Below are positions 1 to 64,000 of a stretch of 64,000 bases of DNA, in pieces. Origin of the DNA: Amoeboaphelidium protococcarum X5. Lineage: Eukaryota > Fungi > Aphelidiomycota. Location of the stretch: assembly GCA_023515725.1 (NCBI GenBank), contig JALDTO010000212.1:235812-299811 (forward strand), written 5' to 3'. Position 1 is the stretch's first letter. Each line of letters opens with the position of its first letter. The translations under genes and the position numbers were made by a program. A model generated the notes under the pieces. It was not told the origin of the DNA and did no database searches. It saw nothing but the letters and a program-made list of their open reading frames with translations.

Positions 1-414
1 ATTTGTTTTGATAAGTTCAATGTACATGAGTGTTGTTTGATGCGTATAGATGTCGCGTTTATGAAGGCTCATCCTGACAAAAGTTGGAGCAATGGGAACA
101 GCGACTATGAGATGTTTACAACTGTTTCTAATGCACTTGGTGTACAGCTTCCCGCTGATGTTTTAGTGGAACTTATGCTTGGCGCTTTATTCAGCTTGAC
201 TGGAATCATGTCTTATGTTACTCTCAAGTATCCTATTAAAACTATAGCATATGCAGATCATACATCCAAGAATGAAAAGTACGCTCATATTTTGTATAAA
301 TCTAGACCCAGGAATGTTTAATCTCTTTTTATGTAGATTAATTCTTGCTGGATTGATGAAGTAATCAATTTGAATTCGAATATGTTATAAATTGTTCTAA
401 TTCACCACAATTGA
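1..414 (+). CDS. 3' part of a small membrane protein, possibly EMC5/MMgT family (5' end off-window)
   Basis: The frame of ORF 37..321 reads through TAA/TAG to TGA at 412-414. LPADVLVELMLGALFSLTG...SRP resembles the LPxDIxxE/Q-TM segment of EMC5/MMGT1. Confidence 0.35.
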
Positions 415-465
415 TCTTCTTTATTTCCATTGTGACCGCCTTCTCTCTATCTTAAAATTGACAAA

Positions 466-1653
466 ATGAAAGTGAAATATTTTGTTGAATATCAGACTTA
501 ATCTATTCCTAAACAGAAAAATGGTCCATAAGTAATAGATAGCGATTTAAAGTAGGACTCATTTATGAAAGAGTATGTACGAAAGCGTGTGCCTTGTGTT
601 TTAATCAGCAGCGACGCGTCAAAGCTCACCAAGAAGGCGGTAAAGTTCATCACTGGAAATGACGGCGAGCTGAGACGCGTCAAAGTAGCCGTAGAGTCGA
701 AGTAAAGTTATTAAGGCACTTTTGGCACGTCGAGCCAGAAATAGATTGAAGAGTTTGGCAATTTTATCTAGCTTATTTAAGACAAGGATTCTGAGACAGA
801 TTATTATTTGAGTACGCAATATGGTATAGATTAAAAGTGCGCAATCAGCTCTGTATTAATGCAGCGCGATGTTATCCCTCAAGTACCAGCACTAGTTGAT
901 GCGTCTCAATGTCAGATGTTTGATGTCAACTTGTGGATGGGATCAGCGGAGGCTTCATCGCGTTTGCATTTTGATTATCATGATAATTTGTACTACCTTT
1001 GTGAAGGGGAGAAGCAGTTTATCCTATTTCCACCATCATGTGCGCCTAATCTCTATCTAAATACTGAAGAGCATGGTATTGATCAAGTTCTAGTTGATCG
1101 CGACGGATTCATCGAGTTTAGCACCGAGACGCAGAGAAAACGAAGTTATAGATCCAGCGATGAAGAGGATAATTATGGAAGTGGTAGTGAAGAAGAGTAG
1201 GATAGCATTATTGCAACTGGTAAGCGATAAAGAGTGGATAGTGCGGAGGGATTCGACTCGGAAATCGATTCAATCGACTGGAATGGTCGCGATGATTTTG
1301 ATGAAGAGGTTATGCTCTCTGGGAATTCTAATTATGGAGGTGATGATGATAGTGAAGATGATAATACTCTTTTAAAAGATCCTCCGTCTTTCAGTCGCAT
1401 TCCGGTCGACGTCTTGCATAGTTATGTACAATCTAAAGGTTTGAAGCTTGATCTATAGGACAGGAGCAAGAGCGGCGCCAGTCTGAATGATTTCCCTTCA
1501 TTGCGCAAATGTGATCCCATAGTAGTCACTCTGAAAGCCGGTCAGTGTCTATTTCTACCTGCTGGATGGTTCCACGAAGTTTCATCTCGAAATGTCTCCA
1601 AGAGCCACTTTCATCTCGCTATCAACTATTGGTTCACTTTGAAATAGAAATGA
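466..1653 (+). CDS. JmjC (cupin-like) 2-oxoglutarate/Fe(II) oxygenase
   Basis: ATG 466 to TGA 1651-1653 in one frame with TAR=Gln. Motifs FMKEYVRKRVPCVL, NLWMG...RLHFDYHDNLY...GEKQFILFPP and LKAGQCLFLPAGWFHEV...LAINYWF give the HxD...H triad. Acidic insert in the middle. Confidence 0.85.
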
Positions 1654-2374
1654 TAGTTTTATAAGCTTACACTTGATTAACTGTAACATTTGCTTTAGCG
1701 TCGTTATTTATATCATTTTCCGTGGCGTAATTAGCGGTTTTATTTAATAAGACCTTGAAGTAAAAGAATACCAGGTTAGTATTCCCCATTTCTCTAATAG
1801 TTTGACGCGCCATAACAATCAATTGACTTGATCTTGTATGAAAGCGTTTTTCAGTATGCGCGTTACAAGAACCTTAATCTCTGAGTTCTCGCCATGATTC
1901 TAAAAGGGCTTAAGTTTACAACCACCATGATATCAAGTTCTATAAATGAATGCACTATTGTATTCGCGCAAGGGAATGCCGATTAGATAACCATTTGTTT
2001 GCGTGGGCGATCAACTGGCTTTTAATTCGATTTCCATCACGCCCAAGCAATCAACCTTATCTCCTTACTCTCAAACTGAATAATTGAATTTAATTGACTA
2101 CAGTATATCTAATAATTCGAACGCTCGAACCATATCTTTTCAAATGTCACAACAGATTGATTGTAATTTGATATGGAAATACAAGAAAATGTGATTTTTA
2201 ACAAGTATTGGAAGCAGACGTCGACTCTGGTGCAGGACCTTGTGAGTTTACTTGGTGAGTATGTTGAACTGCAAGTAGTTAATCATATCCATTCTGCCTG
2301 TAACTGAATGGATGAGATCTTTTTACTAATCCGTTTATGTATTTCTAAACAACTTGGTTTTCAGACTACCTTGA

Positions 2375-2575
2375 TGGAAGAGTAGTTATATCAACTGGTT
2401 TATGAGAATTTTGGTGATTGATGATTACACCGAATTTGCACTTCTAGCTTTACTGCATGATAAAGAGACCGCTTGCTAAGAGTTGAGAAGGATTCTCATT
2501 GGAATTGATATATTAACTGACATGAAAATCAATACTCTACAATGTGATGGTGGGGGAGACTTTATCAAACTGCAA
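2375..2575 (+). pseudogene. Degenerate Ty1/copia integrase-core fragment
   Basis: ILVIDDYTEFALLALLHDK...TDMKINTLQCDGGGDF matches the copia rve pattern IVDDYSRY...IKxLRSDNGGEF. Bounded upstream by TGA, with no other retroelement domains nearby. Confidence 0.45.
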
Positions 2576-3263
2576 ATTATGTTTGCACTGCTTATTGATA
2601 GTGTTTAGGGGCTGGGATATACTGCTACTGTCAGTATATTACGTCTATGAGCAATTATAGACACACCACCCTGAATTTATCAGTGTGGACAGGGTTGGAA
2701 AGCAGACATTTGAATTATTTGCAACCCATAAAGACGCAGAACGCGTGTTGTGGCAGCATTAGTAGCGCATGCTGTTTTACGAGCGAGTCACTGCGCACTA
2801 TGCTTTCAATTCGGTGCATATTGGCACTTATCAGCGAGCGAGATTCACTGGGTACATTAACGTTGATGTAATTGCGCTGAACTACCATGCGATGAAAAGA
2901 AACGCCTGGGATCACGTAGAAACGGTATAACGTAGAGAGAATACAGTTTGTCGCCAATGAGAGTTGAATGCTTAAACAAGCATCACGATGGGATTGGCTT
3001 AATGCTTTAGAAGCTCAGCTATAATCACTGCTAGATGATCTCGTGTGCACGCTACTCAAATACTATAGTGTTTTGTTTTACCCATCGAACCTGTCGTGTC
3101 TTTCATACTATTTATTGCCCGCACTGAATGATGATCCATACTGAATGTGATCGGGCGCGTGTTTCTCTCTTCTCCGTCTGCTTTGGTCTGCTTCTTTCTT
3201 TCTAAAATATATCCACACGTTCTTGTAATTGCTTATTGCACAAACTAAAAATTAAATATTGGC

Positions 3264-6200
3264 ATGAAGAAGGTGTTTATTGTTTCAGCGTTAAATTAGA
3301 TTCTTGCATAGAAGAAGGCTGTCTCGCAGTACTCTTAGAATGTGCAGTCTGTTTTGAAGGCGTTTGAGCCAAAGGATGCTGAGAACGATGTTAATATCCT
3401 GCATCAACTGGCGGAGGTTGTCATTGAGTTGGTTAGTAGTAAGAATCCTCAGTTGGTATTGTACTCTTTGGATTTACTAAGTAAAATGCTGCAGTATGAT
3501 GCTGAACACTATGAGAAGTTTAGTGCCAAGTTTTTGGAGGTTATAGAGTTGGCATCCACCCTGAATGACGAGAAGATCCAATTGCAGATCTTTAAATGTA
3601 TTCAATCTGGTGCTGCTTAGTGGCATGAGCATACACTGTTGAAAGCCGTTCGTATCATTTATAATTTCTACTTGCTGACTGGAAGTAATTCTCATGCTGG
3701 TGGTGTGGCTCAATCTACTATAAGTTAGATCATATAGAATGTCTTTGGTAGGATTGAAATACCGGAGCAGTACAAGGGTGATTATACATCATTCTTGAAG
3801 AATTAGAATAGATCTGAATTTGAAGAGGTTATTAAAGGTGCCAAGTAAAAATAACAATAGTAATAGTCTCCACCAGAGAACATTGATAATCCTGATAATG
3901 TGGTTCAAGTTGCAATTAATCAAAGCAGTGGCGATCATGCCATTAATGATGATAATGCTCCATCTAGTCCTGTTAATGAATTGCAGCAGTCAAATGTTGT
4001 TAGTCCATAGAGTGAAGACAGTTAAGCTGAGCCAGTGACTGCCGCCTCAATATAATCTGGTCCTCTTGGTGAAGATGGATCCAATTCAGACTAGGATGAC
4101 GCTCGCGCTGTTGCATCGGGCCTGGTGAATGATATAGTGGAGCGTACTGTAGATCCTTCTAAAGATACTGAGGATTATAAGAAGCCAATTTAGTCAGAAG
4201 AACAGTAAAAGAGTTTGGCTTAGGATAATAATATAGAGAAAGTATTGTGGCAGTCTGCAAAGTTGTCTCCTAATAGTGCAGTGGCTAATGAAGAGGACTA
4301 ATTATAGGCGGTCATTGACGTGGAAGTTGAAGTCAGTTAGCAGATGATGGTTTACTTGGAAGATGCACTGTTGTTGTTTAGAGCGCTATGTCGCCTTTCT
4401 ATGAAGACTTTGCCGGAGGAGAAGAATGACAGATAGTCGAAAGACAACTTTATGATTGCTTTAAAGTCAAAGATTTTAGCTTTGGAATTGTTGAACGTTA
4501 TCGTATCTGATCATTTTAATGTCATATCGTCTGTTATTCCTATTACAGTTCTGGATGAAAGTGGCAAGGATGGTGAGATGGTAAACGACTCCGCGGGTAC
4601 CACTGGCGCTGGTAAAGACTCGGCGGCAAGTAGTACGTCATTCGTTGAGTCGGTCAGGCAGTTCCTATGCGTGAGTTTGATAAGAAATGCAACCAGTCTG
4701 GTATCGGATGTTCTCGATCGATCTTTGGATATCTTTGTCTAAATAGTCAAGGGAATGCGCCATCATTTGAAGAAGGAGATTGAGTTGTTCATGTATGAAA
4801 TTGTCATTGGCCTACTGGACAATAACTAGTCTCTTGCCGGCGTAAAGAGCGGGTCATTTACAATCACGTATCACCAGAAACTTGCTTTGATCAAACATAT
4901 TACCCTGCTGTTTTAAGATGCTAGAGTTCTTGTAGATATGTTTGTGAATTATGATTGTGATCCTGATGCTCTGGATAACATTATCGAACGTCTAGTCACC
5001 TATCTGAGTAAGCTGATTGGCAGAAGTGATTTGAAGCTGATTTTACCACAGAGTGGAACGGAGAAGGGAAATGGTGTATTGACCAAGGATACTATCAGTT
5101 CCCTAGTTGGAGTTGGGAATATTGATGTCGGTCGCTTCAGTGTCCGTCAGTCCAGTAAGGGAAACATATTGCAGGGTAGAGCTAGAGCAGGTTCCAATGC
5201 TTCTGCAGTCAGTAGTTCCAATGTCCCCTCTACTTATTAGTCAGCTTCTGCATCGAACAATGCTCAGACATTATCTTCTGCGTACAAATAACAACAGTCT
5301 ATTCTGACGTAACTTGGAGTTCTTGGATAGGAACGGGAGAATAGTATAAAGTTTAGAGCTCTTGAATGTCTGGCCACGATTCTGGATAGTTTATTGTTGT
5401 GGAGTAGAGGTGCATTTGAGCAGTAGTCTGTTAATGCTTTGAATATGGCTGATAATGTGGAAAATGCCGTAAGTCCAGTGACTTCTACTAATCAAGGGAA
5501 TGGATTCAATGTTGGAGAAAGCACAGGAGCAGGTGGAGGTTAATTATAGCAGTAATAATCAGTAATAAAGGGAGAGGATGATTTCAATAGATTTGAAGCA
5601 GCAAAGCACCAAAAACAAGCAATTAGAGAAGGTGTCTAGTTGTTTAATTGGAAGTACAAGAAGGGTCTGCAGTTCCTGATCGCTAATAATGTCATTTAGA
5701 AGAATCCGCCGTCTATAGCTTAGTTCCTCCTGAGAACTCCTGGCCTCAACAAGAAAGTAATTGGTGAGTATCTGGGTGAGGGTGAGGAATTTAACATTAC
5801 TGTTATGCATGCGTTCGTGGATGAACTCCAGTTTGATAAGTTGTCCTTTGTGGAAGCTCTAAGACTGTTCTTGTAAAAGTTCCGTCTGCCTGGTGAAGCT
5901 TAAAAGATTGATAGATTTATGCTCAAGTTTGCGGAGAGATTTCATCTACAGAATCCTGGTGTATTTTTAAATGCAGACACAGCATACGTACTGGCGTATA
6001 GTGTTGTAATGTTGAATACTGATCAGCACAATCCTCAGATCAAGAAGAGGATGACCAGGGAGGAGTTTATCAAAAACAATAGGGGCATCAGTGACGGTAA
6101 GGATTTGGACCCGCAATTCCTTAGTTCTATATTTGATGAGATATCCCAGAATGAGATCAAGATGAAAGATGAAGAAGGACTAGCAACATTGAAAAAGGCT

Positions 6201-9200
6201 AGCTCGGCTGATTTTGAGAGCCTGAGCAGTAGGTAGAAGAGGGAGGCCATCATGAGAATCAGGTAGGATATTTCTAACAAGTCTGATGCTGCTGTCAGAG
6301 GCTTTGTTGATAAAGCCAAGAAGACTGGTACTTCTTCTCCTTTCTACAGTGCTAGACATACGGAGCATGCCAAGGGAATGATGGAATCTTTCTGGATACC
6401 GATACTGGCTGGAATATCAGCGTCACTCTAAGAATGTGATATGAACGATCTGTAAACTAGCCAGTTGGCCTTGATTGCTTTCAAATCTGCAATATGTATC
6501 TGTTGCAATTTCAGCCCAGACTTGTCTTTATCAAGAAATGCTTTTGTATCCACACTGACAAAGTATGCGTACGTTAGTCATCCAACAGAGTTTTTGAGTA
6601 AAGCCAAGAGTGTGTTATGCATCAGCTGCCTTCTGGATTGTGGTTATATATGTGGCGATGGTTTAGGCGAGTCCTGGGGTGATGTGTTGAGATGTGCCAG
6701 TAATTTAGAGCGCGTTGTTGGTAGAGGAAATGATCCGGCTCATTCTATGATCCTTGGAGTGGGTGTTAACATTGTCAACTCTTCTTCAGATGGTAGTGCT
6801 AGTTCAAAACATACTGATATGCATCGGAAGTAGAGAGATGCACACAATGAGGAGATGGATCGTCAAATGTCAGCTCAGGATAAGATTATCATTGAGTCAA
6901 CTGCATAGGCTCTTCTAGTCCAGGTTGATCGTATCTATACATCGAGTGTTAGACTTAATGGTTCATCTATAGTGGAGTTTGTTCGATATCTGAGTCAAGT
7001 CTCTATGGAGGAGATTCAACAATCCACTTCATCATCTACTCTGACTACAGTGCCGAGGATGTATAGTCTTACCAAGTTGGTGGAGATCAGTTACTACAAT
7101 ATGAATCGTATTAGATTGGAGTGGTCTAATATCTGGACAATTCTAGGCGATCATTTTAATGTAGTTGGATGTCACGCTAATCAACACGTTGCCTTCTTCA
7201 GTGTAGACTCTCTGCGCCAGTTGTCAATGAAGTTTCTGGAGAAAGAGGAGCTTGTAAATTTTAAGTTTTAAAAGGATTTTATGAAGCCATTTGAGTATAT
7301 TCTGATGAAGAATTAGAGTCTGGTGATCAAAGATATGGTTCTTCGTTGTGTTCATTAGATCATACAAGCCAAGGCGGTCAGTATCAAGTCTGGTTGGAAA
7401 ACGTTATTATCTGTTCTTAAGACTGCGGCCAAGGAGCCTCAGGAAGCAATTGTGAATTTGGCATTTGATTCGTGCAAGTTCATCTTTAATGGTAAATTTA
7501 TGGAGTCGCTGGTGCAGAACAATGCTTTTGAGGATTTCGTCAGCTGCCTGGTTGAGTTTGGACGTAATGGCGTTAGTAATAAGATCAGCCTTCTCTCTGT
7601 GGACATGCTTAATTAAACAGTGACCAAGGTGATGGTAGTTATTGAGCAGATTAAAAAGGGCAAAAAGACTTTGGACATTGTGGTCGCATAATCTGCCGCT
7701 TCAACAGAGGCCGATTCTGCCTTGCAATAGTAGCCAGCAACTGCATAATCAATTCAGAATGTGAACAAATCAGCCACGACTAATGATGATCCGATAATGC
7801 GCTTGTGGTTCCCCATCTACTTTGGTTTCTATGAGATGATTATGACTTGTGAGTTGGAGAGCAGGACTAAGGCGCTAAAGTATTTATTTGACACTTTGAA
7901 GGAACACTCTGCAGAGTATACGCCAGAATTTTGGGATGTTCTGTCTAGAGGCGTGCTGTTTCCCATTTTTGATGATCTTAAGCTGACCAGGAGCGAGAAG
8001 CGGAAGTTTGAGAACAGAGAAGATATGACCGTATGGCTCAATACTACTCTGATCCAAGCGTTGAGGTAGTTTGTTGATCTGGTGTCATTCAGCTTTGCCA
8101 GTCTAGAAAGTATGATGTTGGACGGAGTGTTGGATCTTATTAGAGTGTGTTTCGGTGTGCCGCAGGAGAATGAGACTCTGGCCAAGATTGGTAGTTCATG
8201 TCTGCAGCAGCTGATCGAATCTAATGTCGATAAGTTGACAACAAAGCATTGGGACAAGATTATTGACACTATAGTGTTTTTATTTGAATCCACCACGGCG
8301 TCAAAGTTATTTGAACCGGATTTCTAGTAAGAGGTATTCGCGCGAGCAGAGAAGAAATCTGGTGATTAGCAGTAGTCCTTACAGTAGTAATAGAAGCATT
8401 CTAGAACTGTATCGGTTGTATCTGAATAGAGTCTGGACTCTCCTTAAAATGCGAAACAGCAGTCAACTGAGTCTCAGTAATAGTAGCAGGACTAAGAGCA
8501 GTAGTCGTAACATGCAGAATAGAGTTCAAATGACGTGTAAGATTCAGATTAGGTGTCTCATAGAAAGAGTCGTCACATAAAGAAAGACTTTCAGCAGATC
8601 ATCATAAAGAGTGTCTTGCAACTGTTGGTTATTCAGACTGTGAGTGATCTACTATCTGTGTCTAATGCCGTTCCAGTGTATAAGTATCTAGATGGACAAC
8701 ATCTCTCTCGTGTTCTAAAGTGTTTTCAGGAGAGCTATGAGTTTGCCAATAGATTCAATGGAGAAATGTAGTTCCGCGTGGCTCTATATAAGATTGGCTT
8801 TATGAACTAGTTGCCCAATCTCTTGAAGTAGGAGACGACTGCGATTAGTTGTCTATTGACTAGTGTACTGCGCATATATAATGGGGTCCATGGATTATCA
8901 AGTGATACCAGCAAGTCTGAAGGAGCTAATGGGGGGATTAAAGACCCTGAAATGGTTCAGTACGCGGAAGATTCTATTTGCAAGTATTCGGTGGCAGTGT
9001 TGACGCACTTCAATTCACTTGAGCCTCAAGTTAAGCAGAGAAATATTCAGACTTGGACTCCAGTTGTTGTCAAGATTCTGGAAGGACATTGCGCCATGTC
9101 TGACGCAAAGTACAAGTTTAATATTCCCTTGATTTACAAGCTAGTGTTGGAAGTAATATCAAAGCATGATCTGGCACAAGACTTGAGACGGGCTGTTTTT

Positions 9201-9287
9201 GAATGTCTGGTCAGAGTGGATCAAGTATTTGGTATTTCCAATTCTGTCACTTCTAGCCTTAATGGACTATAATAATAATTATAATGA
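3264..9287 (+). CDS. SEC7: Large Sec7/BIG-family ARF guanine nucleotide exchange factor (about 2007 aa, intronless)
   Basis: All standard-code fragments share one frame. The catalytic FRLPGEA[TAA=Q]KIDR has its TAA at 5901. Also [28 protein letters not shown]-box FVNYDCD, and HDS motifs [28 protein letters not shown] and LWFPIYFGF. Ends TGA 9285-9287. Confidence 0.95.
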
Positions 9288-9405
9288 GTAGAAACTGAAT
9301 GAATATGAATAAATTATCATAATAGGTAATTTACACTGTTTTTGGTCATTCACAATATCCCGGAATACTCTAATAGATGTTGATATACAGTATATTACCA
9401 TAGAA

Positions 9406-11137
9406 TCAATCCAAAGATCTTTCAACAACATTTGAAGGAAACATACCATAAGATTTCTTACTTCCGATTGAGAGCTCTCCATATAGCCAACTGGGTTCCG
9501 GTTATCCCATTACTGTCACATACTAGCCAGCATCCAGATGTAATTCATCCGAATTAACTGCATCGTAGTTGTATAAAACTTTAGCTTTCCACGGCAGGCC
9601 ACTGACCTTGCTGCGGTCCAACACATTCTACGCACCTTTCTTGTCCGCGCCATTACCATTAACACTAGGTGTTAGACTGGGAGCAGTAGGCTGTGGAACA
9701 AAATCAGTATCAAAAGGATTATAGGACATACCTGAAGCAGGACTGGCGACACTTGCTGGTTCCTACTTGACATTATCCACCACTGAAGAAGAAGCAGCAG
9801 CAGTGGGAATAGATGGCAATTCCTCCTCCATAAACGGATTGAAAGCATGAGTCTGTGCGATTGATGAAGCATTGACAGCCACTTTGTTCATTGGAGATGC
9901 AGTATTAATCGCAGGTGTAAACTGCTGGTTAAGAGACAGATCACTGAAATCTTTAACATCCTCCTTGAATGGATTAAAAGAATTCTACTTGCTCATACCA
10001 AAAGTGTCCACCGCATTAACTTGCGACTGCGTTCCATTAACTTAACTTTGACCAAAATTACCGGAAGCCACTCTAGATTCTTATTCCGACTTCCCAACAC
10101 CGGACGATGGTAACAGCGATGACGCTGGAGTTCCCATTTTAGCCGGTGTGATATTTTAACCATAAGCGCGAAACTCTGGAGCAGGCGGAATGGTATCACC
10201 AGTCCGCTTGCTTTTAACATATAAAGCTATATCATAACTGATGTTACACTTTTCCAATACTTTACGCATATTCTCACACGAAGCATCATCATTCACACTA
10301 ACTTGAGAGTAAGCGTTAGAGTACGTCCACAGACATCCACGCAAGAAATCCACTCTCTACTCTTCCAGTTGTTGAAACTCTTCACACGCACCAAAGAAGT
10401 CTTTAATCCAGGTGGTATGTATATCGCGCATCTTATCACACGCCTGAGCGTACTCCTACTCTGCTTATCTGGCCGCAAGCTGAGCTTTACTAATCTTCTA
10501 ATCCAACTTATCAGCCTCTTTCGCTGTTGCTGTATTCCTCTACCTTTACAGAGCTTCCAACTCGGCACTTCTCTATCTGTACTTTTCCTCGCACTTGCTC
10601 AGTATAGAGTGCTATGAATTCTTAGCCTTCAAAGCCTTCTCCACCACAGCCTACTGCTCCTTCCTAGAATCCCTCTACTGATCAGTGAATGCCTCCAACG
10701 GTTTCAGACACTTTGCCTTCAGCTCGTCGGCCAGGCTCGTTCTGTTTCGCGCGTGAACTTCCATTTCGTTTCTGAACGATTCCATCGCATTGCTGAGCGA
10801 CGAGATTCCGTACGGATTCGTGTCCTGGTGGTCTTGCTTGATGAGGTCCGTCATCACCTGTGACTTGGCAATCTTGCCCAACTTCTTAGAGTACTCCTCT
10901 TCCAAATCTATTCTCTGCGAAATCATAAACTAGAGTTCTTAACACACATGCTCTACATGTGAAAATTTGTTATTATTATTCAAGTTTATGATTAATTATT
11001 AAACAGTTTAGTAAACACTTACTTGCGAGTTTCATCCTCTCCAGCAGAGTATCGTAACCTTTATTGTAGTCTTCTCCCCAAAAGGACTCATTAAACCTGG
11101 GAACATCTGCCTATTATACACTCTAATCAAATGGCAT
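9406..11137 (-). CDS. F-BAR (FCH) + NPF-linker + SH3 protein (PACSIN/PSTPIP/Cdc15-like); intron 10953..11022
   Basis: N-terminal FNESFWGEDYNKGYDTLLERMK...QRIDLEEEYSKKL (FCH). C-terminal KAKVLYNYDAVNSDELHL...SWLYGEL...GMFPSNVVE (SH3). GT..AG intron of 70 nt. TGA at 9406-9408. Confidence 0.88.
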
Positions 11138-11357
11138 ATCTCTCCTTGTTTATCCTATCTATACAGTCAGTAATGAGTGCTTGTAAAATGAAGGTGATGA
11201 TGATGATGATAATAAGTTCCAGGGCGGTTTGAAACAAAGAACAAACTCTGCGAAACTTCAAACTGTCGCTGAGAATGAACGGTCGCCCAACAGCGCCTGA
11301 TTGGGCAAAGTAGAAATTCGTAAGCAGAAGATCATGGCGATACATGGTGTTAGAACA

Positions 11358-12074
11358 TCATTTATTAGCGACAATTTAGGCTTCAAGATTACTCACAGGT
11401 TATACCTTATCTTGCTAATCTATTTCACCATCTTAAAGAGATGTCGAATTCTTATTACTGTTCCTATGCTGATGATACTTGTACCATCCACCGCCTTGAT
11501 ATCGCTCGTAAAGATGAGCAATCGTGAGAAGTGCCAGAGCTCCCGCCGAAATCAAATATCCAACCACACCAATCGCACCCAATGGCTCGCCGTGTTCTTC
11601 ATATCCAGGACCGCTAAATTGCTGCTTTTATTACTTTTACGATGATCTTCGACGCGATGTATTATCAGAACGATACTACGAGTTCCGGTTCAATTAAGAT
11701 AATGATAATGTCGATGATGATGATGACTACTAGGAAGGCTGTGCATGTCCACCATCTTGTTTTTGATCATCTATCGGGAAATCGCGTTCAAAATGAGAAG
11801 GGAAATACTTGGTCATCCAGCCGGGTGGTGGCAGTTTAGATTCGGGCGGAGGTCTGATTGCAACCACAGCAGTACTGGGCATTGAGGGAGGTTTATGGAG
11901 GACAATATTGGTGTACCGACTAACAGGACGCGCGGCATTCAGCACTTCAGCTTCCGCGTTCTAAGAGTTAATCAACGATATCGAATCATCTTTACCACTC
12001 TTAATAACACTAGAATAACGTCTCTAATTCTTTCCAGCGCTATATACTTGAAGTCTTATTACCCTATTGTACAT
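11358..12074 (-). CDS. Hypothetical single-pass membrane protein (238 aa), possibly mitochondrial
   Basis: Continuous ATG-to-TGA frame with TAR=Gln. Arg/Ser-rich N-terminus MYNRVIRLQVYSAGKNQRRYSS. Hydrophobic segment LGAIGVVGYLISAGALALLTIAHLY. Confidence 0.55.
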
Positions 12075-12174
12075 CTTATGATCTAACTAGTGATTGAGTT
12101 GAAGAACGGTAGAGAGGCGAGCCCTTTCTTGACAGAACGCGTAAGAAAATATCATCATCGCGTAATATCATATA

Positions 12175-13710
12175 ATGACGGCGATAGGTAGTAGTAAATA
12201 AGGCATAAAGTATCAGCGAGTATTCTGGAGTACATTAGGAATTGGGGTATTATGTGGCGGTAGCTATGCTATATATACTCGATTAGCTTAATAGTAAACT
12301 GGTAAAGTCAATGATTAATCAAAGACTTCTGACGGCGATGGTTTAAATACGTAATACAACTTAAGTTCTGGCAATTCTGTGACTACGAACGGTTAAACTG
12401 AAAATAATCAGAACAAGGTCAAATATGGTGAAGATAAACGCGATCACGGTCTTGAGGTTCTTGTTCAGGGTGTGAATGCTGGTAGATATAGCCTCACCGG
12501 GTTTGATGATTAAATTTTAAAGACTGGAGTTGATCACTTTGCAGTTAATCATCACGGCGGTATTATCACTGATAAACGTGGTGTTTTGTACAAGTGGCTA
12601 TGGAACAATTCAGCTAAATCATAGTACTTGAATAAATCATCATCATCGGCAGTAGATGCTCCATTAGAGAAGCTGAGCGAAGTTTCATAGCGGTGGTGGC
12701 ACAGTCCCGTAAGTTGGTTCTCCCGCAGTGGACGCGTCCAGTCATTATTTAAAGTTGGTGAGGATATATTTGCAATTCATAAAGATTAGTCAATCATAAC
12801 AAAGTATGAAGCGGATAATCTAATTGAGATTGAAAAGTTAAAAGTTCCGTTCAAAGTTCAGAGTGTCCAGATAATGGGCAGTGGTGGAAACTTATCACTC
12901 TACATCTTGTCAGTTGATGGAAAGTTGTATCAGGTAAACTCCAAATTTGAGGTATAGAAGTAGTTACCAGCGAATTTCAAAATTTCATCTTTATCGTGTG
13001 GCGCCAAGCATTGCATTGGTCTGACTGATGATCAGCAGCTGTATGGCTTTGGCTCAAATGAACATGGTCAACTATCGGAGCCACTTCACATCCACTCTAT
13101 CGATATGCCTTCTATTCTGAGATCTTTCTGGTGGAACATGCCAAAGAATTTCACCAGTTCAGAGGTTGTGAGCAAATGTGTAGACGCTCAAGCTATTGGA
13201 AATGTCTCTCTAATATCCCTATACACACACGGAAGTAGTAAGCGCAATGATAAGACGTTACATGATTCATTCTCTGTGTGGTCCATTGGCGATGGATAGT
13301 CTAGTTTACTTGGTCAATCTAATGCCTAGTCCAAGTAATTTGAACCGAAAAAGATTAGATAACTGTCGGATTAATCGCAATATGATGAAGCCAAGTAGCG
13401 CGTCGTTCCTATAAGAATAAGTGAATTTATAAAGTCCTCGACTCATATACTAGCCGTGATGAAGACTTGTTTAGAATCATCAACCACTTCCCCATAGTTT
13501 GGCAATGATGTTTACGGATGGGGAGATAATGCACGTGGTCAATTGAATTAGTCATCTCGTGGCAGTATACACGGCCCAACACTGCTTTAATCTCCTATAT
13601 ACGAGCTGAATGTTGATAGAATGTAGGTTCATTAAAGTGCAGATCAAAAGAGCATGCAGATAAGAAAGCTTGCAGTTTGCAATGGCATGGTGGCTGAACT
13701 GGTTTACTGA
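12175..13710 (+). CDS. RCC1-repeat protein with N-terminal TM segment (FMP25/RCC1L-like)
   Basis: RCC1 repeats ISSLSCGAKHCIGLTDDQQLYGFGSNEHGQL and THILAV...VYGWGDNARGQL. N-terminal VFWSTLGIGVLCGGSYAIY. TGA 13708-13710. Confidence 0.7.
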
Positions 13711-13833
13711 TCTTGTACTATCACGTAATTTATTTAGTGACTACTGACATCACATCTACAGTATAGCAGAATGAAGTTATAATAAAGTTGAGTATTATCA
13801 AAATAAAATATTCATTTCACTTAAGCCATTAAA

Positions 13834-14520
13834 TCATAAAATTATACATCCACTCGCACTACTGATGGCCTTCTTTTTAAAAGACTCTCTACGCTTACGC
13901 GGTTATTATTACTCCTCTTCATCTGGTGTGGACGTTGTTGATGATGATGATTAACTTTCACCCAGAGAGGAAGATGATACATTATTATTATCAGTTTTCG
14001 GAACCTCTAGCTATTGAACCACTGGAGTTGGCTGTACCTCGACTGCTGCTGGTGGTGTTACAGACTCTGAAGATGCCCCAAGGCCTTCATCTTCTGGCTA
14101 TAATTTCGTAGTCTCCTTCTTCTCCACTGGAACAACTAGAGGGGTCGCCACTTGCTATGGCTATTCCGATACTGCAGGTGCACATTGAACAGGGCGCTGA
14201 ATGTACAATACATGGTTCACATTACCAGCATCATCAGTCAGAGTCAATTTATCAGCATCAGCGTCATTTAGCACCCACTCTCCATCCACAATGAATTTGT
14301 ATTGTACCTCGATAGGTTCCGGTGCTTCTTAACTATCACTTGGAGACTGCTTTATAGAATCCACCTTAATCGGGTACTCATATACAGCACCGGGTTCACT
14401 CGTCACCAAATCCATAACATGCTCCTCCTTCCATTCATCAAAAGAGCCTTTCACTCTCACTTCGCTTGGATTCTCACCATCGCGGCAGACATATGTGATC
14501 ACCTGCATCATTTCTGACAT
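13834..14520 (-). CDS. CBM48/AMPK-beta-type glycogen-binding domain protein with polybasic tail and CaaX (CIIL)
   Basis: VRVKGSFDEW...QYKFIVDGEW...DDAGNVNHVL, then a low-complexity linker. Ends PRKRRESFKKKAISSASGCIIL-TGA. Confidence 0.8.
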
Positions 14521-14752
14521 TTTTATATAGCTTGTATTTTAACTACTACTACCACTACTACAGTGATTGTCTATTAGTAATAAATAATTCACGCTCGAGT
14601 CGAAATGAGAAAATAAAGAACCGATTAACGCGCGAAGGCCAAGCGAACAACAGAAGACGCCAACAGGACGTATCGCATCAACGCTATAAAAATTAAAAAT
14701 TAAATATATAATGGGTAAAATTAAAGATATTAGAGTGATAGTGTATATTTAC

Positions 14753-15748
14753 TCAAGCGGCGTGAACCTCCTCAGGCTTGTTCACTTCCTCACTCTTGAT
14801 GATGACATCGTGACCAGAGTCATCAGCCTTTGGCTCCAGAATGGTTACAGCATCAGGCAGAGCATGCTTAGGACCAACCTTTCCAAGAGGATCCCAGTCC
14901 AACATGATCTTCACTTTGATACCCAGGACACCCTGTCTCATAAGCACGTGTCTGGTGGCACTATCAATAAAATCTCTCTTTGGCTGACCAGAGTGGATCA
15001 TGAAGCCATCGGTAAACTTCATAGACTTGGCACGAGCGGCACGCAATTTACCACTCACCACCACCTCAACACCCTTGGCGCCGGATTCCATGACGAAGCG
15101 GACGACACCGTAACATGCACGACGCAGCACCAGACCACCCAGAAGCTTGTAGCGCAAAGATTCACACTGAGCGGCAGCACATAGACCACGGTTATTCACC
15201 TTCTCAGCGAACAACTCCACAGTACCATCAGCAAAGCGGAAACGCTTCTATACTAGCATGGTGAGCTCACGGATACGGCGACCCTTCTCACCCAGCACCT
15301 TCATGGTACGAGTGGCGCGGATAACGATCTCAGTACGTGCAGGAGTGACACGCACCTCAACACCAGCATAACCATCCTCAGCCAGCTCACGCTACAGCAA
15401 TTCATTCAACTCGGCGTAGAACACACCATCAGCGACAAACTACACGAAAATTTAGTTAAATAAATCCGCTTCATTGATTGTTATCAAGGAGTGTATAATA
15501 AATCGACGAATTGCATTCAATTAAATGTTGACGCGTCAGATCCCAGTATAAGTCGGGCGAACCACGATCATCACATCAGCCATAACACATTGAGGTATTA
15601 TAGCTGATGCTCAATCAAGAGGTGTCAGAAAATAGTTGTTATCATCGCTCGCTGTCAGCATAAATCCTCATTATTCATACACTCCCCTTCACAATATATA
15701 TATTTAAAATCTTACTTTACGCTTCTTGCTCATCTACTAAGTAGCCAT
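14753..15748 (-). CDS. RPS3: 40S ribosomal protein S3 (uS3); intron 15440..15715
   Basis: MATQQMSKKRK / [13 protein letters not shown]...[45 protein letters not shown] donor and GTAG acceptor. Confidence 0.97.
15529..15657 (-). ncRNA. Candidate intronic box C/D snoRNA in the RPS3 intron
   Basis: On the minus strand: C-like ATGATA, D' CTGA, internal hairpin CATCAGC...GCTGATG, C' GTGATGA and D CTGA. Terminal stem TGAC(A)GCG/CGCGTCA and outer stem GGAGTGTAT/ATACACTCC. The intron is 276 nt versus about 50-75 nt for the others here. Confidence 0.6.
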
Positions 15749-16010
15749 TTTATATATACTATTTACTAACTTGCTGTTAATTGCAGTGTATTTTGTTCTA
15801 GTTGTGTTAAAGCTACCGTCCAGATTGACGCGAAAACTGATTTCTTTCGATTCTTGGACGAACCGACCTTAGCGCGTCTCTTCCCGACCTGAGGCGCGTC
15901 GTAATGCGTGGCGATAATTGGCGAGAGAAAGTAAAGTCACAAGTAGTAGTAGTAGTAGTAGTAGTAGAAAATATATTAACAATGTTTTGTTTCATTATAG
16001 AGTTGGGGTA

Positions 16011-17036
16011 TCATAGAGACTTTTCATATTCATGCAGCTGATAGACGAGATTGAGATTAGGACTTATAGAGGGAGATTTCCGCTTGACGTGATCATAGGC
16101 TTGATTGAAGGTCCACTTATTCTAATGCATCATATAGGCAATCATCAATGCAGCACTTCGACTAAGGCCTTGCTTACAATGTATGAGCACACTTGATCCA
16201 TCTCTTTTCGACTGATCAATGAACGCAAATGCCTGCTAAAAGTATTACGCCACATCTTCTTGATTATGTGTCCACTTCAGATGCATGTAACTTATCGGAA
16301 CATCGACTTTTGAAGATTTATCACCTGTTTATATTGTGAGATTATGTAATTCGGAAGCAGTCTGTGTTATTGGACTTTACAACCTCTCAGATGACTACTC
16401 TTGAACAGCATCACTTTATTTACCCTTCTTACCAGTAATCACTTGCGCGCCACCTACTTGATCAGTATGATTGTGTAGATTCATCACATTGTACATTGGG
16501 GAGGAGGGATAATCTTTATGACTTCCGGCACTTTTTTCGGTACCAGAAGATGATTTCTACTGCTGAGGGATAAAGTGATTCTTGCACTCAATACCAACAT
16601 TAATAATGTGCCTGATATTGTAACTTTCTAGGATATCGGCATCACGGGCATTCATCTCTGAGCCCAGGTACACTCCATCAGTGATCTCAATAGGTCCATC
16701 TTGATAAGGGACCTGTGTTGCAGCAAAATTGGCGTCTGTCACAGCAGCAGATGAACCACCAGGAGAGGAGAAGGCACTTTTAATGTAATTATTACCAACA
16801 TCGAACAGATAGTCTCTTGAGCTACTACCACATCGCGGACTTGACTGAGCAGACTGCATTGTTAGCGGAGTGTTGCCACGATTTTCACTAACATCTCCAT
16901 TCAGAATCTCTATTCTACCCTTAATTTAAGACAACTTTTTAGATGGAGAAATCGGACTATTACCAGCTGAGTGATTAACAGAAGGCGCTTGTGATAGATT
17001 CAATCTCAAATTAGGTTTCTTCTTTGCAAGGCTCAT
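16011..17036 (-). CDS. Dual-specificity protein phosphatase (MAP kinase phosphatase-like)
   Basis: PYQDGPIEITDGVYLGSE, catalytic LIHCKQGLSRSAALMIAYMM, and AYDHVKRKSPSISPNLNLVYQL. Basic docking-like N-terminus KKKPNLRLNL. Confidence 0.9.
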
Positions 17037-17037
17037 C

Positions 17038-17077
<40 letters not shown>
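17038..17077 (-). repeat. (TAA)n microsatellite directly upstream of and in frame with the phosphatase ATG
   Basis: Uninterrupted TAT/TTA trinucleotide run on the + strand. Confidence 0.85.
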
Positions 17078-17383
17078 GAGCTTTATATATAACTCTGAGA
17101 GTGATTCTAAGGATCTAAATATTTATATATACAAATACCGATAAGTATACACGCGTGATATTAAGTAAAAAAAGATATAGTGTTGATGATGATGGTATTT
17201 CAATAAAGAGAGTGAATCTGGCGGTACTTTGAACAGTTTCGATCAAGATTTTAAAGCTGATTGGCGCCGCTGTTACTAATTTTGGAACTTTGTGATATCA
17301 TCAACTGATTACAATTGGACTGTTTAAAATAAAAGCAAAACAAATGATGATTATAATAACAGTAAAAAGGGAGTGGTCAATAT

Positions 17384-18643
17384 TCAAATCTATTCAGTGA
17401 CAGTCAACAGTTTTCGCATCTCTTCATTGATGATCTTCAGCTTGTGACTTAGACCAGGGATGGATGAGGATGTCAATGCCATTGGATATCGACACGCAAT
17501 TTGCTTCTTAATCAGACGCGCACAATCACTTTGATCAAGTTAATTAGAGCAAGTGAACATTTTCAGCATCAGTTAAAGCAGTATCACCATCGCATCCACA
17601 ACTTCAATGTCATTCTTCTTTTTTTTACCAGTGCGCGGATCATCTATTCTATGAACGCAATCATTCCATAACTCTAAAAGTATTTTGAACAGCTACGGCT
17701 CCATATAACACGGCTACTTGTTATTCACTAGTATATCAAGCCTTTACATGACTCCAGGACTATATTTACATAACAACTAAACTGGGCGGATTATCTCATT
17801 AACGGTGGTAGAGTCAGAGAATTACATTTCACATTATGTATATCCAACATTCATAGTCGACTTGTATTTCAATTCCAGCAGACTTTTTATTACATTCAAC
17901 ACTGTAAGTTTGGAGCGCGACCAATTCAATTTACTACTAGGCACCATAGATATGCTAGATTTCTAATCATAAAAAGTAGCATCCGTTCGCTGTGATAACA
18001 ACTAAAGAACACTCTATATCATACCATCCACCTCGCTAAAAAACATTTACTAATAATTATAGAGGTATAAATGCAGCAACTTGAGAGAATCCACGCGTAC
18101 ACCATCATCATTGTGACTGAGTGCAGATTTCAAGTGGACAATGATAACGTCTCTGAATGGCTGCAATTACTCGACAGTCACCAGATTCAATGCACTAATC
18201 ATCTCTAAATATTTCATAAGAACCTAGCGAAGATCTTGATCAGTGTCAAGCATAAATCTGAGTACAGGCACAATTAGCAAAAACACAATATCACTCTCTG
18301 CGCTCAGAATGGATTCATGCTGCTCTTGTACCAAATCTTTTAAATTCTAAATCGCGTCTTTCCGCACCTGAGCACTGGGATGCTTGAATTTAGTCGTGAT
18401 ATCCTTCACAGTGAGACCTTTACTGCTTTACAAATCACAGATATCGTTCTAATCTTCCGGGCGGCGTCGTTTCTTTGCCTAATCCAGCACCATTTATTAT
18501 TACACCGGCACATAGATCTGCTTACTCTTCACATCAGTCTTGGTATGTGACGCGTCGGTAGTCAATCGCTTTCCCAATTTCAGTTTAGTCTTTTAAAAGT
18601 CTGCATTCTTTTACTGCTTCTTTTTCTTACTAGCCTTGGGCAT
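17384..18643 (-). CDS. IPI1: Ipi1/TEX10 (Rix1 complex) pre-60S factor
   Basis: MPKASKKKKQQKNADFQKTKLKLGK...HTKTDVKSKQIYVP and FKHPSAQVRKDAI are typical Ipi1_N motifs. Confidence 0.8.
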
Positions 18644-18937
18644 ACTTTAATATTTTGTTTGTTTATGCTTTAACAGACAGTGTTTCTCGCTGAGATCAAT
18701 ATAAAAATATTTTGACAATTTCTCATCCAACGAAAGATAAGCTCTTGAGAGATTCGAGCATCGTCAGATCGCTCCTCTTTAAATCGTTTCCTGTTCAATC
18801 ACGCGCGCTCTTTCTTTCAAGTCTTGTGAGTTTTGCTTTGTTACAGCGATATCTTAACTTCTCTCAGTACTAGTTCCGTAGAGACGTTTATAAGAGGCTT
18901 TATAAGACTTTTATCCAAGCCTTGAGTAGACTATATA

Positions 18938-21385
18938 ATGAGTGACAGTAATAATAAAAAGTTTTAGTTGTCTCAGAATATCCTGGCTCATGAAAGTGAT
19001 GTAAGTTGTATTACTAGCTATAAAGTTCAAGTTGTTATAAATATTTAAATGATTCGAATTGTGTAGGTGAGAGCCGTGTGTGTTGTCAGTGATAGTATGA
19101 TTGCCTCCGCCTCGAGAGACAAGACTGTGAAGCTGTGGGTTCTGAAGGACAAGCAGTTTGAAGTTAAGGCTACATTTACTGGTCACTAGCACTTTGTGAA
19201 TAGTTTAGCTTATATGAAAGATGCTGGTGAACATTATCCAAACGGTGTGATTCTCAGTGGTTCCATGGACAAGACTATTTGCGTGTGGAATGTGGACGCT
19301 GAAGGCACAGTGTCTGAGCCTGACTACTAACTAGTTGGCCACTCAGACTGCGTGTGTACTCTTGGTGTTTTGGACCAGGTTGTGGTCTCTGGTTCATGGG
19401 ACAAGTCGGTGAAAGTGTGGAAGGATTGGACTTGTGTGGAGACACTGAAAGGTCACGAATAGGCTGTGTGGTGTGTAAAGTTTACATCGGATGGTAATAT
19501 ACTGACTGCCTGTGCGGATAAGTAGATTCGTCTATTCAAGCTGGGCAAGTGTATAAAGACTTTCTCTGGTCATTCAGATGTTGTTCGATCTTTGACTATT
19601 CCCCTTAATTAGAAAGTGCTTCGTTACTTTTACTCCGCCAGCAATGATTGTTCATTGAAGAAGTGGGATTTCGTAAGTGGAGTTGATGAGAAGGAGTTAC
19701 ATGGTCATAACGCTTTCGTGTATGGAGTGGACTCTTTTGAAGATGGTACAGTGGTCAGCTGTGGTGAAGACAAGTCAGCCAGAGTGTGGTAGAATGACGC
19801 CAATGTGCAGACTATTATACATCCAACGCAGTCTGTGTGGTGTATAGCTACTCTGGCAAATGGCGATTTCATAACAGGTGGCAATGATGGCTTTCTGAGA
19901 ATCTTTACCAGAAGTGAAGCAAGGGTTGCCGCCGCAGATGTCTTGTAATAATACGATGCTGCTGTGAGTAAGTCTACGGTACACTCTAATTAAGTGGGTG
20001 ATGTGGACAAGAGCAAATTGCCTGGCCCTGAGCGCTTGCATCAAGTCGGGAAGAAGGATGGAGAGGTGGTTATGGTCAAGTAGTCCAATGGCGCTGTTGA
20101 GGCTCATCAGTGGTCGAATGCTCAGAATCAGTGGACTAAAATTGGCGATGTTGTAGATGCCGTAGGCAGTGGTGGCTCTGGGCGAAAGTAAATGTACAAT
20201 GGCAAGGAGTATGATTTTGTGTTTGATGTTGATGTTGGAGCCGGAATGCCTACTCTGAAATTGCCGTACAATACTGTGGATAATCCGTACAATGCTGCTT
20301 AATAGTTCATCTCTGATAATGAACTCTCCCAGGACTTCTTGGAGCAAGTTGCTCAGTTCATCATGTAGAATGCCAAAACATAAGTAATTGGTCAAGAGTC
20401 ATCTGCTCCTGTCTCATCAGATCCTTATCACAGTGCTAGATATGTTCCTGGTGCTGCTAATTAATAGCTGTAGGATCAATAAATTAATAAGAATTTTGAT
20501 CCTTACACTGGCGCATAATCTGGATAGAGCGTTCTATCGCCGGTGCAAAAGATTTTACCGCTAGCATCTGATGGGTATTTGAAGTTTGAAGGTGGGAATC
20601 TGGCTGCAATTTAGAAAAAGATTGATGAATTTGACTCTGCGCTCAAGATTGCCACTCCCTCTGATAAAAAGGTTATCTAGAGGATTGCGATATATTGCAC
20701 TAATCCTCATGCGGCATCTGCAGATATTCAAGCATCTGATATAAAAGTATTGTCAGAATTGATTGAAAAGTTCCCGCAGGAGCAGAGATTTCCGCTGATC
20801 GATTTGCTGAGACTTGTCATAAGTCATACTGATTTGCCACTGACTCAGAGTGGAATCGACCTGTTTGAGTATTTGATTGTGAAAGGAGAACTGCAGAATG
20901 TCGCCAGTGGCAAAGATGCTAATTAGATTGTGGCATTGAGAGCGTTGAGTAATATGTTGGCAATTTCAGATAAGGCTCGCATCTAGCTTATTCCACGACG
21001 TGTCGAATACTTGTAATAACTACCAAGCGGTCTTTGCATGAAAGGAAACAAGAATGTGGCCACAGCGTATGTGACTCTGCTTCTGAACTGGTCCATTGCG
21101 ATGACTTACCACGTGAAAGATGCTGAATTTGCTCTCCAATTACTTCAAATCCTGGTGTAATTTTTACAATATTGCAAGGATAATAAATCTGGCGTGGATA
21201 ATGAGTCTATATATCGCGCGATTGTTGCAATCGGTCAGATCTTGTACAAGTATGGACGTGACTTGAAGGAAGCATTGTCTGCTCTGGCCGTTCATCAAGT
21301 GCTGGGTGCTTTCAACTCTATCCCTGAATAGCGCATGCACTCCATAATCAAGGAACTGTGTGATATTGAAAACAGAATAAAGTGA
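18938..21385 (+). CDS. DOA1: Doa1/Ufd3/PLAA (WD40-PFU-PUL); intron 19001..19066
   Basis: WD40 repeats (SASRDKTVKLW, SGSWDKSVKVW). PFU YNGKEYDFVFDVDVGAGMPTLKLPYN..NPYNAAQQF. PUL RFPLIDLLRL. TGA 21383-21385. Confidence 0.93.
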
Positions 21386-21727
21386 ATTGCGTTCATTTAT
21401 TTTTATAAATGGTCTTTACAGTACATGTTACTACCAGGAGTTGTGCAAGTTTGGTATGTGACCCAGTGCCGCTTGAACATTTCCCCGAAATGAGACAGAG
21501 AGGGCGAGCGAGACTGGGAGAGAATTTCTTCGCCCGCGTTTTGGTTTCATCGATTTCAAACAAATCGCATTCATCGTGCCTTGCCGAGCCGGTTCCCTCC
21601 TTCTTCTAATTGTTATTTATTTTGAATTGGAAGAATTTCCTTTCGGTGCTATCCCCTCTCCTTTTTGAAGTGTGTGTACTCTATTCTCTGTAGTCTCTGT
21701 TTTTTGGGCTCGAATTGGTGGGTGGAC

Positions 21728-22253
21728 ATGAGTGTGTAAAAGGTGCCTGTATTGGTAGGATTTATATTGAGTATTGGTGTCATTTCTAAATTTCATAATT
21801 CTTAATTGTGTGATACACTGAGTGTAGTTTAATTGGAAGCATGGTGGCAATAATGTTGTATTGACGGGATCTTTTGATAATTGGAAGCAGTCTATTTAAA
21901 TGGTAAAGACTCCCAAAGCTCAAGATGAATATTCTGTTGTGTTGCAGCTGAATCCGTATGAGAAGCATTCGTTCAAATTTGTCGTGGACGGCATTTGGAG
22001 ATGTTCAATGGAATGTCCAACCGAGACTGACTAGAACGGAAATGTTAATAATTGGAGAAGGCCTGTGGATGAGTAAGAGTATGCGTACTTGAAGAACAGA
22101 TTGCAGTAGGAGAACAAGGGAAAGAGTGGTGGTGGAAGTGCTACAGATATGAAGATGCCCAATGGTCACAATAATGTTCCTCAAACTCAGACACATGTGA
22201 ATGCGGCAAGTATGAAGAAGGCCAAGTCTAAGGAATTGAAAGCTGTATTTTGA
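21728..22253 (+). CDS. Stand-alone CBM48/AMPK-beta-type glycogen-binding domain protein; intron 21755..21827
   Basis: VPVL/FNWKHGGNNVVLTGSFDNW...FKFVVDGIWRCS...TETDQNGNVNNW. No AMPK-beta C-terminal domain. TGA 22251-22253. Confidence 0.8.
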
Positions 22254-22656
22254 CATTGCATTAGATGCTGAAGTATTTTTTGTATAATCTTATGAAAATT
22301 CCGTTTCGTATTGATTTTATACCAATGCTATTGCCTCCATGGTTCTGAACCAACTCATTCGATTCGAGTTTTATGTTCGTTCTCCTAATTTTTCATCGCG
22401 TTGACTTTATGCTTGGCATTGCAAATAGAGCTATAGTTACAACATCTTTAAGATAATGTTGACCACTGTTAAAATCAATAAAGCACCAGGCCGGATATTA
22501 TTCCGATTTTCGGATTCTTTACGGGGCGAACAGATGGCCGATCATCACGATCGCGATTAAGGTCCTCGGCACGTTTTCCCACGGATATACTGTACTTGCA
22601 TAAAAAAATTGATAAATTATCGAGATTTGACTTGGTAACCCAAATCAGCATCCGAT

Positions 22657-23616
22657 ATGTCCATGTTTTAGTCTAGGTTAATATGTATTGCTGTTGCTGT
22701 TTTAAGTTGGGCCAACCATTCGCTGTCGTCGCCTGTAATCTAATCTTCTGCTGAGCTTGATGTCAGGAATCTAGATCGTAATTCTGTGTTTGCACCTGTC
22801 GATGAACAGGATTTAGGAGCCTTGCAAAGCATAGCTCAGGTTAATGAATGTCCTATCTGTTCTTATGACTTCTACGAGGATTAAATGCTCACTCCGTGCT
22901 GCCAGTCTGTGTGCTCATAATGCGCAACTAAGCTGGCCAAGATGAATGAACTATGCGATTTTTGTAGAAAACCGCGTAATTCGCAATCGGAATTATCTGT
23001 AATCACGCAAACTTTAGATGAGGTGCAAAATGTTCTGGATTGGTGCCGTGATATTCTGTAAAAAGATTCTGATAATTACGCTCCGGATTTGACTTGGCTC
23101 AATTTGTATCTGGCGGTGAGGTTTAAACTTACAGCTGCTTCTAAAAATTTGCAGTCTTTAGATGCTTCTAGAATCGTCAACCTTCCCGGAAGGGATCTGG
23201 GAGAAGAATTTGATTATCTACCATTCACTATCACTAACACTGGTTCTGCTCTTCACTAATCACTAAAGAAGTTTAGACAGGCTCTCCATAGGCTTAAAGT
23301 TCAAGAAAGCGTTGTGATTAGCGACACCCGTTTAGAGTAGGCTATCGACTAGATCAAATCTAGTGAGTTGCCGTTATCTCAACGACGGAGATGGTTGAAG
23401 AATTATTTCTCCTATGAAATGATAGATTAGAAAATCATCATGTCTGGGCTATTTGTGGAACTTTCGAAAGCTTTTGAAGAGTGTAAAAAGGTCCTCATTG
23501 ATAGACACAAGTTACGCTTGGACCGTCAGGCATAATTAGCACGAAGTAATGGTTACTTGAAATTTAGTCCTTTGTTTGATCCGGGCGTGTATTTTGATTA
23601 GGTTCGCGAAGACTGA
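22657..23616 (+). CDS. Signal peptide + RING-type zinc finger + unknown helical domain (paralog 1, 319 aa)
   Basis: Signal-like MSMFQSRLICIAVAVLSWANHSLS/SPV. RING-like ECPICSYDFYEDQMLTPCCQSVCSQC...CDFCRKP. Frame checked codon by codon to TGA 23614-23616. Confidence 0.8.
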
Positions 23617-24272
23617 TTTGATTTATGGGGCATTTAAGTATTTTATTACAGTATTTTATACATAACATAACACTCTCATCAGAGCAATTTTCAATTCAGA
23701 TGTTCGTCATAATACATGATGGGCAGCATGCTACTGGAGTACACTGAAAAGTAATGCTCAATCTCGATACTTAAAAAGCAAAGTTTTATCTCTGTCTTAT
23801 GACGACTAAAACAATGTACAGTTGGCGCCAGTTTTCCTGCAATGCGCAATGGGCCAGTGGCATAACTAGCTTTAGAATGAAGGTACGCAATAAATTTACT
23901 CTTAAAATAACTTTCCCACGCTCACTCTATTCTCTCCGATAAATTCTCACACTTGACAATTATATAAATGCTGCACGCTTCGCTCGCTTCATTTGCTCAT
24001 TGTCACGCGCCGATGTTTCATCTAAGTTTACCCATCTTTAGGTATTTGTAATATAAACACAATTAGTTTAAGAGATAAAGTTAGGTTGTAAAGTACCAAA
24101 CGTGATGACAGGTTGGGGATATTTAATCATTTCATCCTTACTAAATGCCGAACAGTTATGCTTTCAACACTATTATGCTAGACAGTTACCATGGAAAGGC
24201 TTAGAAGGATCCCGTAATATAAATGAAATTAACCATTTTCCAATTAAACACCGTAGATTATAACGACACTAT

Positions 24273-24446
24273 TGTTGGGGGTGATGTTCAGAACGTCTGC
24301 CCCTGAATCGAGTTTGAAAAAGTTTTTACAAGGATCAAAGACGCCACCCACACTCATTGACTTTTGATCCTTGAATGATAGACAAAAGGCACACGGCATA
24401 TACAATTAACAATTTACTGTTTCGCTTTATTTGATTTAGTTCAACA
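24273..24446. mobile_element. Putative solo LTR (174 bp)
   Basis: Begins TGTTG and ends CAACA. Flanked on both sides by CTAT (4-bp target-site duplication). Confidence 0.5.
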
Positions 24447-25333
24447 CTATACTTGATCATATGGAGTAAAGATTCGAATCCTAGGTTCTAAAAGCTTTTT
24501 GATAGATCCAAAAATTATAGAGGTTCGATTCAGACTTAAGGATTGATTTTGAGATTATATCAGAATAGTATGATCTAAGTTAATGCAATTTGATAGATGA
24601 AATGATATGGTATAGGTTAATGTCGCTGTGGCTCAGATAACTCTGGAGTGCAATGTAGTTATTCTCTAAAACTAATTATAGTATTCGAGCATAATTTGAT
24701 TCGTGAATCGTCCCATTCGACTTTGATTATACTGCTCAGTAAGATGAACAATGACCTTATGGAAATGATAGACGCAGACGCTGCTAAGGAAGCTTTTATT
24801 GAGAAGTCAGAGAGAAGATTACCTAGATAGAGAAAAATGATGAGACATGATGAAAATATATGTTTAAATTCTAAAATTTCTCTCTCATCTCGGCATTGGT
24901 ACGCACATCGAAGAGTCATCTCAAAAATTTGAGTACCGCTAGATACGCCACTGATGCAGAGTATTTTGACGCTTGACCGGTCCAGCCTGTGAGCTAAACT
25001 AGACCGGCTCGGATTTCGGTCAGCAGTCTGAGACCAAGGTTAGACCGCTCAGACCGTGCGGAGCCCTACTTCCGCGTAGGCTCGCTGATGAAGACTGACG
25101 ACTGTCGTCGTCGCTAGTTATGTATTCGCCTTGTCCAAATAAATATAAATGTGGAAGCTGTTTCGCCCAAACCCTCAATTCAGTCTGAAGTTCTAACTGA
25201 GCTCTGTCCAAAGGATGAGATGGATACTTTTGCACCGTTGGATACTTATTTCAGCAACTTAAAGCTGAACCACTTTTTCAACACAGATTTGGACAAGTTG
25301 GCGGAGAACGTGCCTTAAAATCATCGTCTTTTA

Positions 25334-25987
25334 ATGACTATCTTTGTAGAAAACTATATGCGCCCGTACATCGAACAGCATCAAGGATTATTGGCTGGTG
25401 AGCATAATACAGGCGCAACGAATGGTATTGATTGCTCTGATGGTATCTTTAATGCCCGTGGCTGTCTTGTTTCTTCTATTTACGAAGTTGACAAAATCTC
25501 TGGGCGAATCAATATTAGATAGCTGCAAAATAAGGACTTCTTAGAACAATTGACGGGTAAAAGTGGTGGATTTTCAAGATTGGATTTCTCGAAGAACGAG
25601 CTATAATCCGCCGACTTGGAGATCATTTAAAGCATTATCACTCAATTAAACTCATAGGGCAAGATCAAGCAGATCTGCCAGATTATTCTGGAGAATAATC
25701 GAATTCATGGTTTAGGCGAGTACAAGGAGATGGTTCCTCGTATACTTCGCGAATTGGCTGATCTGCCGTAAATTTCGTACATCAACATCAATAATAATCC
25801 ATTTTGCACAGTTGATCGGTTGGATTTCTGGCGGAGCTTGCTTGTTAATGACATACTGACGAGTAAAGTTGTCTGGATCAATCAGTATTTCCTGAATTCA
25901 AATGGCTGGAAAAACTTGGTCTTTGATGAACTAGTGAGCCAAAAAATGAGAAACGTCCATCGAGATTATTACGCTAATTGCAATTGA
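25334..25987 (+). CDS. Intronless LRR-like hypothetical protein (217 aa)
   Basis: Three LRR-like units RLDFSKNELQSADL, QIILENNRIHG and YININNNPF, then KVVWI...W...VHRDYY. ATG to TGA with TAR=Gln. Confidence 0.6.
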
Positions 25988-26946
25988 TTTTGAGTCGTTA
26001 ATGGAATATATACGTGATTTTGAAACTTTGTTTGACTTTGTATCTGAAAGCTTCCCCTTTGTTGAATAAATTCAATATTATAACATCCCAAAGGCCCCGA
26101 CGACTCGGCAAGACACGTTACATCATATGAATTTTCGGTCAGATTGCGCAGTAGTTCTGTCCATCAATTGTTCATTATAACCGGCTCTGATCAATGTGAC
26201 TTTAGTGCAATCCAATATCAGCATAATCACTTTCATCAGCGCAAAACCACAACGCCTCTCTTTAGAGGTTCCTTCACTATTAAAGCACAATTTCATCAGA
26301 CTTTAACACACTAAGGAATACTATTTACAGTTGAGTATTCGTAGCAATTAATATCCCATAAGATAGTTGATTCTCGGACACCACAAGAACATTTTTAGTT
26401 GGTCGGTCGGCGTGTTCTTAGTTTCAAGCCCATAGTCTCGATTAGGCCTCCCAATAAAATATTGGTTACTTCAATCGAATATTTCGCTATTGACACCATT
26501 AATATTACTTTAGTGCGAGTGTTATGCTGTATCATGATTTAATAACTCTTTAAAATTGATTATTATTTTAGGCGATTAACATTAATAATGAGAAGTTGAT
26601 TTGTGGTTGGATTTTAATAAATGTTGAATCGATGTTTTTCATACTTTCAAAGTTTCTTTCTCAATTTACTAATTATAGCAGTAGTTTTCATACATATAGA
26701 TATTACGCTTTAGCATTAAAAAGGTGTCTTTCGCAGTAAACTACTTTCTGGAAATATATATTGCTCACCTGTTGCATTAAATATTCATGAGGCTTGAAAT
26801 CTTAGATCGCACCCAATCAATGTGCAGTGCTCCTGTAAACGTTAACTTGCCGTGTTTTTCACTACTTTTACATCTGTGACATTGTGGCGTTGCGTCCCTT
26901 TTTTACCTCCACTCCATCGTAATTTGATTTTGATAATTGATTTAAA

Positions 26947-27975
26947 ATGAAGAGCTAATTTTTGATTGTGTGCGTGTATACTCTGGTACTTTTTTGCCAT
27001 TTATTGAATGCTGGCTCATTCACAGAAGGTATTAATGATGTCACTCAGTAAATCGCGAATGGTGATTCCATTGAACAACTTCTGGCTGAGTCTAAGTCTG
27101 AAGCGCTTCTTAATGACGACGCTGCTTCAGAGTCTAATTTGCAGGCTTTGGAATGCCCAATCTGCATGGAGATTTATGGACAAGATTAAACGCGTGCGAT
27201 GGAATGTTGTCGGCAGCAGGTATGCGCTGATTGTGTAGATCTGATCAAAAGCGACTAGATGGAGACATGCGCGTTTTGTAGGCACCCTCTCTTTGGCAAT
27301 AGCGAGTAGAGCGTGGTGATCAATGGTCTTCAGCAGATTAGTTTAAATTTAAAGTGGGTCGAAAATGTCTTGAAGCGATCACCAGCTATAAAGAGTATAG
27401 ATATGACGTGGCTGCGGTTGTATCGATAGTCTCATGAATTTCTAAAAGAAAGTGCACTATAGATCGATAAAATGGCCATGTCTTAGATTGTGAATTTACC
27501 CTAGCGTAATTTGGGTGAGGAGTTTAATGATCGTCCCTTTGATTCCAGTCAGTCTGGCATGAAGCTCAAGGAGGATGTGGGAAAATTTTATTAGGCTGTG
27601 CTCAAGATCGAAGGCTCGCTGCATCTTTGCATAGGATCCCGCATACTTTTAGATTAACTTATTGATCTTGTCGCGGAAACGAATGATTATAAAAGACAAC
27701 GGCGCTTAATAAAGAACAATGATGCTATGGTTCGGCTCATAAATAAGTCGTTAAATTCTCTTTTTTATGATGTGGCGCTCACGCTCAAGAAATTTGAGTA
27801 AGTACTTTGGGCTAGGAAGGCAGTCAGGAATGATCCTTTGCTACATTTTCACCGAATAGACTACTCCAGGTTTGAGCCTTTATTTGATCCTGCAGACTAT
27901 TGGCCGAATTCGAAGCTAGCATTGCGTCACTCAATTGCAACTGGTGATAATACCGAATAGGAAGTTAAACCGTGA
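26947..27975 (+). CDS. Signal peptide + RING-type zinc finger + unknown helical domain (paralog 2, 342 aa)
   Basis: Signal-like MKSQFLIVCVYTLVLFCHLLNA/GSF. RING-like ECPICMEIYGQDQTRAMECCRQQVCADC...CAFCRHP. Shares D(L/M)TWLxLY, IVNLPxRxLGEEF and FxPLFDPxxY with 22657..23616. Confidence 0.82.
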
Positions 27976-28219
27976 TTTTTAGTTCTATAGCACTCATATA
28001 TACAGTAGGTTAATGCAAGCGCTTGATTAAGTAATGTATTCTTAGTAGAACACTTTAATCTAATTATGTGTTGAGTTTCACGATTAACTCCTGAATTTAC
28101 TCCATTTCGTGTGATCACCTCACTCTGCGACCATCACCCTTGTTCTTAAAAACAGTTGAAAAGATCATTTGATCAAGAAATTAACGCCCAATAATCTCTG
28201 AAATTAAACAGCTTTTAGT

Positions 28220-28585
28220 ATGGCAAATAATAGTAACAGTTAATACGCTCCATTACCAGTGTATGATGATTTGGAGAAAGCTCCTCTGATGACATCTTAA
28301 ACTCAGGGACAAGGCTATTATCCTACGCAGATTGTGTACGTGCAGAAAGACAACAGCGAGGATGAATTCCCTACCCAGCTGGTATTGTTTTTGATTGGCT
28401 TCATCTTTCCTCTGTGCTGGTTCATCGGTAGCTGCATCCCATCATTCTCCCGCCTCAACATTGCATTTAGAATGGCAAACAGGGTCATTACTGCTCTGAC
28501 TGTCATCTCGGTAATAATCCTGATTGTAATGTTTGGCATCATTGGGTATCATATTGATTAGGAGAACAGACTTGTGATTGATTGA
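28220..28585 (+). CDS. Small membrane protein (121 aa)
   Basis: Pro/Tyr/Gln-rich N-terminus, LFLIGFIFPLCWFIG hydrophobic motif and a C-terminal TM helix. TGA 28583-28585. Confidence 0.7.
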
Positions 28586-29076
28586 TTTGAAAGATGATAT
28601 TCCGTTTATTTGAGAGAATAATAAATATTATGCTTTAATTTTGTTGATGTTTTTATAAAAGAATATGGGCACATATTCCAGACGGAATGGCGAATGGCCT
28701 ATATAAGTGCCACTTGTGGTATGTCACATTCTTTACGTGTGAACTCTTGTTCGAATTCGACGCTCTCATTCTTCTCTTCTTTCTCGTTCCTAATGGGAAG
28801 CAGTCAAGGAGCACACACGCCATTTTTTCCGCGTTTCTGTCTCTGTGCAATTTCACTCACATCATTCCTCATGTGCTCTTTTTCTTTTCTCTCGCATTTC
28901 CTGTCCTTCTTCCTCTGCTGTTCCTTTCTTCTTCTTTCCTTCACTCTTGTTTGGTGTTTTAGTTTATCGTTTAATTATCTTTAGATCTCCTGTATTATTT
29001 AATCCAGATTGTGAAGAAATACCTAAAACAGACTACCTTGTGGTATAATACTAATAATAATAATAATACAAACAAG

Positions 29077-30906
29077 ATGAATGTTGAATAATCTGATAAC
29101 GGCTCAAACAGCAACTAGAACTTGAGCAGTGATGCTATGTAGACTGGGTAGAACGATGAGGCTCTTTACCCAATTGCAGTGTTGATTGATGAATTGAAGC
29201 ATGAGGAGGTCACCTATCGCCTCAATGCCATCCGTAGACTGGGAACTATTGCTCTAGCTTTGGGTGTCGACAGGGCCAGAGATGAGTTGGTTCCCTTCCT
29301 GGAAGAGTCCATCGATGATGAAGACGAAGTGTTGCAGGCACTGGCTGAGGAGATTGCCAACTTGATCGACTACATTGGCGGTGCTTAGTTTGCCCATGTC
29401 CTCCTGTCGCCTCTGGAACACCTGGCCACTATTGAGGAGACTGTTGTGCGAGACAAAGCAGCAGAGTCCATCAATAAGGTGGCTGTTGTGCTCAGTGCTG
29501 ACCAAGTTGAACGTTTCTACCTGCCCATGTTGAAGCGTCTGACTTCTGGTGACTGGTTTACTAGCCGTACGTCTGCATGTGCGATTTACTCTTCCATATA
29601 TTAGAAGGCTAATCCTGGGTAGTAGGAGGAGTTGCGTGCTCTATTCAGTCAACTCTGTAAGGATGATACTCCGATGGTTCGTCGTGCTGCGGCTACCCAT
29701 TTTGGCTCGTTTATGAAGGTTATCCAGAAGGCTAATCTAATCAAGGATTTTATCCCATTGTACGCCAATTTGTCTCAAGATGATTAGGACTCAGTGAGAT
29801 TATTAACTGTGGAAGCAGGTGTCTGTATCGCTGAACTCCTGACCAATGATGAGACCAAGACTCATTTGGCCGGTACTTTGCGCAGTCTGTATAATGACAA
29901 GAGCTGGCGTGTGAGATATATCATTGCTGAGAAGTTTGTCCGCTTGGCGAATGCAGTTGGAAAGCAGCTTACTGCTGAAGATTTGACTCCGGCTTTTGTG
30001 CGAATCCTCAAAGATCCCGAAGCTGAGGTAAGAACTTCTGCCGCTAGTCAGCTGCCTGGGTACTGTGCTTTAATAGAACCATCTGTGGTGCTGGAGAAGA
30101 TTCTGCCGTGTGTCAAAGAGTTGGTCACCGACGGATCATAGCATGTAAGAGCAGCCATTGCCCTGCAGATTAGTGGTCTGGCTCCGGTGTTGGGCAAGGA
30201 GAACACTTCTGAACACTTGCTGCCTCTGTTTTTGCAAGCTTTGAAGGATGAGTTTCCAGATGTGCGTTTGAATATCATCAGCAAGTTGGAGAATGTGAAC
30301 GCTGTGATTGGAATTGAGGCTCTGTCGCAGTCATTGTTGCCAGCTATCGTTGAGTTGTCTGAAGATAAGCAGTGGCGTGTGCGTTTGGCCATTATTGAGT
30401 TTATCCCATTGCTGGCCAAGTAGTTGGGAATTTAGTTCTTTGATGATCAACTGTCTAGTATGTGTATGAGCTGGTTGAATGACCCCATCTGGTCTATTCG
30501 TGAGGCTGCCACTAATAACTTGAGACGTTTGGCTGAGGCATTTGGTTCAGACTGGGCCAGAAAGAATATCCTGCCAAAGATTCTGCCTAATGCATCACAT
30601 CTGGTGTTCACCTACCGTCTGACCACTCTATTTGCGCTGACCACTCTGTCCACGGCTATGAGTCCTGAGGTGGTCAAGAGTGATATTTTGCCGACTCTGC
30701 TCACCCTGTGCAAGGACCCAGTGCCTAATATTCGCTTCAATTGTGCCAAGGCTTTAGAAACCGTTGTCCCAATATTGAAGAAGGATGCTAACGTGGCTAA
30801 TAGTCTTGCAACTGAGGTAAAGCCGGTACTGGCAAAGATGAGCTCCGAGGATGGTGATGCTGATGTCAAGTTCTTCTCCAGCCGAGCATTGTCTTCTGTA
30901 GCTTGA
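29077..30906 (+). CDS. TPD3: Protein phosphatase 2A scaffold (A) subunit, HEAT repeats
   Basis: [57 protein letters not shown] and [12 protein letters not shown]. Confidence 0.97.
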
Positions 30907-31071
30907 TTAATTGGAGATTGAGTTACTTATCAGACAGAGCTGAATATCAAGTAGATTTATGATAAGTTTCTGAATAATGTAAAGTGTATCTATGTGTGTG
31001 TGTATGGATCAAATGAAACTAAGCGTATTGTACGAGTGCGTATAGTTTATAATTTCTAACGGGTTTAATAT

Positions 31072-32241
<1,170 letters not shown>

Positions 32242-32628
32242 TCTTAATATTAATGACTCTTAACGCCACGTAAGTTTAAGATCACTAAATTATACGGCAA
32301 CAATAAGTGAAGTGACTTGAATGAAAACGAATCAAAGAAATTGCCTGATTGAGAAGATCTCTGATCATGATGATCAGCCGACTGTCTGAAATGTACATGA
32401 CCACGTAAAAGATTAGATTAAATTCACTTAAATTAATAATTAATTCATAGAATCATTAAGCGATTCTATAATAGCAAAATTGTTTGCGAATGCGAAAGTC
32501 AAGCCTATATCAAGCTCACCTCCACGGTGAAATCTTATTCAACCGTTAAAACTCTTTCGCGGACTTTAATCGTTCCCTTTTCTAATCGTAATATCAATCA
32601 GGCAAAGAGAAGCTTTAAGTATCAGAAA

Positions 32629-33543
32629 ATGTTGCGATCTGTTATCACACGCCGTTCTATGACCATTCATCCTCCTATTGCAGGAGTGCCGCTATCCAAA
32701 GCTGGGAAGAATGTGGAAAAGTTGTTCAGTCCAGATTTTAAGGAGAATGCAGATTACGCGCTTGATAAGGATCGTCTGCCTTGGGTACCGGCGCGTCTGT
32801 AGAAGCGAATATAGGCGTAGAAACACGTCCGCGATCGTTAGTTGAGATTATAGTAGATGGTGCAAGAGGCTGAATAGAATATTAGTGATGTTATAGTTAC
32901 AGCGAATGATACCCAGAATTAGGAACCTGTTGCTAGTGATATCGCTAGTAGAGGAGATGACCAATTTACTCCTCTGATGAGTCCTAACGTTGTGGACGAT
33001 TACAAGTAACGCGTCGAATTGACAAGGCTAAAGTACAAGAGCGAGATTTAGTAGATTCTTGATAAGCAGCAATAGCTTGAGCTTAATGCCTAAAAGTAGT
33101 TAAAGAGTTTGAATGAGGAGCGTTCGCGCACCTAGAAAGCTGAAGAGCAGTAGTAAAATGAGAACATGTTGGCAGATGCAGAAAATCGCGCCGTGTCTCT
33201 AATCACTGATTATATGCACAGAGCTGTTAAGGCGCGTGCAGAGATGGATAAGCGATAGATGCGCGCTGAGATGAAAGTGAAATAGGCGTTAAGTGGTCTT
33301 GCTAGCGTCAGCGGATCTTTCATTACCAACATGGATCAACTGAATGAGGCTATCGACAAGTGCTTATCCGCAGAGCCAAAGCCATTAATGACACCACCAT
33401 TGTCAAAGTTGACTGAGGCTGCAGAAACTTCTAGTGGACGCCACTGGTGGATTGACTCTAGAACTTTGAAGCGTGTCCATGAGAATCAATTAACAACGCA
33501 GCGTTAGAAAGCTTTGGTCAATGCTATAGAGAATGAACCATGA
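32629..33543 (+). CDS. Coiled-coil protein with mitochondrial-type presequence; possibly mitoribosomal mS26
   Basis: Presequence-like MLRSVITRRSMT start and a long charged helix. SFITNMDQLNEAIDKCL resembles the mS26 FITxENLxxxIExAL motif. Confidence 0.5.
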
Positions 33544-33660
33544 ATAATCACGTTAAATATCTGTTACAGAAACCTCTCTACTTTGTGTCGCTTCCTTCTT
33601 TCTCTTTCAGTCTAATGAGAACTTTTTGTTCTACATTTGATTAGCGAGGATTCTTACAAT

Positions 33661-35367
33661 ATGACCAGCAAGAGATCGCGAGATATAAACGTTATAGACC
33701 TCACAGGTAGCGATGATAAAGAATAGCCAGAGGCTTTTAGCTCTGGTGGTGGTAGTAGCGCGAAAAAGTTAAAGCAAACTAGCCATGGTAATGTCAACTC
33801 GTAATTCTACTTTACCAAAGTCGATCCTCTGCCTGCCAAGTTTAATCAGCGAGCTGTAACAATGAGCCAGCTATTAAATCCTGTATGTCTTTATCGCAAT
33901 ATAGTCCTAGTCATCATCTTTAACATTTCAGGATATGATGTAGAATGATGGTGTTACGTTATGCGAAATGTTTCAATTCAATTTCGAAGTTGATCTCGAT
34001 TGGCTGATGATGCATCTACCTTCTATTATACGTACAAAGATTCCCGTCACGGTGTACCATGGCTGGCGAAGACCTGAGAGTATCGCTAGATACAAGGTAT
34101 TTCTAGATAAAAATACGCTCATTTAATACCGAAAATCGCCATTCATGATCAATTTTTAGGAACAGGCTTAGAGGTATAAGAATGTTACAAGTCATAGTCC
34201 TCCGCTCCCGATCACGTATGGAACTCATCACACTAAAATGATGGTGCTTCTATTAAATGAGTATGAGCAATGCTAAATTGTTATATCCACTGCTAATTTA
34301 CATGGTACTGACTACGGGTAAGATTTCCTTTATTAATTGAATCTTAACCATTACGCACTTAAATCTCTAGGAAGTATAAGTGTAGACTGAAAACTTAAGC
34401 ATTGTGGAGATCTCCTACGCTTCAACTTAAGGCTAAATCCGGTGCATAACACGGTAACTAGTCAAGTCGATTTGAGCGCGATTTCTTGGACTATTTGGCA
34501 GCGTATGGGTAAATGACTTATCATTTGAGATAATTGGTAGCCAAGTATGATATGGCCCCGTGTGATGTCGTTCATCTTATCGCTTCAGTACCAGGTCGGC
34601 ACACTGGACAGAATTTGCACAAGTACGGTCATATGAAGTTGAGGGCGGTATTGAAGGCTCATTATGATACTACGAAAGGTCCGACCTGTGCCACCAAAGA
34701 CTCTGTCATTTGCTAAATGTCCTCTATAGGAAGTCTTGGTGCATCTGCTGACAGCTGGCTAACTGGTGAATTTCTTACAAGTTTATCTTCTTCTAGTCAG
34801 AGAAAATAAGAGCCAACATTGACATCTGTATTAGGTAGTTAGAATTCGCAGTGTGATATGAAATTGGTGTTTCCCACAGTGGATAATGTCAGAAACAGTT
34901 TGGAGGGATACGATGCCGGAGGCTCAATTCCATTCGATGAGAAGAACTGGATCAAGTAGAGAGGATATATGTAGCCACTTCTACACTCTTGGTAAGCGAC
35001 TATGAGTGGCCGTACTAGGTGCATGCCACATATAAAGACATTTACGCGTATACGGTAAACGGATGGTGAAGCACGAGATGGCGATTCGAAGTAGCAGTAT
35101 CGACAATAGTGGTTTTTATTAACTTCGGCAAATCTGAGTAAAGCTGCATGGGGATAACTAGAGAAGAATGGCGTGTAGTTGATGATACGAAGCTATGAGT
35201 TAGGTGTTCTTATCGTGGCTGATTCGGCACAAGGTTTATAGCTTGAGAAGTTGGCTCTACCTTACGACTTGCCTCTAACCAAGTACAAGCCTGGTGATAG
35301 AGTATGGACATGGAATGGGTCACATCCAGATCCAGACATTTTCGGAAGAAGGATTAATCATGGTTGA
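33661..35367 (+). CDS. TDP1: Tyrosyl-DNA phosphodiesterase 1; introns about 33883..33931, 34097..34159 and 34318..34370 (or 34385)
   Basis: [61 protein letters not shown] and IRSYELGVL. Confidence 0.95.
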
Positions 35368-35429
35368 CGTTTATTAATAAATCACTATTTTATTTAACAC
35401 TTGACTATAGATCCACCTTTTCGATACAC

Positions 35430-37547
35430 TCATTGTAAATCTTTGATGTTCTGAAAGAGTGATAGACTTTCAGGATTCGCTAGCGTGGCTGAAGGTGTAA
35501 CAGACTATCCGTTCAATATTTTCTTCACAGCCACCTCCACCTTCTTTCCATTGACAGTGTATGGAATGTCTTCTATAGGCAGGATGAAAGCTGGAACGTG
35601 ACGAGGGCTTAGCTGAGTTCTAATCTGTGCCTTGATCCGGTTGCGCAAGTCATCTGTCAGTTATTGACCTGGATTTAATTTCAAGAATAGTACCACCCGC
35701 TCATCCGTATCACCATGTCTTCTCTAACCAATAGCCAGCGAGTCGGCAACTTCCAATTTAAAATGCTTTTCCACCACATTATACAGCTCAGCACTGCCAA
35801 ATCTTACTCCAGCAGGTTTCAGAATGCCATCAGAGCGGCCCAACATGATAACGCCCTTAGTCACCGGGTTGATCCATACGTAGTCTCCGTGGTACCAGAC
35901 ATTCTGATACTGACTGAAATACGCATCTCTGTACTTGGAATTATTGGCATCGTCTCCCCAAAATTTCACAGGCATACAAGGAAACGGTTTGGTGCACACA
36001 AGATCTCCAGAAAGTCCTTGCACACTGGAAACACTTCCATTAATAGGTACACGGATGATTTATGTGGCGTTTGATTAATCTTTCTACTATATACTATCAG
36101 TCCAAGACTCAACGGCCATACCGAGTGATCGACATTGAATCTCACCTCTGTACACTGGCAAAATACAACAATTTCCGGCAAAGAGACTTACAATATCAGT
36201 GCCTCCAGTGATACTGGCAATCTATATATTCGGCTTAATCTATTCTAGAATGAAATCGTAGTTATGCGGTAGAAGAGGAGATCCAGTAGAAAATATAGTC
36301 TTCAAGTGCTACATCGGGTACTTTTCCAGAGGATGTACCTTCATATCTTGACAACTTTATAAAAATTTGGCAGATGTACCAAAATGTGAAACTTTATACT
36401 TTTCACACAATTAAAACAGAGCATATCCATCTGGAATAAACGGAGAACCATCATACAAAACTATTGTACATCCCACCAGCAGCCCGCTGACTAACCAGTT
36501 CCACATCATCCATCCCGTGGTGGTAAACTAGAAAAATACATTCTCTCTTCTCATGTCAGAATGTAAGACATGCTCTTTTAAATGCTACAATAGAGGCCCA
36601 CCATGTCCATGTGTTATACACTTTGGCTATCCAGTTGTCCCAGATGAATACAAAATATACAGCGGATGTCCAAATGGAACTCGGGCATAATTAAACGATT
36701 CTAAATTTTATGAAGCAGGTGTATCCAGAATACCTTTCCATTCCACAATCTTCACCAAAGAAGATAGCTATTACTACAACTATCCAGTTTACGGTTATTA
36801 ATCCGCGACAAAATCAATCAACACTAAGCACTTAAGTGATGATTAAAGTCCAGCGCAAATTTCACTCAACTTCTTCATATTGTCATGAGTTTTTTTATTA
36901 TATACCACGGCATTCACAGAGAATATAACTTTAGGCTAGATTTGTATAAATCTATCCAACACTGCAGTAACTCCAAAATCACAAGAAGCCGCACTCCAGA
37001 TGGCACCAATTGAAGCACAAGCCAGGAAAGCAATAACGGATTCCACACAATTAGGAACATACCCAACCACTGTATCACCAACCTGAATATGCAAATCATC
37101 CCGTAGATAAGTAGCTAGTCGGAATACACTCTGACGCAACTCTACATAACTCATCTACTTTTCCCATTTCATCGATTCCCCAGTGGCGATGACAGCAAGA
37201 CGATCCTAGTCTGTCCATCTCAACGCATTCTCAGCGTAATTCAATTAAATACCACCAAACCAAGATGGCAGATCTGCAATACGATCATGTTCCAACACAA
37301 AGTCAATCTCACCAGAGTGAATTATGTCAAAATGCTCCCAGACAGCCATCCAAAATTACTCTACGTTTTACACTGACCACTAGTACAAATCTTCGTAAGT
37401 CTTAAGATTAACCTTGAACTATATATACACCTTCTTCATAAACTGAGTGATGGACGCTTTCTAAACATCCTGATCAGAGGGTATATGAACGGCTTTAGGA
37501 TTGAAATTCAGGTGCTCAGACTCTTCTTCCATACTTACAACCGGCAT
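35430..37547 (-). CDS. AACS: Acetoacetyl-CoA synthetase (AMP-binding)
   Basis: [56 protein letters not shown]...[20 protein letters not shown] and [16 protein letters not shown]. Confidence 0.93.
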
Positions 37548-37795
37548 TGATTCAAAATCAATTGCTCTTAATTGATTTCAAAAGTTGCAATATACCGCAG
37601 TATGTAATGATAGAATAAAGCTGCCTTGTACAATATATTAACCACCAACCAGTAAGAGAGATGGGAAAACAAAATGGAATTGTGTGGCGTTTCAACTTGG
37701 CGATCTTTGAACTTTTATCGCGTCAACAGTAACGGTCGCTATTACATTGTGCGCCATCATCTTACTTCGTTCTCAAATTGATACGTTGTCGTAAA

Positions 37796-39331
37796 ATGTC
37801 ACTCCTACTTCCTCCGTATGATGAGAAATTGGGAAACAGATAGAGATTGAGTGTATGTGGTAAGAGCGATGATTATGATGATGGCAAGAAATCCTCTGTT
37901 GCAACTTAAACTGATTCTGATGGTACTCACCGCATCGCTCATGATAAATCTCAATAGTAATAAAGCTGGTCTTAATGGTTGTCTCAGAAATTTGACTTTA
38001 TAAGCGAGAGAGTCTACGGTACTAAAAGTCTCACCACCGATTAAGAACCTGTACGCCAGAGTCCCCCACCAGGTACAGTGTACAAGTAGAGGAGTAAAAT
38101 CAGGAACTTGGTGATTATCGGCGTTCATGGCTGGTTTCCGTAGACTAGAATTGTGCAGACAATATTTGGCGAACTTTTGGGAACATCAGAGAAATTCTGC
38201 TCGGGAATGATGAATAGTTTACACGGTATGGATTTAGCTAAAGATGCGAACATTACTGAAATCGCTCTATCTACCCATGGACTATCGGCGAGGGAGAGGG
38301 TGTCAATGTCTTTGGAGTAGATTCTCAATGATGATTCTCACATCGCGGCATTGAGTAAAGCTGATAAAATCATCATCGCTGGACATAGTCAAGGTGCAGT
38401 GGTATCTATACTCTTGGTGCATGAACTTGCAAAGAGGCGTGTAATTGATTTTAATCTAAATGATTGTGTCCTTGTTAGTCTAGCGGGAATTCTACACGGG
38501 CCATTTACGACATTGCGCGGTAATCTCGTCGTGAAATACGTTGAAACGGAAGCCGCGCGTGAATTGTTTCAATTTTGTGAAACGTCGCTGGTCACTCGTA
38601 AATCTTTAGAATAATGTAATCTTGGTGAGGAACCAGTCGAGGATATTCATTCATAATACGTGTCTGCACTTTGCTGGTTACTTGAAAGTGGGCTCTAGTT
38701 GATTTGTATTGCTAGCTGGCTCGATGAAGTTGTGCCACATCATTCATCGCTTCTATGGTCTTTTGATCATCCGAATATCTAACGATACATGTACCTGTCT
38801 GAGTAATCATAGAAACGGATATCATTCAGCAGAGATAATTAGATTGAACCATTTCCAGTGTAGCTGGTATAAACTTTAATCAGCCGACGGAACTTGGGCC
38901 TCGTTGATTATAATATTCTACCAATGATTACTATTTCATGTACTGCTTACTTTCAAGGGAACTTGTACTCTGGGAATGAGCATTCGAAAATATATGAAGA
39001 TCAAGCTGTTTATGATCATTTTATGAAAGTGGCCATGCTCTCTCAGCCCGTTCGATCAGTTGCTGTGACACTTTATCCGTTCAAACCTGAGAAATCATCT
39101 GATAATCTTATGGATGATCGATAAATGTCCATTCCGAATCCTGGTGGTTATGCTGTGTCATTCATGCTCCAGTACATGTTTTAGAAGTTGAAACCATCAG
39201 TCATGTCTCGTCTATCAAGCGCGTACAACGAATGGCAACCATCAAAGCAAGACAAGTCTGGAAGAGACCTAAAGTACAAACTTGTGGCATTCTCACTTGT
39301 TCAGAATGAATCTTAAATTTCGCATCTTTGA
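37796..39331 (+). CDS. YML020W-like alpha/beta hydrolase ending in PTS1-like SHL
   Basis: LVIIGVHGWFP...GTSEKFC, nucleophile elbow AGHSQG, LAGILHGPF, AARELFQF and HSKIYED. C-terminus QISHL-TGA. Confidence 0.8.
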
Positions 39332-39604
39332 ATTAAATAAAGTAATAGATAATGCTGTCATGTAATTATTATTAAGAGTTGAATGGTCAATCTCCTCGAT
39401 CGAAATATAAATGTGGCGCTCTCTGTTTTCCATCGTCAAGCGCCTTGAAAAGATCCCTCAACGCCGACCGAGATCTCGCCGACTTCTTTCCTTTAAAGTG
39501 ATTTCCATAAAAGTCTCTGCACTTTAAATCGTAATTGTCGTTTCGTCTTAAATTCTGGCTTAACTATTATATTAGCCATTCAACAACAATAATACTTGGA
39601 TAAT

Positions 39605-40435
39605 ATGGTGGATAAGAATCTAAAATTAATCAACTCGCAATTAGGAACTGGTCTTCCGCTGCCTGGTGCTTTGGCTAAGGGTGCTAATCCGCAATCTAAA
39701 TATCTAGTTACCGCTGAGAAGGGCGTGGAAAAGCATTTCACCAGCAATGAGATTAAACATGAGCATACTGTATATTTTAAAGACTGTCACGATGTAAAGT
39801 ACACTTTTGCATCTGATATCACTTGCACCAAGATATTCGTGGAAGGATGTAAAAACTTCAGTATCAGTCTCGCTGGCAGAATCATCACCCATACTCTAGA
39901 GGTGTGGAAATGTGAGGGTGATGTTAGTGTCTTGGTCCAGAAAGGAACCAGTGTGCAGACCATGTAGTTGGATCTTTGTCATGGTAATACCACCATTGAG
40001 TATGAAGACTCTGAAGATTTCAATAGACTTATCTGGAGTGCAATGGGTGATTTCAAATTGACGTTCAAATCACATCCTCAGCATGTACTGGAAACTTCAT
40101 CGCAAAAGATGGCAGATAAGAATTCGGACATCAAGGTTGATTCTGACCAGTTTATTGTGAGAATGCTTAAGAACAAGCTGAATTAGAGCGAAGAGCTGCT
40201 GAATGAGCTCATTGTCCGCCTCGAGAATGGTTTCCCGACCACGGAGCGAGAGGCGCGTCAGTTTGAGTTGAGATAAGAGGCGAATCTGCAGAAGCTGGCC
40301 AAAGACCTGTTGGGTGACAATGTAGTCATTAATTCAGCCAAGAATAAGAAGACGGCTGTGCAAGGTCGGAATGACGTTTGTAACTGCGGCTCTGGTAAAA
40401 AGTACAAGAAATGCTGCGGTACTGATGCCATCTGA
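39605..40435 (+). CDS. CAP C-terminal-like (beta-helix) protein with a C-terminal SEC-C zinc-binding motif
   Basis: VYFKDCHDVKY...TKIFVEGCKNFSI...TLEVWKC resemble C-CAP/cofactor C repeats. Ends VQGRNDVCNCGSGKKYKKCCG. Confidence 0.7.
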
Positions 40436-40587
40436 TTGTAAGGCATTTAATATTACTACTTTTACACGTTTGATCTGATAGAAGGTACATCAATAAAATC
40501 TATTCTGATTATTCTTAAAACTATAAACCATAACACGTTATCTTGATTAATAAATGAATTAAATTCTATTCAAAACACAATGCGATA

Positions 40588-40779
40588 TCATTGAGAGGCA
40601 GCGGTGGTAGTGTACGGCAGCAGATTGAATCTCTTCTTGATCGTGTATCGGTGTCTGCTGTACTTGTCATCAGGACTAAATCTCGCTGGGTGAGCAGACT
40701 TTGTATTCAGGCCATCCTTGGTTGTCTTCTTGAGCGTATAAACGCGACGCCCATTCTCTTCATAATACATTAAAAACAT
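40588..40779 (-). CDS. NOP10: H/ACA RNP subunit Nop10
   Basis: [16 protein letters not shown]...[26 protein letters not shown]. Confidence 0.97.
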
Positions 40780-40993
40780 GTTTCCTTTATAGCTATATCT
40801 CTTCTGTGTGAATTTATAAAATCAGTAGATATCGGATTAGAATCGTTGATCAATTTTCACTGGGAAATGGCCGTAGCGAGTTTGTTGTACAGTTTAGGTT
40901 GAGATCAGGAGTATGCTCGCGTTAAGAGCAGCGGAGAACCTATTCTCTCTCTTCTTCCGACCGCTCGCGTCAAGCAAGTTTTCTCATCTCGTC

Positions 40994-42138
40994 ATGGATC
41001 CAATCTCAGCGGTAAATTTCAGAGCTTTAGACGCGGTTCAAGTTTTATTATTATTTTAGTGTAGGCATTTAATCTCTCGTTTGCTCCCTCCACTTCTGTC
41101 GCTTCTCATCGTCCACCACCTGCAAACAAGTCTACCTCTGATGAAAGGTAGAGTCCATCTGTTACTACAAAGGTGAAGTCTTACAGTGAAGAGGATTATT
41201 CCAATGTGAAAGATGATAGTACTGAAGATTAACCGCTGCCAGTGGTCAGTTCATATAATGATGAAGATGATAATTTTCCGCTGGAAGATGATTTTCCTAC
41301 CATGTCTAATGTAGTGTCTGTTAAAGCATCAGCCGAGTCGATTGATGATTAAGAAGACGATTACGCGCCTAATGCTCACTCATCAAGACCTCAGTCACAG
41401 TAAATGTCTAGGCGCGATAGCAATAGAGGCACTCGACGTTAGGGCTATCCTCTCATAATCTCTAATCTACCGGCTGATGTATCTGTCTATAGAGTTAGGA
41501 GTCTACTGTCTCAATTCGGTGTCATCTCCAAGTGTGAACTATTGAAGAATCGTGCTGGCCGCTTCCAAGGTAGAAGTCTGGTTGTATTTCAAGATGAACA
41601 GGATGCAGTGGATGCGTATCTGGCAATTACTAGGCGCAAGTATAAGACATACGTCGATGGGATCAGTCTAGATGGTCATAAAGTGACAGCGTCTAAAAAC
41701 TGGTCTGCTGAGGCTTATGATGATCGGTTCGTGTAGAGTGTGAGTAATCGATATGAGCGAGAGAATCAGAAGATGGATTATATTTATTCAAGGTCTATGA
41801 GTAAGCGTGAACGTCAAAGTGATAGTCACAGTGATGGTGTGCGCAGATGTAAGTAAAGAGACGGAGAAGATAGTCGGTATCGCCCGTATGGTGCTGCTCT
41901 CACACAGTACTCTCATGAAGGATATGGCTATCATGATCAGTACCAAGATTCGGCTTATTATCAAAATGAGTATAATCATCGCCAACAGCATCGCTAGTCA
42001 TAAAGTTATCCTCAATATCCCAGCAGGTTCGTCGATTACTCTCAGTAGCCACCTCCTCCTCCGCCGCCGACGTCGTCTTCTCATGACCGTCGCCGCTCTC
42101 GGTCTCCTCTTATCAGTGACAGACACGCAAGACGATGA
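40994..42138 (+). CDS. RRM protein with Arg/Ser/Tyr-rich low-complexity tail; intron 41012..41064
   Basis: LIISNLPADVS...LSQFGVISKCELL...GRSLVVFQDEQDAVDA. Tail has RRRSRSP. TGA 42136-42138. Confidence 0.7.
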
Positions 42139-42395
42139 TGATGATGATGATCATTGTAGTGTAGATTATATATATCCCACATGTCTCTCTTCACTGTGGC
42201 GTCAAGAATCTTTCTCTTTAACCGAAAGTGTTCCGAAATCTTTTCTCTTCCAAATCATTACAACGCTTACTCTCACTCTCTTCCTCTTTGATCATTCTGT
42301 TCATTCACATACCACTGGCTGCATTAAAGTTGAAATATTTATTTTAATTGACGTGATTATTATTTTGAATATCTAGGATTGTGTAAAGTATAAGC

Positions 42396-46955
<4,560 letters not shown>

Positions 46956-47031
46956 ATTTATAAAAGTGCATTATCTCTATCTATTGAAGGATTTTTTGCA
47001 CGTGGCTACAGTTTTTAAGATGTTTATTCAT

Positions 47032-47944
47032 TCACGCAGACTTCATTATTTACTTTATGTCTTCATAGAGTCGCAGAATGCCATCGCAGACTAAGAATGC
47101 GTCTTTAAGCTTTAACATACTAAGACTTTTGTCGAGACATTTGGACCAAGCGAGAACATATTCTACTACGCTGAATAGATATATATCCGCGTCTGACGCT
47201 TGATCCCCGCAAAGATATGGCTACTTCATTAATAGATCATTGAGCAGTCGTAACGCTTATCTCATCTTCAGCTAAATTTCTAAACCATCTGACACGTCAT
47301 CGCATTTCACCTGAAGGTAATCTATCATCTATCGCTAGTATCGCGAGCTAAGCATTGAACGCACGGCAAACGATTCCTTCAACGACACAGTCATCAAAGC
47401 GGCTGACTTACAATTTTCAGGTTCACAGTGTAGAGTAAAAAGCACTGATGTCACAATTCTATCTTCAATTAGTTGACAATATCCACTAGCTTTAGCTCTA
47501 TCATTCTCTGATAGCAGTTTTTTATTACCACTAGACATATAAAAATCTTTCAGCCAATTTGATATCTGTAATAAACCGCAATGGTACTCAATATGCTTCG
47601 TATCAGATCGCGTCACCATGAAAGGTAACGTCTAAGATGGCGATTGAGGTGATTACGCGTCTTTCACAATAAAGCATTTGACTTTGTACCACTTTAAAAG
47701 GTTCTACAATTAAAGTAATCAAAATATCCTAGTGAGAGTAGATATAAAAGCCAAGACATACCTCTGCGATCAAACAAGTGAGATCAGAATTCGATCCAAC
47801 AATCTCACGTTCACCTGACGCGTTTATTGAATGCATTGGAGCGTGGGTGAATAAGGCTACACTGCTTGGATTTTTATTGAGCCACTATTCTGTCTAGCTT
47901 TCTACAGCCTTCTCATTCCACACTATCTGAGTCTGAATTACCAT
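47032..47944 (-). CDS. Metaxin/Sam35-like GST-fold protein; intron 47704..47761
   Basis: SPSQTLPF, AKASGYCQLIEDRI and C-terminal LNDLLMKQPYLCGDQASDADIYLFS. Confidence 0.65.
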
Positions 47945-49056
47945 CTTACACTTAAAATATATTTCCCTTGAATAAAAATCAGCGATTTAAAAATTGTGAA
48001 AATGATGATCTCTGGTTCGTGCACTAAAAATATTTTTATATTTATGTTTTTTGGTTCATTGGATGATGTGCAGCTTGTTTCATTAGTATTTTCATATGAT
48101 ATTTAGCGCTATAAATGGTTCCCATTGAACTGATCTTAAATCAAAATAATCTCTCTGAACCTGTGTCTTTCCTTAACTGTTAAGTCACCTTGATTGATTT
48201 TACGCTTGCTAAATATCACCATTGAAGTCGCACCAATTGATGAATTGTCGCGTCACTTAATGTCACTGGCATTGCTCGGATTCTACACCAGTAGCACTAA
48301 TTGACTGATCATGAATCCAAGCAAAGAACGTGAGCTATACGTTCCTGCCAAGTAAAGATTCTAGACTAGATGATATTTCCGAATGCTATCCGTGTGTGCC
48401 GAGTTAATCAGTAATTCGGATATCAAGATATATGACGTATGGTGATGTGTCCTGATACGATGGTGTTAGTGATTGAATCATTCTTGTTAAAATGATGCAA
48501 GTTAGCGTGTTACTTCTCTTCTTGATAAGAAATTGCAAGGATAGTGATACTGTTTTATAATAGGAAGTTGCATATGCGTCTTTGGGTTAGCCCCTAATGA
48601 AACTGTTGTAGTCTTGGCGCTGGTCATTTCATATATTGTCGCGCTAATGTCAGAGCTTGCATTGTAATGTCATGGAGTTGTTTTAAAGGAGAAGTAGTTT
48701 TGGTTGCAGTTGACTTGGCTGAGTAGACTTTTTGCATGCAATGTTTGATGTCTAAATTGGTCAAGGTTAAGGTGATGGTGTCCAGTGTAATGCCAGGTTG
48801 AGTTTATGGGCTTTGTTACGTTGTTGGGACAATTCGAAGATTACAGTTGCTACTACGGGGATATGTGGGTACCCCGATGAAAAGATCGCCGGAGCTTTTT
48901 CTAAAGTGTACGAGTGATCGCTGAACCCACATGATGATTTCTATTGTTTCATTACTGTCAATGGGATTGATGATCAAGACTCCAAAGCTTCTGCAGTATT
49001 TGATAGCACCATTAAGTGTTACCATCTAATATGTCAGCCAGTAGTTATTATTACAT

Positions 49057-50373
49057 TCATGGTCTTTGCAATACTCCAATGTCACACATAAACTCCCAGA
49101 CACGTCCTAGACGCGTAACATCGACTCCGCGAACAAATCTCCTCGCGGCAGTCTTATTAAATACACCATACTTCTCGCGACTGGCTTGGAACTGCAACTT
49201 CAGCATGTAATAATGTTCTGGAGTGAGGCGATTGTCTTTGGCAAACTTTTTCTCATCATCCGTCAAGTTGAGTGGTTCCTCAAATTTGGGAATAGTCTTC
49301 ACCGGAGGAACTCTGTGCTTCTTTGTGCCCTTCTTCTTGCTCTGAACAGATGATTTCCCTGCGCCATTGCCCACACTGAATGCTCCATCAGATTGTCTGC
49401 GAGATCCAGATTACGTTTCGCTATCGAAATCAGTAGATAAGCCGCCATCATCATCATCATCATCACTCAGAGCGTTACCCTCCTCCACAGAAGACTCAAT
49501 ACTACTAGCTTTGTCTTCAGAATAATCTACCTACATATCTCTTTCTCTTTGAGATGCTCTAGCAGCACGCTTGCGAGATCCATTCTACGACTTACGACCC
49601 CCATTTTCATTCACTGACAGAGAGCCATTCATAACTGCAGAGGACGACGATGAACGTTATCGCGAAGATGAACTGCGTCCTTCAAAAGCGGAAACAAGAC
49701 CGCGTTTGATTCCGAGACCTGTCGCACCACGTCCATTATGAGATCCAGTCTGCTACTGAAGATTCCAGAAATTCACTATTCTATCATGACGTCTGTGCAT
49801 ACGTTTGCGATGTATCTCCAACTTGGCGCGATGATAGTTGAGCATTGTCACAACGTAACTATCGAGTTTATGGTCCAAGTTTCTCAACAGTGGACTCACC
49901 AGCATATCATGACTACTATTGGAGACTTTGAGGTCGGTATCATGTCTAGATTCGTCAGCATAGTCCATACCGCCATCATTACCGCCGTTCTCATCAGCAG
50001 CAGAGTTGAAATCCAACCGAAATATTCTCTCAATCAAGCGCTCTTTAAGCGAATCAGGCCTGATTATACTTCTTTACGGATGCCGTTGCTTTCTTACTCG
50101 TTGGAAACGCTAATAGCTTTGCTCATCATCGGTGCGATGTACTCCTGACAAGATAGCATCAACTGCACGCTATGCGCCGAGAGAGGGCTGCAGCAACTAG
50201 ATAGTCTACTCCAAGTCATAACTTCTGGGTGGAGTAGTCTTTGAAGTTGTACTCGTTTGGTAGTACTAGGTGGATGACTACTGATTGTTGTTTTACTCTT
50301 TCCACTGATCGCCCTGAGACGATCCGCGATCTGTTTCAGCAAGCCAACTTTCAATCGATTGTTCAGAGTCCAT
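49057..50373 (-). CDS. SWIRM-domain protein (Ada2 C-terminus/Fun19-like)
   Basis: C-terminal LTDDEKKFAKDNRLTPEHYYMLK...FNKTAARRFVRGVDVTRLGRVWEFMCDIG. Single frame from ATG 50373. Confidence 0.75.
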
Positions 50374-50598
50374 ATTATAATCAGTTTTTGAGATATTCAC
50401 CCTTTACAGTAGAATAATATTATAGTCTGTATTTTAACAAAATAAAAGTGCTGCTTCTCTGTGTAATAGAACTTAAAAGTGGCCACTACTGTAATGTCCT
50501 AATTGTTGTCATGTAAGGCTATTTTTATAAATCGAGATTTGAAGCAACTCGTTCTTTATCTAGTAGTGTTGGCTATATTTAAGTGTCATTATGGTTGC

Positions 50599-53500
50599 AT
50601 GGAAACTACTCAAGACGCGTTAATTTAACTTTGCCCATTCCCTCAAGATAGAAGTTTACTTTTATAGTACATTGGTTCTCTCTTGTTGTTGGATGGAACG
50701 CATGCTTTCAGTAAGTTCGAGGGAACGCTTGACGTTTCACAATTCCTTGGCTCTCTCTCCCTTTGCATGTCTTTGCAGTTGAATGGCTTTTTTAAATCTC
50801 GAAATACAATGGAAGAACGAAAGGCTTTAGATTATACATTCTATATTTATCTCCTCAAGTATCTCTGTCTATCAAGTGATATCTCTGATGGCGAATAGAG
50901 GGTGCGGTAGTATATCCTGGATGTCGTCAGGCCGCATTTGGAGATATCTATGAAGTAGAGCAAGTTGATTTTGTAGAGACTATCGACTGGTGAGATGGAC
51001 GATTTTCAGTGTATCCTTGACTTGATGGCCACCGATACGTTCACACATGATACGCGGAATTCTATTGTGCGTTTTATTCTTGACTGCATGATGGAGTAGG
51101 TTGGGATTTAGGACAATAAGCTCGAGTAGTCCATCACAAAGAACGCCTTGTATGAAGTTGAGTTTTAGTTTGTGTCAATGTAAGCTTCTAGTTCGATATC
51201 TGATTTATGTGGCCGATTAAAAGATATCAATAGGATAATGAATAAGGATGGTATCTCTGTTTGGCAAGTTAGAGTATTCTGCCATGCGGTAAAAGTGTTT
51301 TACTCTATTATAATATCGGAAGATGGGAATGTTCATTGTGATCGATTTTAGTAGTTGGTTGAATCTATTCATTCTGACGATATATAGCTTTAATAGCAAA
51401 GTGATGCCCTTCTGCTGTCCTCTCTTTTTATTAATTAAATACTGGCTAAAATGGGCGTTGGATGCTTCTAAAATGATAGGGTATCAGCCTGCCGTAAAAC
51501 CGTATTGTTATCCTTTGTATTTGTAGAATCTTCCGTGTCTGACACGTCTATTTAAGCTGATACATCTTTCTCTCAAGTACTCGATTAGCTCCTTTAGAAT
51601 ACATTAACTGCTGTCAATGTTTTATATTCGTATGATACTTTATAGTCTGATACATTTATTGTAATGAAGCATCTGTTTAAAATATTATCCACAAAGTTAA
51701 AGGATAAAATGCAGCGATATCAAGTGGATTATTAGAATAATGTTGAATTACTTGGACTTTCAATGTAAATCTACGTAGTCAGCTCATAGATTGCCTACAA
51801 TTCCGATCTAAAGACATTAGTCAGCTTACCTCTGTCTAATGGTTCTATATAGGAATGCTTTACTATATTTACGTTCAACCAGCAATTACTGCAGGAAGAT
51901 TTTAGTAAGAATTTATAAAATTCTGTACCTTTGCAGCCTTTGGATTACTGTATAAAGGTGGTTGAATTCCTGATTGAATAGCTGCAGATGGAATCAAAGT
52001 TCTTGCTGATATTAATGCATTCATTTCAAGCTAATCTGCTGTATGATTATGACATTTAGATGAGAGTTTAGTGGTGCGAGGCTCAACTTTTAAATTATCT
52101 CGAGTAAATACCTCGTGAAGGTAAAGTACTGAATAAGCAGTCTCTTGACTTTGCTCGTAGCTTACATGGTGTGAACATAGAACTGTTTGATATTCTGCAA
52201 TCATTGAATATACAGGGTGATCAAAAGTTTTAGCCAATTGATTTGAACACTATAATGCGTCCATTTTTCGCGTAATGGATATCTACATGCAACGTCGAAG
52301 TTGTTGTTTAGCGTATTATCGACTCTGATAAATGGAGCCAAGAAGACGAAGTACTCAATACTAGCAGTTCTGTTCATGACACGTTCAAGTATTTAGATGC
52401 TCTTGTAAATGTATTCTTTTAATTACCATCTGGATTATTAGCGAATTTTTATGAGAGTGGCTGTTCTGATATGCTCAGAGCTGGCTTTGCTGATCTGTGT
52501 CAGTTAATATACGATGCTCTCTCTGTATTCTGTAGCATGACTTTGTCGAAGGACACTGATTAAGAAGATATCAGATTTTATGTCTTTCATTTAAAAAAGT
52601 CCTCAATTCCCGCTATAAATGTTTAGAAAGATAGAGATGGTACACTGGGATATTTCTGCCGAGTCAATAATCTGTTATACGCAAAGCAACTCATAACTTC
52701 GAGTTTTATCAACTCGATTAAAGACAGAGTTTAGCTTAATGTTGGAATGATGCCGTCCTTCTGTGACACTTACTTTGAGCCCCTTTTAGAATAAATGGAT
52801 GCAGCTATCGACTAAATGTTGGTATATGTGGCCAAGAGATTGGTGTTTATAGACATGGATGAGTGTTTTATATTTGGCTTGTATATGACTGATAATCTGT
52901 TCAAGTCTTCTCTCATATCAATTGTTCCGATTATCAATGGCATTATTTAGGAGATTCATGGTTTGGTGTGTGCTGATCATAATATAGTTCGTAGAGAGAG
53001 TTGGACTTCCTATAGACTTCTCGCTTTGTACTTTGGTCATCTCTATTTCGCATTCTTATGCATAGTGTTTTTGGATTCTCATTCTGGTCGTAGATTTACA
53101 TCAAAAGATTCTGGCCTTATTTTACAGGACATTAGAGCATTGAAAGAGACTTTCTGCGTTCCCAAGTCAGATGTTGATGGACTAATGCTGGAACCTGATG
53201 CAGTGTCATCCATACTATCACCTTTTATCCTGATTGTAAAGTAATTGTACACTTAGGAAACACCAGTCCTTGTAAAAAATTACGAGTCATGCCATATAAG
53301 GACCTAGGAATGGCCAATTGGTGTGAATTTTTATCTCACAATTCCACCTTAGATCGCTGCATTGGATGGATACAGGGAGTTGCCAGATTTCCCGTTTAAT
53401 GTCTCATTATTGCATAGGGACAGGGTAAGTCAAGCGGATAGACGGAATAGTACTAATCCATTCTTAAATCAAGATGATGGAATACGTGATAATGACGAGA

Positions 53501-53793
53501 TTATACTGTCCACCTGGTAGAAGCCTTTTATATTCTGTGCCATTGCCAAACGCGCCGGCTATGGAAACCCTTAGCATTATCAGGCTGTTGAAACGATTGC
53601 GGGTTAGTTAAAACAGTTGAGCTTTAAAAAATCCGCTCGGTAATAGTAAGATCAAGCCGAGTAATAGTCCAATTCCACCGACAAGGATGCCTTCTTGTTT
53701 ATGAAAAAGTACGGGATGATGAAGATGCTCTCAAAGAACGCTTTGAAAGTTGAGAAGATGTTCAATGCAGCAAAAGAGAAGTTGAAAAAGTGA
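50599..53793 (+). CDS. Large helical protein with a Munc13-homology (MHD2/PATROL1-like) C-terminal region (about 1064 aa)
   Basis: FLDSHSGRRFTSKDSGLILQDIRALKETFC...DGL...LYTQETPVLV resembles unc-13-homolog/PATROL1 LLDGGPSRxFxxxDxxxLEEDLxxLKEFF. TGA 53791-53793. Confidence 0.6.
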
Positions 53794-53918
53794 TATACTG
53801 TAATAGAATTTGATTATTCCATCTTTGAGTCTTGTCATGTTCAGTCTGTCCGCATGTTGATCACCTCACTGACCGTTAGCGGACAAGGTTTTGGATTTTC
53901 AAGTAAAAAATGTAATGG

Positions 53919-54104
53919 TGTTAACCTATGTATTTGTTCTCAAACGGGAAGAAATTTATTATTCATTCTAACAAGAGGTTGTTCGCTAAGAACAATATAG
54001 ATTCCAGCTAATCAGCCTTGATCAATATCACTGCTATCCAATCTTCGTGTTTTAATCTCTGAAACGACCAATCACGATTCCGTGAATACACTCAGATTCC
54101 AACA
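53919..54104 (-). repeat. 3' LTR (186 bp) of the minus-strand copia element
   Basis: On the minus strand it follows the RNase H stop and a purine-rich tract (ATAGGCGGGTG). Starts TGTTGGAA and ends TTAACA. Confidence 0.65.
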
Positions 54105-54115
54105 CACCCGCCTAT

Positions 54116-55875
54116 TCATGTGAATCGATATCTTAGACCAAGACTTTCGCAGTGTCTTTTAAATACATTAACAGGCAGGGATTTGGTGAATATATCAGCA
54201 ACCTATTCTGCGGTTGGACAATATTGTTAGACTATTTTACGACTTTCAACTTGATCCCTAATATAGTGATAGCGAGTCTCAATATGCTTAGTCTTATGGT
54301 AACTTTGTGGATTATTAGTGATGGCTATGGTAGATTTATTATCCTAATTGATTACTAGAGGTTCCCAGTTATTGGCCTCATCATCAAGACTTTTGATCAT
54401 CTATGCGTTCAAGCATAAGTCCAGTCCACATTCGCTGAATCCTAGATTGAGTTCCTAGAGAACATGCCTGCAATGCATGAGTTCGGATGCAGTATAATCA
54501 GCAGCATAGTACTCAGCTTCAGGTGTGCTTTTTGCTGTAACTGGTTGTAGTTTACTCTTCCAGCTGATAGCGGCACTACACATTATTATTGTACTACCTG
54601 TAATGGATCTTCTCTTTACAGTGTCTGCTGCATAGTTAGCGTCAGCATATCCTTTTGGTATGACAGATTTATTACCATCTATTGTTATGCAATACTCCTG
54701 AGTTCCCTTGAGATATCGCAGTACCCTCTTTGCTAATTACAGTAGTTCATTTGATGGATCTTGCAATTGACTGGAGAGTTTTCCAACAGCATATGCTAAG
54801 TCCGGGCGTGTGGCTACCATCAGATACATCAGCGCTCCTACGATAAATCTGTATTAGGCTTTATCAACACCAGAGTTTTTAGATTGATCCAACTTGTCAT
54901 TGGCTGGGGTTGATACAGGATTACACTTGTCCATCAAGAACTTTTGGAGTAGTTTTTTAACGTACTGTGACTAGCTTAGTGAGATTGACTTGGAAACTCG
55001 GTTTCTCTCTATTTTTATGCCCAGTAGATGCTTAATTTCACCAAGATCGTGAATATCAAAAGTTGCAGCCAAGTTTGATTTGAATAGATCCTTCTGCACC
55101 TTGTCCTTGGTAACTAATACAATATCATCTACATAGACTAGAATGATGAATAGATCTTCGTTAGTTCCTTTATAGTACAAGCATGGATCTTTTTTGCTTC
55201 TGTTGAAGGATTGCGACTTAAGGAATTGATCTAACTTAATATTCCATCGTCGTGGAGCCTACTTTAGGCCATAAAGCTTAACCTTACTGTCTTGCCTTCA
55301 AACTCAGTTCCTTCTGGTCCCTACATGTATATCTCTTCTTCAAGATCACCATTCAGGAATGCAGTAGAGACGTCTACTTGATAAATATCAAGATCAAACT
55401 TCGCTGCCAGAGCTAGCATCATTCTAATAATAGTGAGACGAACAACTGGCGAGAAGGTCTCATTGTAATCTGATCCAGGAATTTGTCTAAACCCTTTAAT
55501 AACTAATCTGGCTTTATATCTGTCAATGGTACCGTCGGCTTTACGCTTTATCTTAAATACCCATTTGCATGGTAGAGCTTTCTTACCAGGTGGCACCTTG
55601 CATTCATACCAAGTGTTATTCTTGATCAAACTGGAGTTTTCACTCAAGATGCTTTCAATCCATTTTGGAGCTGATTTGCAGGTAATGGCGTCTTTGTAGG
55701 ACTGAGGAGCATACGTATCATCAGATGCATCGCTCACCGTAGTCAGTAGAGTATGGATATCATCAACATGGAGAAAGTAATTCGTAAAATCGTCATCTGA
55801 GCTTGCTTATTCTTACTGTCGAGCTTCATCCTGGTATTCTGACTGGCCACTAGTATTATCCTCATCATCATCATT
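54116..55875 (-). mobile_element. 5'-truncated Ty1/copia pol (RT + RNase H), frameshifted near 55285
   Basis: KWVFKIKRKADGTIDRYKARLV, DVSTAFLNG, LYGLK[TAG]APRRW, LVYVDDIV, TRPDLAYAV, GYADANYA, AKSTPEAEY, KHIETRYHYIRD and ADIFTKSL. No gag or integrase. Confidence 0.92.
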
Positions 55876-55884
55876 CGGCGGGTG

Positions 55885-56070
55885 TGTTGGAATTTGAGTT
55901 TTGTTATTCTAAGCAATCTGATTAGTCGTGTAACAATGTAGTTAGAGAAGCCTCTTATGATAGGCTGATCACTGATAGTGACACAGATCTTGATTATCAA
56001 ACTTCTCTTTCTCATTGAGATTAAAAACCAAGCTTAACAGCAATACATTCTTTACCAAGAAAATCCAACA
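55885..56070 (+). repeat. Related copia-type LTR (186 bp) in the opposite orientation, preceded by its polypurine tract
   Basis: GGCGGGTG then TGTTGGA...TCCAACA (7-bp inverted ends). The 5' part resembles the 53919..54104 LTR. Confidence 0.7.
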
Positions 56071-56442
56071 AAGTATCTTGGCATAATTGAGTCTCTGCAA
56101 ACCAAGCCCACTGCCAACGAAACCAAATGGTACACGTAGATACGAATGCGCGTGAATGGGAAGACTAAAACCATAATGGACTTTGACAATACCATATGCA
56201 ATTTTGAAGTGCAGATTGGTTCTTACTCTCGTGTATCAGGTGAATTAGAGTTGACTTATGATAGTGTTAAGAAGAGCAATAATTGCATTTTCAAAGTTCT
56301 GGATTACAAGGCATTGACGTCCAAGGAAGAGCTAAAGCTGATTGCAAAGTTAAGTATTAAGGATCTAGTGAAAGCTGCAGTTAATCGTAGCAAGAAAGAG
56401 ATAGAGAGATCCAAGTCCAACACCATCAGAATGAACATATAA
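56071..56442 (+). pseudogene. ORF remnant beginning at the LTR edge; beta-rich, possibly OB-fold
   Basis: The frame is open from the LTR end: KYLGIIESLQTKPTANETKWYTQIRMRVNGKTKTIMDF...IGSYSRVSGELELTY. True end uncertain. Confidence 0.3.
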
Positions 56443-57422
56443 AGAGACCATGAGCAATAATTATCGGTTTAATACATTTTATTTTACAATATCTTAGCCG
56501 TGCAACTAATATCAATTTTCGCAGCAAATTTTTCCAGCTTTCGATTGTATATTTTTGAAAGTCATAGGTTAGGTAGGTTGAATAATTTTGTTCTATAAAT
56601 GTTTTAAAATCACGGTTAAGGTAAGCATATAAATTTTTACTATCTAATGAAACAGTGGCGTTTTGATTCATCGAAAAATAAGTGTAAAAAAATCTCACGT
56701 CGTCGATTAAAAATATATCATCACTATGGTTGCGCCTTCTGCATTACACGGTATAAAGTAGTTATAATTGATTTTGGCCTTTGAAATTCGCGGTACAACT
56801 GAGGATATTCTGTATCTGGCATATACTGTCAAACATGAATTTTCCACTCATGTGTTGTATCTTAATAGTTTTCACCATGTGCCATTATAATTACATCAAG
56901 CAGCGATCAATCACGCTGCAATCGATATTGATAAATTTATTCAATGGGCTATGGTTCCTAAAATTGCCGTATATCTATTCCAATTTTTGGAATGCAAGGC
57001 TTCATGTGTATGATTGCAATGATGTCTTGGATATCATCAGAGGGATAGATCCAGAATACTATTCAGTTGGTGTCCATTTGGTGGAATTTATTAAAACCAC
57101 TATGGATTTCGATGAAATAAATCAAGTTGCGTAAGATCTGGGATTACCGCAGTTAGGCATATGAAGTTTCAATTCTTTGATTATATAAATATACCTATTT
57201 TCCTCAATTCACTCTATACATCTAGTTTTGTTAATTGTTACACTTAATATTCGTGCCACTTACTATGTCAGTGTGCCAATTATAAATCTCGCTATGGTAA
57301 CATTGATTACGGGTGATTACCACAAATAATTTACGATCTATATCCATCATGTACTTATTAGCATTTTCTCCATCACCTCTATTTTAATTCATAATTATCA
57401 ACTCAAAATAATATTAAAAGAA

Positions 57423-58865
57423 ATGGCTGATATTTAAGAAATAATTGCACAATTGCCCTTTCCTTTGGGACAACACGTCGAAAACCGATAAGGTGTCCGT
57501 CCGGGTGCTCTCGTCCCTTACGTACGGATTAATAGAAAGCTAAATGAAAATGCTGATATAATATGCTGTGTCTGCTCTGCACGACTTTATGATGAAGAAG
57601 CTCGTATTCGAACTGATGGTATCGTTAATGACGCGCTGTTCAATGCTCTTTAACAATAGCCTACCGTCACAGATGACAACCACTATCTAGCCTGCAATGT
57701 TTGCTCGAAGTTGGCTGTCAATAAATTTCCGTAGCCTTTCATGCCGTATCGCGATCTGTACCAATTCATTGACTAAGGATTTACTGCTGGTATTGTTAAA
57801 GTGATAACTACCTATCAAAGAACTCATTCAGTCATTCGAAATGTTCCAGGATTTCTAAAATTTAAAGGCGATGTCAAACTGGTGTTCAATGATCAATTGA
57901 TCCTGGCTATTCGTGCTGTGCGCAATGATCAATTCGTGTTTAATGTTGAAGGCTAATATGTGGCAATGGCACAATGCTTATTGGGAAAATAGCATTTTGC
58001 ATAATCTTTAAACTCTCCCGTTGGTCGCGCCTTGCTTGATGGATAACGTTTGACGATCCGTGATGTTGCTTAAGCTAATTTACTCACCTTATGGGCGCAC
58101 CCACAGTACTTTAATGACGTAAGCTAATTGCCCGATGTCAGCAATGAATAAACTCATAATACTAATAAACGCGATCGTCATTGCACAACAGACTTTGACC
58201 ATCAAATTATCCGAGCAAATGCACATTCTAATGATTAGGAACTCTTGCAATCGCTGAATATGCCAACCCATGACCAAACAGTGGAGACATGAGAATATTT
58301 AATCCAGGCAGAGTTTGCGACTAAATTTTATGAATTGTGGCCGCATATCCAGGACTAATGGCAAATTAAATTCTTGTAAATCCAGTTGGTGGATCTGTTC
58401 CGATAAACCTTGGAATTTCAACAATTTATCCAGGCCATGCATCGAATTCAATGAAAACACTGGTTCCATCACGCGATATACGATGCAAGAACCCAAACAT
58501 CCCATTCTTAATGTGTGACAACGCCCCCAAATGATTGGCAACAATCATAATCCTCATACCTTCAACCAATTAGAGTTGCAACTCATATGTTGCATATTGA
58601 TGTTAGCGACTCGCTGAAGACTAGTCTGCCTTGACTTGGCCATTGAGCGAAAGTTAGTAGAGTTATGATATTGAAATTGAAAAGAAGATATAGAAATGCT
58701 AATATCGAAATCCAGGATTATGTCTATATCAAAATTTTCTTTTCAATTGTGCAATGGGGGATACAGCAGATTCAAATATTGCTGTTTAGTGAGATGAATG
58801 ATCTACCTTTGAATCATCATGCAGCTTTTGCGCCATTGACATTGAGATGTGACCCTGTTTTATGA
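57423..58865 (+). pseudogene. Decayed Helitron-like Rep N-terminal region (zinc finger), several in-frame TGA
   Basis: ICCVCSARLY...LACNVCSK...GFLKFKGDV resembles the CxxC...CxxC region at the start of Helitron2/Helentron RepHel. Distal IQDYVYIK loosely resembles the segment before the HUH motif. Confidence 0.35.
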
Positions 58866-59907
58866 TCTTAACAGTGTGACTAGTGAAAGAGAATCCTGTA
58901 TAGTCTTTTTCTTGACGAGTACTATTGTAAGTCCATATTCTTCCTTGACAAATTACCAACTGTCCAATCGCTAGACTATCGTAGGGTTCATCTAGAACTT
59001 TCTCATCCTCGTCTTTCACTACCCATTTTTGGCCCTTATTCAAGTTGATTTTGACTTCTAAATACTACTTATCAATGTTGACGGCAAACTTTGTGTTAGC
59101 GATATTGATCCCTGCGCCACTTCGGTGCTTCCTAGCTTAGGTTGATCCGCTCGCTGATCTCTCGCTGATCTAACGATCACTACTTTACTTTAGACATTAA
59201 CACCACTTAGTAGTAATATATTGATCATCTCTTATTAGTCTTTTCCAACCACATTGCAAAACTTTGGTTCAGTCTTTTTGGTAGACCATCCAGGGAACTG
59301 TTAACAAACCTTCACCAAAATCTGACTCTGCTTATTCGTATGAGGAGTTTCAGAACCTGGTAATCTTATTCAGAGAGTCTGACTACCAGTTTGTCTCCAT
59401 TTGAATTCAGTTGCATATTTATGATGATTCTAATCAGCGAAAGTTCAGTGCGCTTGTCATTATCTATACGCACCGTTTTACCATTGATCCAGTCGGTACC
59501 ATAAAGGTACCATTTCGCAAATTAAGGCAAATTTAGAGCTGCATCCTCTTGCAATTACGCGAAATCCTTGTAATATTATACCAAGTTTCGCGTTTACTCG
59601 GTAGACGTCGTTGTACCGCGAATCAGTTCCAGATCAGAGTCATCGCTAGACGATGTATCCACAATCGACCCCAACTTTCTAGGCTTTTTTCCTTAGATTT
59701 TTTTATCACAAACGTTTACACCTACTATTTCTCGTCAGCACTGAACAGTCTGGAATATTATGACGTCTACGTCTCTTCTTAGCCATTTCAAATGCAACTT
59801 AAGATGTATCTACTGTGTTGTGAAGTGCAATTTGAGGAAGTTGAAAGATAATGTATAAAGAGCGCACAGTAAATCTAAAAATCTTATCAATATAACCTAA
59901 ACCGAAC

Positions 59908-62900
59908 TCACAGATCAAAAATATTTTCGGGGGCAACATATTACTCCATGGTTCGGTTATGGAGCTGTGTCAAGAACAGATCATATTGTTTCAACTCCTA
60001 GGAGATCGTTAACTCGATTTTAGATTTTGCAAATTTTCGCAGAATTACTTATTACTCCAAAAACTTAGTTCTTGATGACGCGATATAAAACAATCTTTTT
60101 AGAAAGAACGTAAAAACATCTATCACCACAGGCCTTGTTACAGTCAAAGATTAGCAAGAGTGCGAAGTTATGGAGTACGCCAATCGCAAAGGCACTTAAG
60201 ATCTATAGAAAGTAGAGTTTCGATAACTCAAAGCCTTTTTGATTGGAGTAATTGCAACCACATTATTGCCATAGACTCCGTCAGCAAAAGAGAAATTTGA
60301 CGCAATTACTTTGTTCATTTTTACCAATACAGCTTCAGGCAACAGCTTTTTAACGCGATCCTAGTCATTTCGATATATAATCCCAATCACCACACCAGCG
60401 CAATTTCTTGCTAATCCAACTTCAGGGCAAATGTTCGAGGTCAAATACACATAATCGCCAGTTGTAAGAGTTACCTTATTCTCTAAACCACGCCAGCGTT
60501 CACCATCAAAGCGGCAGAGTTCTTTATTTATAGCAGATGTCAAGTCGGAGCTACTATCATGTTTGGCGTTGAAAGTACAGAGTTCAAAGTTAGAGCCAGC
60601 TAAATGACTACGACTGCGTTAAGTTTGAGATTGTAGCTACTGAATTTTTAAATTGAAGTACTACACGTACACATTCTTACCAAATATGAATAAAGGTTTG
60701 TCATCTAATTATAAACGCGGCCCTGCTAGATCAACTGCTCTTGAATAGAATTTGGCATACGTATCATCAGAGACTTTCCCTTATCTAATCTCCGAGAGCA
60801 TATCCTAACAGCAGTTGTCACCAGATTAGCGCATATTATCCTGTAAAATTATGGCGTGAGACATCTGGCTCCATGCAGCTACACCAAGGTGACCGCTTTG
60901 GCTCATCCTAGTAATTTCACATGCTGGATTGGGCGCAGACGCCGCAACAGGAGCCAATTGATGCTAATCGCCAAACCATACAGTGGGTAATCCACCGAAT
61001 AGACTTGAGGAACCTTTTGCAATCTACAATTGACGATTAATCTCATACACATGCTGACATGACAGAACACTGAACTCGTCTATTAAACAGACATATACGT
61101 TCGCGAATTTTAGCTACAACCTTTCAGTAGTAGTAGTCGACACATTATAAGAGCCGTGTGATCTTGAGAAATGTTCATCTGTGCCTGAGATGGATAGCAT
61201 AAGCTGAGAAGTGCAAGTGGAGCCATCAACATTTGAGGCAGCCACGCCATTATACGAGGATACAGTGACAGAATGTGCACCTAACTTGTACTGCATATAC
61301 AACCTGAATGCCAGTAGTAGAGTAGATTTTCCGGATCCAGGCATCCCTGCTATTACAAGTTGCAATCTTTCGCATTCAGTCATATTCTATTCCAACAACT
61401 CAGAATCTACATACTGACGAAACAAACCCCAGGCGCATGATTACTCTTTGTTCCGTCTAATTAAAGTCAGCAATTGGAGTAAATTACTTTTTACCTCATC
61501 AAAATTCAACTTCACCAGTTCATCACGTGTTGGTATTCAACTTTCAGGCGACTACAATCATGCCGAGTGCTCAAAGTTGCCAGAAACCGTAATGCCGACA
61601 TACTATACTGCTGTCTAGTCCAGAGCATAATTATCCAATATTCCCTTACTGAGAGCTATTTAAAACAAATACTTTGCATCATCATACACCTTTTTACACG
61701 GTTTCTCTAGTTCATCGGGTGGCGAAATGCTTATGTCTAAAAAGTCTTCATCGTCCTCGAGTTGTTGGTCATCAGCATCTTCATCACCATTTAGTAGATC
61801 AGGATTAAGCATTTATTCCAGACCAATGTGGCGCCCCTATTCCGGCACAAAATCCTACAAATCAGTTGAAGAGTCTATGGGTTGTTGACTATCTTCATCA
61901 TTATGAGGTTGACCCTTAAACATTGCACTTGCAGTAGCAATCCGTCAGTTTACTGATATAATGATTGAAAGACGCATTAAAATTATTCGCTTTCCATAAC
62001 TCGTATACCTCCATTCCCGCAGACTTGTATTGTTTACCCCAGCCAACATGGACATTAGGACAAATATCGAACTGAATTAGCTTTTTATCTATATCAGCAT
62101 ATCGCCACGGTATAAAAGCGACCATTGCCTGAAAACAAAATTTATAATCAAGTTCATCAACAGGACGGTAAGGCATTATACTGAGAGACTAGTTAGAAGA
62201 ACGCGCTAATTTGACTATGGAATGAGTAGAATGCTGGTGGTGATCATTTGGAAATCAACCTTCTCTTTGGCAGTGTCTTTATCACGGAGAATTTTTTAGA
62301 AAGATCGCCCATACTTCTACAGTTATACACCAGATAAACTTGCACTTCGTGATGAATAGTCTACAAAAGGGACACTTGCGAGAACTAAAGAATTGGTGGT
62401 AGCACTCTACTATAGTTATTTCTAAGGATAATCAAATGGTACATAAAGTTCTTGGTACTTGTTGAAGAAGGTACTGAAGCAGCCGAACCGTCGGCTAAGG
62501 TTACCAAATTGAAGGACCTCGGAGAAAATTCATCATACACTCTTTGACAGGTTGAGATAAAATACAAGTTCTTATAGATCTGATATTTTATATTACTTAT
62601 TTTTCTCTACATCTTGTACATTATTCATTCAACGCGCCCCGATGAGCACAAACTCTTCCACATGTTGATCGCGCCACTCGGTTTGTGGACTAACTTGTCC
62701 TCATTCGACTTTACTTCACCAAAACTCGGTAAGACGGCGTAAAACTCACTCAACACATGAAGTAGACTATTCGGTACAGACTGAAAGTAGTTGGAGCGAG
62801 ATGTCTCGAAAACTCTTGACATGTGGCGATGAGGACAATCTGTACGCAAGTTGATCAACACGCGCCGTAGTTGCGGACAAGGTGTCCTCATTCTACTTAT

Positions 62901-64000
62901 TTCACCACAACTCAATTTGATGACGTTATACTCATACCGACTTTGATATATACTATCTATAGACTAATTGTAGTTTGAGCGAGAGATCTTATAACTCACA
63001 ACGTGAGGTGATGAGGGCAATCTGTTCGGCTGTGACACTGACGTGATCCAATTTGCTCACCGAACACGATCAACTTATCAGGTAACTAGCCGGATCCATC
63101 TGTTTTTAGAATGATCAACCAAGGTACGAACTATGGACTCTTTCTGGTCACTTTAAGTATATTACGCACCATAGTTATGTAATCTCACGTGTGTCTTTGG
63201 TCAATTAAAGTTAAGGTGGTAGCCCGATGGTTTAGCGCCGATACATTGACTCGTAGTAATTGCGCGTAGTTTTGGTCTACCTTTTATCAATTTAAAAGGG
63301 GCTGTACATTGGATTTGTCTTGGTAACTCCAGAACGCCTTATGTTGGGACATCGTAATCTCTGCCGCTCGTTCCGTCTGCAAACATCTGCCCGCTTTCCC
63401 TTCTTTCTTTCTGCTATTGTGTGTTTAGAATCCTACTACTGTATTAAGTCCGATTAAAGTATAGTGTTGTATAGTTCAGCCGATTGTTGCTGCCATTGCT
63501 ATTTGTAATTGAATTTGTTGTGAATGTTTTGCGTTTCATCTTTCTGGTTAAAGGGTGTACGTGTGTCATTGCAATGTGTTCAGTATGCTTTACTTCAACT
63601 GGATTAAAGTGGATTCAAGAGATATTGAATTTCTATCTATATATTGCTCCTATTATATGAAGGATATATATGTGGTATTCGTCAGCTAATAGATACGGAC
63701 CATGAAATTTTGTGGTGTCTAATGTGTCGCATCCTCGGTCTTTATCAAGCGCAGTACTGTGTAATGAGTAAGTGAGTATGGGATCACTGTAATTTTGCGG
63801 CCGTTGGTCTGCTCTCTGACTGCGATATTGTAAGGCATCGTGTCCATCCATACCTTGGCATCCTATTGTATCCGAAATTGGCTATGCACTCACAAGCAAT
63901 GTTCTTTTGATGTATCATGGCTAACGCTGGCTGGCTCGGCTTACAGAGTATGCATTTGTAAATGTGCCTCACTGTGTTGCAATCTGCTCTTGATCGGTGT
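59908..64000 (-). mobile_element. Decayed Helitron-like RepHel with a PIF1-family helicase (5' part off-window)
   Basis: Walker A GMPGSGKST, YNGVAASNVDGST, LIDEFSVL, FGGLPTVWFGDQHQLAPV, ILQDNMRQ, RSQVPLRLAYSITSHSCQSLT and FYIASSR. Upstream AMVAFIPWR is typical of the Helitron linker. Frameshifts lie upstream of about 61900. Confidence 0.8.

Follow-up and report, generated by a model that had tools for sequence, protein, structure and literature searches.

Two fast-evolving paralogs of Amoeboaphelidium protococcarum encode predicted RING-finger proteins with signal-peptide-like N-termini and are candidate secreted ubiquitin ligases

The window analysed here, a 64,000-nucleotide stretch of the Amoeboaphelidium protococcarum genome, has to be read throughout with genetic code 6 (TAA/TAG = Gln), under which its open reading frames reach 2007 aa. 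Two genes on its forward strand, referred to as p1 and p2, are open only under this code: they contain 11 and 13 in-frame TAA/TAG codons, respectively, and each is closed by a single TGA. The first-pass annotation had described them as two paralogs whose true frame is missed by the standard code, and its coordinates and strand proved exact. The features of the locus are as follows.

22657..23616, forward strand: p1 gene, 319 codons then TGA under code 6; product identical to database protein P0005
22657..22728, forward strand: p1 signal-peptide-like N-terminus, aa 1-24 (heuristic: Arg7, 12-residue hydrophobic core, small -3/-1 residues after aa 19 or 24)
22849..22965, forward strand: p1 predicted C4C4 RING finger, aa 65-103, with Ile67 in its CPIC and Arg104-x-Pro106 after the last Cys
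22978..23613, forward strand: p1 orphan helical C-terminal domain (predicted), aa 108-319, with motifs at 23086-23109, 23173-23211 and 23563-23592
22764..26706, no strand: segment lacking in the homeologous stretch of contig C205, holding most of p1, a 494-bp insertion and the middle gene
26947..27975, forward strand: p2 gene, 342 codons then TGA under code 6; product 94.7% identical to P0006 and 83.6% to homeolog P0007
26947..27012, forward strand: p2 signal-peptide-like N-terminus, aa 1-22 (heuristic: Lys2, 16-residue hydrophobic core, putative cleavage site after aa 22 or 24)
27154..27279, forward strand: p2 predicted C4C4 RING finger, aa 70-111, then Arg112-x-Pro114
27289..27972, forward strand: p2 helical-bundle C-terminal domain (predicted), aa 115-342, with motifs at 27400-27423, 27487-27525 and 27871-27900

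The two products are collinear (32.5% identity over 268 aa, blastp E 1.8e-36), a similarity that by alignment lies far above chance. Gln codon usage and GC content of both genes match those of adjacent genes, and judged by these sequence properties p1 and p2 are native genes of A. protococcarum. At the level of annotation, the NCBI gene models from the two strains (319, 339 and 342 aa) are consistent with the earlier description of the genes as intronless. Their starts are also well supported, as orthologous copies carry an in-frame TGA 9-36 nt upstream with no intervening ATG.

The presence of a signal peptide was judged by a heuristic combining hydropathy, charge and the -3/-1 residues. By this measure the N-termini reach a best 10-aa hydropathy of 3.0 (p1) and 2.9 (p2), a positive charge precedes the hydrophobic core, and the next 40 residues are acidic, with a net charge of -5 and -8, respectively; the proposed signal-like N-terminus and short acidic spacer were thus recovered in both proteins. 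Under the positive-inside rule, this polarity would place the remainder of each protein outside the cytosol. By the same heuristic no transmembrane segment follows in either protein, in agreement with the first-pass annotation: beyond residue 35 the highest 19-aa Kyte-Doolittle mean is 0.85 in p1 and 1.34 in p2. At the N-terminus itself the p2 core has a 19-aa mean of 2.07 and, with its 16 residues, is borderline for a membrane anchor, which counts against secretion. Hydrophobicity has been retained at the N-termini of both paralogs although their sequences cannot otherwise be aligned there. When 20 other RING genes were sampled from the genome as a control, they behaved as expected: only two reached a 10-aa hydropathy of 2.5, both with later membrane segments. 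Taken at the level of sequence, the N-terminus of p1/p2 is a genuinely terminal, short hydrophobic segment and a putative signal peptide.

Behind the acidic spacer lies a Cys-rich module with the pattern CxxC-x12-CC-x3-CxxC-x10-CxxC in p1 and CxxC-x13-CC-x4-CxxC-x11-CxxC in p2, followed in each case by R-x-P. The first-pass annotation had the overall layout and the R-x-P right, but its x12/14 is to be corrected, the p2 spacing being x13. Against the RING consensus C-x2-C-x(9-39)-C-x(1-3)-H-x(2-3)-C-x2-C-x(4-48)-C-x2-C, eight Cys are present and seven spacings fit, and predicted ligand 4 is a Cys where the consensus has His; it adjoins ligand 3 (x0 as against x1-3), a shift of one position, which leaves x3 (p1) or x4 (p2) to ligand 5. 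C4C4 variants of the RING are known. A profile of the module, built from the p1/p2 family and compared with the PDB, matched TRIM32 (E 1.5e-8), the RING of EHV-1 (1e-5) and the C4C4 RING of CNOT4 (4e-4), as well as RNF4 (2e-9 for a tandem two-RING construct, about 5e-4 for each single domain), and all 60 of the PDB matches listed were RING E3 domains. The family HMM also picks up genuine RINGs encoded in the A. protococcarum genome. Single sequences score lower: Pfam zf-RING_2 gave E-values of 2e-4 to 6e-4 in the five members tested (5/5), with 21-22 bits against a cut-off of 27.3 bits, and the p1/p2 loci were not among the matches listed in genome-wide scans with PF13923, PF14634 and PF13445. 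By profile search, then, the Cys module of p1/p2 is a RING. The full-length AF2 model is uninformative in this region (RING pLDDT 41).

A CPIC-type Ile and a basic residue after the last ligand contact and activate E2~Ub in RING E3s. All members of the family keep both the Ile of CPIC and the Arg-x-Pro following the eighth Cys, and the Arg aligns with that found after the last Cys of RNF4; on the strength of established RING-E2 structural work we take this residue to be the linchpin. The best profile matches, the RINGs of TRIM32, RNF4 and RING1B (PDB 2CT2, 5FEY, 4AP4, 2H0D), share the cross-brace spacing and the CPIC with p1/p2, and in TRIM32 and RAD18 the match extends into the helices flanking the RING. 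These domains are, however, C3HC4 and cytosolic or nuclear, whereas in p1/p2 a Cys next to the third Cys takes the place of the His, and the finger comes after a signal-like N-terminus. All eight ligands are Cys in CNOT4 (PDB 1UR6, 1E4U) and RBBP6, as predicted for p1/p2. The p2 spacing CC-x4-C is that of RBBP6; p1 has CC-x3-C, and CNOT4 has C-x-C instead of CC. Of the earlier suggestion of an RBBP6-type RING, only this resemblance around the adjacent Cys pair stands. A specific relation to the RBBP6/Mpe1 finger was rejected, as RBBP6 is absent among the 60 PDB matches listed and neither DWNN nor zinc knuckle was found in p1/p2. Nor does the architecture of p1/p2, with no DWNN, zinc knuckle or RRM, correspond to that of CNOT4 or RBBP6.

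The remainder of each protein, about 210 aa, is confidently predicted to form a generic long helical bundle (pLDDT 80; model built on the homeolog P0007:113-330), for which no specific relative was found. This agrees with the unrecognised helical domain of roughly 210 aa previously proposed. The three collinear motifs said to survive between the strongly diverged paralogs, D[LM]TWLxLY, IVNLPxRxLGEEF and FxPLFDPxxY, are indeed present in both and invariant in five database members; conservation within the predicted bundle is highest in one inter-helix loop (IVNLPxRxLGEEF) and in the C-terminal tail (FxPLFDPxxY).

Seven intact copies of these genes are distributed over two strains and two homeologous regions. 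The number of paralogs is small, two, multiplied by two homeologous copies of the genome. The second of these copies has lost p1 in the strain analysed, the homeologous region on C205 keeping only its first ~36 codons. The word family, as used in the first-pass annotation, was therefore too strong, since there are only two paralogs and the extra copies stem from genome doubling. The check for orthologs elsewhere came out as that annotation had supposed: database searches found no relative of p1/p2 outside A. protococcarum. A dual RNA-seq paper (PMC8657485) makes no mention of p1/p2. The dN/dS of p1/p2 is 0.3-0.6, compared with 0.05-0.16 in three neighbouring genes, which on these estimates amounts to a 3-5 times higher rate of evolution; as dN/dS is below 1 throughout, there is no gene-level sign of positive selection. 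The RING has a dN/dS of 0.16-0.45 and is the lowest of the three p2 domains in all pairs but one. As far as sequence comparison goes, p1/p2 are lineage-restricted, rapidly evolving and variable in copy number, and in that trait match secreted RING effectors.

The likeliest reading of these data, which we hold tentatively, is that p1 and p2 are species-specific paralogs encoding soluble RING-type E3s routed through the secretory pathway to act on algal proteins. A cleavable N-terminal signal peptide would direct the protein away from the parasitoid cytosol and into the ER; after an acidic linker, the helix-flanked C4C4 RING, nearest to the dimeric TRIM32/RNF4 type, would recruit and activate E2~Ub of the host cell via the Ile of CPIC and the Arg behind its last Cys; and the orphan bundle, of four or five helices, would bind the substrate. 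Candidate substrates are proteins in the cytoplasm of the alga, which is invaded and engulfed by the trophont. We infer signal cleavage, secretion and arrival in the host cytosol, and likewise the E3 activity and the binding of a substrate. Among the considerations that count against the proposal, the secretory route would take a zinc finger with eight free Cys through the oxidising ER, and no route into the living host cytosol is known for aphelids. The effector interpretation of the first-pass annotation is supported in part: its real genes, RING and signal-like N-terminus stand, species restriction, fast evolution, presence/absence variation and a recurrent signal-plus-RING layout add to them, and its family and RBBP6 parts go too far.

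It is unlikely, though the best of the alternatives, that p1 and p2 are endogenous E3s held by an uncleaved signal anchor on the parasite ER, Golgi or endosome, with RING and bundle in the cytosol regulating membrane or vesicle proteins. An N-terminal anchor with a cytosolic RING is a common layout, and a cytosolic site would spare the zinc finger from folding in the ER; the length and hydropathy of the p2 core fit such a role, and one signal-plus-RING gene on another contig of this genome, C192, has its basic residue after the hydrophobic core instead of before it. The 12-residue core of p1, however, is too short for a bilayer span, the charges of both proteins are reversed with respect to an anchor with its C-terminus in the cytosol, and species restriction, copy loss and fast evolution would be unusual for housekeeping membrane ligases. 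Plant ATL, animal RNF24/RNF122 and PA-TM-RING ligases also place an N-terminal hydrophobic segment ahead of the RING, and signal-peptide predictors often label them as secreted. Yet in these ligases either basic residues come after an anchor of ~20 residues or another membrane segment stands ahead of the RING, the latter also being the case at loci L033 and L039 of this genome. In p1/p2 the core is short, the flank downstream of it is acidic and no further segment occurs; the PA-TM-RING or N-anchor type was rejected on these heuristic grounds (core of 12-16 residues, acidic flank, no hydrophobic segment after residue 35). Were p1/p2 membrane-anchored all the same, they would mainly serve as a warning that a hydrophobic N-terminus on a RING protein is readily mistaken for a secretion signal.

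Rather improbable is a secreted or vacuolar protein that is not an E3 at all, located in the food vacuole, at the cell surface or in the cyst wall, in which the eight Cys would form disulfides or a metal-binding structural or adhesion module and the likeness to RINGs would be ancestral. Secretory routing, to which the N-terminus points, is equally expected here, extracellular and lysosome-like spaces contain no E1, E2 or ATP, the Pfam scores are sub-threshold, and the His ligand is exchanged for a displaced Cys. What speaks for a working RING is that the residues needed only for E2~Ub (the Ile of CPIC and, behind the last Cys, Arg and Pro) do not vary despite 32% paralog identity, that the RING is so constrained in dN/dS, that the eight predicted ligand positions largely keep cross-brace spacing, and that the family alignment has no conserved Cys beyond the RING, the helical domain included. 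Very improbable, finally, is an ordinary cytosolic or nuclear parasite E3 whose hydrophobic N-terminus has no targeting role or whose true start lies on an unrecognised upstream exon: the closest solved RINGs do reside in these compartments, but an upstream in-frame stop and a conserved start ATG occur in all copies, NCBI models of two strains give the same start, and the N-terminal hydrophobicity is both kept between the paralogs and rare among other RING genes of the genome.

Aphelids are the sister group of fungi, and A. protococcarum crashes mass algal cultures. A candidate set of secreted ubiquitin ligases would offer a concrete and cheaply testable entry point to the molecular means by which aphelids subdue algal cells. 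We read secreted RING effectors as an already known kind, to which p1/p2 would add one more member; if confirmed, they would show that intracellular eukaryotic parasites unrelated to one another have more than once evolved secreted RING proteins for hijacking host ubiquitination. PbE3-2 and PbRING1 of Plasmodiophora brassicae are secreted, active RING E3 effectors; ubiquitination of host proteins has been proposed for both and shown for PbE3-2 (10.1101/2022.10.26.513834). With p1/p2 they share an intracellular eukaryotic parasite, a photosynthetic host, an N-terminal signal peptide (putative in p1/p2), a RING and the lack of a transmembrane segment, with no sequence relationship. PbE3-2, however, has a C3H2C3 RING near its C-terminus and experimental support for secretion and activity, whereas the predicted C4C4 RING of p1/p2 is N-proximal and is followed by an orphan bundle. 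The NemLGF2 family of Nematocida displodere combines signal peptides and RING domains (PMC4928854); it is likewise lineage-specific and fast-evolving, belongs to a fungal relative, and its signal peptides are predicted and its action on host ubiquitin hypothesised. It accounts, however, for >10% of genes, with a C-terminal RING in 113 members, as against two paralogs plus homeologs with a RING near the N-terminus. Moreover, microsporidia sit directly in the host cytoplasm, whereas aphelid trophonts phagocytose it (PMC6299283), which makes delivery into the host cytoplasm less straightforward than for microsporidia.

The signal-plus-RING layout recurs in A. protococcarum. On contig C192, between 446 and 462 kb, four further genes combine a signal-like N-terminus with a C-terminal RING and have no membrane segment. 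It is possible, though doubtful, that the species evolved several unrelated families of soluble signal-peptide RING ligases (p1/p2 and at least two families on C192) that, once released onto the algal cytoplasm or into it, redirect host E2s. Aphelids would then have their first described class of effectors, and secreted RING effectors a third independent origin beside those in plasmodiophorids and microsporidia, here with a new helical-bundle substrate receptor.

Translation by the standard or the bacterial table shatters the region into ORFs of 40-80 aa; as had been noticed in the first-pass annotation, a standard-code reading misses the true frame of both genes. When the sequence is translated with table 6, in which TAA and TAG are read as Gln, long ORFs (maximum 2007 aa) appear across the whole window, and the two RING genes previously proposed fall exactly where they had been placed, with 11 in-frame TAA/TAG codons in p1 and 13 in p2. 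The genes concerned are the following.

22657-23616, + strand: p1, 319 aa, signal-peptide-like N-terminus followed by a RING
26947-27975, + strand: p2, 342 aa, paralog of p1
25088-25987: middle gene between p1 and p2, 271-299 aa, no Pfam match

The two paralogs are indeed strongly diverged yet collinear (32.5% identity over 268 aa, E 1.8e-36). The observation on which the first-pass annotation was based is thus confirmed, and its interpretation, a pair of secreted effectors directed at the host ubiquitin system, is supported in part: taken as a whole chain, a secreted soluble RING E3 acting on algal proteins is the most likely reading, to which we give somewhat less than an even chance. Searches were run with stop-free pieces or with the database proteins P0001 and P0004-P0007, the code-6 translations being made separately; p1 was represented by the identical P0005, and p2 by P0006 (94.7% identity) and P0007 (83.6%), the latter encoded by p2', the homeolog of p2 on contig C205.

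In the N-terminus of p1 an Arg stands at position 7 and the hydrophobic core spans 12 residues; cleavage after residue 19 or 24 would leave small residues at -3/-1. In that of p2 a Lys stands at position 2, the core spans 16 residues, and cleavage could follow residue 22 or 24. The approximately 40 residues after the core are acidic (net charge -5 in p1 and -8 in p2), and a hydropathy scan revealed no second hydrophobic segment elsewhere in either protein, in agreement with the signal-peptide-like N-terminus without later membrane segment originally described. As a control for the hydropathy measure we used 20 other RING genes out of about 50 in the genome. Comparable N-terminal hydropathy was found in only two of them, a PA-TM-RING-like gene and a Hrd1-like gene, both of which have later membrane segments, and the heuristic therefore separates the classes sensibly. 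Judged by hydropathy and charge, the N-terminus of p1 and p2 is probably a cleavable signal peptide, since the core is short, preceded by positive and followed by acidic residues. The same segment could instead retain the protein in a membrane as an endogenous ligase, which we consider unlikely, as the charge distribution is the opposite of that needed by an anchor with a cytosolic C-terminus.

Single sequences scored below threshold in Pfam, with zf-RING_2 at 21-22 bits against a cut-off of 27.3 bits (E 2e-4 to 6e-4) and zf-C3HC4_3 at E about 1e-3; ten stop-free pieces gave no meaningful Pfam match, and neither p1, p2 nor p2' was listed in genome-wide scans with PF13923, PF14634 and PF13445. 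A profile built from the RING of the five available members and searched against all PDB sequences was decisive for predicting a RING: all 60 of the 60 PDB matches listed were RING E3 domains, among them TRIM32 (1.5e-8), the EHV-1 RING (1e-5), the all-Cys finger of CNOT4 (4e-4), ZNRF3, RING1B and TRIM21, together with RNF4, whose score of 2e-9 is that of a tandem two-RING construct and amounts to about 5e-4 per single domain. In this genome the profile also picks up bona fide RINGs, at the places Pfam gives for them. Cys fills all eight ligand positions, and the usual His position is taken by a Cys abutting ligand 3, so that the description of a His-less RING with adjacent Cys residues holds. 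The spacing of this pair does resemble that of RBBP6, as had been remarked, but the resemblance is a coincidence of spacing and not a relationship, RBBP6 being absent among the 60 matches listed. The matches to TRIM32 and RAD18 extend into helices flanking the finger on both sides, an arrangement that would correspond to the one used by dimeric RINGs.

In RING-E2 structures, the Ile position of the CPIC motif contacts the E2, and the Arg after the last Cys is the "linchpin" that activates E2~Ub. Both the CPIC Ile and the Arg-x-Pro after the last Cys are kept without change in the two paralogs, which have only one third of their residues in common, and the family Arg aligns with the Arg after the last Cys of RNF4. 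This conservation is the best available argument for predicting working E3 ligases in p1 and p2 rather than disulfide knots, and it makes quite improbable the reading of p1 and p2 as secreted or vacuolar proteins that have lost ligase function. Neither protein has a conserved Cys outside the RING, which fits a putative function in a reducing compartment. The weakest alternative, a cytosolic ligase of the ordinary kind whose N-terminus was read wrongly, is very improbable, given that the orthologous copies carry an in-frame TGA 9-36 nt upstream of the ATG and no alternative ATG in between; the longer upstream frame of p1 in the window is thus not conserved, so that the hydrophobic segment does lie at the N-terminus proper. 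The Met at 22456 was rejected as the p1 start for the same reason. Elsewhere in this genome, a Ubc4/5-type E2 gene is interrupted by an intron and contains an in-frame TAG, and a RAD6-type E2 is also encoded; P0007 has a precomputed Pfam match, PF27641.1.

The C-terminal domain, said at first pass to be an unrecognised helical domain, has no Pfam match, and an ESM Atlas feature search returned no usable match. A full-length AF2 model was discarded (pLDDT 41), and the C-terminal domain alone (P0007:113-330, five sequences) gave a model of long antiparallel helices packed into a bundle, with a mean pLDDT of 79.9 and a pTM of 0.79. Foldseek comparison of this model with the PDB gave nothing at E <= 1e-3, and Atlas shape matches reached a TM of at most 0.54. 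The best VIA-align matches were to designed bundles, the alpha-catenin/vinculin tail, p130Cas and FAT domains, with a maximum Z of 11.4 that falls under the level informative for helical bundles; the domain is therefore taken as a generic bundle rather than a family. The highest conservation lies outside the helices proper, where helix 2 begins (D[LM]TWLxLY), in the following loop (IVNLPxRxLGEEF), which the model gives with the lowest confidence, and in the tail (FxPLFDPxxY), a pattern that would be expected of a putative binding surface.

A search of the 23.6-Mb assembly, in which the window is C211:235812-299811, with stop-free pieces recovered as family members only p1, p2 and one further copy on C205, a homeologous copy of the entire neighbourhood with 91% identity over 19 kb. 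C205 holds an intact p2' (84% amino acid identity to p2) and, of p1, only a remnant made up of the promoter and ~36 initial codons; window 22764-26706 is absent from it. In the other strain (GCA_023515745.1) both homeologous cassettes are complete, each in the order p1, middle gene, minus-strand gene, p2, and there are seven intact family genes across the two strains. The gene count of A. protococcarum, 13,180 against 7,568 in A. occidentale (PMC10608142), fits this picture of homeologous copies. The "family" of the first-pass annotation is accordingly reduced to two old paralogs, real as such, that were multiplied by genome doubling. Genome-wide, RING and E2 gene matches are nearly all paired, with near-identical scores on different contigs, as is consistent with a doubled genome.

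Outside A. protococcarum, a search for relatives found none. A 65-aa piece searched against 1.84 billion representative proteins matched only P0001 and two repeat-protein artefacts, among 5.8 billion proteins the sequence and profile queries matched those of A. protococcarum only, and no relative of p1 or p2 was present in the metagenome contigs or the viral contigs scanned. The NCBI names, together with an NCBI-listed A. occidentale protein in PMC10608142, suggest that the larger collection includes the A. occidentale proteome. About half of the Gln codons of p1 and p2 are TAA or TAG, and since their Gln codon usage and GC content are those of neighbouring genes, we regard both as native genes. 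A recent horizontal or viral origin was rejected on these grounds and for want of a relative among the viral contigs scanned.

Pairs of p1 and p2 copies, compared by the Nei-Gojobori method under code 6, gave dN/dS values of 0.30-0.61 throughout, against 0.05-0.16 in three flanking genes (Ipi1, a dual-specificity phosphatase and a 121-aa membrane protein); the middle gene gave 0.19-0.32. Both genes are thus kept by selection and evolve several-fold faster than their surroundings. In every pair except one, p2 is most constrained in its RING (0.16-0.34); the RING values of p1 (0.24-0.45) overlap those of the helical domain. This strain has lost one family copy.

To our knowledge, no effectors are known from the aphelid lineage. 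Secreted RING effectors have already been described in Plasmodiophora brassicae, where PbRING1 and PbE3-2 are secreted and active (10.1101/2022.10.26.513834), and Nematocida displodere is marked by families that combine a signal peptide with a RING (PMC4928854). As p1 and p2 follow that pattern, the secreted-RING idea is not a new principle, and the two genes are well-defined, experimentally tractable effector candidates within an established one. The layout is recurrent in A. protococcarum itself: contig C192 (446400-461600; loci L023 and L024) carries four further genes with a signal-peptide-like N-terminus, a disordered or unknown middle region, a C-terminal RING and no membrane segment; they form two families, with a pair of C3HC4 genes on the + strand and a RING-H2-like pair on the - strand, and none has a sequence relationship to p1 or p2. 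The main biological reservation concerns feeding, because the aphelid trophont takes up host cytoplasm by phagocytosis (PMC6299283), which bears on the compartment in which E1, E2, ATP and its targets would be available to a secreted ligase.

Several differences were observed around the two genes. A stretch of 494 bp (24239-24732) is found in neither cassette of the other strain; the solo LTR proposed at first pass may correspond to it, but no second copy exists in the window or the C205 region. The middle gene of the other strain begins MWKLFS, and the corresponding ATG in the window (25149) is out of frame with the remainder of the ORF through a 1-nt difference ~15 nt downstream, so that translation of the window gene either starts further upstream, at the ATG at 25088, or the gene has a frameshift right at its beginning. 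In the other strain the minus-strand gene (L009:12930-13895; 227-321 aa) separates the middle gene from p2; window 26054-26706, at the same position, holds no sequence alignable to it. Immediately downstream of p2', C205 carries an insertion of ~3.3 kb (569441-573025), part of which is 95% identical to window 55884-56070, ~460 bp from copia-type reverse-transcriptase ORFs (54116-55422). Read from these sequences, the locus appears to have seen transposon activity in both homeologs.
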